This document shows, piece by piece, positions 1 to 64,000 of a DNA stretch of 64,000 nucleotides. Under the pieces are notes generated by a model. That model was not told the DNA's origin. It did not search any database and worked only from the letters and a program-made list of their open reading frames with translations. The DNA comes from Blasia pusilla (Eukaryota). The translations under genes were made by a program, and so were the position numbers. The stretch covers positions 14,818,001 through 14,882,000 of the forward strand of contig CM114271.1 of NCBI GenBank assembly GCA_050084515.1, read 5' to 3'. Every line of letters starts with the position of its first letter. Position 1 is the first letter of the stretch.

Positions 1-1375
1 CTTGCTTCTCCTATTTTCCTCCATGCTTGCACACCAACAACATCACCTCTTTGGGAACTCTGATCAGGACCCATCGATGGGGTCCTCATCGCCTCAACAA
101 CGTAAAAGACTTAGGAAGCCTGGTCTATTTCCTGGCTTTCCCTCTCTGTGGATCCAACTCTGCAGCTGCTCCACGTGTAACAACAGCGGCAGCTTCCAAT
201 TGGACATTCACGCACATCCAACCAGGATCCTCCATATCTCTGGATGCTCCATAAGACGTTGATGCCACTGATCCGGCATCGAGTAACGGCAATTCCATAG
301 CGGCAATCTGCTACTACAATTGCTGTATCTGAGAAGCCATCCCATCCTCACGCTCGGCCTCTTCCTTGACGCATCTAGGTGGTGGAACTCTACCTCCTCC
401 AAGAGCAACTCAACCACCCTCTTGGGCAAATCCAACTCCTCGTCCCTCAACAAGACCACCTGGTGCACAACCTCTAGTCCCACTTGGACCGGCAACTCGA
501 TCTGATGCCCTCTGTGGCCCTCGATTTGGACTTAACTCGGGATGTAAGCTGAAAAATTGTGCACGTGTATGACCATACCTCTGAAAATAGTCACACTGAT
601 AAACTCTTGGTGCAGCCCCATCTCCTCCTCCATGATGAGGCACGCGTCCACTACCATGACAAGTGCAATCGCGTTGGTGATGGGCTCAACCACATGCCCA
701 ACAATTAATCGTAGACGGCTGCTACTGAGTCGCATATGAAAGCGCAGGTCTCTATGGCACGACCTCCCGGTATCCTCCCTGAGCTCGTGGTGCCACAGAC
801 CTCTCTCAAAATCCATGTTGCTACACCAGTGGTGCAGGCAATCCTAACTACTCTTGCCCAGAACCCATGGTGGCTACGCTCTCCTCCGCCATGTTGCGCT
901 CAATGTTCTCGGTGGTCATAAAAACATCTATCAAGGTAGGTGAGATGTGCATAAGAAGTACCCCATCCCTCACCCGTTTCCGTAGGTCTCAGTCCAACAT
1001 CGTGTACCATGCCCGAATAGCCTGGGACTCTCTCACCCCCTGGATGACGCTAATCAACCGGGGAAAGCAAGTGTAAGCCTCACGCAAACTCTCACCCAGT
1101 CGCCTCTAGAAGTTGAGGATGCTCCGCAACGTCTCCATTCATACCCCCTGATAGCTCGTCCGCAACTCTGCAAAGAACTCAACCACGGGGCTGAATCTAG
1201 GACAGACCCGATTGGACGATGCAACTGCGCCAATTCGAGTTATCCCTCCTAAAACATCACAAGTGGAAGAGGAAGTAGCCTCTCTTGACTCCTCCTCCTT
1301 ACCTAGAAATGGCTCAGTCCATGCGGCACTCAATCTACACTCCCTCTCACTAAGGCGTGTACTGTGCGGCAACAA
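1..1375 (-). pseudogene. Degenerate Ty3/gypsy gag region (runs off the window start)
   Basis: Minus-strand translation gives a CCHC zinc knuckle CWACG*AHHQRDC (~660-700) and a decayed second knuckle CDYFQRYGHTRAQ (~560-600). Many stops. Lies back to back with the pol starting at ~1717. Confidence 0.6.
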
Positions 1376-1716
1376 ATGGCGTGGTGCGGTATATCAGAGA
1401 TTGTCCTATCATCTCATCAACAGAACATACCCTCAACTCTGGACATCCCACACATGTCTATGTCCCCTAAACCCATACATCAACGATGCTCTTAGCATCT
1501 ACACAAAACCCAATATCCCAAAATAACTACCCAATACCTGGAATTTCCTCACACGTGCAGGGCAAAAGCCAGAATGGATAAAGTGAACAAATATTGATGT
1601 TGCTCCTCAGCAACTAAAAATCTCAACCCCAACTTGGTCGTGAAGACAAACTCCTCCAATCAGCAAGTCTTACTCCTCTGGTATTGACGATGTTCAAATC
1701 TCCTCGATGTGCGGTG

Positions 1717-4536
1717 CGACGGATGTGCGGGGATTACCGACCTATCAATCGACAGGCGAAGTCGGATCGATATGCCATGCCTACTCGTGAGGAGATCTTT
1801 GATACATTAAGGCATGCAAAGATTTTCAGTACTTTAGATCTTCGTGCTGGCTATCATCAGCTTCCTATCAGGTTTGAGGATAGAGAGAAGACAACATTCT
1901 GGGGGATAGATCCATTCGGGAGAGATTGCTTGTATCAATGGCGGTTCTTACCATTTGGGTTGAAGAACGTATCTGCGGAGTTTCAAAGAGTGATAGATAG
2001 GATTTTGGTTGGCTTGGATTTTGTATGGTGTTACATAGATGATATTCTTATCTTCAGTTCCACGGTTGATGAGCATGAGCGACACATGGAGGAGGTGTTT
2101 CACAGATTGCAGTTACATGGACTAAAGTTACATCCATGCAAGTGCATATTCTTTCAGTAGGAGATTAAGTACTTGGGACACACCATTTATCCGACTAGAT
2201 TAGGTGTTCAACAGACAAAGGTGGAGGCTATTGGGAAAATTCCATGCCCTACAGATGTGAGTCAAGTCCGAGCATTTCTGGGACTGGCAAACTTCTATCG
2301 ACGATATGTCAAGGGTTTCAATGCGATCGTGAAGTCTTTGACCTTGCTGACGAGACTTGATCAAGTTTGGTTGTGGGGAGATGATGAGGAGCGAGAATTT
2401 CAGGAGCTCAAGGACAAGTTGACATCCTCACCCATTTTATAGAGACCGATTATGGGTCACCCATTCCAGTTGCATACGGATTGGAGCATGTTGGGTGTAG
2501 GAGCAGTGCTTACTTAGAGGGATGTCGAGGAGAGGGAGTTCGTTGTGGCTTACGCAAGCTGATCAAACAACATTGCAGAGGCAAAGTACAACTCCTACGA
2601 GGGAGAGTGCTTGGTTGTAGTGGGGGCCCTGGCACATTTCAGGTGCTATCTATTTGGAAACCCTTTCACACTTATCACTGATTATCATCCGTTGAGGTGG
2701 TTGATGGAGTCCGAAAAGCTTACGGAAAAGCTTGCCAAGTGGGCTCTATTGCTACATGAGTATGAGTTCGAGATGGTTCAGAGGCCAGGTTGGCTCAACC
2801 AGGAAGCGGATGGGTTGAGTCGTAACCCATGTCCGAGTCAGAGAGATGAAACATGAGCTCGATGGCACCGAGAGAGTGATGAGGAGATGGTGTCCGGTTG
2901 GCATGCATGTGCCTATCTTTGTTGGTTGACTATGGCAGGTCAACCGTAGGCGGTGACTCTAGTGGTGAGGTTGGATGATGAGTCTTTGGATCCGGAGGTC
3001 AGTGAGGAGATAACAGGTGGTTGTGATATCCATGACGACGTGGAGGTTGTGGAGCTCTTGCGTATTGGCGTCATAGCGAGCACAGTGAGTGCTAGGGAGC
3101 AGGATCGGATCCTACATAGAGCCAGGAGGTTCAGGTGGGAGGGGACTCACATTTTGCAGGTATGGGGAGATGGTAGGATACGGATGGTACCTCATCCTTC
3201 CCAGCGAGCACGTGTAGTGTGACATGCCCATGAGGAGTTTGGGCATTTTGGAGTAAAGCGTACTTACAGCTTACTTCAAGTTTAGTATAGGTGGCGCGGC
3301 ATGCATACTGGGATACAGCGGTTTGTGGCCAGATATATGGTATGTGACCAAGTGCGAGCATCCTTCAATGCTCCCACTCCGCATTTACATCCTTTTCCGA
3401 TTATGGGTTTAGGTTATCGGTGGAGTTTAGACTTAGGGGAACCTTTGGCATTGACGGGGCGTCATCATAGGTACGTGTTGGTCATGGTGGAGCATTTCTC
3501 CAAGTGGATAGAGTTGGTGGCACTACTCGACTAGGCGAGCGAGGGAATAGCTTATGCATTTCTAGATCGTGTGCTTAGTCACTTTTGTGCACCGGCGGAG
3601 GTGTTGACTGACCAGGGTACCGAGTTCAGGGGAGATTTCACCCCTTGTATGATCATGTGTTGATAGATCACCGCACCATGTCCAAAGATCATCCTGAAGC
3701 AGATGGGTTGGCGGAGAGAGTAGTACAGACGGTGAAGAGAGGATTGCGCAAGTATGGCTTGCAGCGGAGACAGTTGAGGGAGTGGGACCTACACTTGTCA
3801 TGGTTGGCTATGGGTTATCGCTTTAGTTGGCATGCATCCTTGGCGTCATTTTCACCGTACTTTTTGCTCTTTGGGAGAGAGCGAGATTTACCTACAGCTA
3901 TTTGACATGACATGGCAGAGGTGTTAGATCTTGATGATCCAGATGTGTGGATACAAGCGTGTTCTCAGAGGGCGGAGATTTTTTGTAGAGTTATGCCCAT
4001 GGCTTTTGAGAACTTACCTATTGCTCAGCATAGGGATACATTAAGGTAAGCGACCATTTGTGGAGGAGGTTATCATCAAGGGATTAGGAGGTTTCATCCT
4101 AGAGATTACGTGTGTTTACAGCATGCGGCACCCACGATGCTAGATGTCACTGCAAGGCACACGATCCTACGTGTACGCGAGGTATTACCGACCAGAGTCC
4201 TTATGTTGGAGGGACGGGATGGTATCATTTGGAAGGATCATGCGCGCAATTGTGCACTATGTCACCTTTCGAACGTGGACGGGATGGGATGGTATCGTTT
4301 GGAAGGATCATGTGCGCAACTGTACGCTATATCACCTTCCGAACGTGGACGGGATAGTGGATCCGAGCTTGGCAGTGGTACCTGCAGGCTTGAGGTGTAT
4401 GTTGTGCAGATCTGCGAGGGGTGCAGCCACCATGTTAGTATGTGATGGTTGTTCTCGAGGGTGGCATATGCCATGTGTGACCTCCCACCTTGATGTAGTT
4501 CCCACGGGACGATGGATATGTCTGAGATGTGTATAG
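1717..4536 (+). pseudogene. Degenerate Ty3/gypsy pol: RT-RNaseH-integrase with a C-terminal PHD finger
   Basis: RT motifs RMCGDYRPIN, FSTLDLRAGYHQ, LPFGLKN, YIDDILIFS. RNaseH motifs LHTDWS, FTLITDYHPLRWL. Integrase GHFG..RT, C..C remnant, VEHFSKW, TDQGTEF, HPEADGLAERVVQT. PHD CMLC...MLVCDGCSRGWHMPC...WICLRC. Several stops and frameshifts. Confidence 0.93.
4216..4355 (+). repeat. 70-bp tandem duplication inside the integrase C-terminal region
   Basis: GGTATC(A/G)TTTGGAAGGATCATG...GAACGTGGACGGGAT occurs at 4221 and again at 4291. It shifts the reading frame. Confidence 0.9.
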
Positions 4537-4601
4537 GGTAGTAGGTCATGTTAAGGAGATCTGATATTTTGGGGGATCCAACTGCCAGCTAGGGGGGCGG
4601 T

Positions 4602-5352
4602 TGTGTGAACTCCATGTATATGCATGAGTTGATTTATGTACATGTGTGGATCTATTCGTGTGTGGGGAAGATCGGTGTCGTGTGATATGGATGTGACCAG
4701 CGATGTATGTTGTGTAGCGATTTGTATGCGCACGACAGCTATCACATCTGAGTAGCCGATAGGCCGAGATCTATCGTGGATAGGGCATAGGAGCCAGCGG
4801 ACTGTCTTGAGTGCAACTTTGTCCCGAGGTGTTGGATGAGATTGAGGATAGGTCCGTTGTGTTAGGAACGTCGTTTCTGAAAACTTTCTTGTTGAGGTCT
4901 TTCACAGTCGAGTGACTTGTTGAGCAGGTCATCCGCCCTTGATAACCTGTGCGCATAGGTTACCAGAAGGATAGCTATTTTTAGGGGAAGAGCCTTTTGG
5001 CTCTTCCCAACCCTATATACGGCAGGAAGATGGCTTTCCCAAGCCATCTTTCTCATGTTGGGCCGTTGGAGCACCTCTCTTGTTTTGTGTGAGATAGGAC
5101 CAAGGTGCTAATGTCTGGATTTCCTGAGAGCACAATGTGGACGAGGCTCGATATGCCGATGTAGATTGAGGAGTGGAGTTTTAGGCCGGGTGTGCCATTT
5201 TTGCTACTCTTTTTTTTTTGTGATCTCCATGTATATGTATGAGTTGATTTCTATACATGTGTGGATCTACCTGTGTGTGGGGAAGATTGATGTTGTGTGG
5301 TGTGGATATGACCAGCGATGTATGTTGTGTAGCAATTTGTATACACACGACA
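4602..5352 (+). mobile_element. 3' terminal repeat region of the PHD-gypsy element, arranged B(4602-4737)-A(4740-5218)-B(5219-5352)
   Basis: PPT-like AGGGGGGCGG at 4591-4600 directly precedes block B. B (~135 bp, ending ...CACGACA) is repeated at 5219-5352. A starts TATCACATCT, matching TGTCAC(A/G)TCT at 7171 and 33580. Confidence 0.8.
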
Positions 5353-6082
5353 CGGCACTGGTTGTGGCGGCGGCGGCGGCAAACACCGACGGCGATATGG
5401 ACGGCGATGGAGACGGAGACGGTGACGGCACTGACAATGATGGTGATGGTGCGGACGGTGATTGGGAAGGCGCCGTCGATGGTGGCGATTGGTTTAGGGT
5501 TTGACGATTTTTAACCTAAAAATTGTCTAGTTATGGTAGTTTGCAAAATTTGCCATACCTTTCTACTCACAGCTCCAAATTGCACACCGTTTGTTCCACA
5601 GCGTGCACAGCTTCCCGATCTACAACAAAGTCAATTTGTTTTCCATTGGAAATTCCAAAAAAATGCAGATGAGGATTGTGGTAAAGCCCTTCAATCTGCT
5701 CTCCTACACAAATTTTGGCAGCACTTCCGCATTGATTTCTCCCGACGAAAATTGAAAACTTGTTACAAAAAAAATCAAAGAGCTACATGGTGCTCCCAAG
5801 AGCACCGGCATGGAGCAACCTGCCCCCATACTCAATCTCTAATGAAAATTGGGCAGCGCTTCCGCACGCCACTCTCTTGTACGAAAAATGAGCAATGAAA
5901 AACAGCAAAATGAGCGGCTCTTGCTTCCGTGAGCACTCCCATGAGCCATTGAACAAGGAACACGGTCCCCAACTTGCACCAATAGCCAGTGACTAGCAAG
6001 CTTCTCCATTTAAGCTCTCTCACTCCATCATTCTCTCTTTGTAAATCAATCAAATCTCTCACAACAACAAGCTCTCCATGGT

Positions 6083-6226
<144 letters not shown>

Positions 6227-6244
6227 CACATATGATGGCATAAG

Positions 6245-6281
<37 letters not shown>

Positions 6282-6428
6282 GCCTCTCTCTCCACGTTGA
6301 TCATCAGGCACTCAGGTTGGTACACTTTGCTCCTTGGCTAGATAGGGTTACACCTATGGAGTGCATCACGAAACTTGGAGCTACGTCATTTGGATATGAA
6401 TTAGAACATGATATTTGCTTGATTTACT

Positions 6429-6624
6429 TATGATGTCATTTTTGTATTGAAAAATTTTATGTAGAAAATTTGATGCATATAATTGGCATGGAAATTTTAT
6501 TGATATAAAAAATCAATATGTATTTGATGTACCTATGATGTCATTTTTGTATTGAAAATTTTTCTGTAGAAAATTTGGTGCATATAATTGGCATGGAAAG
6601 TTTATTGATATAAAAAATCAATAT
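6429..6624. repeat. AT-rich tandem duplication, ~105-bp period
   Basis: TATGATGTCATTTTTGTATTGAAAA...TATAATTGGCATGGAAA..TTTATTGATATAAAAAATCAATAT is present twice. Confidence 0.85.
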
Positions 6625-7170
6625 CAAAAAAATATTTAATTGATATCAAATCAATATGAAAGTTAGCGCTATCATTTCATGTTCAAATTATATCAAAGTT
6701 AACACCCTCTAACTTTTGTGATATGGTCTCTCCCAACGACCTCTCTCTTACTAAGTCTTATATAGCGCTCAATATGCCTGGCCAATTTTAAAAAAAATGT
6801 AGGTGAGGTGTGATAAAGAAAAATCGGCAAATTACACTCCAATGCTCCATACCATGCTTGGACCGTCTAGGCTTCAATCAGTCCTTGAGTGATGTTAATC
6901 AATTGTGGCATGTAAACGCCTTGCATAGACTTTCTCCAATCTGTCAATGGAATTCATTGATGGTCTTCAACTTCTCAATCCATACTTTGTGGTAGTTGTC
7001 AGCTCCACAAAAAACTCAACCATACGAACTTGACTGGATGATGCAATTGCTCAGGCATTATTCACTCTTCCTTGGGCCTCACTACTAGTCACTAGTAGCA
7101 AAGGAGGTAACCTCTCCCATATCCTCCTAATCATTTATAAATTGCTCTATCCACGACAAGTAGTGTGGAT

Positions 7171-7823
7171 TGTAGTAAAGTGTCACGTCTTTTAGGATAG
7201 ATCGGTGAGATCTAGTAGAGAGCCTCCGCGAGTAGTGGAGGACAGGCTTAGGAGGTCGAGGATGACCTGCTGAGGCCCCGGGAAACTTGAGAGACTAGGT
7301 TTCCCCTTCATTTCGGCTCATTTAGAGCCATATTGAGGAACTTACTATTTTAGATAATTACTATTTTGAGTATATGGTCGACTTTCTATTTTTGTTAAGT
7401 AGCCCTTGACCTCCTACATCAGGTCAAGAGCCAAGGAGATGACTTAGGAGCATAGGTTACCATGGAGAGAGCTTGGGAGAGGAAAGGGGTATACCTCAAG
7501 GAGATAGAGCTTGAGAGCTCATTCTCTCTTTGTTGAACCTCTTGGCACGAGGCAGCGGAGCTATGGTCCCTTGCCTTGTGAGTGTAACCCAAGCCTCTCA
7601 TTAGGAGAGTGGGTTTGGTTTGACATTGAGAGAGATATATGAGAGTGCACAGATGTGAGAATTATGATGTTGTGAGAGAGATTGGATTTTATTTTATTGG
7701 AGATATTTTGGTACTTCTTGTCTCGTTGTTTGGATGCCATGAGTTAGCATGGGATCGTGCGTGTTTGTGTGTGTGTTCGATGACAGTGATGTATGTTGTG
7801 TAGCGATGTGTATGCGTACGACA
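7171..7823 (+). mobile_element. Solo terminal repeat (A+B) of the PHD-gypsy family with 4-bp TSD
   Basis: Starts TGTC and ends GACA (inverted termini), flanked by AAAG on both sides. 7698-7823 is nearly identical to the reverse complement of 56877-57002. 7171-7630 aligns with 33580-33995. Confidence 0.85.
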
Positions 7824-9975
7824 AAAGTCTCAAGGCCTTAATTTTTGTTGGAAAACTCGTTGAGCACTCGTGGTAGTTATTCATCACTATGACATTGCTG
7901 CTCCAAAAGCTAAAACACGCGTTTCCATGATGTAAAGGGTTGAGCGCCCGAGGGTTTCTCACCCACTTGGAGACACACCAACTTTGAAACTTTGAAACTT
8001 GATGGCTAAAGGGAGGCTTAGAGAAACTCATTTTTCTATTATTATTAAACTTTCCAAGCAAATGTTAGGGAAGGGTGTTATCAAAGATACGGTAGTCATG
8101 TATTCCCTCTCATTGGGGGTGGATTTGGCTTTTTTTTAGTGATTCAAAGAGTAATGTGATTCCCAATTGATTATCATTGCATGACCTCTCATGTGGTGGT
8201 GTATGTGAAGTGTTATGTGTTAAATTAATCAACAATTTGTGCATTATATATGACAATTATATATATTGTGTGACGAGGTATATTCCCTAGACATACTTGA
8301 CACGGGATTCAAATAATCATCAGATTGTTGTGAGTGGTATGATATTTTATGAAAAATCTATTCTTGAAGTGATTTGAGATAACAAAGAAATGAACAAATT
8401 ACACATCATAACCTTGAGACTTGAGGATGGAGATTTCTCAAATAATATTGAATAAAAAAATACATGATAAATTACAGCTTGGAAAACCAAGATAATTTAC
8501 CACAAAAACCAAGAGATTCATGACGTTTTCTATAATCAACTTTCCTTCGAGATGTACCTTCACCACTCAAGGCTGGCCTAGTAGATATTCTAAGGGCATT
8601 TGTGTGGTTTAGGAACTCGCAAGATGCCAACGTAGGGTCCAAACTAAACTATTAAAGTCTCTTTTGGGTGGAGGGGTAAAATCGGGGCTTTCTTGTGGAT
8701 GGAGAGCAAAACCGGAGGCCGGGGGTCATACTGCACACGTGTATAGATAGTTGTAACGTCCAGTGCGTGGTTAGTTAGTTCTCATGAACTTAGACCATCA
8801 TTCTAGTGGTGAAGTTATCCCGCCGTTGGGTAGACGTATCTCGCATTACACCCACCATCTCCTATCACATCGATAGTGCATTATCTGGCATCAATTCCAC
8901 TTGACGGCCTACCGTCACCATAACCGAATTTCAACCGCCCAAGGTAGAATCGTGTCACATCTTCTACGTAGGCACGGAGAAAAGACGGGGTAGGTTCGTA
9001 AGGATGGCGGCAGGTGCGTTGGCGTAAAAAATGATCTCATATGCTTCCCAGAGAGCTTTGTGGTAAGCACGTCTAAGGGCCGAATTACATCACTATCCTA
9101 AACTCGACCGGAGGTGGTGGTGACTAGTATTCCGCAAGAGCTTGCAAGCGGTGGAGGATTCATTTCGACCGGGTACTGCGTGGTGTACGAGTCACCATTT
9201 GGGGTCTTGTCCATAGATCAGCTACGGTACCGTCCCGTAGACGGCCGAAGATCACCTGACATATAATTACGACATCCGACCATTCAGGGTCGTCGACACG
9301 CTAGCTAGACATCATCAGCACCCCATAGTTTTGGGCTGACAAAGTTCCACAGACCTCCGCGACTTCGGGTCCATCGGAAAGCAGCCCCGCGACGGGAGGA
9401 CGTAAGTCGGACCCCGGAACGATCGCGGTTTCGGACAGGAGACGTGAGAAATGCGAAGGCAACCTCCACCGCTGGCACTGTACACCTTTCACAAGTATGG
9501 CCTCAATTGAACCGACTCAGACGACTTTCGGGACTCTGCTTTCCGGGAAAAATGCAATTTATGTAAAGAGCACAACCAACCCAACACTGGATAATCAAAA
9601 AAAATTAAAAAAAGGGGTCACTTATACCTCTCTACCATTCCGACTACAGATCTCTACCTGCTCAAGGAGGGCTTTGACGTGAGTAATGTCAAACCTGTCC
9701 GCGATAGATTTTGAACTTTGTATGGTACAAATATTTCTTGTGGATGTGATGCCCCCCCAACTTGGGTGGGAACCCAAGGGAGTCAAAACTGGTCTATTCA
9801 CACATGGACGGAGAATCTTCAATCACGTAAGAGCAACAGCATTTGGGCATGTTACTCGGACCCAGAATGTTGAAATCTGGGTTTAAAACTGCACTAAATA
9901 AATTATGTCCTACTACGTTTCTTCCCTTTGAACTTGTGACACTGTGCTCTGTGGATCTTCCGGCTTCTATTCGCT

Positions 9976-11688
9976 CTAGTTACTCTCGTGGAAGTTCATG
10001 GAACGCGACATCGCTGCCGGGTTGGCATGCAAAGAAGCTTGAACGGCCTGTTGGTCATCATCTGCGGTCCTTTTGCTCTCATTCCTAACTTGGAAAGCCT
10101 TGAATGAGCTGGCGGTGCTCGTGCCCTGTTCAGGTCGAGTTCCATTACCCAGTATCCTCCACACAGAACTAAGGATAGCCTCCTCCGGATCCGCCATCCG
10201 GAGAGATTTCGGTGTCCACACAGCCCCATCCGCCCTGCCAACCTCGGCAGCCCGGGAGTGCTTACCAAGTAACTGGGGAGACACAGGTGCGCTCGCTACC
10301 ACACCCGGGCCCGCGCTTGTGCGCGAGGAAAGAGGTGCTCGCAAACTAGGCGAAGTGTTCCCAACCCCTGACGCGATGGCCGGAGTCATTCCCATGGTGG
10401 AGCCCGGACCGGCACTCATGGCCCACGAAGCCATAGCCCAAGGAGGGCACCACCCTGCAGGTCCCCACGCTAAGCCCGGCATTGGCCAATGGACTCCCGC
10501 CCATACGCTGGCAGCAGAGCCGTTCCACGCAGTGACACCGCCGGGAGGAGGGGGCGGGATGGCAGCGCCCGCGGGAGGTACCCCTCCGGCACAAAATGGA
10601 GGCCCGTTCCAGCCCACGTTGTAGGCATACGGAGGCCATCCACCGTTGAAAAACCCATAAGACCCCGTGGACGGCCCGGGGCCCGACGGGCAGGGAGGGC
10701 CCCCGCTCGCCCATTCACCGGGTGCCGCTCCAGCTACTTGAGTGAAATCCGGACAGGCTCCCGGTTCCCCTTTGATGTCATGAAGGCCGGCTCCTCCCGG
10801 ATGAGTGGAACACGGCGACTCGTCTCTCGTCGTCTGCCATACGGCGCCAGAAGTCCCTGCGCTCACATCCCGCATCTCAATGTTGGCTACTGTCGAGCCG
10901 TCGCCGAACCCCGTAGTCGCCAAATCCCGCACCCTCTTGCCGGCCTCGCTAGAAGTGCCACTATCCGTCAAGATGCATGCCGTTTCCACGGAGGAAGGCA
11001 TGCGCATGAAGGGTAGGACTCCTGACGGGTCGGAAGACGTCGTGACAGCCATCCTCATCACACCGGGCTGTTTGGCAGCGCAGCTAGCCCCCACCGCCGT
11101 CTGGACAACAGATACTTGCATCGGCATCGGTCCTGCGACGCCCTTCGGCACGATCAAAGGCGTCGCAACATCCGCTGCATCACTGCGGACAGCGCCCACT
11201 TCCGGAGTCTGCCGCCTCGGGGCAATAGTACTCCCGTGCTTGTTTTTGCGACGACCTGCTCCCACGGGCACATTACGGAGTGTACCGCCTGCTGTCCAGT
11301 ATCGTTGACAGTGCTTGCAGAAGTGGCGAGGTTGATTTACGTTGTAATTGTTATAGTAGCAGAACTTAGTTTCCAGACTATGGCAGCGAGGGCACGCTAC
11401 CGCCTTGTCCGGACGTCTAGGAGTTTTGTCTTCCTTGCAATCCTCACCCCCTTCGCTCTTACTCCGAGCTCCTTCATCTTCTTCGCTGTCATCGTCATCT
11501 CCAGCTCCTTCGCCGGCCGAAGCTGCTGCTTTCTCTTCTACTCCAGGACGGTGAGGGGATCGGCAGAGTCTTTCTTCATCCCCGCAGTTGCTCACAGACG
11601 GGCTCAAATCAGGCAACGACCCTGCTGGGCAATTCGCTCTCGGCCTCAGATCGCCATTTTCACTTTCAACTACATTCTCTGTCACTTC
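9976..11688 (-). CDS. CDF: Dof zinc-finger transcription factor, CYCLING DOF FACTOR-like, exon 2
   Basis: Dof domain [53 protein letters not shown]-type C-terminal motifs [24 protein letters not shown] and [17 protein letters not shown]. Acceptor is a polypyrimidine tract plus TGCAG ending at 11689, phase 0. Confidence 0.96.
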
Positions 11689-12815
11689 CTGCATTGAGGA
11701 AGTAAGAAAAAAAAACAGTTAGTTTCCAAGACTACCTTCCACAGTCCCACCCAAAATTCAACCATCAACTGCAGGTCCAGACAAAAGTTATTAAGTGACC
11801 TTCCATATAACATCTCGGATTGTTTTCCAGAAACTCACTACGACCCTACGTCATTGGATACGGTTTAGCATGCACCGAATAGTGGGGGACTAAAACCACA
11901 CTATGAAGATCGAGCCAAAACACTTCGGATTCGGGTCTCGATAGTGATACAGCGTCAACTTAAGTAACCAAGCGACATGGCCAGGTTAACTGGTTCCCCG
12001 AAAGATGGTATCCACCCACGAAGATACTCATCTAAGACTCATCGGAAGGAAAGAATGGAGAGAGATGGGGCAACTGATGGCTCACAAACGAAGGCAATGA
12101 ACTACACACAAGGATCAGATCACCGGGCAGCAATTGACTATGAGTTCAAGATGGCTCCAGACGGGTGAAAGCAATGTTGAGCTCGGAGAGTCGGGATACT
12201 TCTAAAACGGTCCAACATAAATCCTACTGGATCTTGACAGACGAAAGCACGAGCGAACATTGGAGCTTATACGAACCAGTGCTCGATAGGAAACGCACGA
12301 GCCCTACCACATGAGACGATGGAAAGTTATGTGTTTATCATACTCCGTACACTCCAGGAATACGATCTGAAGTCCTAATAATACTCTATCATCCTGCGAG
12401 GGTAGTTTCGCGCACCCTCTCCAAAGTGGCTGAGATGGAAAAGTATCAAACCAATCCCCGCTCGAAGCAGACATCTCCACCTTGACCACATAGCTTAAAA
12501 ACGAGCAGCCGAACCAACCAAACCGTTGGTTCACGCTGTTGAAATCAAGAGGTAGGCTTCCAAGTAGGGCGAAATAGCTACAATGTAAAAAGGTTGATGT
12601 CCACTGACCAAAAATTACCGTCTTCGTAATTTTAGCGAAGGTGGCCAGACCTAATTCCGTATCTAGACTCACCATCTCCTGTCTACAATGTGATACCGAG
12701 TCGTCATGGCCATCAACAGTCAACGGCAGCTACAACTTTCAATTTTCATTTCCTCCCACGGACGATATTGCGTCACGAGTGTGGAACGCAGCAAAACAAT
12801 ATGCGAGTACAAAAC
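11689..12815 (-). other. Intron of the CDF-like gene (1127 nt, GT-AG, phase 0)
   Basis: Donor CAG|GTTTTG at 12816/12815. Acceptor TTTTTTCTTACTTCCTCAATGCAG|GAA at 11689/11688. The join keeps the frame. Confidence 0.8.
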
Positions 12816-12950
12816 CTGAGATGAAGTCGCCAAATCTCCCCAACCTCCCGTGCTCGTAGTAATAGCTCCCTCATGTCCCTCATCCTGCGAAGATGCTGAA
12901 GTAGTGAAAGCAATCGTCTGACCAAAGAGCTTCATAGGTGGATCCATCAT
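12816..12950 (-). CDS. CDF: CDF-like gene exon 1 (45 codons)
   Basis: MMDPPMKLFGQTI matches the N-terminal DP.IKLFG..I TOPLESS-binding motif of CDF proteins. Splices in frame to exon 2, giving 615 aa. Confidence 0.88.
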
Positions 12951-13939
12951 ACCGAAATTCTCTGACTATGAATACAATCCATATCTTCAAGCGCGAGCCA
13001 TTTCCTCGCGCCCCCACAACCCACCAGTTTCACTTTCCGCCTCCTCAATCTGCCTGTAGCCTGTCTAGCCAACCAATCCTTGTCGGTCCTTCCCACTTAG
13101 GCGTTTCACAGACCTCTTTCTTTCAGAGAGAGTTGGAGTATCGTACTTCTTCACCCTCGACCTCCAAACGCACTACACTTGCAACTCCGTTCGCTTTCCA
13201 CAAGATCGATCCCGACAACAACCAACCAATTCCGACCCAAATCAAACCCAACAGCTATTCCGAAAACCAGAAGACAGGATCGAACAGTGTTCTCCCTCGC
13301 TTCCTTCCACGTCGGAAACCCGCGCTACAACCTGAAAGACACTCGACACTTCCTCCACTCCGCCCTCCAACAACGCCGGCCCGCTCTACATGTTACGACT
13401 CCGTGCTGCGCTCGTCGCTGCCTCCAGTTCCCTACACACGATCTCTCCGTTAACAAAAGCTCCCCCTCGGCGCAGCGCCAGGGTGTTCACGAGGAAGACG
13501 ACTCCCGTGTCTCTACTACTCTTCTGAACTGACACACTCGCCTCGTGCCTCGTTCCGATAGACAACTGCACCAACAATTGGCGTCTGGGTGAGAAGACCA
13601 GAAACGGGCAGAGGAGAGGAGAGGAGAGGAGAGTGGCACAGGGTGAGATGATTTGTGAGAGCGAGGGAGTGTACGCAGCAGCATTCTGTATGCCAAATGA
13701 AGGAGCTTGAGTGTGGGTAGATGGGGCAGGGCCGAGATAAGAGAAAGCCGATAGCTAAAAGCGCTACCCCTGCGAAAAGTGAGCCCTAAATCCCGTTTCC
13801 ACGACCGACAAACGGATGGCAACACGGAGCTTAACAGAACGGACTGGCCAAAGCTGCTGCCCAGTTAAGGGTACGCGAACCCGTGGACCATTTCACACAC
13901 AAGTGCAGGTTTTGCAAGCCGGTAAAGGGCATCCACAAG

Positions 13940-14220
13940 TTACATATCTTTCCCAATGCATATCTTTCCCAAAGGCATAGTGAGTGGCAAGGACTCACGT
14001 GGGAGCCTTCCACAGCCACAGGTAATATGTGGCTCCGCGCATCGAACGTGCTCTACTTTTCTTTTGTGCACGCCACGTATACATAAGCTGCAGCATTTCA
14101 CGTGAATATACCGTACGCTACTTTATCTCTTTTACCTTCCCTCTCGCCTCCTCTCTCGCTTTTTTCTTTTGTCCTCCAGGCTTCCTTGCCCTCGCGGATT
14201 AATCCTTTCCTACGTGGCGT
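13940..14220 (-). promoter_or_regulatory. Putative CDF promoter with G-box/ACGT cluster
   Basis: CACGTG at 13996 and 14099, GCCACGTA at ~14072, TACGTGGC at ~14211, and a direct repeat CATATCTTTCCCAA at 13943 and 13959. A CT-rich leader lies on the minus strand at ~13605-13635. Confidence 0.5.
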
Positions 14221-14849
14221 CCGGTTGCCAGCTCACTTGACCTTTTTAACACCACGTTACCTTTCCGGCTCTGTGCCGGATTGGATGACTCCAGACGTAA
14301 GACATACTGGTGTGGGACCCGTGGCCGGCCGCCGCCATCTGAGCGTCCGAGATTGTCACCGATGGACTCATTCCCGGCTCAGTTAACCCCAGCTTGGATT
14401 AACTCGGGTACCTTTCGGGAACCGGAGGTTCGGTGTTCACACATATCGAAATTTTAATTTATTCATTTCTTACGTCCACATCGTCATACTCATGCGCTAG
14501 CTAAACCTGAATATATATCTGGTTTATCCCACCGATATTACCTTCGGGAATAAGAGGACTATTTAATATCCTAAATCTATATAATGAAAGGAGGACGGGT
14601 TTTGAGGAAACCTCTTCCTAGGCTTCTTTAAGTCTTCTCATGTTGACACGTGTTAAAAAATATTTATCTAAGATGTGTTACACATATTAATTCTAGATAG
14701 ATGCAGAGCGGATCGGAGTGCCAACCTAGTCCGTCGGAGAAGGCCTCCTGCTGGTGAACTGATACGGCATATGAAATGACCTCGGTCACAATGGACAGAA
14801 CAGCATCCTCCCAAGTATGTTGTTCACGGGAATAGGCGGGCTTCACTAA

Positions 14850-14909
14850 GATGCGCGGGTGAAGAACTAAGGTTTCTTCACCCGCGCATCGTACGATCAG
14901 TATACTAGT
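14850..14909 (+). mobile_element. Helitron-like 3' terminus
   Basis: Perfect 17-bp stem GATGCGCGGGTGAAGAA/TTCTTCACCCGCGCATC (14850-14890), a 14-nt spacer, then CTAG followed by T. Confidence 0.55.
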
Positions 14910-14974
14910 CTATATTATTTGACTTCATACTTAAATAAAATAAAAGAAACAATTAATTCAAGGTTTTTGACAAT

Positions 14975-15425
14975 TCTAGTCCCATGCACTTTATGAATTG
15001 GTCCAATTTTCTCCATTGATATGCTTCTTTGGATTGTATTTGACCCATCATTCTCACATGCGATCAATCTCAAGTTAGAGATATAACTTGTCACACCTCT
15101 TTTGAAGCCATAATATCTCTTAGTTAAAAAAAGAAAAGAAAATGAGGCTTCTTAGTTCGCTCCGCTATAAGAACTTTATGAGAATAAAGTTTGATTATCT
15201 ACAAAAATTTGTGTAATGCATTTCTATTACTAAGGGATCACTTTGCAATCCCAAAGCCTAATTTACATATTATTTCATTGCTTCAAAAGGTTAAGGAGGT
15301 GTGACACGTACTACCTCTAACTTGGGATTGAATCGCAAATCAGAATTATGGATCATAGGTATATCCAAAGAAACATGTCAATGAAAAAAATTGGACCACT
15401 TCATAAAGTGCAAGTCTATAGAGAT
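14975..15425. mobile_element. Foldback/MITE-like element with long imperfect inverted arms
   Basis: About 14975-15110 is the reverse complement of about 15278-15425, e.g. TGCACTTTATGAATTGGTCCAATTTT vs AAAATTGGACCACTTCATAAAGTGCA. Confidence 0.75.
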
Positions 15426-16407
15426 TATAAAATAAAATAAGTGATTCAGCATACATTTTGACATATGAATCTATTTTATTTTTATTGGTCCCACTATTTG
15501 TATTTCCACGCGGCCTCTTTTCTACTTGCCAACCTTGTGAAGGATGCTCCACATACAATGAGACCAACAAAAGCTTATCTCTTTCCTAGTAGTCTCGCTA
15601 GTTGTTAATATTAACACAATACGCTTATTGCATGCAAGTCCAATAATTATTCAAACCCAAAATAAATTTTTTTGAATTCATTCTTATAGTTGAGTGTAAG
15701 ATTTGTTCATGATCTTCATTCACATCATCCTTTTTGTTGTCCAACTTTACATGTGAATAACCTAACAAGTTAATTATATGTATAACATAACCATCATGTG
15801 ATGCTTGAAAGAAATAAATTGTGCTAGTTTCATAATAGGGATATAAATCTAACAACTTATTGTTGAACGTTGCTCGATCTTCTTGCCTCTCACTATGCAA
15901 GCATGGAACATGGGTCATTCATCCCTTATAGAAACTACTAATCTTACAAGACCTAAATTCCCATACAAAGGCGTATATAGAAGAGAACTAGCTTACATGA
16001 GTAATGTGGGTAAGAATATGCATAATATTAATTATAATGTCTTTATACGTATGCAAACTTAGGGGAATTCTTGCCCTATAATCCATACAAAGACATGTCA
16101 CTCTAAATGTTATTATATAAAATAAAGAAAGTTATCTTGAACTTGGGCATATAAAAAATTACCCTAAAAATTCAAGTTGATTCCTTTTACACCTTAATGG
16201 AATCTTAAGAAATTAAATTGATTTCTAAATAGTCACTTAATTGGTAAAGATGTCGATGAATTGCTAGCATGTACTCATATACATAAGCTCTACTTTACAC
16301 GTTAAGATTTCATCGTCTCATGAAATGAGAAAGAACTTCAATATGTTTTAGTTAAATATTAGGGAGTTTCGTGTGCTATACGCAAGACAAGGACATTCAA
16401 AAAAATT

Positions 16408-16444
<37 letters not shown>

Positions 16445-19400
16445 CTTCCTTAACCTCTCCTTGCCCTTTTTTCTTCCCATGTCACATGTTAGCAAAAGAG
16501 GACTCTTCAATAGACAAGTATCGGCATCAAGAGGAGGGATTCAATAAACCCATCCTCTTACAATAATATAGCTTTTTTTTTTTAAGGTTATTGGTATTAT
16601 TTGTATGTATGAAAATTAAATCCAACTTTTCTTGATGTATGTTCATAAGAAAAGTGTTTAACCAAATAGATTCACATGTTATCATGGTTGCTCTTTTGTA
16701 TTCGACTTTTCTGATAATAAGTGAGCAATTGATGTTTCTTATAAGCCCAACTTACTACATTGCTTCTAAATCCAGTTAAATACTTAACAGTTTATCTTAC
16801 TTCACGGGCGCTGTCTGCCTAATATGTGTTGTTATATCCTTATAACTCATATGGATAAGACTATGAGTATTGAATTCCAAATCAATTGCAAAAGTCATAC
16901 ACTTAAAAGTCATCTGAAGTCATCTGACTAGGTCATTACCTTAAGAATGTCATAATCAAAATATTACCTTCATTTATGACATTGAGGTCAATCCTTGCAT
17001 TGTCAAAGGCACAACAATGTGGGTTTTCAATCCCTTTTCCTTACTTATCACATTTGGGCAAGAATATATTTTGAACATACAAGACAATGAAGGAATGTTT
17101 TTCAATGTTATCTCTCTAAAATGAAAGTCGATTCAAGCATCACTCATACTTAATACCCAATCTCCCTTATGGTATCGCGTCTTACCATACCAAATCCTTC
17201 TTTAGCATCCAAACAGTATATGTTATCACATAGGGTGTATCGATATCACTATTTTTTATGGAATTTATGATTCTACGTTTGTTTTAGCTACAGGGTTTCA
17301 TGGTTGTGCGACTTGAAGGACATAAGATAATGCGTATAGCTCACCGGAAAATACCAAATTGAGAATATTTATGCAGTGGTACTATCACGATAATACCGCA
17401 AATTCCGTACTTGACCCATTGTAACTACCATTACTCTCATACATACTACTATTACATAATATTACTACCATATATATCCAACCTTATAATCATAATCGAT
17501 GCCATTTTATGTATAAGGGAGCAATCCTTGCTTTTCCAACCAAGGCCATATACCCTCTTTTCTCCTACGTCCTCCACCATAACATTAAGATAATGGAATT
17601 TTCCAGTAATAGAAAGTCTCAATCCTAAGGATAAAAAAATTATAAGTTATATACAACAACTTCCTTCTTTTGCTCCATCTTCCCATCCAATTCATAATGC
17701 CTCAATTAAATATATCCATTTTATTATAAACCCCAAAAGAAAGGTAATAACATCTAAAAGAGGAGTCAAAAAATGCATAATGGAATGCAGAAAGAAATGG
17801 CAACTAGCCAACGCAAACACCGACTCAACAAGCTACACAATTGAAAGCGTGAAACAAATTTGACTAGAACACGAGTGGTTACCACTTTAAATTGTTAGGT
17901 GAAACGTGCAAAATGAAACAAGCAAATCAATCTTGGAATAAGTCTTTCTAATTATAGACATCAAACATATTGATTTTGAACTCTACATAACATTAATACA
18001 AGCATAAAGATTATACATGGATTATAACCCCCATTTAATAGTCAACCTTAAATTATTACAAATTAAGCTCTATAATTACCTATTACTCATTATCTACTTC
18101 CATAATCTCCTATTCTAAAATTATCTTCTATTTAGCTAATTCTTTATATCTTTTTGTATTTATCTTATCCTTTATCTACCCTTCTTCGCAATACTATGAA
18201 GTTTTTGTAGTCTATCTTATCCCACGTCTTCACCGTATCCCCCATATAACCCTTGGTATCTCTTTGCATTCCCTTGTATCCTTCCGTTATACTTTCTTAC
18301 CTATTATATGTTGTAAGAATAAGTTGACAATAATCATGTCTACAAATGATCCTCTAGAAAGTAAAGAAGGAAACTAAAAAAATAGGACTTTAGAAAACAC
18401 CAAAGTAAGAACTAAAATATCATGGTATTGGGAGTTAACTCAAATTATAAGGCTTTTTTAATCTCTTACGAGCGAACATGCATTCAAGAAAATCCATAAA
18501 AAAAAATCAAATTATCTCCAAAAATTTGAAATTAACTCTTGAAGTACCTTAAAGTTTTGGCATGATCTTGTGATTAGTCTTAATATTTCTTAATTTATAT
18601 TTGGAAATGAAAATTTATCTTGGATTTTCAACAACTAAAATATTTTAGATATATGTTTTTATAAGAATAAAATTATGATAAATTTTTATTTTTCAACAAG
18701 TAGGATTTTGAGATGGAAATTTGAGCTATACATCCTTTAAAAAAGCCATAAAGATATAATGCATGGATATAGTATTCAAATTTATTCGCACTCTATACAT
18801 ATGGAATTTAATCATTTTGAGGCTAAACTTTCCATTATATAATCTAATCATATGATGAGTGTATTTTCATCTAATTGAAAATCATATGATGTAACACGGT
18901 ACATCATAGGATCAACGTATTCTACATTACTTTCAAGTTTCTAGTTATTATTTTATATTCTGTGGATATGAGAATGGTGTAAACTATATAGTGACATATA
19001 TGCACACAATTTATTTACTCTTATATTATGCATCAATAAATTAATGATTTGTATCCTTAGGAAAAGAGTCTTATCTTTGGAAGAACAATAGAATTTGAGT
19101 CTATTATCAATGAAAATTTTAATATAATCTAGTATCTGAAAAATAAATTTCATGATCTCGAGGATTATATCCATTCGGAATCTATGTTGGATAAATTTAT
19201 GATACTTTATTGTCATATTATTTATGAAGTTTTGGTTTCATTACTAGTAATAAGAAAATAATAAGAAATAAATATAATATTATACCAAAAGTATACTCGA
19301 TATACCTGAATTTAGAATATATTCACCATAATGGTAGTGAATATCATATTTGATAATATGGGGATGTAATCGATACCTAGTGAATGAAAATTAATATTTA

Positions 19401-22356
19401 TACTTTGCCGCAAAGTTGGGATTGTGGGCAATAGAACTAATTGCATACATTCAAAATACCTCTTAGCATCGACTTAAAATCAGTTTTTATGATCTCTTTC
19501 GCACAAATAAAGGTAGATGGGGCTCACATAAAATTTTCCCACATGATACAAATCCTCCTTTATATTTTCTATCTTGATAAAATTAGAGTAAAAACGTAAG
19601 AAAATCCCATATTAAAATTTACAACATGTAAGGTATAGTTTGCAATAAAGTAAATCATGGAAAATTGGAAGATTACTTAGAAATATATTTTGAATAAATG
19701 CAATTTTTATATGTTTGAAGTATTCGATACTATGATTGTTAAAGGTACTAAAGTTTATAATTGATTCTATCTTGATATTTTAAATTAATCATGAATTGTA
19801 GGCTCACAATTTATATCTTTCACATTTATATGCGATCATAATTAGAAGACTACTTGTTCTTAATCATATACCGAATATCCTTAAGGAAGTGAAATATGTA
19901 GTCTTCCATGCAGATTTTGTTAATGTAGGAGTTCTTTCCAAATTAGAGTATTTTTTTCTATTTATAAGTAAGATCTATAATATTCTAAAGTGCAACCTTT
20001 TTCTAATACTATTTTCTATAAAAAACCAAATATTTGTATTTATTCTCAATATATAAGAATAAGAAAACATATTTTATGTAAAATTTGATAAATATATGTA
20101 TATGAATGAAAGTACTTAAGTTAAAATATAGTATTTAAAAAAAAACTTAGAATACTAATGGGAAACGATAAACAAGAAAGGCGTTTTAGTTCTAATATTG
20201 AAGATATAATATAGAATAATTTAATAGCATAACTTTCCATAATGATTATGGATTTTAAAACATGTTCTCATCCTTAGTTCTATATAGTTAAGTTTAAACA
20301 CCTCAATTACGTCATGATATGTTGTTATTGGAAAAAGAAGGAGTTTCTTATATCAAACTAAACTTGATGTTAACAATACCAACGATCCTTATTGAAAGAA
20401 TTATCGCATATATTGATAATAATTATAAATACAACTAGCGTGGCGGCCCCAAAAGGAGGTCTTATTATTAATAAGAATACCATTTGAATAAGTTCACAAT
20501 ACTAATACAAACCTTTGGGTTGAACTACACGGAGAACGCAAGAGGTATTTTCTCCTTGTTGTGTTAGCTTTACTTTGCCGTCCATGGGTGCGCCACAAAC
20601 GGTAAAAGAGCATGGGTGGAGTAAAAGGTTGTAATGGTATACATGTCATGCATGTTGCTCCTTGTCCCATGTGAAGGAGCGAAGAGTAGCATGTCTAAGG
20701 AAGAGTGTGCCCAAGGTTGGGACAGTTATTTTGAATCGGTCCACATATAGTTTAGTATGTGTTTATTCGGTTTTTGGAAATGCGTCTAAGGGTTTTCATC
20801 GTGTTTGGATGTTTTCCCCTGAACCCCTCGATGGAGTTCAACCCATACAAACTTATGGATTAAGCTATACCAAATAAACTATAAAATTTTTAAAAATACA
20901 TTAAGTTTGATATATATTCCATCTTAAGGCCATCCGTGAAAAAATAGGAGGACATACAATAAAATGCTAATATAAAAAGAAAATTAATAACTTGCATTGA
21001 ATAAAAAAACAAATGTTGTATTGAAATAACATACGATAAACCACCTACACGGTGCAAATGTCATAATAGCTAACCTAATCCAAAGTGCAAAATGCCATAA
21101 TAGCTTATCCGAAACATAGTGCAATGACGGGCTACGGAACGGTTCACCAATATGCTAAAGGTGAGTTTTATGTAAGAAGAACACAAGAAGACGCACTAGA
21201 GGATTCAATACAAGAAGCCAAATCCGTTGGTTACACCAGAAGGAATCGATACGAACCCGCGCAACATATAAGAGTTATTAGGAATATATAAAGACGGTTA
21301 TACACATTGTCAAAGCCAAACCTATAAATTATTCATCCAATAATATTTCTCCTCGTCATAGTATGGATACGCTCAAGCATTGTGGTACAATTGTAGAAAA
21401 TATTGTGTTATGCACGCACTTGGAAAGAAACCGCAAAATACGGGCTAGGCTGGGCCGTAAATATCCTTGATATTGTAAAGTACATTTGCTCAATTAGTGC
21501 AAGTAATCCCTATTTTTCCAAATTATCTTTGTTTGGTTTGTTAGACTAAAATGATACTTCCATTATTTTCGGCATATATTCCAACAATATAATACAACAT
21601 TTATAGTGTGATCATAAGATGCACAACAATCTAGTCATATAAGGTTTGAAAACCAAAACTAGATGTGATACCTTGGTCAAATAATACCTTTTTATAGTTT
21701 GAGAAAATGACACAACATTTGGTCAAAAGATCCATATGCCATTCATTTACTCTTTTGATTAAGAAACATGATTAAATTCATCCAAATGGATAAGCGCTAT
21801 ATCAAGACCAACACAAACTCATTATGGAATCGTGTCCACGATGAAGATTCTACAAAATGCAAATATAAAATAAAAAAATACTCTAACGCACACAAGAGTT
21901 GTGAAGGAATATTGAACAATGTCTGCACTCTATCACATACTATCGATGTGGATATAAGTTATCGTACCTTGATATATACACTCCTCAAGCAAATCAGTGT
22001 GAAGTTAAGTATGCCGATTTGATTAGCAACAAAAAGAGATTTTTTGTTGTTATATATTGGATGGGAAGCGATTTAACTAGAGTTGAACAAAAGTTTATAA
22101 ATTTTCGTAGAAAGTTTTGTTTGACTTTGTGAGTATTGCAACAAGGAGACACTACCATTGTCATTTTCCTTTTAAGGCAATTTGTCATAAAATGCCTCTA
22201 CAAGAGTTTATCCACCAAGGAGTCCAAGTACAATTGATATTTAAACTCATCTTTAAAAATAAATCAAAATTTCCATCCTTGGATTTAGGGCAACTCCGCT
22301 AAAAGTGCCTAGTATTTTGTAAAATTACGAAAAAAATCTTTTGAAAACATCAAGAT

Positions 22357-22424
22357 ACTAGTTTGTGCCCACGAGGGGGCGTATATGCACACGACCGGTC
22401 TGTCATGTGCATATACGCCCCCTC
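22357..22424 (-). mobile_element. Helitron-like 3' terminus
   Basis: Perfect 19-bp stem GAGGGGGCGTATATGCACA/TGTGCATATACGCCCCCTC (22373-22424). On the minus strand an 11-nt spacer follows, then CTAG and T. Confidence 0.6.
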
Positions 22425-25400
22425 TTGAAATACACATAGAATTTATAGGATTTGTGATAGGCGTCGTGTTCTACGGATGCACCATGCAATAACCATTCCG
22501 CAAATTATAGCAGAAATATTTCCACTACCAAACTAAGCTTTCTTCTTACTATACAAACTATTATTCTTATGTGGAATGCCCAATTTGATTGGATTTTTGA
22601 CTATTTAGAAGTCTCTCCCGTCCACCCCTAGAATTTGGAAATCATTAAACTATATTCACGGAACCTCCTCCGGAAACTAAACTAATATGGAAGCTTATTT
22701 TCGATAAAATAAGAAATTATTCAAACGGTTAAATTTCACTCTCCTGCTTGTACAATTTTATTCCAGGATTGTATATAATAAGAGAAAATGTGCTAAACCC
22801 CATCCATTAAAATAATGCATCGTTGAAAACTTTAATTAATGGTAAAGTTTCACTACTGATTCAAAGATTAAAGAATTACACAAATCGCACATGCCAAATT
22901 AGACAGTCACGTATTAAAATTAATAAAAGGTTCGGGGAACTTATTGCGTTCCTAAGGAGGAAAACTGCCAATGTACGAGCACCTAACGAAGTCCGGGCAG
23001 CACTACTAGTAAATAAGGGCAAAAATAATAAGTAGGAATGACGAAGATTCCTGGGTCTACCGGCAATCATCCGTGCCGCCCATCACGTCCGTGGCCCTCG
23101 CGAGCTACAAGCCTACATATTGGGCAACTCCGCCGAATATCCATTCCGTCCATCCCGAAGATGATTGCGAAGTACAGAACAGCATTTACGGTGACTGAGA
23201 TAATGCGCAACCACATCATTCCCTCCCTCCATCTACTTTACTTTACTGGCATCCTCTCGAAGGTGACTAGGACAAGGAAAAGCAGACTCGTCATCCCAGG
23301 ACGTGACACCACATACCTGTCTGATCGCTAAAAGATCTTAGATGGTGGATCGAGTTCGTACCGTACTTTCCCCCTCCTCGGCATCTTTATCTCCTCCTCA
23401 CTTTAATTCAAACCACAGTGTCATCTTTCTGTTTCTCTTCTTTTTCTTTTCGAGACTTATTAACGGTCAGTCAAATCAAAAGAACGAACCTGGCCTGGCC
23501 GAAGAGGCGGGGGACGGGGGAAAAACATTCGCATCCGATTCCAACGGGTCACGTAATAAAATAAACGGGCATCTTTCTTTTGCTTCATTAATCCCAAACC
23601 CACGATTCCACATTAAGTGTGGGGTCGTCTATTGGGACATTTTCTTTCCCTACTTTTCCAATTATTTGTTCTTTTCTTTTTCTCCTTTTCCCGTACTAAT
23701 CGGAAGGGGTCTTTTTTTTTTTTTTTCCAAAATTTAGGCTGGCATTTTATTATGTTTTATGACGTTTAAAGCCATGGGAGCAGTGTATGAACATCTCGAT
23801 AATTTTCTTGGATGTCGTTTATTTTCTTCCGACTTGAGAATTTGATTTGTTCATTTGTTATTGTCGGATTTTTTTCCCCATGTGTAACAGTTTTCTGGTT
23901 CAATTTTAGCTGTCGAAGAATCCCATGGCCTTTTTCCTTGGTGAAGCTTTTTGTGCATGGCGAAAAGGTTTCGACAAGCACCCTTGTACAAGGGAATTAA
24001 ACTAGTTTCGTTACTCAACCTTTTACATAGTGCCACCTATCCGTGCTAGATTTTGTGGCTTCCTTGGTGAGTCTCGTGACATGAGGTCGGAAACGTCTAA
24101 GAATACACTAAACTCAAAACTCGTGTTGCTTTTCCAATTAGCCAGGTCCATAATTACCTCGAGATCTCACTATGAATCGTAAACTTCAAACCCAAACCCT
24201 AAAGTACTAGGTTTGGCAAATAACCTAGAGTAATATATGCCCCTACACATGCCCTATGGAGGTAGTTTTAAAACGATTTTTGCATATATGCATGGAATTA
24301 GTCACATGAATACATTATATGTAGTTTTTGCACTATCGGGATAAAACGACGAGATTTTAAACTATGAGAGATTTTGTATGTGGAGTTGGCCCTACTATAA
24401 GGTCAACTTTTTGGGCCATAATTGACGTGGCCCCCGCCTCAATAGGCTTCTGAATAGATGGAACAAAAGTTACTAATGTGAAAATCCGGACTTGTAAGAC
24501 TTTTTGTGTTTCTTCAAAAAATTATTCTCACTTCTATCCTTTATTTATTTAAGAGAGCAAAATAGATTTTGACGTATTCAATAACAAATGGTTATTTTTA
24601 AATGTCATGTTTAAATTATTTTTAAACATAGTGGAAATGAAGGAGTTGAAAAAAACCACTCCGCGTTATTGGGTCCTTGTAAAAAAAAAGGAAAGGCATG
24701 ATTGTTTCAAATGAACTATTTAATGGGGAACCTATGCTTCCCCATTAATATTCTTTCATAGCTAAGCGGATTAAGATTGTAAACCATCTACAACACTGTT
24801 GGTGATGGGTTTAGGAGATGTTCCATGGACATCATGTGTCGGTTTTTTGTGAGATAGTCACTAAATCGTGTCATGAATATTAGCTTATAAATCCCGAAAA
24901 AAATCAGGATGATTTTTACAGTAAGATTATATATTTATATTTATATATATGGATTTTTCTATATCATTTTTTCCTGCAATGCATGACTCATCATTCTCAT
25001 TAATACATGAGCAAATTATATTGATAAGTGATCATTAAACTTCTCTCTTCACTTTTTTAATTTGGATAATGCACCATTTTATATTTTAATAGATATTATT
25101 TATTATTACAAGATTTTTTTAATATAACAATGCATACGTAAATATAGTTTTTCTTGATTTTTTTTCACTTCCAACATAGTTCATTTAAAGAATTAAAATG
25201 ACACTTAATTGGTTGGAAGATCAACACAATTTTCTTCATAACAATATGCTTTTTGTATTCTCTACTACTTCTATCTAACTCCCATAGCATAGATTAGCTA
25301 TTAAGACAAACAAAAAATTGTCATAGGACATACAAAAGTTCACACATAGAATGTATTTGCCTACAATGTTCTAACGTAAGGGTCATTATATTGAATGAAT

Positions 25401-25559
25401 AGAGAAAAGTAATAAATTGATCAAGACATATACGATAGATGGGGTATGCTCAAAGAAATTTGTATCATAAGTGTAGATTATTTGAGATTTAAACATCCCT
25501 CATTAATCTAAATTTAAATAGCAATATATATGCATCAATTGAGTGAATATGTATGTATG

Positions 25560-25687
25560 TATGTATGTATATCACTAGTCTTTGAAGAATTTCTATGAAC
25601 TATGAAGCTATCTGAAGTCAAATATGTATGTATCTCACTAATCTTTGAAGAATTTCCATGAACAAAAAAGCTATCTAAAGTCAAATA
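25560..25687. repeat. Tandem duplication, ~63-bp unit
   Basis: TATGTATGTAT.TCACTA.TCTTTGAAGAATTTC.ATGAAC....AAGCTATCT.AAGTCAAATA is present twice. Confidence 0.85.
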
Positions 25688-26035
25688 CACATTTGTCCCT
25701 TAAAGCATCATTACGTAACATAGGTAAATTAATCGCAAATATGATTTACAACCTCAAGCCTAGATGATATGTGATTTATGTTTGCAAAAAGCTATCTAAA
25801 CTCTTTTGTGAACACCAATATAAATGAGGATTGTGGTTGAACTCCAGCAAATCCATACAACATCCATTGCAAGCAAGGTACTACCGCCAAAATCAGAAAA
25901 AAAATATTATCAATATTGGAAAGAGGGCACAATTATGCACATAATTCATCTAAACCATAACATCATGCTTCTCGAAAGAAGAACGCCAGATGAAAAAATC
26001 TTGCGTACCTTCAAAATAGTGCATCTACCCATTGC

Positions 26036-26361
26036 TATGCTTGCACAAAAATGGGCAAGTATGTCCCTGGGATGGACATGGACGAAAAAAATTCAACATG
26101 TCCACGGACATATAGTGTAAAAGATGGAGCCCACACTTTATAGTTCATGGTAGAAGGCAAGCCAAGGACTAGCATGGCAATAAGGGAGAAGGAAGTGGAG
26201 GTGGGAGGAGGAAGAAATGAGAAAGTGCGGATCACAAAGGCAAGAGGGGGATGAGAAAGAAGGGGGAGATGGGGCCCACATGGATAAGTCCTATAGGACA
26301 AACGTAAGTCCACACATATAGACATGTCCGCGCACACAAACTTTGTCCATATGCAACATTA
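26036..26361 (-). mobile_element. Older copy of the 330-bp TIR MITE found at 38375
   Basis: The reverse complement aligns along its length with 38375-38704. TIRs are decayed (TATGCTTGCA...TGCAACATTA). No TSD visible. Confidence 0.8.
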
Positions 26362-28150
26362 TTTCCAAGGCCATCAGCATCATCTATTATGGATAGACAC
26401 AGTGCCTCTGATGGAATCTCCGGATTATCAATCGATAACCTCCTCCCCAAATGGTTGCATACCTCATTGTGTTCCTATATTATGCAATTGCTAAATTCAC
26501 TGAAATACCATGGGCATGACTCTTTGAAATATATCCATCCTCATAGAAGATGCTAGCATCTACTCATCGCGGTCATTGAGCTTCATTGTCTCACTAGCAT
26601 TATAAAAAATGAACATAGCTAAATTTGGCTCTTGCTGACAAAACAAAAAAGGATCCCATAGATGCTTGCAAGCTAAACCCATATCCCATCGGTAACCATG
26701 GTTGATGTCGATATTGATCTCCTAGATGACCTCCCTATAGACCATAGTTGTGAAATCCCCTTTTCACCATCTTGAGAACACACTCGACTAGACCATCTAT
26801 CTTAGGATGATATTATGATATCATATGGTGGTCGATAAACGCTTTATCACGGAAGATTTGAAACTCCCCGTAAAGCTTGAGGCTATGGTAAATCAACATT
26901 TTTGCTAGTGTCATATACTGAATCATGCTATTTGTGTGTCTTATATTCTATCGATTACCATTGAGACACCTAAATGGTAAGCTTGCTCACCATTTGCATC
27001 TATTATTGCCTTAGTGAGGGGGTTAGAGGGAGATGGGAAGGTACTATAAATGTACTATTCTTGTGGCATATGGTTGAAGTTGCATTAGGCTTTAGATTCA
27101 TTCCGCTTGCGTAACTTTAGGCTCGAGGAGAGAAGCTTGGAGAGTCCATGATGTACAATGAGTGCAAATTTTAGTAAAGCAATATGATATTGTTTAACCG
27201 TGGAGGCAACCTTTAGATAAGAAGTGATCCACGTATATCATATATGATTTATTTGAGCTATTGCCCAATTCTCCTCCAACAACTAAATACTTTGATGAAA
27301 AATTTATATATTTCTCCCTCACTTGCCATTTGGGGGAATGCAACAAACTCTATCCACTTCAAGAAGTTCTCGACCATCACCAAAATATATCAATTATGGC
27401 ATTTTGTCTATGAGTAAGGCCTTGAAATTTAAATCCAAAGTCCAATGGTAGCCTAAACTCATTATTGGAAGTGGATGCAACTGTACATGTGAAGTTGGAG
27501 CATTGAATGATATAATAAGAAAGCCAATGTGTCAAGCTTCCCTATAAGTTTGTTGGATCCCATCAACTGTGTCAACGGTTGATCATCAAGGAGTTACCAA
27601 AAAAGAAACATCTAAAATGAATGATGATCCACACTATAGTGAAACACTCTCCCTTATTCAAGTTTTATTTCACCTCATCAACATTTTTTAGCGGCTAGCC
27701 TAAGCCACAACAAATTCTCTATCCTCATCGTCATGTTGAGTAAGAACTGTTCCAAATCTCATTAGACTCCTATGCGTATCTATTTGGAAATTATCCCTTG
27801 TAATTGGTCTGTGCAAGATAAACTTGGCCTCCGATAATTCCTTCAAATTTATAAATACTCTCTCTTATTCATCTCCCCACTACCACTTTTGATCCAATTT
27901 TGTAAATAAGGTTAGAAGTTTTGCAATCGCAATGAATCTCTTGACGTACTATCAACATAAGTTTTCCAATTCCATGAATGCACAAACTTGACTCACATCC
28001 ATAAGGCATGTAATGCATGAGATAGACCCTACCTTATTTTTATGAACACCGATTCGACTTGGGTATATCGTATGACCCCAGTTATCAATATGGTCACTGA
28101 AGAACTTACACTTGTGTGGATATAGCTTCACCTCATGTGACTGCAATGTA
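26362..28150 (-). pseudogene. Highly degenerate Ty3/gypsy pol remnant (RT end, RNaseH, integrase), related to the PHD family
   Basis: VKLYPHKCKFF...GHTIYP...DVSQVCAFM at 27960-28140. Integrase-like MSLGYHWTLD and VENFLKWIEF at ~27340-27470. 26385-26460 resembles 4050-4120. Confidence 0.75.
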
Positions 28151-29499
28151 AATAGCTCTACAAGGTATTGCTCATCACAACGCAACAATTGGCGGTACGT
28201 TGCAGATACAGACATCATGACATGATACTCAATCAAAGTAGAGTGGCTACCAATCACTATGTATGGTAGAGAAAAAGTTGAAACTCAAACCTATCAATAA
28301 AAAAATAATCTACCATCATAAGGTCGCCAATGCATGCTTATTTGGTGAATATTGATCAATAATGAGACAAGAGTCCTAGTCACGATAACAAAAATAGCAA
28401 TGAATGATGACCAATGACTTAGAATTGTAGATGGTCACTAGTGTCGCATGGCCATATCCGACAACAATGAAAAAAAAAAAAAACACGGCGACGGGCGAAA
28501 AAGTGGCAATGATGATGGCTGAATATTTTGTACGGAGGCCCTTAAAATATCAACAACAAGCCTACAGTGGATGATGATAAGCTGAAAGGTTGGTGTGTGG
28601 TTGACTAATGGGGAAAATGAAATAATGACACTTACAAACGAGGAGAAATGGGGAGGAGAAATGGGGAAAATAGATCGATGGAATAGTGATGTGTGCAAGC
28701 ATGTATACACTTGTCAATATAGGCCTAATGCAAAGGCGACCAAAATTTGAGTGGAGGGAAAACTAGGTCAGTTGCTATGCCATGAGGTCATGAGTATTGC
28801 GACTACAAGGTGACGTTGATTGAGATATGCTTTTAAAAAATGGCATATTGGTAGCCAATGCTTCTTGATATGCTGTTGAAATCCACTCCATGCAGTTGGG
28901 ACTATGAGGGAAATAAGGGGAGGGTGTCTTGAAGGTGCCCCCCTCCCCTTGATCTCCCAATGCCCTTTTTTCATGAACTACTTAAGGTTCCCCTACAATT
29001 TTGGGTCAATATCTCACAAAATAATATTTTACTCACAACCCCGCACAAAAGTGTTTTTCCACTCCACTACCCTCCAAATTAAAATGTGAACTTTTCACTC
29101 AATATATGACCCTTCAAATAACTATGTACCCCAAAAAATCTCTATTTTTTTCTACCACACAGCAGAATTGGTTGCCCTACACGCCCAAATCAAAATAGCA
29201 TGTCGTTTGAATGAAAATATGTATGGCTCTGTATACTCCAATACCAAGACCTCAACACTCAAGTAAGGATTGGTATCTACCATTGGTAGCGATTTTTGTT
29301 CATTCTATGCCCCCAACTCCAAGGATTTTAGACTGAATTTTTCTATAAAACTCAAAATCTCTCTAAATACATAAAACAAAGCATCTTTCTAAATAGTAAG
29401 ATCCTAAAATAAGATATAAATGAGCCCAAACTAAGGAAAATCTTCCACTTGTACATCACTCCATTCCTCAATAGATCCTCCTCAACCTATTAAGCTCAA

Positions 29500-32400
29500 C
29501 CTTTGGTCCTCTCCAAAGCGTTACGTAGATACACTATGATCTGCTACAAAAGACTTGATATGTGAACATGTTGTTTGAAGAGTATAGTAAGTTGAAAAAA
29601 ATGTTTGTCACATCTTAGTTAGCCGACATGACAAGATATAACATATTTATGGCATAGAGAGTTAATGAGTTGTTCGAGCATACATTTTTTTGGGAGTTTT
29701 CAATTGAAGTTAGCGCACGACAACTTTGTTGCATCGATATTTTTTTTAGGACTTTCCTCCTTGTTTGCTATTTTGGGCCATGTGATAGATTGATCAAGTC
29801 AATGATCACTTGATAAATTATGTGCATAAGTTAGTGGTTTAGGGCTATGGAGGGGATCCACATGAGAACGTGTATAGGGATGAGAGCAAGCGTTGCTCTG
29901 TTAGACAAAAAAAATGCACATTCGTGGCAAGGCTGGATGGAGTAGTGCCTTAGGCAAGAGATGAAGGTAGTTAGGCCATGACATTAGTTTTAAAGAGTAA
30001 CCATATTAGGAGGTATGTGGGTTGTGGTATCAAGTCGACGGACACGGATAGACAGGGATGAACAAGAGGCACGTAAGAGTCGAGGGTGAACACACGTAGC
30101 CCAGATGGATGCTAGACAAGCAGAGAGTATAGAAGCCAAGGATTTTTACCACGGATGAAGGTAGTAATGATGAGCCTTGCCAAGCTAGGTCCACATAGGT
30201 CCTCCTTGATGGAGTTGAAAGAGGATGTGCTTAACGGGCCCTACGGGCCCGCATTTAGGATTCCATACGTGAGAGCAAATACAAATCTTGGAGCCAAGTT
30301 GGCACCATAGGGAGATGTGTGGATGGAGGACTTCACAAAGATAAAATTGTATAAATAGCCAGCAGGTGCACGTGAGACAAATGGAGTTGAGAGTTGGCAA
30401 AAAGGGATGGTAAAGAGACATTGTCAAAAGAATTGGAAAGGAGCCATGTTGGCTTGGGTGGAGCAGTTGGCCACATAAGAGTCCGATGGAGATAGAAAGA
30501 GTGGAGAACTTAGGTAGACATGCCCTTATGTGCATAGGGAAAGTTGAAAGGGTGTTGGGGATAAGAAGGAACCGATGTGAATGCACTGAGTGAGTTGGAA
30601 GTGGGGTCGTTGGTAGGATAGCCACATAATGCGATCTAACATTGCACCATCGTTAGTTGGGTTGAATGAGGTAACAGTATAATGCAATAGGCCAAGTTAT
30701 AGAGTTAGAGTGAGTAGCTACGTAGTAGGCTGGATTGAGGTGGTAGCAAGAGGTCTCTTGGAGAGATTGGCATTGATTTTTGCAAATTGGTGTTTCTGAT
30801 AGTACATCATGATTTGTGGCAAGAGATTTGCCACCCACTAAGAGTTGTTGAAGGAGTTACAATTGGCTAGCACCATGCCGATTGTGGTCAAGATGGGCAA
30901 TACGCACAGAAGGTCCATGACAAGGTCATTGGCAGAGGTGGTGACACATACGTCGATGCCAACAAGTAGTGTGCATTTTTTTATGAGAGGTTCGACTTGC
31001 TATTCAAGGAGATTTTCACAACACATGGAGCACATATAGTTCCCAGAATAGTAGAGTGATGGTGCGCGTGTTGAGGTTATCCATCCGAGCCCTATTCCCG
31101 CACTTGTCTCTTTCATTGAGGGTGTTAGGTATAGGGTAGCGCTTGTGCTAGATGGGTGTAGTTATGGTATCATAGAGTGATGGGAGCAAAGGAAGTCCAC
31201 CATAGGTACATGGTTTTGGATTGAGAGTTGCGGATGAGAAATTAGGATGTGATGTTGCTTCATACAACCATCTTGAACCAAGTCCACATTCAAAGTGATC
31301 TTCAAGTTGTGTGAGCAAATTGAGCTTAACATGGATGAAGAGCATGTTGTAACCATGAGAATCCCATGAGAGTCAATGGGTCTAAGAGTGTAAGTTGTCC
31401 CATAAGTGTCCTAATGTGCATGAATACCACGAGAGTGGGTTGGTGTGCCTAAAGAGTAGAATGACATCATGAGCCCACAAGGCAACCACCTGTACATACA
31501 TACATTGGTTAGCAGGGATCAATTTTGGTTTGTTGGCAGAGGGATTACAGATAGAGTTCAAAGAGTGCCTTATATGCCTTAGGAGCCACCTCACATGACA
31601 CCATCATAGTCATAGTAAGAGAATTGTCACCAATATGGTCATACAAGGGATAGGTTTTTCAAGTGTTGCCTAAAGGTATGTCTAGAGGTAGGCAGAGGGT
31701 CTTGGGGCATGAGAGTTGGTGGAGGTTGAGGAATAGATGACCGTAGTGGTAGAGTTCCACTACTTGTATGAGGTAATGGAGGACGTGCACTTGATGCAAT
31801 CCTCCTCACTCACATTGATCAATTGGAGCACATGATTGTTGCAATGACAATGACACAATGAAGGATGGACACAAACCCAAGGGCATCCAATTTAGCTTCA
31901 TCCTAGCCTCGACATTATATTGGGATACAAGGAAGGACTTATTTGGTATGGGATTCATGTGTGGTGTGGCTTAGGTAGATACTCATGCTTGAGTGACTCG
32001 AGGTGCTATGAAAGGGACAAAGCCATCAAAGGGTGGGGTTGAGATACATCCACATGAGGGGATCGATGGGTGACCAACCACTGTTCCCTATTCATTCACG
32101 TTATCACAAGTACTATAAATACCATCGATGGTATTAAAACAACCAACAGTTCCCTCATGTGGGATGGATACGTTGACATCAACAGGAGTTAAAGATGAAA
32201 CTCCTATTTTGGATTAGGTGGAGCCAATCAAGAACTTTGATGGGAATGGCCATACCAATGTGTTACGCTCCATTGTTTTTGCAATGGTCAAACTTAGCGA
32301 TAGTAGGAGTTGGACCAACATAAGTATTTTGGGTGGCTTCTATGTTGTGTGAGCATGGAGAGGTTATTGCTTATTGTAAGGAGATAGTAGATAAGGAAGT

Positions 32401-33210
32401 GGTGAATCTGCCCTCATAATAAGTGCTAAGGACGTTCCCCATTGATTTGGGGTAGGTTGGCATATATTCTAGTTAGACCCGCAATAGAGCGAGCCATGGT
32501 GATACTAGATATGATGTTTTTAGACAACCAAAGCAAGGTGTTTTGCATGGTAAGTCATACACATACAATATACCTCTTGCAGTGCGTCCTACTTGATGAA
32601 GGAACATAACCCTTAATGTTAGGAAAGGTGGTGTGTTAAGCGTTTGGATTATGGAAAGGCAATATGGAGCCATGTTCCTTCCAGATACAAATCTCCATTG
32701 GGAGTGTGTCATCCACAAAGTTCAAAACTTGACAAGAATTTGTTTTTTTATTCCATCCAAAGAATCCTTAGATAGTGCAATGGTGTGCACTCATACCATT
32801 TTGACCCCATCATAGTCATACAATGTGTTGGTAGAGAGTATAGTATTATTTCGCTTGGTTTCTTCCTTGATATTTGGGAGGAGATGGCTTATGATCGAAA
32901 AAGATGGTAATCATGTTATGGTTGGATGAGCCATCTACCAGTGTGGTTTGCAAGACGTGATGGTTATGGTGGTGGTCCATGAGATGACATAGTGACCACC
33001 TTGGAAAATTTCACGATAGTGTTAGTTGACTAGGAGAGTTTTTGGAGGGAAGCACCTATATGGAGAATATCTCGATAATCGATAGTCCCACACAGAGATG
33101 TGCCATATTGGATGTCTTTTTCTCTGGAATGGGGAGCTCTTCAATATTATGGGGTACGAACATGGACGTGTAGATTGAGGAGTGAGGCCAACTCGATCGT
33201 GTGCCTTTAT
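29500..33210 (+). mobile_element. Probable very old LTR-retrotransposon remnant
   Basis: Only weak integrase-like text (LTRICFFIPSKES). 33165-33205 resembles 5155-5196 of block A. No clear domains otherwise. Confidence 0.3.
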
Positions 33211-33579
33211 TTTTTAGCAGACTAAATTAGATGATGGTCATGCTCTTGAATTAAAGAATTTATGCTCTTGACACAACACCTCTTATGTGGGAGTTTTTGG
33301 AAGAGGGTGTAAGAGTTCTTAATCTCTTGAAAGGCATCAACATTAAGTTAGTTGGGATGTTATAGGTTGACATACAGGTTCATTAGTACCTCTATATTGA
33401 GAGAGATGAGATCGCACGACCTATCTTATTATGCCATGTGGATGAGACAATTTATTCAAGCTTGGCATTGATTCCCGCAAGCTTAAGATGTATATTATAT
33501 GGATATGTAAGGGGTGCAATAACCATGTTAGTATGTGATGGTTGTTTTAGAGGGTGACACATATTGAGTCTAAGCCCTA

Positions 33580-34430
<851 letters not shown>

Positions 34431-34456
34431 CCTTTGGTGGAGGGGGTCACTATATG

Positions 34457-35530
34457 AAAGGCTCCACATCACCTACGACGCTTTTGGGTCTAGACCCCCT
34501 AACTTATAAGTGAAAAATAAATTTTTTTCACCCTTATGTACTTTAAAGGAATCATTTTTCAGTTTTGGTACCCCTAAAATTCTTTAAGTAAAGAAATCAC
34601 TTGAAATAAATAAGGCCTTGAAAGAAAAGAAAAGTACCAAGTTAAGTTAACATCCAATTTGTTGTCCTTACACTATGGTAGAGGGAGGTTCAACCCCTAA
34701 TTGAGGAAGAAGCTCAATCATCCAATCTATCATCCCCCTAGCCTACTCCCTCCCACTAACCTACTCACAATTCAACACTGTCAAGTACACTCTAAGCACA
34801 ATCCACAAAATTATTGAATCCAACATCTCTCAAACATAAAAAAACCTCTCTAAGAACAACTCACATTCTGAATGTATGTAGTCAAAGCATGTAAGTCAAC
34901 AGAATCAAGTATATATATTTTATCTTGTACCCCTAATTTCATTGTCAAGTTCACATTAGAAATCACCATTTCAATATCAATCCATTGCATATCTATTGCA
35001 TCAAAAGTGAATAAGGAAGGTTTTTTTTGTTACCATGGCCGAAAGACTTGTACCAATTACACATGACACGACAAATGCTTCCCTTCTATCTAGGAGGAGG
35101 TACATGCATGTCCATCAAGGCCAAGGCCCTATGATGTCTTGACCAATGTTTACCATTCTTTTGAATCATAAACACAATACGCCCCAACCAATACTCCTTT
35201 TTTGCAACTCTTGCCTCCAGTGCAAGTTGTGTCTCTTTTCCCTTCATTTTCTTTGACTTTGTTGATCTTGTGGAAGGGCCAACGTCTGACCTAGATACAA
35301 ACAAAATTGTGATATCACTACCAACATCAACCAAACAAGTTGGGCAATTAGGATCATACTCATTTTTCTTGCCAGTAGTGTAAAATGTCTTTTGGGCTAT
35401 TCGAGTTAGCCTGTCCTTTGACATGAAAGGATTACAAAACAATTGATTTACAAAGGTGGATTTATATATAATCTTGCCCTCATAAGTTATAATAGGCACT
35501 ATTGTATGGGGAATCGCCAAAATAGTCAGT
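34457..35530 (-). mobile_element. Inverted copy of the 3' ~1.07 kb of the P-like transposase element
   Basis: The reverse complement aligns with ~43110-44181. ORF 35086-35520 (AIPHTIVPIITYEGKIIYK...KKEYWLGRIVFMIQKNG) matches ORFs 42923-43505. Confidence 0.93.
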
Positions 35531-35894
35531 TTTTCTTGACAACCATGCTCATAGAGAGTTGCAAATTTTCAAGTGTTTATGGAGAGCTCAAAGATTAGAA
35601 TATGATTGGCAAAAAGCAGAAAATTTTGATTCGGTGATCACACTATACACAACTCTCCACAAGAGACAACATTGGTTTAAGCTTTCAACCACATATTTCG
35701 TGTTGGAAAATTACGAGCGCAACTAAATATTACAGTTAAGTGCTCGTCCAAGATTGGCGCATGGTGGCATTATGAAAGGCAGGTGCATTGTGGCTTTGTG
35801 GAGAAGTAGAGGATAGCAACGGAGAGATGGCAAGGAGAGGAAGATTTTTGTTGGGCGCATTAGGTTGCAAATATCTCTCTTTTATGACCAAATC

Positions 35895-35896
<2 letters not shown>

Positions 35897-35991
<95 letters not shown>
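35897..35991. repeat. (GA)n microsatellite
   Basis: About 95 bp of perfect GA repeat. Confidence 0.95.
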
Positions 35992-35993
<2 letters not shown>

Positions 35994-36400
35994 TCTAGTA
36001 TCGTAGGATGTAGATCCAATTGGAAAAAAAAATGCCTTCAGTTGCTTCACAAGCAGTGTTAGTCACCACAGATCGAAGAAAGCTTTCAACCTGTCTGCTA
36101 TTTAGGAAGAACTCGACAGAGGATTGATCGAAACTTGCTCGATCATCAAACCTCCCTACATCCCGCATGCAACTTGCTTGGAAGTTCCTCTTATGAGCGG
36201 CCTTTGTTCGTCTTTCCTTGGAAGGTTTTTCCCTAAACCCAAACCCGATTCAAGTCTTCTTGGGAGAAATAGTGGGAAAATAGTTAAGGGGGAAAAACCA
36301 TTTAAGAAAAAGCTATCGATTTCCCTCTAAATTTTTCTGCAAAGAATCAAAGAATTTCGTACTTAGGGAAGAAAATTCTCATATGAATATTAATATAAAT

Positions 36401-37081
36401 AAATTGTATGCAATAAATAATCAGTATATATATTTTGTGAGTATTAATCCTATCTTATGTGAACGTCTCCCATGGAAGCGCAACTAATATAAAGATCCTA
36501 TTGTTCTTTTAACATCACCATGGAATGAATTGAACCCTATTGTTCTTCCACAAAACTTAATAAGTCTTTTGAGGGACGTAATTAAAAAAACCCCTTACTT
36601 TGTCGTACGTGATGGGGCATATTTGTGGAAGTGAGACCCGAGAGACAACAACTATCACATCTTTGCTAGTGGACAATAGAGTTCTACCATCTCGTCGACA
36701 TAGAAAGTCAATAAGATACTTATACATAACTTTTTCGTGAGGCATCGGATAAGGTTTGCGACAACTCCATTGCATTGGGATTTCATTTTTGGAAAATTTC
36801 CCCTCTTTTACTAGTTTGGGCTAGGTGACATATTGATTGAGTCCTTGAGGGTCTCACTTCCAAAATACCCCATCATATGCAACAAAGTAAGGGGTTTTTT
36901 AACTGCATCTCTCGGAAGACTTATTAAGTTTTGTGGAAGAACAATAGACATTAATTCATTCCATGGCGCTCTTAAAAGAACAATAGGGTCCTTTTTTTTA
37001 GTCCTCCTTCCATGGAAAACATTAAAATAAGATAGGGATTATACTCGCAAAATACATCTGATATATGTTTGCATAAGATTT
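36401..37081. mobile_element. Foldback/MITE-like element with ~240-bp imperfect inverted arms
   Basis: About 36401-36640 is the reverse complement of about 36849-37081, e.g. CTATTGTTCTTCCACAAAACTTAATAAGTCTT vs AAGACTTATTAAGTTTTGTGGAAGAACAATAG. Spacer is ~200 bp. Confidence 0.8.
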
Positions 37082-38374
37082 GTCCACTAGTCATTTATTC
37101 AATAATATGCTTGTCAAACCTATATATATTGAAAACTTAATATAATATAAATTAGGTTCTTTAGATTAAAAAAATCCTTTTAAATTTTATGAAAGGAGGT
37201 TTTCCGAGGTTTAAGGTTACAGACTAGCATGGAGCACGGCCGCCAATCAAAGATTGAGCAAGTGTAACAAGCAGGTTGCATGCGTTGCGGCAGGCTCATA
37301 TTCGCATTAAAATTTGGTATGCATTTTTCATATCTCTCCCCTTTCTTTGCTTGATTTTTTTTCTTTCATTTGAACTATTCATTTGAATCTATTTGCTACT
37401 AATGTCGGTCTTACAACTTATGAACATTGCAAGCTGCAGCCTAGAGTTGATTGGATTTATCGTGCGCGCTCGCAAATGGTTATCAAGACTTTGCTGGTGG
37501 TGGAAAGCTTTTTTCTCCATTCGATAAACTCGTAGGCCATAAAAATCGTTACTCTTGTTTTGGTACGTCGACCCTCTCCAATTTTTCTAGTTTCGCATCT
37601 CTCTCTCTCTCTCTCTCTCTTTTTTTGCCTTTCTCATCATTATTATGAATTTCTCTCTACAAGGAGACCACTCTGTACAAGCATTCTAGCACATGCTGGC
37701 AGTTGTGGAAGCTAGTGTCGCTTACTCTCTTCTCCACGGACTAATTGGAGGAATCGTCGGGGATCTGGGGAAGCACCATCACCAACGCCGCCGTGAGTTG
37801 TGCTTGGAACACTGCCTGAACTACTACTTGTGAGTCATCCATCAACCTTAAAACCCTGCGTACTTGTAGAAGAGGAATTTGATTCTCATACAGCCACATG
37901 TCACCTTTCTTGTCCTCTTGAGTAACCTGAATGCAAACGCCTATGCTGAAATAACTAAGCTAGACACACCTGAATTGTTCATCACTTGAACATATGTTGG
38001 GGGATATCAATAAGCTGAGCTAAGTAGTGTTGCAAAGAGCTTCTTGCTTGATGCTTGGAAGCTTTGTTCTAACACCCTCTATGGTCAACAACCGCTCTTT
38101 ATGAGAGTCTTCCTCCTCTGATCTCGTATCTTCTTCCCTTGTTCCTCTCTCTACACTTATCCATTTTGAGTACTCGGGGAATGGTAAGAAATAGAGTTTG
38201 AAAGTGCCAAATGCAACCTGATTGATAGATCTCTCTAAATTCCTTCCCTTCTCGCAAAAGATGTGTGAGAAACACTTCCCTGTCTCATTGAAGAAACTCT
38301 GACATTCAATTCAATGTGGGGAGAGAATATTACTGCAGAATGGGGGACCAGACTTACACTAGCCTAGCCTCAAC

Positions 38375-38704
38375 CAAGGTTGCATGTGGAAAAAGTCCGT
38401 GTCCGTGGACATGTCCATGTACGTGGACTTATGTCCGTCCTATGGAAGGACTTGTCCATATGGGCCCCACCCTTCCATTATTTCTCATTCCCCTTACTTG
38501 CCTTCATGTTCTACACTGCCCCATTTCTTCCTCCCTCCACCTCCATTCCCTCCTCCCTCATTGCTCCTCTCGTCCTTGCCTTGCCTTCCATCATAGACTA
38601 AAAGTGCGGGTCCCACCTCTTGGAACCCATGTCCGTGGACATGTCCAGAGTTGTTCGTCCATGTCCGTCCTAAGGAAGGACTTGTCCGTTTTTGTGCAAC
38701 CATG
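38375..38704 (+). mobile_element. 330-bp non-autonomous TIR element (hAT- or P-type MITE)
   Basis: TIRs CAAGGTTGCA/TGCAACCATG (9/10 match). 8-bp TSD GCCTCAAC/GCCTTAAC (7/8 match). Subterminal GTCC(A/G)T repeats. A second copy lies at 26036. Confidence 0.85.
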
Positions 38705-38899
38705 GCCTTAACTAATCAACCATTTACTCTTATTAGATTCCAAGATGGGTGTGATGGTGACTTGGGTAATCAGACTTCGGGCCGATTGCTCACCTATTTC
38801 TATATTAAGTTTGATCTCTTTCAAGGGTACAATTGGTGTGACCCAATGAAGACCTGATCAGGGTATTAAAATATCAAGGGGACACTCAATGTCTCAGAC

Positions 38900-41800
38900 A
38901 TTGAGTTGCGACAGTGTAGTCCCCATTTGTGTGCTATTTGCGATTTCCATGGAGATCTGGTGATTTGTGATGGGCCTTGCCATTGAAAATTTCACCATGT
39001 TCACAGAGTAGGCCAGACGGTGTCCCATTGCCTTGTCGTGGTCATTCCACTCGACAAGGTGTGCGACCCTTGGTATTTTCCCGAGTGTACCTCGGGGACA
39101 TAAAAATGTTTCAAGTGTGGCACAATGGCTTCCATTCAAACTAATATCATACAGTGCTCCCAACCGTTGTGTTTGGTTCTTTTGTCATGGATGCTTGCCT
39201 CTTGATGTGCAGTCTTGCCCCCTTTATACATGTGTGGCATGCAACATGCCGCATCGCGACGAGCATCTAGCAAATGTCATCCAATGTTTGAGATGTCCCA
39301 AGGCATGGCATCTGGGTTGCCTAGCAGCAAGCAAGGAAGAAGGTTTTGCACCTGGTAGAGAATCTTGGCGCCATGTTGCACATAATGAGACCAGATGGAT
39401 GATTTATTTCCCTGATCATCCAATTGTCCTCACACTAGGAAATGCAGATTATCATCATATCTCTTGGCTTTAATTTATGAACAAGATAAATACATTTTGG
39501 AGGTCCATAGAGGCAGTTGCAATTGTATCCTCACATTCATCTGTTGCTATTGTATATATTGTAGAGGACACAATTTTTGGGTCTCAATCACATACAAAAG
39601 CCACAACCCAAGAGCAAATAGTCAATACATCGCCTATCACGGGTTCATTTGAGTCACGCCTTATATCTGAGGTAGCAGCAAAGAGTTGGAATGAGGACTG
39701 GAGCAAGCTTAAAGATAGGGTAAAGTGACAAGGATACAATGGGCATAAGTGGAGAGTTCGAACCTAGGATGAGGGGCAAGATGTCCGAGGGCACCTAGAG
39801 TGCTTAGAGTGTCAAGAGACTTATGGGAATGCAGCTAATTCCCACATTTTGACATCAATTGCAAATTATTTTAGCAATTTCAAGACTTAGCATCTCAACT
39901 ACCCAAAGTATAAGGAGAAATTTTGTAAGAGACGGGGTTTGCCTAGTACATTGATTCTCCCAACGACATTATACAACAACCTCTATGGGATCATGAACAT
40001 CAAATTGCCACAGGTTTAGGAATAGTTGAGAAAATGAATGCAGAGGTTGGGGATGAGGCAATTGTGTTCTTTGTGACACCATCTATCACTGATATGCAGT
40101 TTGCACAGAGGTCATACCTGTTCAAGGTATGATGTATAATTTTTGGCAAGTTGCACACAAACATGTGCCCAAGAAAGACCAATTTGGAGCATAATCTACG
40201 ACAACACTTGGTTAGTCATGATCACTTGGATGCTCTTGACTCTAGAGAGATCACTGCCCAACTTGGGTTGAGGTCTGGGAAGAAGGGAAGACCAAAGAAT
40301 CCAGATCCTAGGGATTTCTTTCCATCTCAGAATTATATTACCAAATTATTTAACCTTTACGGCTTCAAAGAAGGAACCAGTTAGGAAAAGGTGGGTTTGC
40401 TTCCTCCATTGATCTTGAACTAAGTTTTCTTTGTTGGGGCTTATGGGAGTCAAACGTCTAATGGAGAGGAGGGTTGATGGATGTGGAGGCCATACTAGAT
40501 GATCAGAAAGGAGGAACTATTTGGGACTGTGAGCTTACCACTTCAGCACAGGTGTTCAATCCAAGTAGTAAGTCAATCGTATGTAATCATGATTTTTTTA
40601 GGCACAAGCTTTGCTCTAGATTTTCTAGTAATGGGGGAGGATTTGAGAACCTCACTTGTAGTCATTATGAATCCATTAAGCAAGAGGATGATTTTCGTGG
40701 TTGGGAGCATAGGGAAGCGAAAGCTTTAGTGCATAGAGGAGGCAGATCAACTCAAAGAGGGATCGCCAGGAAGTACTTGACCAAGACAAAGTTGAGGGAG
40801 CACGTGGGAAATTTGAACACTCAATTTAGGAGACAACGTTGGCTTTTGGCACAATAGTCATAAATAATTTGTGCCTTGAGTATTAGGATGAAGAAGCTTG
40901 AAGACATGTTAGGAGTAGCTACAGATAGGAAAGATTTAAGACTATTTCTTAGGAATGTAGAAAATGGGCATAGGGATGGGGCATTTGGTGGTAAGGAGGG
41001 GTTGTGGAATTTCTTGAAAGATGTGGCTAAGAATTTTCATAGAGTGGCCAAGGGTTATCGTTATAGTAAGAGAACCAAATCCTTTTCCCAAGCCATGTTC
41101 CAGTTTGGTGGCCGACAAGTTGCCCACTGCTTTCACGAAAACTTGGGAGGGCTAGGTCTGAAGACCTTCAAATGTGATAGAGCAAAAATACCACCCTTTA
41201 GAAATGGGTTGCGAAAAGAGATATTCCAAGATATCTCCCGAGTACACCTTGCATCAAACAAAGTACCTGGAATCGAGGGAAATGTGCATGTTATGTTTGC
41301 TGAGGATGAAACAAGGATAAAAGAAAGGCCAAGGTGTGTTCGAATCTCTTGAGATAGTTGGCCTTGATATGTATATATATATGCACTATCATGTTTGTCA
41401 TATTACTTTGAATATTTATCTTTAGCCAAAAGAACACACATGCTCTTTTGGCTTGGAAGTACTTTTTGGGGAAGGTAATGAAGGGTATGATAAAATTGTG
41501 ATAAGTATGCCAAAGGTATGTATGCTAGAGTAGTAATTGTGAATCCTTTGCATGAGAAAATGCCAAAATTGGCTTTTTATGCCACCGCAACTTGAAATCG
41601 ATTCAAAGCAGATTGGATGAGGGAGCATTGGGTGCAACTGAAATCCATGTGGGATGAATATTGCAGAGCACATATTGGTCCTCTATTGGAGCATGCTAGT
41701 GATGGTGATGCTCGTTGTAGGAAATTAATGACGGAAGATTATACTGGTGTGAATGGTTCTTTTCCAAGGTACAAAGTAGGGTGTGAAGGATGGCAGTACT

Positions 41801-43787
41801 CTGTATCCATTCTTCCAAATGGAGACTTGTATGGCTTTGGAGACCAAGATCCACTCCACAATGGCAAAAAAGCCATTAACCCATTGGACATATGTGCTGC
41901 CATGCTAGTGCTTAGTGACTAGCATGCGTCGTTTTCCTACATGACATTTTTTTATAGCCATTATAAAATCGAGGAGCATGGCTTGAAGTGGAATAATTTG
42001 AATAGGACTGACAGGAAGAATTGGGTTGGTCCATAACGGATAGCATCCAGAAGAGTGCAAACTTGCTTCCAACACATGTTTGAGCAACAAGATGTTCGGC
42101 ATGATAGAAGCTTTGGGACTAAGTTGTACCTTGAGATTTCTATAGATCACATTGAAATTTTCTTCTCTGCTACGCATGACTTGTGAACTCGTATAGTATT
42201 GGCATCTAAGGTATCTTGGTTTTTCCGTTTTTGGAGGTTGTGGTTGAGGTGCGGTGACCATTCTATGATAGGGAATACAAGATATGTCACATAAAAAAAA
42301 TATGATCTCTATTCAGGATTTCCATGATATCAACATGTCTTGCCATTTCATTATACTCTTAGTTTGTGCAATCCAAGACAAGTTTCCATATCTTCAAGTT
42401 CCATTTCACTTGCTAGGATCTGATTGCTGTGAGATTTTCTTCAGCAAGGTAGGTGGCATGAGTGGTCATGAAAGGAACTAAGACTTTGGATCTCTACTAG
42501 ATAATGCAGTAGGAGTGAATCAAAAGGCTAGCCTAGAGTATGGACCGGAAGGATAAAAGATACGTCGTTCACATCATAAGCAAGATCACGTTTGGGAAAA
42601 ATTGCATCCTCTTGGTGATGGAGACGAGGCTCCAAATCTATTTGATTATTCATTGGTTGGGACTAATGAGTTGGTTGTTGATGCTCTTAAAGAAGGGTTG
42701 GATGCAGCAAAAGATCTTTTGTAGTTGTTGAATATGTCTCCAAGGAGTTCCTTGCCAATTGCAAAAAGAAGGTGGTGGGTGCATCCCTGGGATGTGGAGG
42801 TCGAGACATGGATTGATTTAGCTTCAATAAGGGAAGTAGTGTCATGTGATGATGTGAAAGAACATGAAGATCACCAATCCACAATAGGGTCTCCAATATA
42901 TGAGTAGCAAACTGGGGATTTTTTGGATTTTGAGGACCCATTGGAAGATTTGAATCAGATTGATTATTGGGTTGTAGAGGAAAGTTGTGATATCACTGTT
43001 CCTTTCATAATAGATAAAAAAGAGATACATGTCGACATTGACCCAAAATCCATTGAGATGGAGATATTAGGACATGAAGTAAGGCTTGCGTTTGCATTTG
43101 TTCAAGCCGAAGTGACTAATGTGGCAATTCCCCATGCAATAGTGTCGATTGTAACTTATGAGGGCAAGATTATCTATAAATATGCCCTTGTAAGTTAAAT
43201 GTCTCGCAATCCTTTCATGTCAAAGGATAGGCTTACTCGAATAGCCCAAAAGACATATAACACTACTGGCGAGGGAAAGAAGCGGGATCCTAATTGTCCA
43301 ACTTGTTTGGTTGATATTGGTACTGACATTGCAATTTTGTTTGAATCCATATATTTGCAGTGACGTTGGCCCTTCCACAAGATCAAAAAAGTCAAGGAAA
43401 ATTAAGGGAAAAGAGACACAACTTGCAATGGAGGCAGGAGTTGCAAAAAAGGAGTATTGGTTGGGGCGTATTGTGTTTATGATTCAAAAGAATGGTTCGC
43501 ATTAGTCAAGACGTCATAGGGTGTTGGACTTGTTGGACAGGCGTGTACCTCCTCCTGGACAAAAGGGAAGCATTTTTCGTATTATGTGTAATTGGTACAA
43601 GTCTTCGGACCATGGTCACAACAAAACCTTATTCACTTATGATGCAACAGATGTGCAATGGATTGATATTAAAATGGTGATTTCTAATGTAAAATTGACA
43701 ATGAAATCGGGGGTACAAGATAGAATATATATACTTGATTCAGTTGACATACATGCTTTAACTACATACATTCAGAATGTGAATTGA
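38900..43787 (+). pseudogene. Degenerate multi-PHD + C2H2 + P-element-like DDE transposase gene
   Basis: PHD cassette CAICDFHGDLVICDGPCH*KFH / WYFPECTSGT*KCFKCG / CPLYTCVAC...QCLRCPKAWHLGCL...IYFPDH. C2H2-like CLECQ..FSNFK..H and NLRQHLVSHDH. Catalytic-like motifs FAEDET (41305), HASDGD (41701), DQDPLHNGKK (41842), GSDCCEIFFS (42419). Many stops and frameshifts. Probable intron at ~41334-41425. Confidence 0.75.
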
Positions 43788-44183
43788 TCTTGGTGAGTTT
43801 TTTTTATGTTTGAGACATGTTGGAGTAAATATTTTGTGGATTGTGCTTAGAGTGTACTTGACACTCTAGAATTGTGAGTAGGATAGTGGGAGGGAGTACG
43901 CTAGGGGGATGACAGATTGGATGATTGAGCTTCTTGCTCAATTAGGGGTTCAATTCCCCTATGTCATAATGTAAGGACAAAATGTTGGATGTTAACTTAA
44001 CTTTGTACTTTTCTTTTCTTTCAAGGCCTTATTTATTTCAAGTGATTGCTTTACTTGAAGAATTTTAGTGATAAAAAAAATGAAAATGATTACTTGAAAG
44101 TAAATAAAGGTAAGAAGAAAAAAGTAACTTATAAGTTAGGGAATCTAGACCCTAAAACGTCGCAGGTGATGTAGAGCCTTTTG

Positions 44184-45520
44184 GAGAATTTTTGAATGTA
44201 GGTTTTGCTAGATATTTGAGTGCTAGAGTCCAAATTCCCTCGTGGAAGTGGATCGATGTGGCTCAATATGCCGATGTCGATCCAAGAGGGATTTGGCCAG
44301 GTGTGTTTTTTACTTTGATTTTATTGTATGGTATTTGTATATATACATGAATCTATTTTATATGTTTACGGATCTATCCATATGTTAGAAAGATCGATGA
44401 TGTTTGGTGTGTAGATGTGATCAACAATGTGGATGGTAGAGCGATGAGTATGCGTACGATAACTTTCATGAATAGTTTGTAATCGCAAGCAACCTCACCT
44501 AAAGGACAATATAGAACTAGAAAGGAGAAGATAAGTAAAGAAATTTATTGATCAAGATATATGAAGAAAGATGTTTCATTGAGAATTTTTGTGTATTGTA
44601 TTATCAAGTTTCTACTTGAAACAAATTTTAATGAGCATAATTTGTATTTATATGTTTTCTGAAGCGTGACATAGGTTTGGTTTGTGAGTCTCATAAGGTG
44701 ATGGTATGTGATATATGAATCAAATAAGTCATATATCCTGGTTATAAAACAAAGAATTTGTTCTAGTGTAACCAACATGCAAAAGCTATCATTTTGGGCT
44801 ATTTTTTTGGGAAGATATTTGTTCATTCTTCCCAAGGATTTAAATGGTGACGAGATGGTCTTACTAACCATCTTTCTCATGTTGAGCCTTTGGAACACTC
44901 ATCTTTTGGGATTTGAGAGTAGCTTTAGAATTAGAGTTTGGATTTTCTCATCATGGAGGATGGATATGGCTTGATAAATATATATAGATCTAGGGTGGGA
45001 TTCGATGTGTGAGCCATTTTTACTTTGATGCTGCTATATGGTCTTGGTATATACATGTGAGTATATTTTTTGATGTGTATAAATCTATGTGTGTATTGGG
45101 GAGATCAAAGGTATTTGTTGTGTGGATATGAATAGCGAGAGTAATGTGTAGGGATGTGTATAAGAACAATATCTCTCTAGATAGGGGCCCTTTGGGGCCG
45201 ACTCGTTTGGAGCCTAAATGATTCATAAAGGAGGGGCCGAGGGAGTAAACTTGAGCCTCTTATAAGGAGAGGCTTGAGTTTTCTTAGAAGGAGAGAGCAT
45301 GTTTTCCATCACGCATATTATTGAGGTTCATCTTCCTCTTTCTATAAGGAAGGAGGTTTGGTTTGATACATGAGAGAAAGTACTTGCGCACGAATTTATT
45401 AGAGATCATTTGATATATGATTCTATGGATGTGTGTATATGTGTATATGTGTGTGGTTTCTAAGTTGTTTAGCTTGTTGGATGGTGACAAAGATGTGTGG
45501 GCACAACCCATACCTTTTCA
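44184..45520 (+). mobile_element. Fragments of PHD-gypsy terminal repeats (partial A+B, several copies)
   Basis: 44215-44460 and 44780-45165 resemble parts of 4960-5352, e.g. GGCTCAATATGCCGATGT and CCATCTTTCTCATGTTG.GCC.TTGGA.CAC. 45340-45375 resembles 7600-7635. Confidence 0.65.
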
Positions 45521-46024
45521 CAACTTGGCTATTCTATGATTATTGACTTTTTCTCATGTTCTCTCATCACTATATCTTCTAATGCACAATGATGAAGAAC
45601 CACGTTAGAGCCCCTTCAATCAAGTATACAGTCTAACAAATATAAAAGAAATTTCTAATAACATCGAAGACTCTAGATTTTCCCTCCTCTCAAGAATTCC
45701 CAAATATATGGTAGAAGGTCACACTCATGCATCATAGAATGGAGAAATGCATGCTTGGATTGAAGGTAATCTTTCAATTTTTCTTCATTTCTCTCACAGT
45801 CATGTACATTGGTATGTGCCACTTACAGACCAAAGGCCCCTTTACGCCACATCTACTCCTTAATAATCTAGATTTCCTCATTCAACTTCATCTTGATTTC
45901 AAGTGTATACTAGAGATCCAAGAATTTATGCTAATTTGACAAGATCCTCGATCATATTTGGTCCTACTTGTTACTCGTCTTACTAAGAAAATTGTCCACC
46001 ATGGTATCCAAATCATTGTACTAT

Positions 46025-49000
46025 TGTGAGAAAATAGAATGTGAATAAATCACTAAAGTGGACAACGAATCTTGAAGATAGAAAGAAGCCTAGTCCATCC
46101 GTGCGCTCACAATATAGCTTCTATAGAACCTTAACTTAGAGAAATTTTGGCATACAAGAATGTGCTATTGTTGCAGTTTCCCAACTATGTCACTACTAGG
46201 GTTTTTAACCTTTCTTCTTTAAATTATATTTATAGAAAAGTCTTGTACCAGAATGTAAGATAGGGTTAGATCATCATAATAATGCTACTCCATAAACCAC
46301 ATATATCATATTACCATAACTCCTTTAACGTTTAAGTCGAGACCATCAATCTAGGATTTTCCTCATACAAGGGGTTGTTTAAATAAATACGAAGTGGATG
46401 TTGAGAATCCAATACTCCCTAAATATCCATTCTTAAGTGGACTAATATTTTGGACCAATTATGAGACCATTGAAATCATGCTAAAGTTAATCTCCTATGA
46501 GAGCTTTGGTGAAGATGTCTCCACACTTCTCCTTTGTTGGAGAATATACTAATTTCAATATCTCTTTCTCAATCAACTCATAAACAAAATGATATCAGAT
46601 TTCTATGTTTTTAGTATGAGCATGAAATACAAGATTATACACGATGGCATTGCAACTTCGATTGTCACACCATATTAAGATAACACTTTTTGGTGATTCT
46701 CCTATGTTCTCCAATATCCATATCAACAATATTGCTTCATATAAAGCATAATAAAACACATTGTACTCCTCCTCGAATTGGTAGAAGAGATAGCCACTAC
46801 ATATTGCTCCTTGCTGATCCCTTATAATACACCTAATCGTATTAATTATTTAATAATTAGAAACAAATCTTCAAAAATATGAGTCTCTTGCCCAATATGA
46901 GTCTCAAAAGCTTGTAATCTTTGTCCCTACTCTATAGATGATGCTATAATTGATAGTGCCTTTGATGTACTTCAACACATGCATCTCTGCCTTCTGATGT
47001 TTCTCACAAGGCTTAAATGAGAACCAACTCAATCCATCCACAACAAAACTCATACATGGTCGTGTGTTACATAAAAATATCAAATTGTCCTTTAGCCTTC
47101 TATACATCTTTTCATCTATCAACAATGAAACATCCTACATTGATGAGATTACTTCCTTACACTCAATCATCCCAAATACTTTCACGATTTCTCAAGCATA
47201 TGTTTGATGAGAAAGAAAAATAAAATTTGATAGTTGCAGAATCTTGAGGCCAACAAAGTAATGCAAAAGACTTGAATCTCACATTTCAATACTTCCTTTA
47301 TTTCCTCTATTTTCTTAGTGAGATATCCTATGCTAATGAGATCATCCAAATAAAGGAAAATTAATATATATATCATATCTTTGCAAAACACCTACAAATT
47401 TGCTTATGAGGGACTTTTAGTGAGACACATCTCTTTGAAGAATGTATCTGTTTGTTAATACCACACCTTGGGGACTTGCTTTAGCCCATACAATGCTCAA
47501 TGAAGTATGTATATTTTCTCTTCTAATCCAAGTGTCTCAAAGCCGGGTAGTTGAGACACGTATATACATCTTCTTAAGACTCCCGGATAGAAATACAAAT
47601 TCACATCATATTGGTGTACATGCGAGCGTCTTGTTCCCATGATAGCTAGAAAAATTTGAATGGTTTTAATCCTTGCATTAGGAGAAATAGTCTCACAATA
47701 ATAAAAACCTTCAATCTAAGAATAGCCTTGTGCAACCAACTTTGCTTGGAGTTTATCCAACATATTGTATGACTTGTATTTGGTCTTGTGTATCCATTTG
47801 GTGTGAATTATATCCATGTCCTTTCATTCACAAAGTCAAAGCTTGATTTCTTTGAATAGTGTCCATCTCCATCCGCATGGCCTCTTTCTAGCAAGAATCA
47901 ATTAAAGTCTCATCCAAGCATGACGGTTCTTCCATCTTCAAGACCTCTACCATTACGACCAGGTTGATAAGATGTGCGGAAGCTCTATTTTTCTCCTCTT
48001 GTCTCTTGGATCTGTATGAGTGTGTAGCTACTTCATCCAATTTTTGGTAGATCCTCACCGTCCAAGAGTTTCCTTATTTACTAAGGGCATGATCGTATGA
48101 CAATCGTAGTGGAATAGCGCCTGCTCTTTGTACTCATCACCAAATTATTCTTCTTGGCGATCCAATGTAAACAATTTATGATATGCTCTGATGTATTATT
48201 TCTTCATTTTAGGATAATGTAGACGGACCATTGGTGTCCGCCATTTGATCTTCATACATCACATCATGAATTACGAGCATATTGTTTCCTCGAGACACCT
48301 TAAACGATAAGCTTTAGAATCTTTAGTATATCCTATAAAGATGTACTTCTTGCTCTTGGACTTGAGCATGAGAAATGTGTGCAAAAAAGTTTCTACCAAA
48401 AGTCTTGAAGTGTGGGATTGATGGTACCTTACTTGAGTATGTTTGATGAGGAGTCATGCCTTGCATTGATTTGGTAGCACTTCTTTTTAGAATACTGACA
48501 CTTTTAGCTGAAAAGCCCTCTATCAAACCTAATGCTTTCATCTTACACCTTGCCATCTCCACTATTGTTCCAACTCTACCATAACTTCATTTTATTTTGG
48601 TGTATATGTTGTGGTTAATTTTTTCTTGATTCTATGCTCTTCTATATATTTGATGAATTGTGTTGATTGATCAGAATTAACCTCCTTGATGAGTACAAGA
48701 TTATGTACCTTCTTTCTTGTCTCAATCTCAACCATCTTGTGCCATACTTTGAACTTCCAAAAACACTTGCCTTATCCCAAACAAAATACATGCACATCTT
48801 CCTACTACAATTGTTGACAACTAAATGAAAGAAATTAGGAAGAACAACCTTATGCCATCATTTGCATTTATCATATATGTCAGCATGTATCAACTCCATC
48901 ATTTTTTGGTGAATCAGTCTCCATGCCAAAGTTTTGCAAGTGAGCAAGTAGGGGAAAGCTTAAATGATAAAATCTCCCATACTAAAACTTATTGGTACCA

Positions 49001-50731
49001 AGATATGTACATCTTTTATTTTTGAAAGCATACCACTTGTAGATATTTTCACATCGTAGTTTTTTTCCCACTACTTTTTGATTGGTATCCTGGATCACTA
49101 CTCCAAAGTTCTTGAAACAAACTTCTAATTTTTAATCGCATAATAATGCATCTAAAAGACAAATTCATGTCAAATTTGGTACGCACAAAATATTTAATAA
49201 TTTCATTTCATTTCCTTTATGTAAAACTAAAGAAACTTTACATTTCCCTTCTATTAGGCACTTTGCATTATTCCCAACAATAATGAGGATGGGCTCCTAT
49301 AGATTTTGTAAGAAGCTATACCAATCAGAATGATTTTTCATATGCCTATATACCACATTATCAAGCACCCATGCATCTTCACTGATTTCTTTTGTGCAAA
49401 ATTCTTGGATTGTTATCTAAGCATCTACATCGCATTCTTCCAATTTTTTACATATATTCTAAAATCCTTCCTAAGTCTTAAGCAAACATTTTTCTCATCT
49501 TATCTCCTCTTACCATAATCCTTGATAAGAAAACCTACTTCACCAGAAAATAAGCATTTTAAGGCTTTATTTGGAAGTTTTTTTCTTGAGATTTGAACTA
49601 AAATCCTAATTCCTTCCTCTTTTTATGTTGGATGTAAATGCATAATTATTTCCCCTCTAGCTTACAAGCGCATTCAATCTTCTATCAACATTGCACTAAA
49701 TCATCAACGTACGTGGGTCTTACTTGGGTATCCAATATTGTGACCAAAATGTCATACCTCAGAGGAAAACTTCTTATGCAAAAATGGGCCGAATCTTAGC
49801 TTGATTTCAAAATTACTATTGGGGCCATCTAATCTTAAACATTTTGCATCATAGTCAAGAATTTCTCTGCACTTTCTCTTTTTGAGAATTTCTCAAGCAT
49901 AAGTTGATTCACATGATTTTCAATTCGAGTCTCATTCTTGGCATACCAATTCTTCAGAACGTTGCATACTTCAGCAACAGTGGTCATATGTTGAATGAGA
50001 GAAATGAAAAAATAAGTTACAATTCTGACAATAGCATATAGAGCATCAACATTTTTGTATTTCCATGCTAGCGATACAAGAGGATCGATATCACCAGATG
50101 ACAATGAACATGCCAAACTCATAATAGGGTGTGGATTCAAAACAAACCTTGTGGCCATCTCCCATATCTCAAATAAAAGTTCTAATTTTGGGACTCCAAA
50201 ATATATACTTAGACCCATGTAACTTCCCTTCATCCAACGGAGGAGGGTGATCACGAACTGACGAAGAAGAAGCCATCTCTCAAGAGTTTATGCAAATGTA
50301 ATTGTGGAAAACCTATTACTTTGATAATATGTGAAAAAACATAATGTGAATAAATCAATCATAATATATGACAAATCTTGAAGAGATAAAGAGGCCTAGT
50401 TTGTCCTTGCACCCACAATAGAGCTTTGATGAAACTTGAACATGGAGAAAACGCTGTCACTATGGTTCCCCGAATCCCCGACTATGTTACTACTAGGAAA
50501 AACTAGGATTTTGGACCTATTTTCTTCACTTCTATTTATAGAAAACATTGCACTCTAATGGAAGATAGGGGACTAGATTATCATAATATCGGTACTTCAA
50601 AAACTACCTACGTTATATTACTCTCACTCCTACGATCTCTAAGTCGAGATCATGAATCTAGGCTTATCCTTATAAAGGGGGAAGTTCGTATTGACGATAG
50701 ATAATAAGTATGGGATGTTGAGAATCAAAAA
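46025..50731 (-). mobile_element. Full-length degenerate Ty1/copia LTR retrotransposon
   Basis: LTRs 50330-50731 and 46025-46414 (diverged direct repeats). 5-bp TSD ACTAT on both sides. Decayed Met-PBS next to 50329 and PPT at 46415-46420. Copia motifs LIFLCNTRP, HVLKYIKGT, LYLDDL, EMARC, FHAHTKNIEI. All frames are broken. Confidence 0.9.
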
Positions 50732-51971
50732 ACTATTACTTGCGATACCAATTGACATGTTTTTTATTTGTTGAGCTTGAAAACATGGTTCCAAGTTAGA
50801 TTTCCATCACCAAGAGAAACCCAATAAAAAAATTATTCATGTTGGATATATTTCGTCGGAAATATTCAACTAGAAAGTGATGAGGTTAGATTTATGATGC
50901 CAGAAATATTTAGTCAATTGGAAACATGTTTTCGTCGTCCAACATGAAACTTATCACATCATTTTCTCGTGTATGTTGAAAAAGCAAATGAAAAAATTGA
51001 GATCAAATATTTGTAAAAAATTCCGTGTATAATTTTTTGTTAAATTAATGATCAATATCAGTTTTAATTCATAACATGCATGAAATTATGAAATCCTGAA
51101 CCACCGGTGAATAAAAGTGAAGTTTATTTCCACGTTCGATCATTTATAGGTTATGCTGTTATTTTCTGAACTCGTTTTGTTGTGAATAGCACGGCCATCA
51201 ATGTACGTGCCCAGCCCTTACTATTAATAATAATAAGAAGGCGATTGAAGCTTTTATCGCCCTTGCTCGCACTTTACTTGGCTCACGCCTTGGAAGTTTG
51301 AGACATACGGTTACATGAGCAAAGTTGAAGTCCGGATATTCTGAAAGTCGTCTACTTGACTTTATCTGTGGAAACGACGCAATTCCTTCCGTTTCCGTAG
51401 CTCCTTTTTTAAGGCGAAAGAGGCAAGGCCCTAAAAGAGAAAGGTATTAAAAGAGACGGGTATAACAACCAGATAAGATGAACGGCACAAGAAGACCTAT
51501 AAGCAGCGCTAGGGCAGTGGGCTTCGGGCACGGGGCACCATCGCTGTCGTAGACTCTCGGAGAGCGCGTCGCTTAGCGACCAATGACTAAATAATTAACG
51601 CCGGCCGGAGGACCGGTGCCTTGCGCCTTCTTGACTTTTGGCGTCGCTTTGCGACTTGCTCATGCTGCTCGCCCTCGAGAGTCAAGTAGCTCCGGTTAGA
51701 CTCCCGGTTAACGGCAATGATGTCAGGTTAACCGGATGCTTATCGGTTAACATCGGTAAACGTTGAGGCTGTGTCGGATTTTTTTGTGTTTTTTTAAGGA
51801 TTTACTGGATATTCACTTGCTTTTATGGGGTGGGCAGAGGTCATTAGAATTTATGGTGTTTTCCACGAGTTATAGAGGGATATCACTACTATACAAAGTG
51901 AATGCTGGGATGAAAAGATTGAAACATGCCAGCTGTTTTTAATACTAGAAGAGTGGCTTTGAGAAATCCAT

Positions 51972-52044
51972 TTTCCAAAACAAGTCAGAATGCCCGTGTT
52001 ATGCACGGGCATTATACCAATTCATTAATGACTTGTTTTGGAAA
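51972..52044. repeat. Nested inverted repeat containing a Helitron-type hairpin
   Basis: Outer 16-bp IR TTTCCAAAACAAGTCA/TGACTTGTTTTGGAAA. Inner 10-bp stem AATGCCCGTG/CACGGGCATT (51989-52013). Confidence 0.7.
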
Positions 52045-55000
52045 TTTTCATTTTTTAAATTTAAATTCAGTCGTTATGTTAATTTAACTATTTGTTATAT
52101 CGCCGGAGGAAGACGACCTCAAAGCCTATCCTCTTTTGATCGTCGGCAGGTTGTGTTCCATATGAGGCAGTATTTAAGATAGGGACATTTTTAGCCAATT
52201 GTTCAGAATTTAGGGCCCATTGTTCTTTGTGTATTATTTTCAACACTAATGAAGAGGGTGCAAATCTTGCATAATTTCCATATAGTGACACGGTTACTCT
52301 CATCATCAAGCGCATCTCGAAGTGATAGGAAACCTGTCATTCGCAGCACTAGAGGACGATTTCATTTTCCAACAACGACGCTCATGATGACGATGGTCCT
52401 CGGCAAGACGCACTGTTTCAACTTTCAAAAGTGGATGTCTTCAAAGAAACCCTATTCACTAGCCCTCCACTTTACTATTGTTCATGCTGAAGTGATTGGA
52501 GACGAAACTCGAAATGAATCTCAAAATCCAAAAACTCATCTTCACATCCCTCCTTTGTATCCCGATGGGTTTCCCATCCCGGTGTGTATTCTCACCAAAA
52601 AACTCATCTTTACGCAAGTTGCGCGTCCTTACAAATGCGGGTCAGAAACAAGCGATGATGGTAAGTGAACATGGTACACTTGACGATTATATCCGTGGAC
52701 GTGTTCTTTTGCGTGCCTCTCACCTCTTCCTTTCCTTTCCTCTCCTCTCCACCAAATCACGACCGTACTACGTTCTACCGCAAAGCACAATCGCTTTGAC
52801 TAACAAGAAGACAATACTTCCCAAACTCTCAAAATCGATATCTATAAATAAATGTACTTCGACTCACAAAAGATGTTTCACACACCCTACAAATACACTA
52901 CAACAACCCTCAACCCTAAATGCCGCCTTCCCCCAACCCAAGTTACCCAACCCAACCCAACTCCAGTGGCCCCTCTCTCCTCGTGGCTCCAGATGGTTTG
53001 TCCCAATCAAAGAAGTGGTGCATCACTCCAACCATGCATCCGAATAAAAAACTCCCGCTGTCCCACACACTCCAGAGTTTATTCCATTTTCTCCGACACG
53101 TGCACGTTTTGTAGGGGGGCATAATAGGATAGATGGTAGCACACGAACGAACTCATGCGAGGAGGATGCGGATCCAGAATTAATAAGGAAAAATTAAAGA
53201 GGGTATGGGGAAGCCCTTAAGGAGTTGTCATAATTATCATTTATTATTCCAGTCTTACGACATGGAAAAAGTAAAAAACCGAGAGAAAAGTCGAAAGCTC
53301 AAGACGATGTATCATATTTCATGATCTGAAGAGTCAAAAAATCATGGCAAGTAGCAAGACCCCGCCCAAAATGAGCCCGTAAAACTAGAATAATCAGAAT
53401 TAATCATGAAATGCGAGACGAGACGGATGAATGAATGAATAAATAAAAATTAACAATCGAACCCAAACGGCTTGGAGTGGGAGAGCGAGTGAATTCACCG
53501 CTCGTGAGAAATTCCTGTCACGAGCACGAGTGGCGTGTCAACACATGGCATCCACTCTCCCCGTAAGTGGAAATGAAGGATTGAGTAGTTATGATTTTGA
53601 ATCGTAAGCGCTCCCGGAGTCCTAATTGGATCTGACCACGTGGGAAAAATCTCATCTACTCATTTATCCTTCTTATTTATTGTTCGTTTATCTATTTTTG
53701 CATCCGCATCCGAAACTCATGCCCCCCCATGCATCCTCCGGAGTCCGGTGACTGACTGGCTGACCGACTGACGGCTCTGGTCCGGTCCGGTCCGGTCCTG
53801 CTCTGCCTAAAGTCTATTTCTCTTTGTCTTTATAAGATCGCCTCTCTGATTGCAATCTGCCAATGCGATGTCGCGACATCCGACGGCTGGAGAGCCGTCC
53901 TCCGCGTCCCCCCACCCCACTCTACAGCAGAGCCTATGATATCTATTTTTGACTTTATGGTTTGAATAGTTGGTGCCTCAGTCCCTTTTTCTCCTGGGCC
54001 ATATTTGTGGCACATTTTGCACACGTGTCAATAATTGTTGGTTCCATACGAAATCTGGATTCCGGAAGTGAGTAAAGAAGTGACGGAGATAGTGATCCTT
54101 CGATCGAAAACTACTTGACGCGTTGGACCCCATGAGTGGCGTTACTTGCACATAAGGCCAAGGAATAATCCATGCATTTTACTCGGTGTCGTCGGTGGGT
54201 TTATTCCACCTCGTCTCGAAAAGCAAGGTTGTAGCTAAGTGGCGGGCTCAGCGTGACGAATGAGGGCAGAGCAGAATCCGTGATGGGTGCTCTACAATGA
54301 CCCGGATCAGTTCTCGTGGCCCACAAGCATAAAGCAATGTCAGCTCCTTTTTTCTTTACGAAAGTTGAGAAATGGAATGAATCAGCGCGAGGAAAAAGGA
54401 GGAAAAGAAACGAGAAGCAAAAGTGCCACACCTTTTGCTTTGCTTTGCTCCGCTATGCTACTCTCCGCTCCTCCTTTCCCCCCCCCCAAGGCTCCGCTTC
54501 CGTATGTTTCCTCCCCTCTCCCAACCCCAAGGAAAAGAAGCAAGACTCACCTTTTCTCGTTGTTTCTTTCGTCCTTTACATGCGCTTATTACGCCTAAGA
54601 AACCTCGATAAGATCTCCCCGCTTCCTTTTCCTTCCTCGATAGGATCGTGTATGCCACGATCGGTCACTCCCCGGCCACACAATTGCATAATGGCCGGGC
54701 ACACCCTCGATGCAAGCCACGAATACCCGATATGGGTAGATATGGGCTCCGCTTTTCGGGTGGGATCAATCTTCCGCGGAAAAGTGGAGGTTTTGATTGA
54801 TACCACCGGCGACCTTCTTTTCCGCAGCCACGTTTCCAAAAATAGACGATGTGGCTTCTTTCCAGGCGTACATCCTCGAGGAAAGAAAGCAAAAGAAAGA
54901 AAGAAAAGAAGCGTACATCCCCGAGAAAGAAGGAGGGAGGGAAGGAAGGAAGGAAGGAAAAGAAAGAAGGAGAACCCGGAAAGAAGAAAAAAGAAAAGAA

Positions 55001-56876
55001 ACGAGGAGGAGTCTCGAGAGGAGAGAGAAGAAGTAAGGGAAAAAGAAATGGACAAATGCTGCTGTGCAGAACAGACAGGCGTTGTTTATTTATTGGACGG
55101 TCCCGATTTCTCGACAGGCTGGGCAGGCCAACAGCGAACTCCACAGCGCAGCGCTCCGCAGAGAATAGTTCGACCGCCTGCCAGCGAGACAAAAGTTACC
55201 CTTTGGCCGGGCCGGGACCAGGCGCTGGGAAAAGTGCACGCCGACTCGCGTAACCCTTTGCAATTGGGGGACCCAATTGTTTCTTTTCCGACGTTGGTTA
55301 AATACAAACAGCGATATAAGACGCTCATTCTTTCCTTTCCGTGGGGCTCCTACTTTTTTTTTTTTCCTTTCTACTTCATTCACCGGTTCAAAGGCTTTAC
55401 GGGACATTCACGAGTTATCTCGGCGTTTTCCCGTTATTGTGGCCATATTCATGATGCTCGATTCTTTGAGTCATCGTCACTCTATCATCTCATGCGATCC
55501 TTCCCATCCCCTTCGTAAGATGGGTGTTTCTTGCCATCTCATCTCATAGTGGTGGTGGTGGCCGCTACAAGCTTTTCATCATGCCGACTCAATTTTGCGT
55601 ATCGAAACTCATGTGGTGTGAAACCTACTACGTCCCTTTTTCATTAACTTGAGGTAAGAGGCGAGTGATGGAGGAATGATACATTTAGAATTTTCTAACA
55701 TTACTTTACATTAATTTCGTGGTTTCGCTTGGTTACATGAATCTACCCTTTTCTCGTTTTTTTAAATGGGTTTTCTCATCCATCTTTTGTTGCCTTTTTC
55801 TCCTTTTTTTTCTTTAATTAAAAGGATTTACAGCTAAAATATCACTTTTGGCATTCATTAGCATGGAAGATATTTCAAAAGGAATCCCATGTGCATACTC
55901 TCATGATGAACAAATATCAACAAACTATCGCCATGTACTTCACTCCCTTTTGGCACTTAAAAATACGGGCAAGACAAAGGAGGAAATCAAATTCAACAAG
56001 GGAAAATGGAAAGTGAAATCTCCAAGAGGATATTTCCCGGATTTTATATATATTCCTTTGGTGAATTTCCTACCCATGCTAACATTTTCCTAGGGATAAT
56101 GTCTTGCAGGTATTTTGGGCAATAAAAATGTGATTTGAAAAAAAATCCTCCTTACTTATGTTCTATATTGACATGTGTTCACATGACCTTTGGACACTTG
56201 CGGTAATTTATAGAGTTTAGTATGGGTGGATTTGACACAGAGGAATTTCTCCAATCAAAACTCCATTTTTTTTCTTCTTAAACAATGAATGCACGCAAAA
56301 TTTTGTTTGGGCCTAATTTTGTTTTGATTTATTTTTTACTTACACATTAAATGTTAACATTATATCCAAGGTTCTCTACATTGGTACAACATAAAATGGA
56401 AATTGTTATTGTACATAGACGTCAAGAAATTGCACGATACTTATAGTCGAATGAGAATAGATAGATGGGCTCTATGTGCAGTTAGGGATGGAGAGGCCAG
56501 GAATATCGATCTCGCCTCCCTTTGTGACTTATGTGCACACATCACCCATTCAGTGCTTTATGGGGCCATCATTTAACGAAGAGAAGTGGGGTTTTAGGAG
56601 AGTGGGAGGATATTATCAAGAAAATTAAAAGTGTGATGATCTTACAAAAACTCTCTATATACAATGAGAGCCCAACTACAAACTCAAGTGTTGGTAGCAA
56701 AGTGGCCTATAAGATGGCTTAACGAGCATTAATGGGCCTTTGTATCGTAGCAAGGCGATCCAAGTGTAGGGAGAAAGAACTTGAGTGTAAGGGAAAGAAG
56801 TGATGTTTGTAGTGTCGGTGTATAGCTTATGGACCGTAAATATAAAGACTAATAATTTTTTTTTTGAGATTTTGGG

Positions 56877-59418
56877 TGTCGTGCGCATACACATCGCTAC
56901 ACAACATACATCGCTGTCACCGAACACACACACAAACACGCACGATCCCATGCTAACTCATGGCATCCAAACAACGAGACAAGAAGTACCAAAATATCTC
57001 CAATCGCCCCCCTAGTTGGTGGTTAGGTCCCTCTAACTCAAGATGGCCATCTATCCCTACCTACCATGACATACATCTCTCGGACGCTAAGAGCAAGAAG
57101 GTCGGGTGCTCATGTGGCCCCATCGTTAGTCGCCTTCCTCTCACCCATGTCAGAGAAAAAGTCGGGATCGAAACCTACCTAGTATCTCCTCTATGTACAT
57201 CTGGGACACATCCATCGTCCCCGAGGAATCCTAGTGAGAGGTGGCGTCAGACATGCCATATGCCAACCTCTCCAACAACCATCACAGACAAGCATCGTGG
57301 CCGCACCACGGGCAGAACCATACAACATACAACGCAAGCTTGCAAGAACTACTGCTAAGCTTGGATCCAATGTACCATCAATGTTAGGAAGGTGACACGG
57401 AGCACAATTTTGCACATGATCCTTCCATACCATACCATCGCGTCCCTCAAGCAAGAGAACACCGGATGGCAAAACGTCACGCACTCTCCAGATAGTGCGC
57501 CTTGCAGTCACATCCAACGTCGTCGATGCCGTCTGCTGCAAGTAGACATAAAATCCCTGATGAAACCTTCAGTTAGTTGATCGATAACCACCACCCCAAA
57601 TAGTCGCATACCTCAACGTATCCCGATGCTGGGAAATCGCCAAGTTCTCAAATGCTATGGGCATCACTCTCCGAAACAACTCAGCCCTCTGAGAACATGT
57701 TCACATCCATACATCTGGGTTATCAAGGTCCAGCACCTCACTAGCATCTCGACAAATGGCCGTAGGTAAATCTGGCTCTCGGCCATAAAGTAGCAAGTAC
57801 GGTGAAAAAGACGCTAAGGATGCCTGCCTACGGATTCTATATCCCATCGCCAACCAGGGCAACTAGAGGTCCCAATCTCCTAGGTGACCTCTTTGCAAGC
57901 CATACTTGCGTAAACACCTCTTCACCGTGTGCACAACTCTCTCCGCTAATCCATCCGCCTCAAGATGATCTCACGAAGTCGTACAATGGTTGATGAGCGC
58001 CTGATCACACAAGGATGTGGCACTACGCGTACTCTGCCATCCTCCCAAACCCTCAAAACATGTGTCCCCTCCCAACGGAACCGTCTGGCCCGGTGTAGGA
58101 TCCGATCCCGCTCTCTAGCATCCACGGTGCTCGCAACGCTGCCAGTACGAAGGTATTCCAAGACAACTTCATCATCATGAATATCTCGGCCACTTGTCGT
58201 ATCCTCACTGGCCTCGGGATCCAAGGACTCTCTGCTAGACCTCGCCATCGAAGTCTCCACACTCTGGCTCTCCATAGCCAACATGCCTAAATAGGCTGAC
58301 GCGTGCCATCCTGGCACCGACTCCTCATCACTCTCTCCATGCCATTGAGCTCCAATCGCATCTCTCTAACTCAGGCATGGGTTACGACTGAACCCATCTG
58401 CATCCTGGTTGAGCGTCCTAGGTCTATGAACCACGTGAAAATCATACTCTTGCAACAACAGAGCCCATCTCGCAAGCTTCCCGGTAAGCTTGTCGGACTC
58501 CATCAACCACTACAGTGGTTGATGATCAGTGATGATGGTAAAGGGGTTGCTAAATAAGTAACACCTGAAATGCGCGACCACACATGACCAAGCACTCACC
58601 CTCATACGAGATGTACTTCGCGCCTCTGCAAAGATTGTTTGAGTGGCTAGCGAAGCCACCACGAACTCTCTACCCTCATCATCATGCTAGGTGAGCACCG
58701 CCCAAGCCCCAACATGCTCCAATCTCTCAGGTAACCGAAAGGACTCCTCGATCGGTCTCCTCAAGATGGGCGCGACGCCAACTCGCCCTGAGCAAATCGA
58801 AATGCTCGCTCCTGCTCATCCCCCCAGTGCCACTCGTGATCCACATTGGTAAGCAAGGTCAGCGGCTTCGCAATCGAACTGAATCCCTTGACAGATCGCC
58901 GATAGAAGTTTCCAATCCCATGAATGCGCGAACACGGCTCACATTTGTAGGGCGTGGAATGCGTGAGATAGCCTCTACCTTTGTCTGCTGAACACCAAGG
59001 CCCCCCGGGTATAACGTATGACCCAAGTACTCAATCTGGTCGCACAAGAACTTGCACTTGCCTGGATGTAGCTTCATCCCATGTAATTGCAATCGTCGAA
59101 ACACCACCTCTAGATGTCGCTCATGCTCCTCAACCGTGGCGCTAAAGACTACGATATCATCAATATAACACCTAGCAAAATACAGACCAGCCAAGATCCT
59201 ATCCATGACCCTCTGAAACTCAGTCGGGGCGTTCTTTACCCCAAATGGTGAGAGCCGCCACTGGTACAAACAATCCTTCCCGTGAGGATTGATGCCCCAA
59301 AATGCCGTCTTCTGCATGTCCTCCAATCTGATAGGCAGCTTCTGGTATCCGGCTCGCAAATCCAATGAACTGAAGACCTTTGCGTGACCAATCACATCAA
59401 AGATCTCCTCAAGGGTGG
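56877..59418 (-). mobile_element. Second PHD-gypsy copy, 3' part: RT-RNaseH-INT (internally deleted)-PHD, PPT, block B
   Basis: FSSLDLRAGYQ, YIDDIVVF, LVCDGCWRGWHMAC...WMCPRC. PPT at 57006-57014, followed by 126-bp block B (57002-56877) ending GCGCACGACA. Integrase deletion near 58010. Confidence 0.92.
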
Positions 59419-61699
59419 TTTCGCGACCCTCATAACCAAACAACACCAAATACGCGCCAAGCGAAACATCAGAACTCAAAGGAACTCACGCCGCGAGGTT
59501 TGCGCTTTGGAGAGGCGTTTGGAAGAGTCTCTTGAAAAAGTCTAAGAGACGAAACGTGGAACAGAGTTGTGCATTTCATGTGTTAGTGGTCGCGACCAGG
59601 AAACCTAGACCAAACGTGAGCCGAGACTTGAGATGAGTTGAGTCTCGGAGGTTGGTTGCCAAGGAGGTGAGAACCAGTTTGGAACACGGCTAGCGTTTGG
59701 GAGAATCTGACTGTGTTTAGGACCATAACGTTGAGCTCCGAGATGCGTTCGGGACAAGTAAGGGCGCGTTGGAAAGCTGATCTTGAGACGCTTCCAACGC
59801 ACCAAAGATCTCAGCAAACGCATAAGTACAGGCTGAGATATTGGCCGAAAACGATTCAGAGAGCAATCGGGTTGAGGGCCAATTGGAGGGGCCCGGGTGT
59901 CTTTCCCTAAATGTAGGGGGCCCCCGGAAATCCCCAGAAGTACTAGTAAGGGGAGTACCTTCTCTGAGATGTCTCGGGAAACGAAACCCCACTTTGGGCG
60001 CCAAACGGCGTTTGAGGCACGGATGAAACGGAGTTTGGCGGGGAAAACCCAAACCCAAACCTGATCCAAGGGAGTGGACTTTTACGCCACCCTTGATTCC
60101 AACCGAGATTCACTTCGTGCGAGTCTTGGTGAGGAACTCATTGGATGTTCATCGGACAGTTGGAACCGCTAGCGTTAAACGCCGTTTCAGTTCCCGAACC
60201 GACAGAAAAGTCTGGTCCCAAGTCTTTCGAGACTTGCCCGTGTTGGAAACCGCGAAACTAGGAAGGTTGAGCTTGAAGAGAGAGTCCGAGACGAGAACTC
60301 GGAAAGTAATCCCGCTGATTGATCCAAGACCCGACTAACCGGTGCGTGTTTGGATGCAGATCAGCGTTGAGAGCGTGACTCATCAACGCATGCTTCCGCA
60401 ACAAACAAGATTAACGTTCAAGGAGAGTAGGCGCACGACACGTGGTATCGAGCAATTCCTTGATGAGCGTGAACTTGGGGTCGTTGAAGATCTGGGCGTT
60501 TGGGGAGAACTCAAGGTAGCCGGAAGACCGCGACGCCGAGGAGGAACGCAAGAGGCGCAGGAGGAGATCTGAGAAAATGCGACGACTCGCAAATGGCGAC
60601 CAAGGACGAAGAACCGAGGAAACCGCGAGTCAAAGCAAAGAAGCCAAGAGATTTAATCAATGACGGATACCGAGAGCCGGAGGTGGAATTTGCGACTCCC
60701 GGTGCCGAGTCCGGACATGAGGATGTTCCAACCGAAAATCTTTCCGCGGGACCTTCGGGTCCAAACTTAAACGATCCGGCCTTTTATACCCAAATGATGG
60801 GATTGATGAAGGTGATGGCGGACCAGATGGTGAACAGAGCAAGGTGATCTCGAATTCAAGTCAAATGGAGCCTCTAGCTCGGCAAGAAGCTTTGTAAGAC
60901 TAATTTGCCAACGCCATTCACAGAATGGGGCGTTCTCGGAAAGTGAGCGAAGTTTCTAACGGAACTCGAACTCTATTTCAGCGCAAAGGCAGATGAACAA
61001 GACAAGATGATCAGAGCGGTCACGTTTCAAGGATCACGCTCTCCATTGGTGGACGGCTCACCGCAAAGAACATCTAGGTCGTGGGAAAACGTTGAGTTGG
61101 GAAGATTTCAAGGAGTTGATTGGGAACCGATTCACCGGAATATCGGAGTACCGCGATGGCATGGAGGTGGTGAGGTTGCGCCAGAGTGGATCACTTGGTG
61201 CTTATGTGCGAGAGTTTAGTGCACTTATGAGTGCACTTTCCACGGATGAACATATAAAACGGTGATCTTCCTAAGTGGGCTCAAACCGAGTGCCGAGAAG
61301 GCTCTCTTTCGTATGCCTCACATCCCAGAGACGTGCGCGGACCTCTTGAGACTAGCCGAGCGGATTGGGGACGATGAAGTCCAACACCCGAAACCCTTTG
61401 AGACAAAAAGTTTTTCTAAGTTACAGAAGAATAAAGGGACATCCAAGAGGGTTTGGAATGGGGGTGAGCGCGACCACGGAGGGTCTCTCGCCCCAGCGGC
61501 GAAACGAGTGGAACTCAACGCAAAGCCGAAGGGGCCGAAGTCCGAGACGAGAACTCGGAAAGTAATCCCGCTGATTGATCCAAGACCCGACTAACCGAAG
61601 TGCGTGTTTGGATGCAGATCAGCGTTGAGAGCGTGACCTACTGAACGCACGCTTCCGCAACAAACAAGATTAACGTTCAAGGAGAGTAGGCGCACGACA
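59419..61699 (+). mobile_element. Nested Ty3/gypsy deletion derivative (LTR-PBS-gag-truncated LTR) inserted in the RT of the PHD-gypsy
   Basis: 5-bp TSD GGTGG (59414-59418 and 61700-61704). Removing the insert restores YAMPTLEEIFD. 5' LTR 59419-60440, PBS TGGTATCGAGC at 60443, gag-like FLTELELYF/DKMIRAVTF. 60283-60440 is repeated at 61539-61699. Confidence 0.9.
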
Positions 61700-62345
61700 G
61701 GTGGGCATGGCATACCTATTGGACTTCGTCTACCGATTGATAGGTTGGTAATCCCCACACATCCGCCTATCCATCCAATTGCCATGCACATCCTTCTTGG
61801 CGGGCATGACGGTGGCAGATGCATACTCCCCATGCGACATCTCCACTAGTCTTGATCCGACCAAGTCTTGGCTCCTACTCTGAATCAGAGCCCTCTCCAT
61901 ATCACTGTACCTGTAGGGTCGTCGGAAGATCGGCGTATCACTCGACAACTCAATGCGGATCCCCAGTCCTTTCAGCGTACCCAAATCCTCCATGCTAAAC
62001 GCAAAGCAGCTTCTATAACTCTTGAGGAACAGATGTATTCGGCGCCGCTCTCCTCCTGTTAACTTAGGGCCCATATCTCGCTCCCAAGTCTCCATCGTGA
62101 CTACGGTAGGACTCTCCGACGCGGGTATTGGTGGTTGCTATGGTGCAACCCTATCTCAAACAACAACACTCGGGCGCTCTCTGCAAGCCAATTGCAAACT
62201 CTTATCTCCTCCACGTGCAGTGCCTGAAACCACGCTCGATGATGTGGCTATCATCTCCTTGCGTACCTGCAAAACATCCCAAGAAGTGCAAGGGTGTCTC
62301 TCCTGATCTCCCCCCAAGATCTCTTGGGTCTCGTGACCACTACCT
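61700..62345 (-). pseudogene. Upstream pol part of the interrupted PHD-gypsy copy (RT N-terminus)
   Basis: PIFRRPYRYS...YASATVMPAKKD...RRMCGDYQPINR continues across the insertion into 59418. Confidence 0.9.
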
Positions 62346-62349
62346 CAGG

Positions 62350-63830
62350 TAAAAGAGGAGCTTTGGGGAGTTGTCGCAATGAAAGGCGAGAAGGAGTATC
62401 TTATGGGAGCCTATGTATTGCTTGAGGTTGATTGTCTACCTTTGTTAGGTATGATTGCATTGTACGACTCAGATATAGCCATGCTACGTTGGATAGCCTA
62501 CATTAGGTCCTTGAATCCACAATTGAAGCATATAGTGGGAAAGAGAACTCAGAGAGCCGACATGTTGTCTAGAGCTAGATTTAGTCAAGAAGAAGATATG
62601 GAGGCAAATCGAGATAGATGAGGATGATGCACATGTGTGGCAAGTGTTATCTCAAGAACGAGGTGGCATAGAGGATGTTCTAGCCTTCAAAGAGGATTTG
62701 TATGAGGGGGTTAAAAGAAATTGGCGCTATTTAAGCACTCAAAGAGATGGAGGGTGGATAGAAAAGTTCTTCAAGGAGATTCGGCACAAATGGCTATCTA
62801 CTACAAGATGGATATCTTTGGAAAAGGCCAAAGAGGAAAGATGGAATGCCCTTGAGGGTGGTGGATAACAATGGGACAAAAATGCAAGTGCTCAAAGAAT
62901 TCCCACAATTCTTTATGGGCAAAACAGGTACTTGGGCAACTTTCACCAAGATAAAAGAGAGGTATTGGTGGAAAGGCCTATATAAGGATGTTGAGAGATA
63001 TGTTGGGTCGTGTGTTGAATGTCGTTTCAATCAAAAATCAGAGTGAGAGATGGACTTAAACCCACGTATCCTTTGTCTATTCATCATCAATGGGTTATAC
63101 ATCTAGTTGCTATGCCACTAGGTCTTTGGGGAATGCGTTACTGGTCCTAGCACGATAAGAGTTGTCCAACTTTGTAGAAGGGAGGGTTTTTACGGCCAAA
63201 AACAACAGAGCCTATATGTCGTTTTATTCTAGAGGATATTGTTGCTAGATATGGGAGGTCGGGAGAATCCGATAGAGGTGAGTTGAATGCGGAGGAAGCA
63301 CGAGAGTTCTTCAGAGATATGGAGTCAGTTGAGATTAACCCGGAGGCAAACGCGGCAAGAAGGGGACATCCGCCAATCAAGTTGAGTGGAGATCCATGTT
63401 ATGGTGATTGGCCTAGATTAAATCCAAAGATCGTTCACGAGGGTTCATGCCAAGTTGATACATGGCAGAAGGAGATATACCCACTTGGATGGGTTTGTGC
63501 TCAATAGGGAAGAGCTCGGCACTTCGAATGCGGAAATAGAGCGGCGGGAAGAGGATATTGCGAAGCGTTAGTTTGAATGAAGGAAGCAAGGTTGAAAAAT
63601 AAGGAGCGCCGACAAAACTCATCGACTTCGGAAGGAGCCGATAAGAGAAAGATTGGGTCTTGGTGCACGACAACGCCTTGACAACCAAAGATAGTACAAT
63701 TAAGAAGTTTGCACGTTGGTTTGGTCCATATGTTATAGTCTTTGCTTTTGACAATGCCACTTACAAACTACGTGAACTAGATGGCACAATTCTCAAGCCG
63801 CCCATTGCATGAAAAAGGGTCAAGATTTTG
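62350..63830 (+). pseudogene. Degenerate RNaseH-integrase fragment of a third Ty3/gypsy family
   Basis: EVDCLPLLGMI...RWIAYI...ADMLSR. Integrase zinc-finger region TFTKIKERYWWKGLYKDVERYVGSCVEC. GPY motif RWFGPYVIV. Confidence 0.85.
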
Positions 63831-64000
63831 TTGAAGGATTTCTTGATTTATTGAAGTTTCATAAGTAAGTCTATAGCAAGAAGTCTTGATGTTTTTATTA
63901 GGAGTTTAAATTGGCTTAGAAAAAGGAGATTCTTATGTTTATGGTGCCTCTTTTATGCGGGCCCAACTTTAGGAAAAGGAGGTAATAAATAAAAGATGAC

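Follow-up and report, generated by a model that had tools for sequence, protein, structure and literature searches.

In the textbook account, LTR retrotransposons integrate linear cDNA through its two ends, and 2-LTR circles are dead ends. An earlier model, in which the 2-LTR circle was the integrating form (Panganiban and Temin 1984, as related in PMC11054761), was displaced by linear precursors, and foamy-virus integrase has been reported to cleave LTR–LTR palindromes (PMC1180852). For KnitGypsy-Dnmt3 of Klebsormidium nitens (de Mendoza et al. 2018, PMC5890265), the legend to Fig. 4c describes the repeats as DIRS-like, in the order A-coding-B-A-B, in an element with Gypsy domains. That account is a legend of one sentence, with nothing in it on a PBS, an att palindrome, a TSD, a spectrum of joints or a mechanism. 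A PHD finger is present in Gypsy-7a_cRei, whose LTRs are described as near-identical (PMC9940879), and a search of the preprint 10.64898/2026.05.21.726589 gave nothing on termini.

The window analysed here is a stretch of 64,000 nucleotides of the Blasia pusilla genome (G000:C1:14818001-14882000); the genome searched comprised 390 Mb in 26 contigs. Its elements resemble KnitGypsy-Dnmt3, as far as the legend goes, in having a Gypsy pol with a C5 DNMT and A-coding-B-A-B repeats. With canonical Ty3/Gypsy elements, as summarised by Neumann et al. (2019, PMC6317226), they share the RT-RH-IN order, an HHCC/DDE integrase, TG..CA ends, a 4-bp TSD, a PBS and a PPT, but their integrated ends are not the reverse-transcription ends and are not two identical LTRs (A at one end, B-A-B at the other). 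A search for paired LTRs of the kind used in PMC6317226 would therefore be expected to miss the elements or to place their boundaries wrongly. Tf1, sushi and Tcn1 are likewise described as having a PBS complementary to the 5′ end of the transcript (PMC7175516, PMC6317226), which is the arrangement we predict here. Unlike them, the Blasia elements carry a PHD finger in place of the C-terminal chromodomain, a DNMT domain and permuted termini.

The order of domains is C5 methyltransferase (DNMT; PF00145, above the cut-off), RT, RNase H, HHCC/DDE integrase and PHD finger. The integrase has HHCC and D-D-E motifs and Pfam matches to rve and H2C2, and its best PDB match is Ty3 Gag-Pol (E 1.4e-21). 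Two zinc-knuckle-like motifs and a protease-like LLDSGA motif were recognised by eye, the protease having no Pfam match in the family's frames. All copies examined are broken by stops and frameshifts, with a longest frame of 767 codons. Named proteins with the same domain set occur in Klebsormidium, Closterium, Pleodorina, Tetrabaena, Haematococcus and Chlamydomonas; a DNMT-bearing protein of K. nitens (P0030) has 47% identity over RH-IN. A quick integrase tree, unrooted and without an outgroup, left the deep forks open, including the placement relative to KnitGypsy-Dnmt3. Among 266 RNA reads from one raw run, sense reads lay over the PHD region, with no pile-up of starts or ends. The elements are Gypsy by their enzymes and not by their terminal structure, which lacks the paired LTRs of that group.

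Two families are represented in the window, and the earlier note, which had treated all copies as one, has to be amended accordingly: 4600-5352 belongs to family 1, while 7181-7823, 56877-57004, the block at 33580 and 6030-6096 belong to family 2; alignment of its A and B with those of family 1 is confined to the regions near their ends. The family-1 copy starts at 1720, its 5′ part missing, and this truncated copy (1720-5352) sits within an opposite-strand copy of its sister family. A broken pol remnant on the plus strand (1720..4536; RT, RNase H, integrase and PHD, with Pfam matches to RVT_1 and PHD) has 88% identity to the full copy L031. Downstream on the same strand, the polypurine tract AGGGGGGCG (4591..4599), which is kept in family copies, adjoins block B1 (4600..4737; 3′ end GACA). 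A GC spacer (4738-4739) separates B1 from A2 (4740 to about 5215), which matches the 5′ A of full copies. A2 meets B2 in a T-run at 5210..5220, and B2 (about 5216-5352), again with the 3′ end GACA, forms the right end of the integrated element. B1 and B2 of this copy have 87.6% identity over 137 bp.

The family-2 copy around it is on the minus strand, with the end of A, the PBS (6042-6028) and the leader at 5459..6096 and the gag region carrying on at 1-1708. A solo A-B unit of the same family (7181..7823, plus strand; A 7181-7695, B 7696-7823) is flanked by the TSD AAAG/AAAG; it had been noticed before, TSD included, and only its start moves, from 7171 to 7181. The observation that a PPT is followed directly by B in three copies holds with corrected coordinates: 4591-4737, 57013-56877 on the minus strand, and 34282-34424, which is old and degenerate. 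The last of these is the B-only end, on the plus strand, of an older copy (31060-34424). At 33580..34165 (plus strand; PBS 34151-34160) a family-2-like A with its PBS lies as a fragment within the PHD region of that older copy; 33580, where the earlier note saw an apparent 5′ end, does not mark the 5′ end of the older copy. The minus-strand copy belongs to family 2 and spans 56877..62333, with its PPT at 57013-57005, a B-only end at 57004-56877 and an interruption at about 59419-61699. The sequence GATTTACAAAGAGAG, which the earlier note had seen following A, includes the PBS of family 2.

Several other features of the window were recorded. The insertion of about 2.3 kb that interrupts the last copy (59419-61699) has direct repeats of about 165 bp (60283-60445 and 61539-61704) and looks like another small LTR element. 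Older relatives of the same clade, 65-75% diverged, lie at 26394-28147 (minus strand) and 44220-45162 (plus strand) as a pol remnant and degenerate pieces of A and B. Long (GA)n expansions occur within family-2 A copies (6084-6292 and 33995-34103). Outside the retrotransposon family are a pair of inverted 1.1-kb repeats (34457-35539 and 43102-44181, 86% identity) and a frame for a host Dof zinc-finger transcription factor (PF02701; 9976-11718, minus strand).

Genome-wide, whole copies have the structure A–internal–B–GC–A–B and run from TGTC to GACA; this A..B-A-B architecture is real, abundant, conserved and family-wide. Exact patterns matched at least 852 A..PBS ends, at least 251 units in which the end of B, A and B follow one another across the att palindrome described below, and at least 479 A-B units, with no matches for reversed controls. 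When the window stretch served as query, all 30 loci returned had the order PPT-B-A-B, as expected from a query that itself has this order and is biased toward it. A less biased query, A plus PBS, returned 30 5′ ends, none of which had a same-strand family B after A or directly before it. The 30 3′ ends found with PPT plus B comprised 15 B-A-B, 5 with B and a partial or rearranged A, and 10 with B only. In seven clean B-only copies we looked for the 5′ end with 1.5-kb probes: one had a TSD (L085), one a mismatch (L086), one was interrupted, and in four the end was not found. Two others, L072 and L066, are A..B copies that have undergone deletion and are flanked by a TSD.

Whole copies were looked for from both directions. 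Reading 10 kb upstream of a B-A-B end at 20 loci gave a complete 5′ A in 9, ran off inside A in 4 and found none within reach in 7. Downstream of a 5′ end, a further set of 20 loci gave 13 complete B-A-B ends, one beyond reach, four truncated or interrupted, one A-B after a deletion (flanks unmatched) and one B-only end with a TSD. Among 22 complete family-1 copies, the 4-bp TSD was exact in 16, off by one base in 4 and failed in 2, against a mean of 0.8 matches (maximum 6) for permuted flank pairs.

These data bear on one alternative, namely that ordinary elements with AB LTRs were rearranged after insertion, by solo-LTR insertion or recombination, or that a tyrosine recombinase acted in trans. 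Solo AB units with TG..CA ends and a TSD do resemble normal solo LTRs: of 20 sampled A-B units without an intact upstream att, 14 were solo AB, 9 of these having an exact TSD, and the other 6 proved to be B-A-B whose att had mutated. Recombinants also exist, as the inter-family case L057, described below, illustrates. Against this stand the absence of B after or directly before A in all 30 5′ ends, the single TSD that encloses the entire A..BAB unit and a layout common to three families; as for a recombinase in trans, no recombinase domain was found in 42 frames of the whole copy L043. The census largely refutes rearrangement after insertion, and we regard this alternative as very improbable. 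The refuting possibility raised in the earlier note, CAGC/CGGC as the TSD of a one-off solo-LTR insertion at 4740-5352, is rejected: the layout recurs family-wide, and CAGC is simply the CA of B1 followed by the conserved GC spacer.

Where reverse transcription begins and ends can be read from the PBS and the PPT. The PBS lies next to A: the bases directly 3′ of A1 are complementary to a site within A, downstream of a TATA-like box. A tRNA-type PBS was rejected, as the sequence after A has no initial TGG and matches A itself. In the window, the TATA-like box, a putative promoter, is at 5014..5019, about 26 nt 5′ of the 14-nt segment complementary to the PBS (5045..5058), which we take to be the transcript start and self-primer (both features on the plus strand). 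The complementarity extends over 14 nt at A306 in family 1, 16 nt at A338 in family 2 and 17 nt at A164 in family 3, compared with at most 10 nt among control positions inside the element, of which there were about 6,900 for each family, and 3-6 nt for cross-family pairs. It reaches at least 12 nt in 26/30 family-1 5′ ends, and since three differing PBS sequences each match their own A, the changes are compensatory. In the leader RNA fold the expected 14-bp pairing formed, although the overall z was only -1.5. An aberrant fossil joint in family 2, L320, resumes at A338, the predicted family-2 start.

Because the PBS adjoins the last base of A and the PPT the first base of B, the true LTR is B-GC-A. 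Standard reverse transcription, by the established pathway, would give linear DNA with B-GC-A at both ends. The unusual reverse-transcription route proposed in the earlier note is then unneeded: B-GC-A is an ordinary LTR as reverse transcription defines it, of which B1 is the first part and A2 the second. The unit B-GC-A-PBS was seen joining head-to-tail copies and, inverted, in captured pieces, and never as a simple 5′ terminus.

The likeness to PAT, TOC1 and Ngaro raised in the earlier note survives for layout, in that PAT, TOC and Ngaro elements share the A1-B1-A2-B2 split direct repeats (PMC4157794). It fails for recombination: no tyrosine recombinase domain was found by Pfam among the 42 L043 frames that have 80 codons or more, and these elements have instead a DDE integrase, a 4-bp TSD and priming from a PBS and a PPT. 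If reverse transcription nevertheless proceeded as in PAT or Ngaro (PMC4157794), starting at the RNA 3′ end in B2 and using B1-A2 as the template that rebuilds the ends, the A2/B2 joint would simply be inherited. Such a route has the same layout in its favor and would equally make A1 identical to A2 and B1 to B2. It leaves unexplained, though, the covarying self-priming PBS at A1 and the PPT at B1, and an inherited joint should be free of PPT or PBS remnants, yet these occur. We consider it improbable.

In the 22 copies with both pairs alignable, mean identity is 94.3% for A1/A2 and 95.9% for B1/B2, with no correlation between the two divergences (rho 0.26, p 0.23, n 22). Within one copy B1 and B2 share 50 minor alleles, compared with 17 by permutation (maximum 29 of 2000). 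Sharing about three times that of permuted pairs is expected if B2 is re-copied from B1 in each cycle; gene conversion could contribute.

The termini of integrated copies, TGTC and GACA, correspond to the two halves of GACA-GC-TGTC. This palindrome is intact between B1 and A2 (4734..4743 on the plus strand in the window, where the copy has TATC) and common to families with otherwise unalignable A and B; its centre is GC or a transition variant, AC or GT. We infer that it is an internal attachment (att) site. The earlier note was right that the first copy ends in B-A-B, but the end-to-end circle junction it saw at GACA-GC is a fixed, inherited palindrome, and the variable joint is that between A2 and B2.

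That joint appears to be a real end-to-end junction that behaves like joined DNA ends, presumably the two ends of the cDNA. Its commonest form, in 30/71 distinct copies, is exactly the end of A followed by the start of B as defined by PBS and PPT. The remaining joints include substitutions, homopolymer variants and deletions; length variants of T-runs and G-runs are weak evidence because the G-runs of the PPT vary too. Six further joints keep the PPT in part or in full, in some cases together with filler; one such filler is the reverse complement of the start of B. In L103, which has a TSD, the PPT and 20 foreign bases without a source in the element or the fetched flanks are retained. Seven joints (L111, L112, L116, L169, L318, L320 and L322) retain the PBS and 40-350 nt of leader, and L112, L116 and L322 among them meet B at its first base. 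One extra PBS-side A is present in 7/23 scored family-2 joints. In L114 and L115 an inverted piece of the form B-tail-att-A-PBS-leader, which is the predicted left end of the cDNA, is joined to B; the 3′ end of L115 was looked for and not found. Such aberrant joints are in the minority, and some of them could be deletions that arose later.

Taken together, these features make it likely that we are dealing with a Gypsy-type retrotransposon whose integrase att site lies inside the LTR and whose integrated copies represent circularly permuted forms of a 2-LTR molecule. The layout A1-PBS-internal-PPT-B1-GC-A2-B2, the TGTC/GACA ends, the 4-bp TSD and the DDE integrase are read directly from the sequence; cDNA, circles and cleavage are steps deduced from genomic fossil joints. 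The RNA would start in A1 about 26-30 nt past the TATA-like box, and its first 14-17 nt would pair with the PBS and prime the minus strand, as happens in Tf1. This strand would be transferred to A2; with priming by the PPT at B1 and a second transfer mediated by the PBS, an ordinary linear cDNA with B-GC-A at both ends would result. Integrase would then engage GACA^GCTGTC (GACAGCTGTC) of the left, PBS-side LTR, and a staggered cut after each CA would create two CA-3′OH ends with 2-nt 5′ overhangs, a known geometry of processed retroviral ends (PMC11054761). The free ends of the cDNA, that of A2 and the left start of B, would be ligated by end-joining, as in a 2-LTR circle. Whether this happens before insertion, by way of a 2-LTR circle, or as repair just after it is finely balanced, with a slight preference for before. 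The A..B-A-B product would keep the promoter, the R repeat and att, and could therefore be copied again.

The A..B and solo AB forms may be products of 1-LTR or double-cut intermediates, or recombination may have generated them later. As the earlier note envisaged, the element is Gypsy-type with a DDE integrase, its 5′ ends are A-only and its 3′ ends B-A-B, and solo AB and B-only forms accompany it. The A-A and B-B recombination that the note suggested for the solo AB and B-only copies is plausible, but the same forms would also be expected from other intermediates that integrate directly.

The same linear cDNA could also be resolved differently. Reverse transcriptase might itself make the A|B joint by a template jump from right to left, copying B into the left att, with integrase resolving the product. 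This would account, without a host ligase, for the precision of joints and for primer remnants, and a switch from A2 to A1 would produce the A-PBS-leader overshoots. The foreign 20-nt filler of L103, the fold-back filler and the captured inverted cDNA pieces look instead like host end-joining, and a template jump alone leaves the sparing of the right att unexplained. We judge it unlikely, though less so than a PAT/Ngaro-like route.

Sparing of the right att calls for an extra assumption under end-joining as well, because a free 2-LTR circle with identical palindromes should also give A-B-A..B. This mirror form was absent among the 1,361 A-PBS matches (852 of family 1 and 509 of family 2). An att upstream of A-PBS was present in 6/852 family-1 and 8/509 family-2 matches, and on inspection each of the 14 was a joint that had kept its PBS, a tandem unit, an internal junction of older date or an inverted capture. 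For the permuted-copy model to hold, the left palindrome must be strongly favored, and we would guess that it becomes stably double-stranded long before the right one.

Some unusual arrangements were met along the way. A 50,000-base contig has two successive family-2 PPT-B-att-A-PBS junctions 9,630 bp apart (G000:C25:10652-20806; L323, L324), and these head-to-tail 1-LTR units may form a tandem array or be an assembled circle; another dimer of similar type lies at C1:54.32-54.33 Mb. In one copy (L100 1750-2000 and L291 534-1233) the outer ends are the start of A and the end of B, with a near-TSD, and the middle is inverted, one breakpoint lying at most 7 nt from the start of B.

The same organization recurs beyond family 1. 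In family 2 the sequences of A and B differ from those of family 1, while PPT, att palindrome and layout are shared. Of 30 family-2 3′ ends, the majority run on into A and three are B-only, and the two whole copies analysed both have a TSD (CCCT and GATA). Among 80 metagenome loci with 54-80% protein identity, several have PPT-B-att-A-B; most loci did not extend to both ends or were inspected only in outline. L221 and L263 are whole A..B-A-B copies, with TSDs AAGG and AATC, and a third family with the same layout and palindrome is represented on metagenome contigs. At L057 (G000:C1, about 63.732 Mb) the tail of a family-1 B2 turns into family 2 and is followed by a family-2 att-A-B, with unmatched flanks; it is probably an inter-family recombinant. 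At L069 (about 950-1105), a family-1 A is broken by a B-like end similar to that of the metagenome family, which suggests that the Blasia genome also has a third family; A variants that start differently were found as well.

In our search of the openly accessible literature, the layout was found only in PMC5890265, with no match in the supplementary files, and the same search gave no published account of an internal att or of permuted integration for such elements. As far as searched, the layout has been noted once, and there is no earlier description of the internal palindromic att, of the self-priming or of an A/B joint made by end-joining. The circle model and foamy virus, as described in PMC11054761 and PMC1180852, have in common with the present case an integrase acting on a palindromic junction of two att half-sites. 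In those systems it is the joining of the cDNA ends that creates the palindrome; here the LTR itself encodes it, and no att is carried by the ends that become joined.

A further step would be to regard these elements as a green-lineage clade of DDE-integrase retrotransposons in which the 2-LTR circle is an obligatory integration precursor, with an att that has moved into the LTR as a ready-made palindrome and host end-joining in every productive cycle. We offer this only tentatively, at somewhat less than an even chance; if true, it would be a natural realization of the model abandoned for retroviruses. More generally, the ends used by integrase would be uncoupled from those made by reverse transcription in families with at least 852 and at least 509 pattern-matched 5′ ends in one genome, and the old question of whether an internal palindromic att can be the normal substrate of integrase becomes testable in a plant or algal system. 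The findings also suggest a route by which split direct repeats may evolve without a tyrosine recombinase. Finally, they imply that annotation based on paired LTRs overlooks an abundant clade, relatives of which, as judged from their proteins, occur in Klebsormidium, Closterium and volvocine algae.
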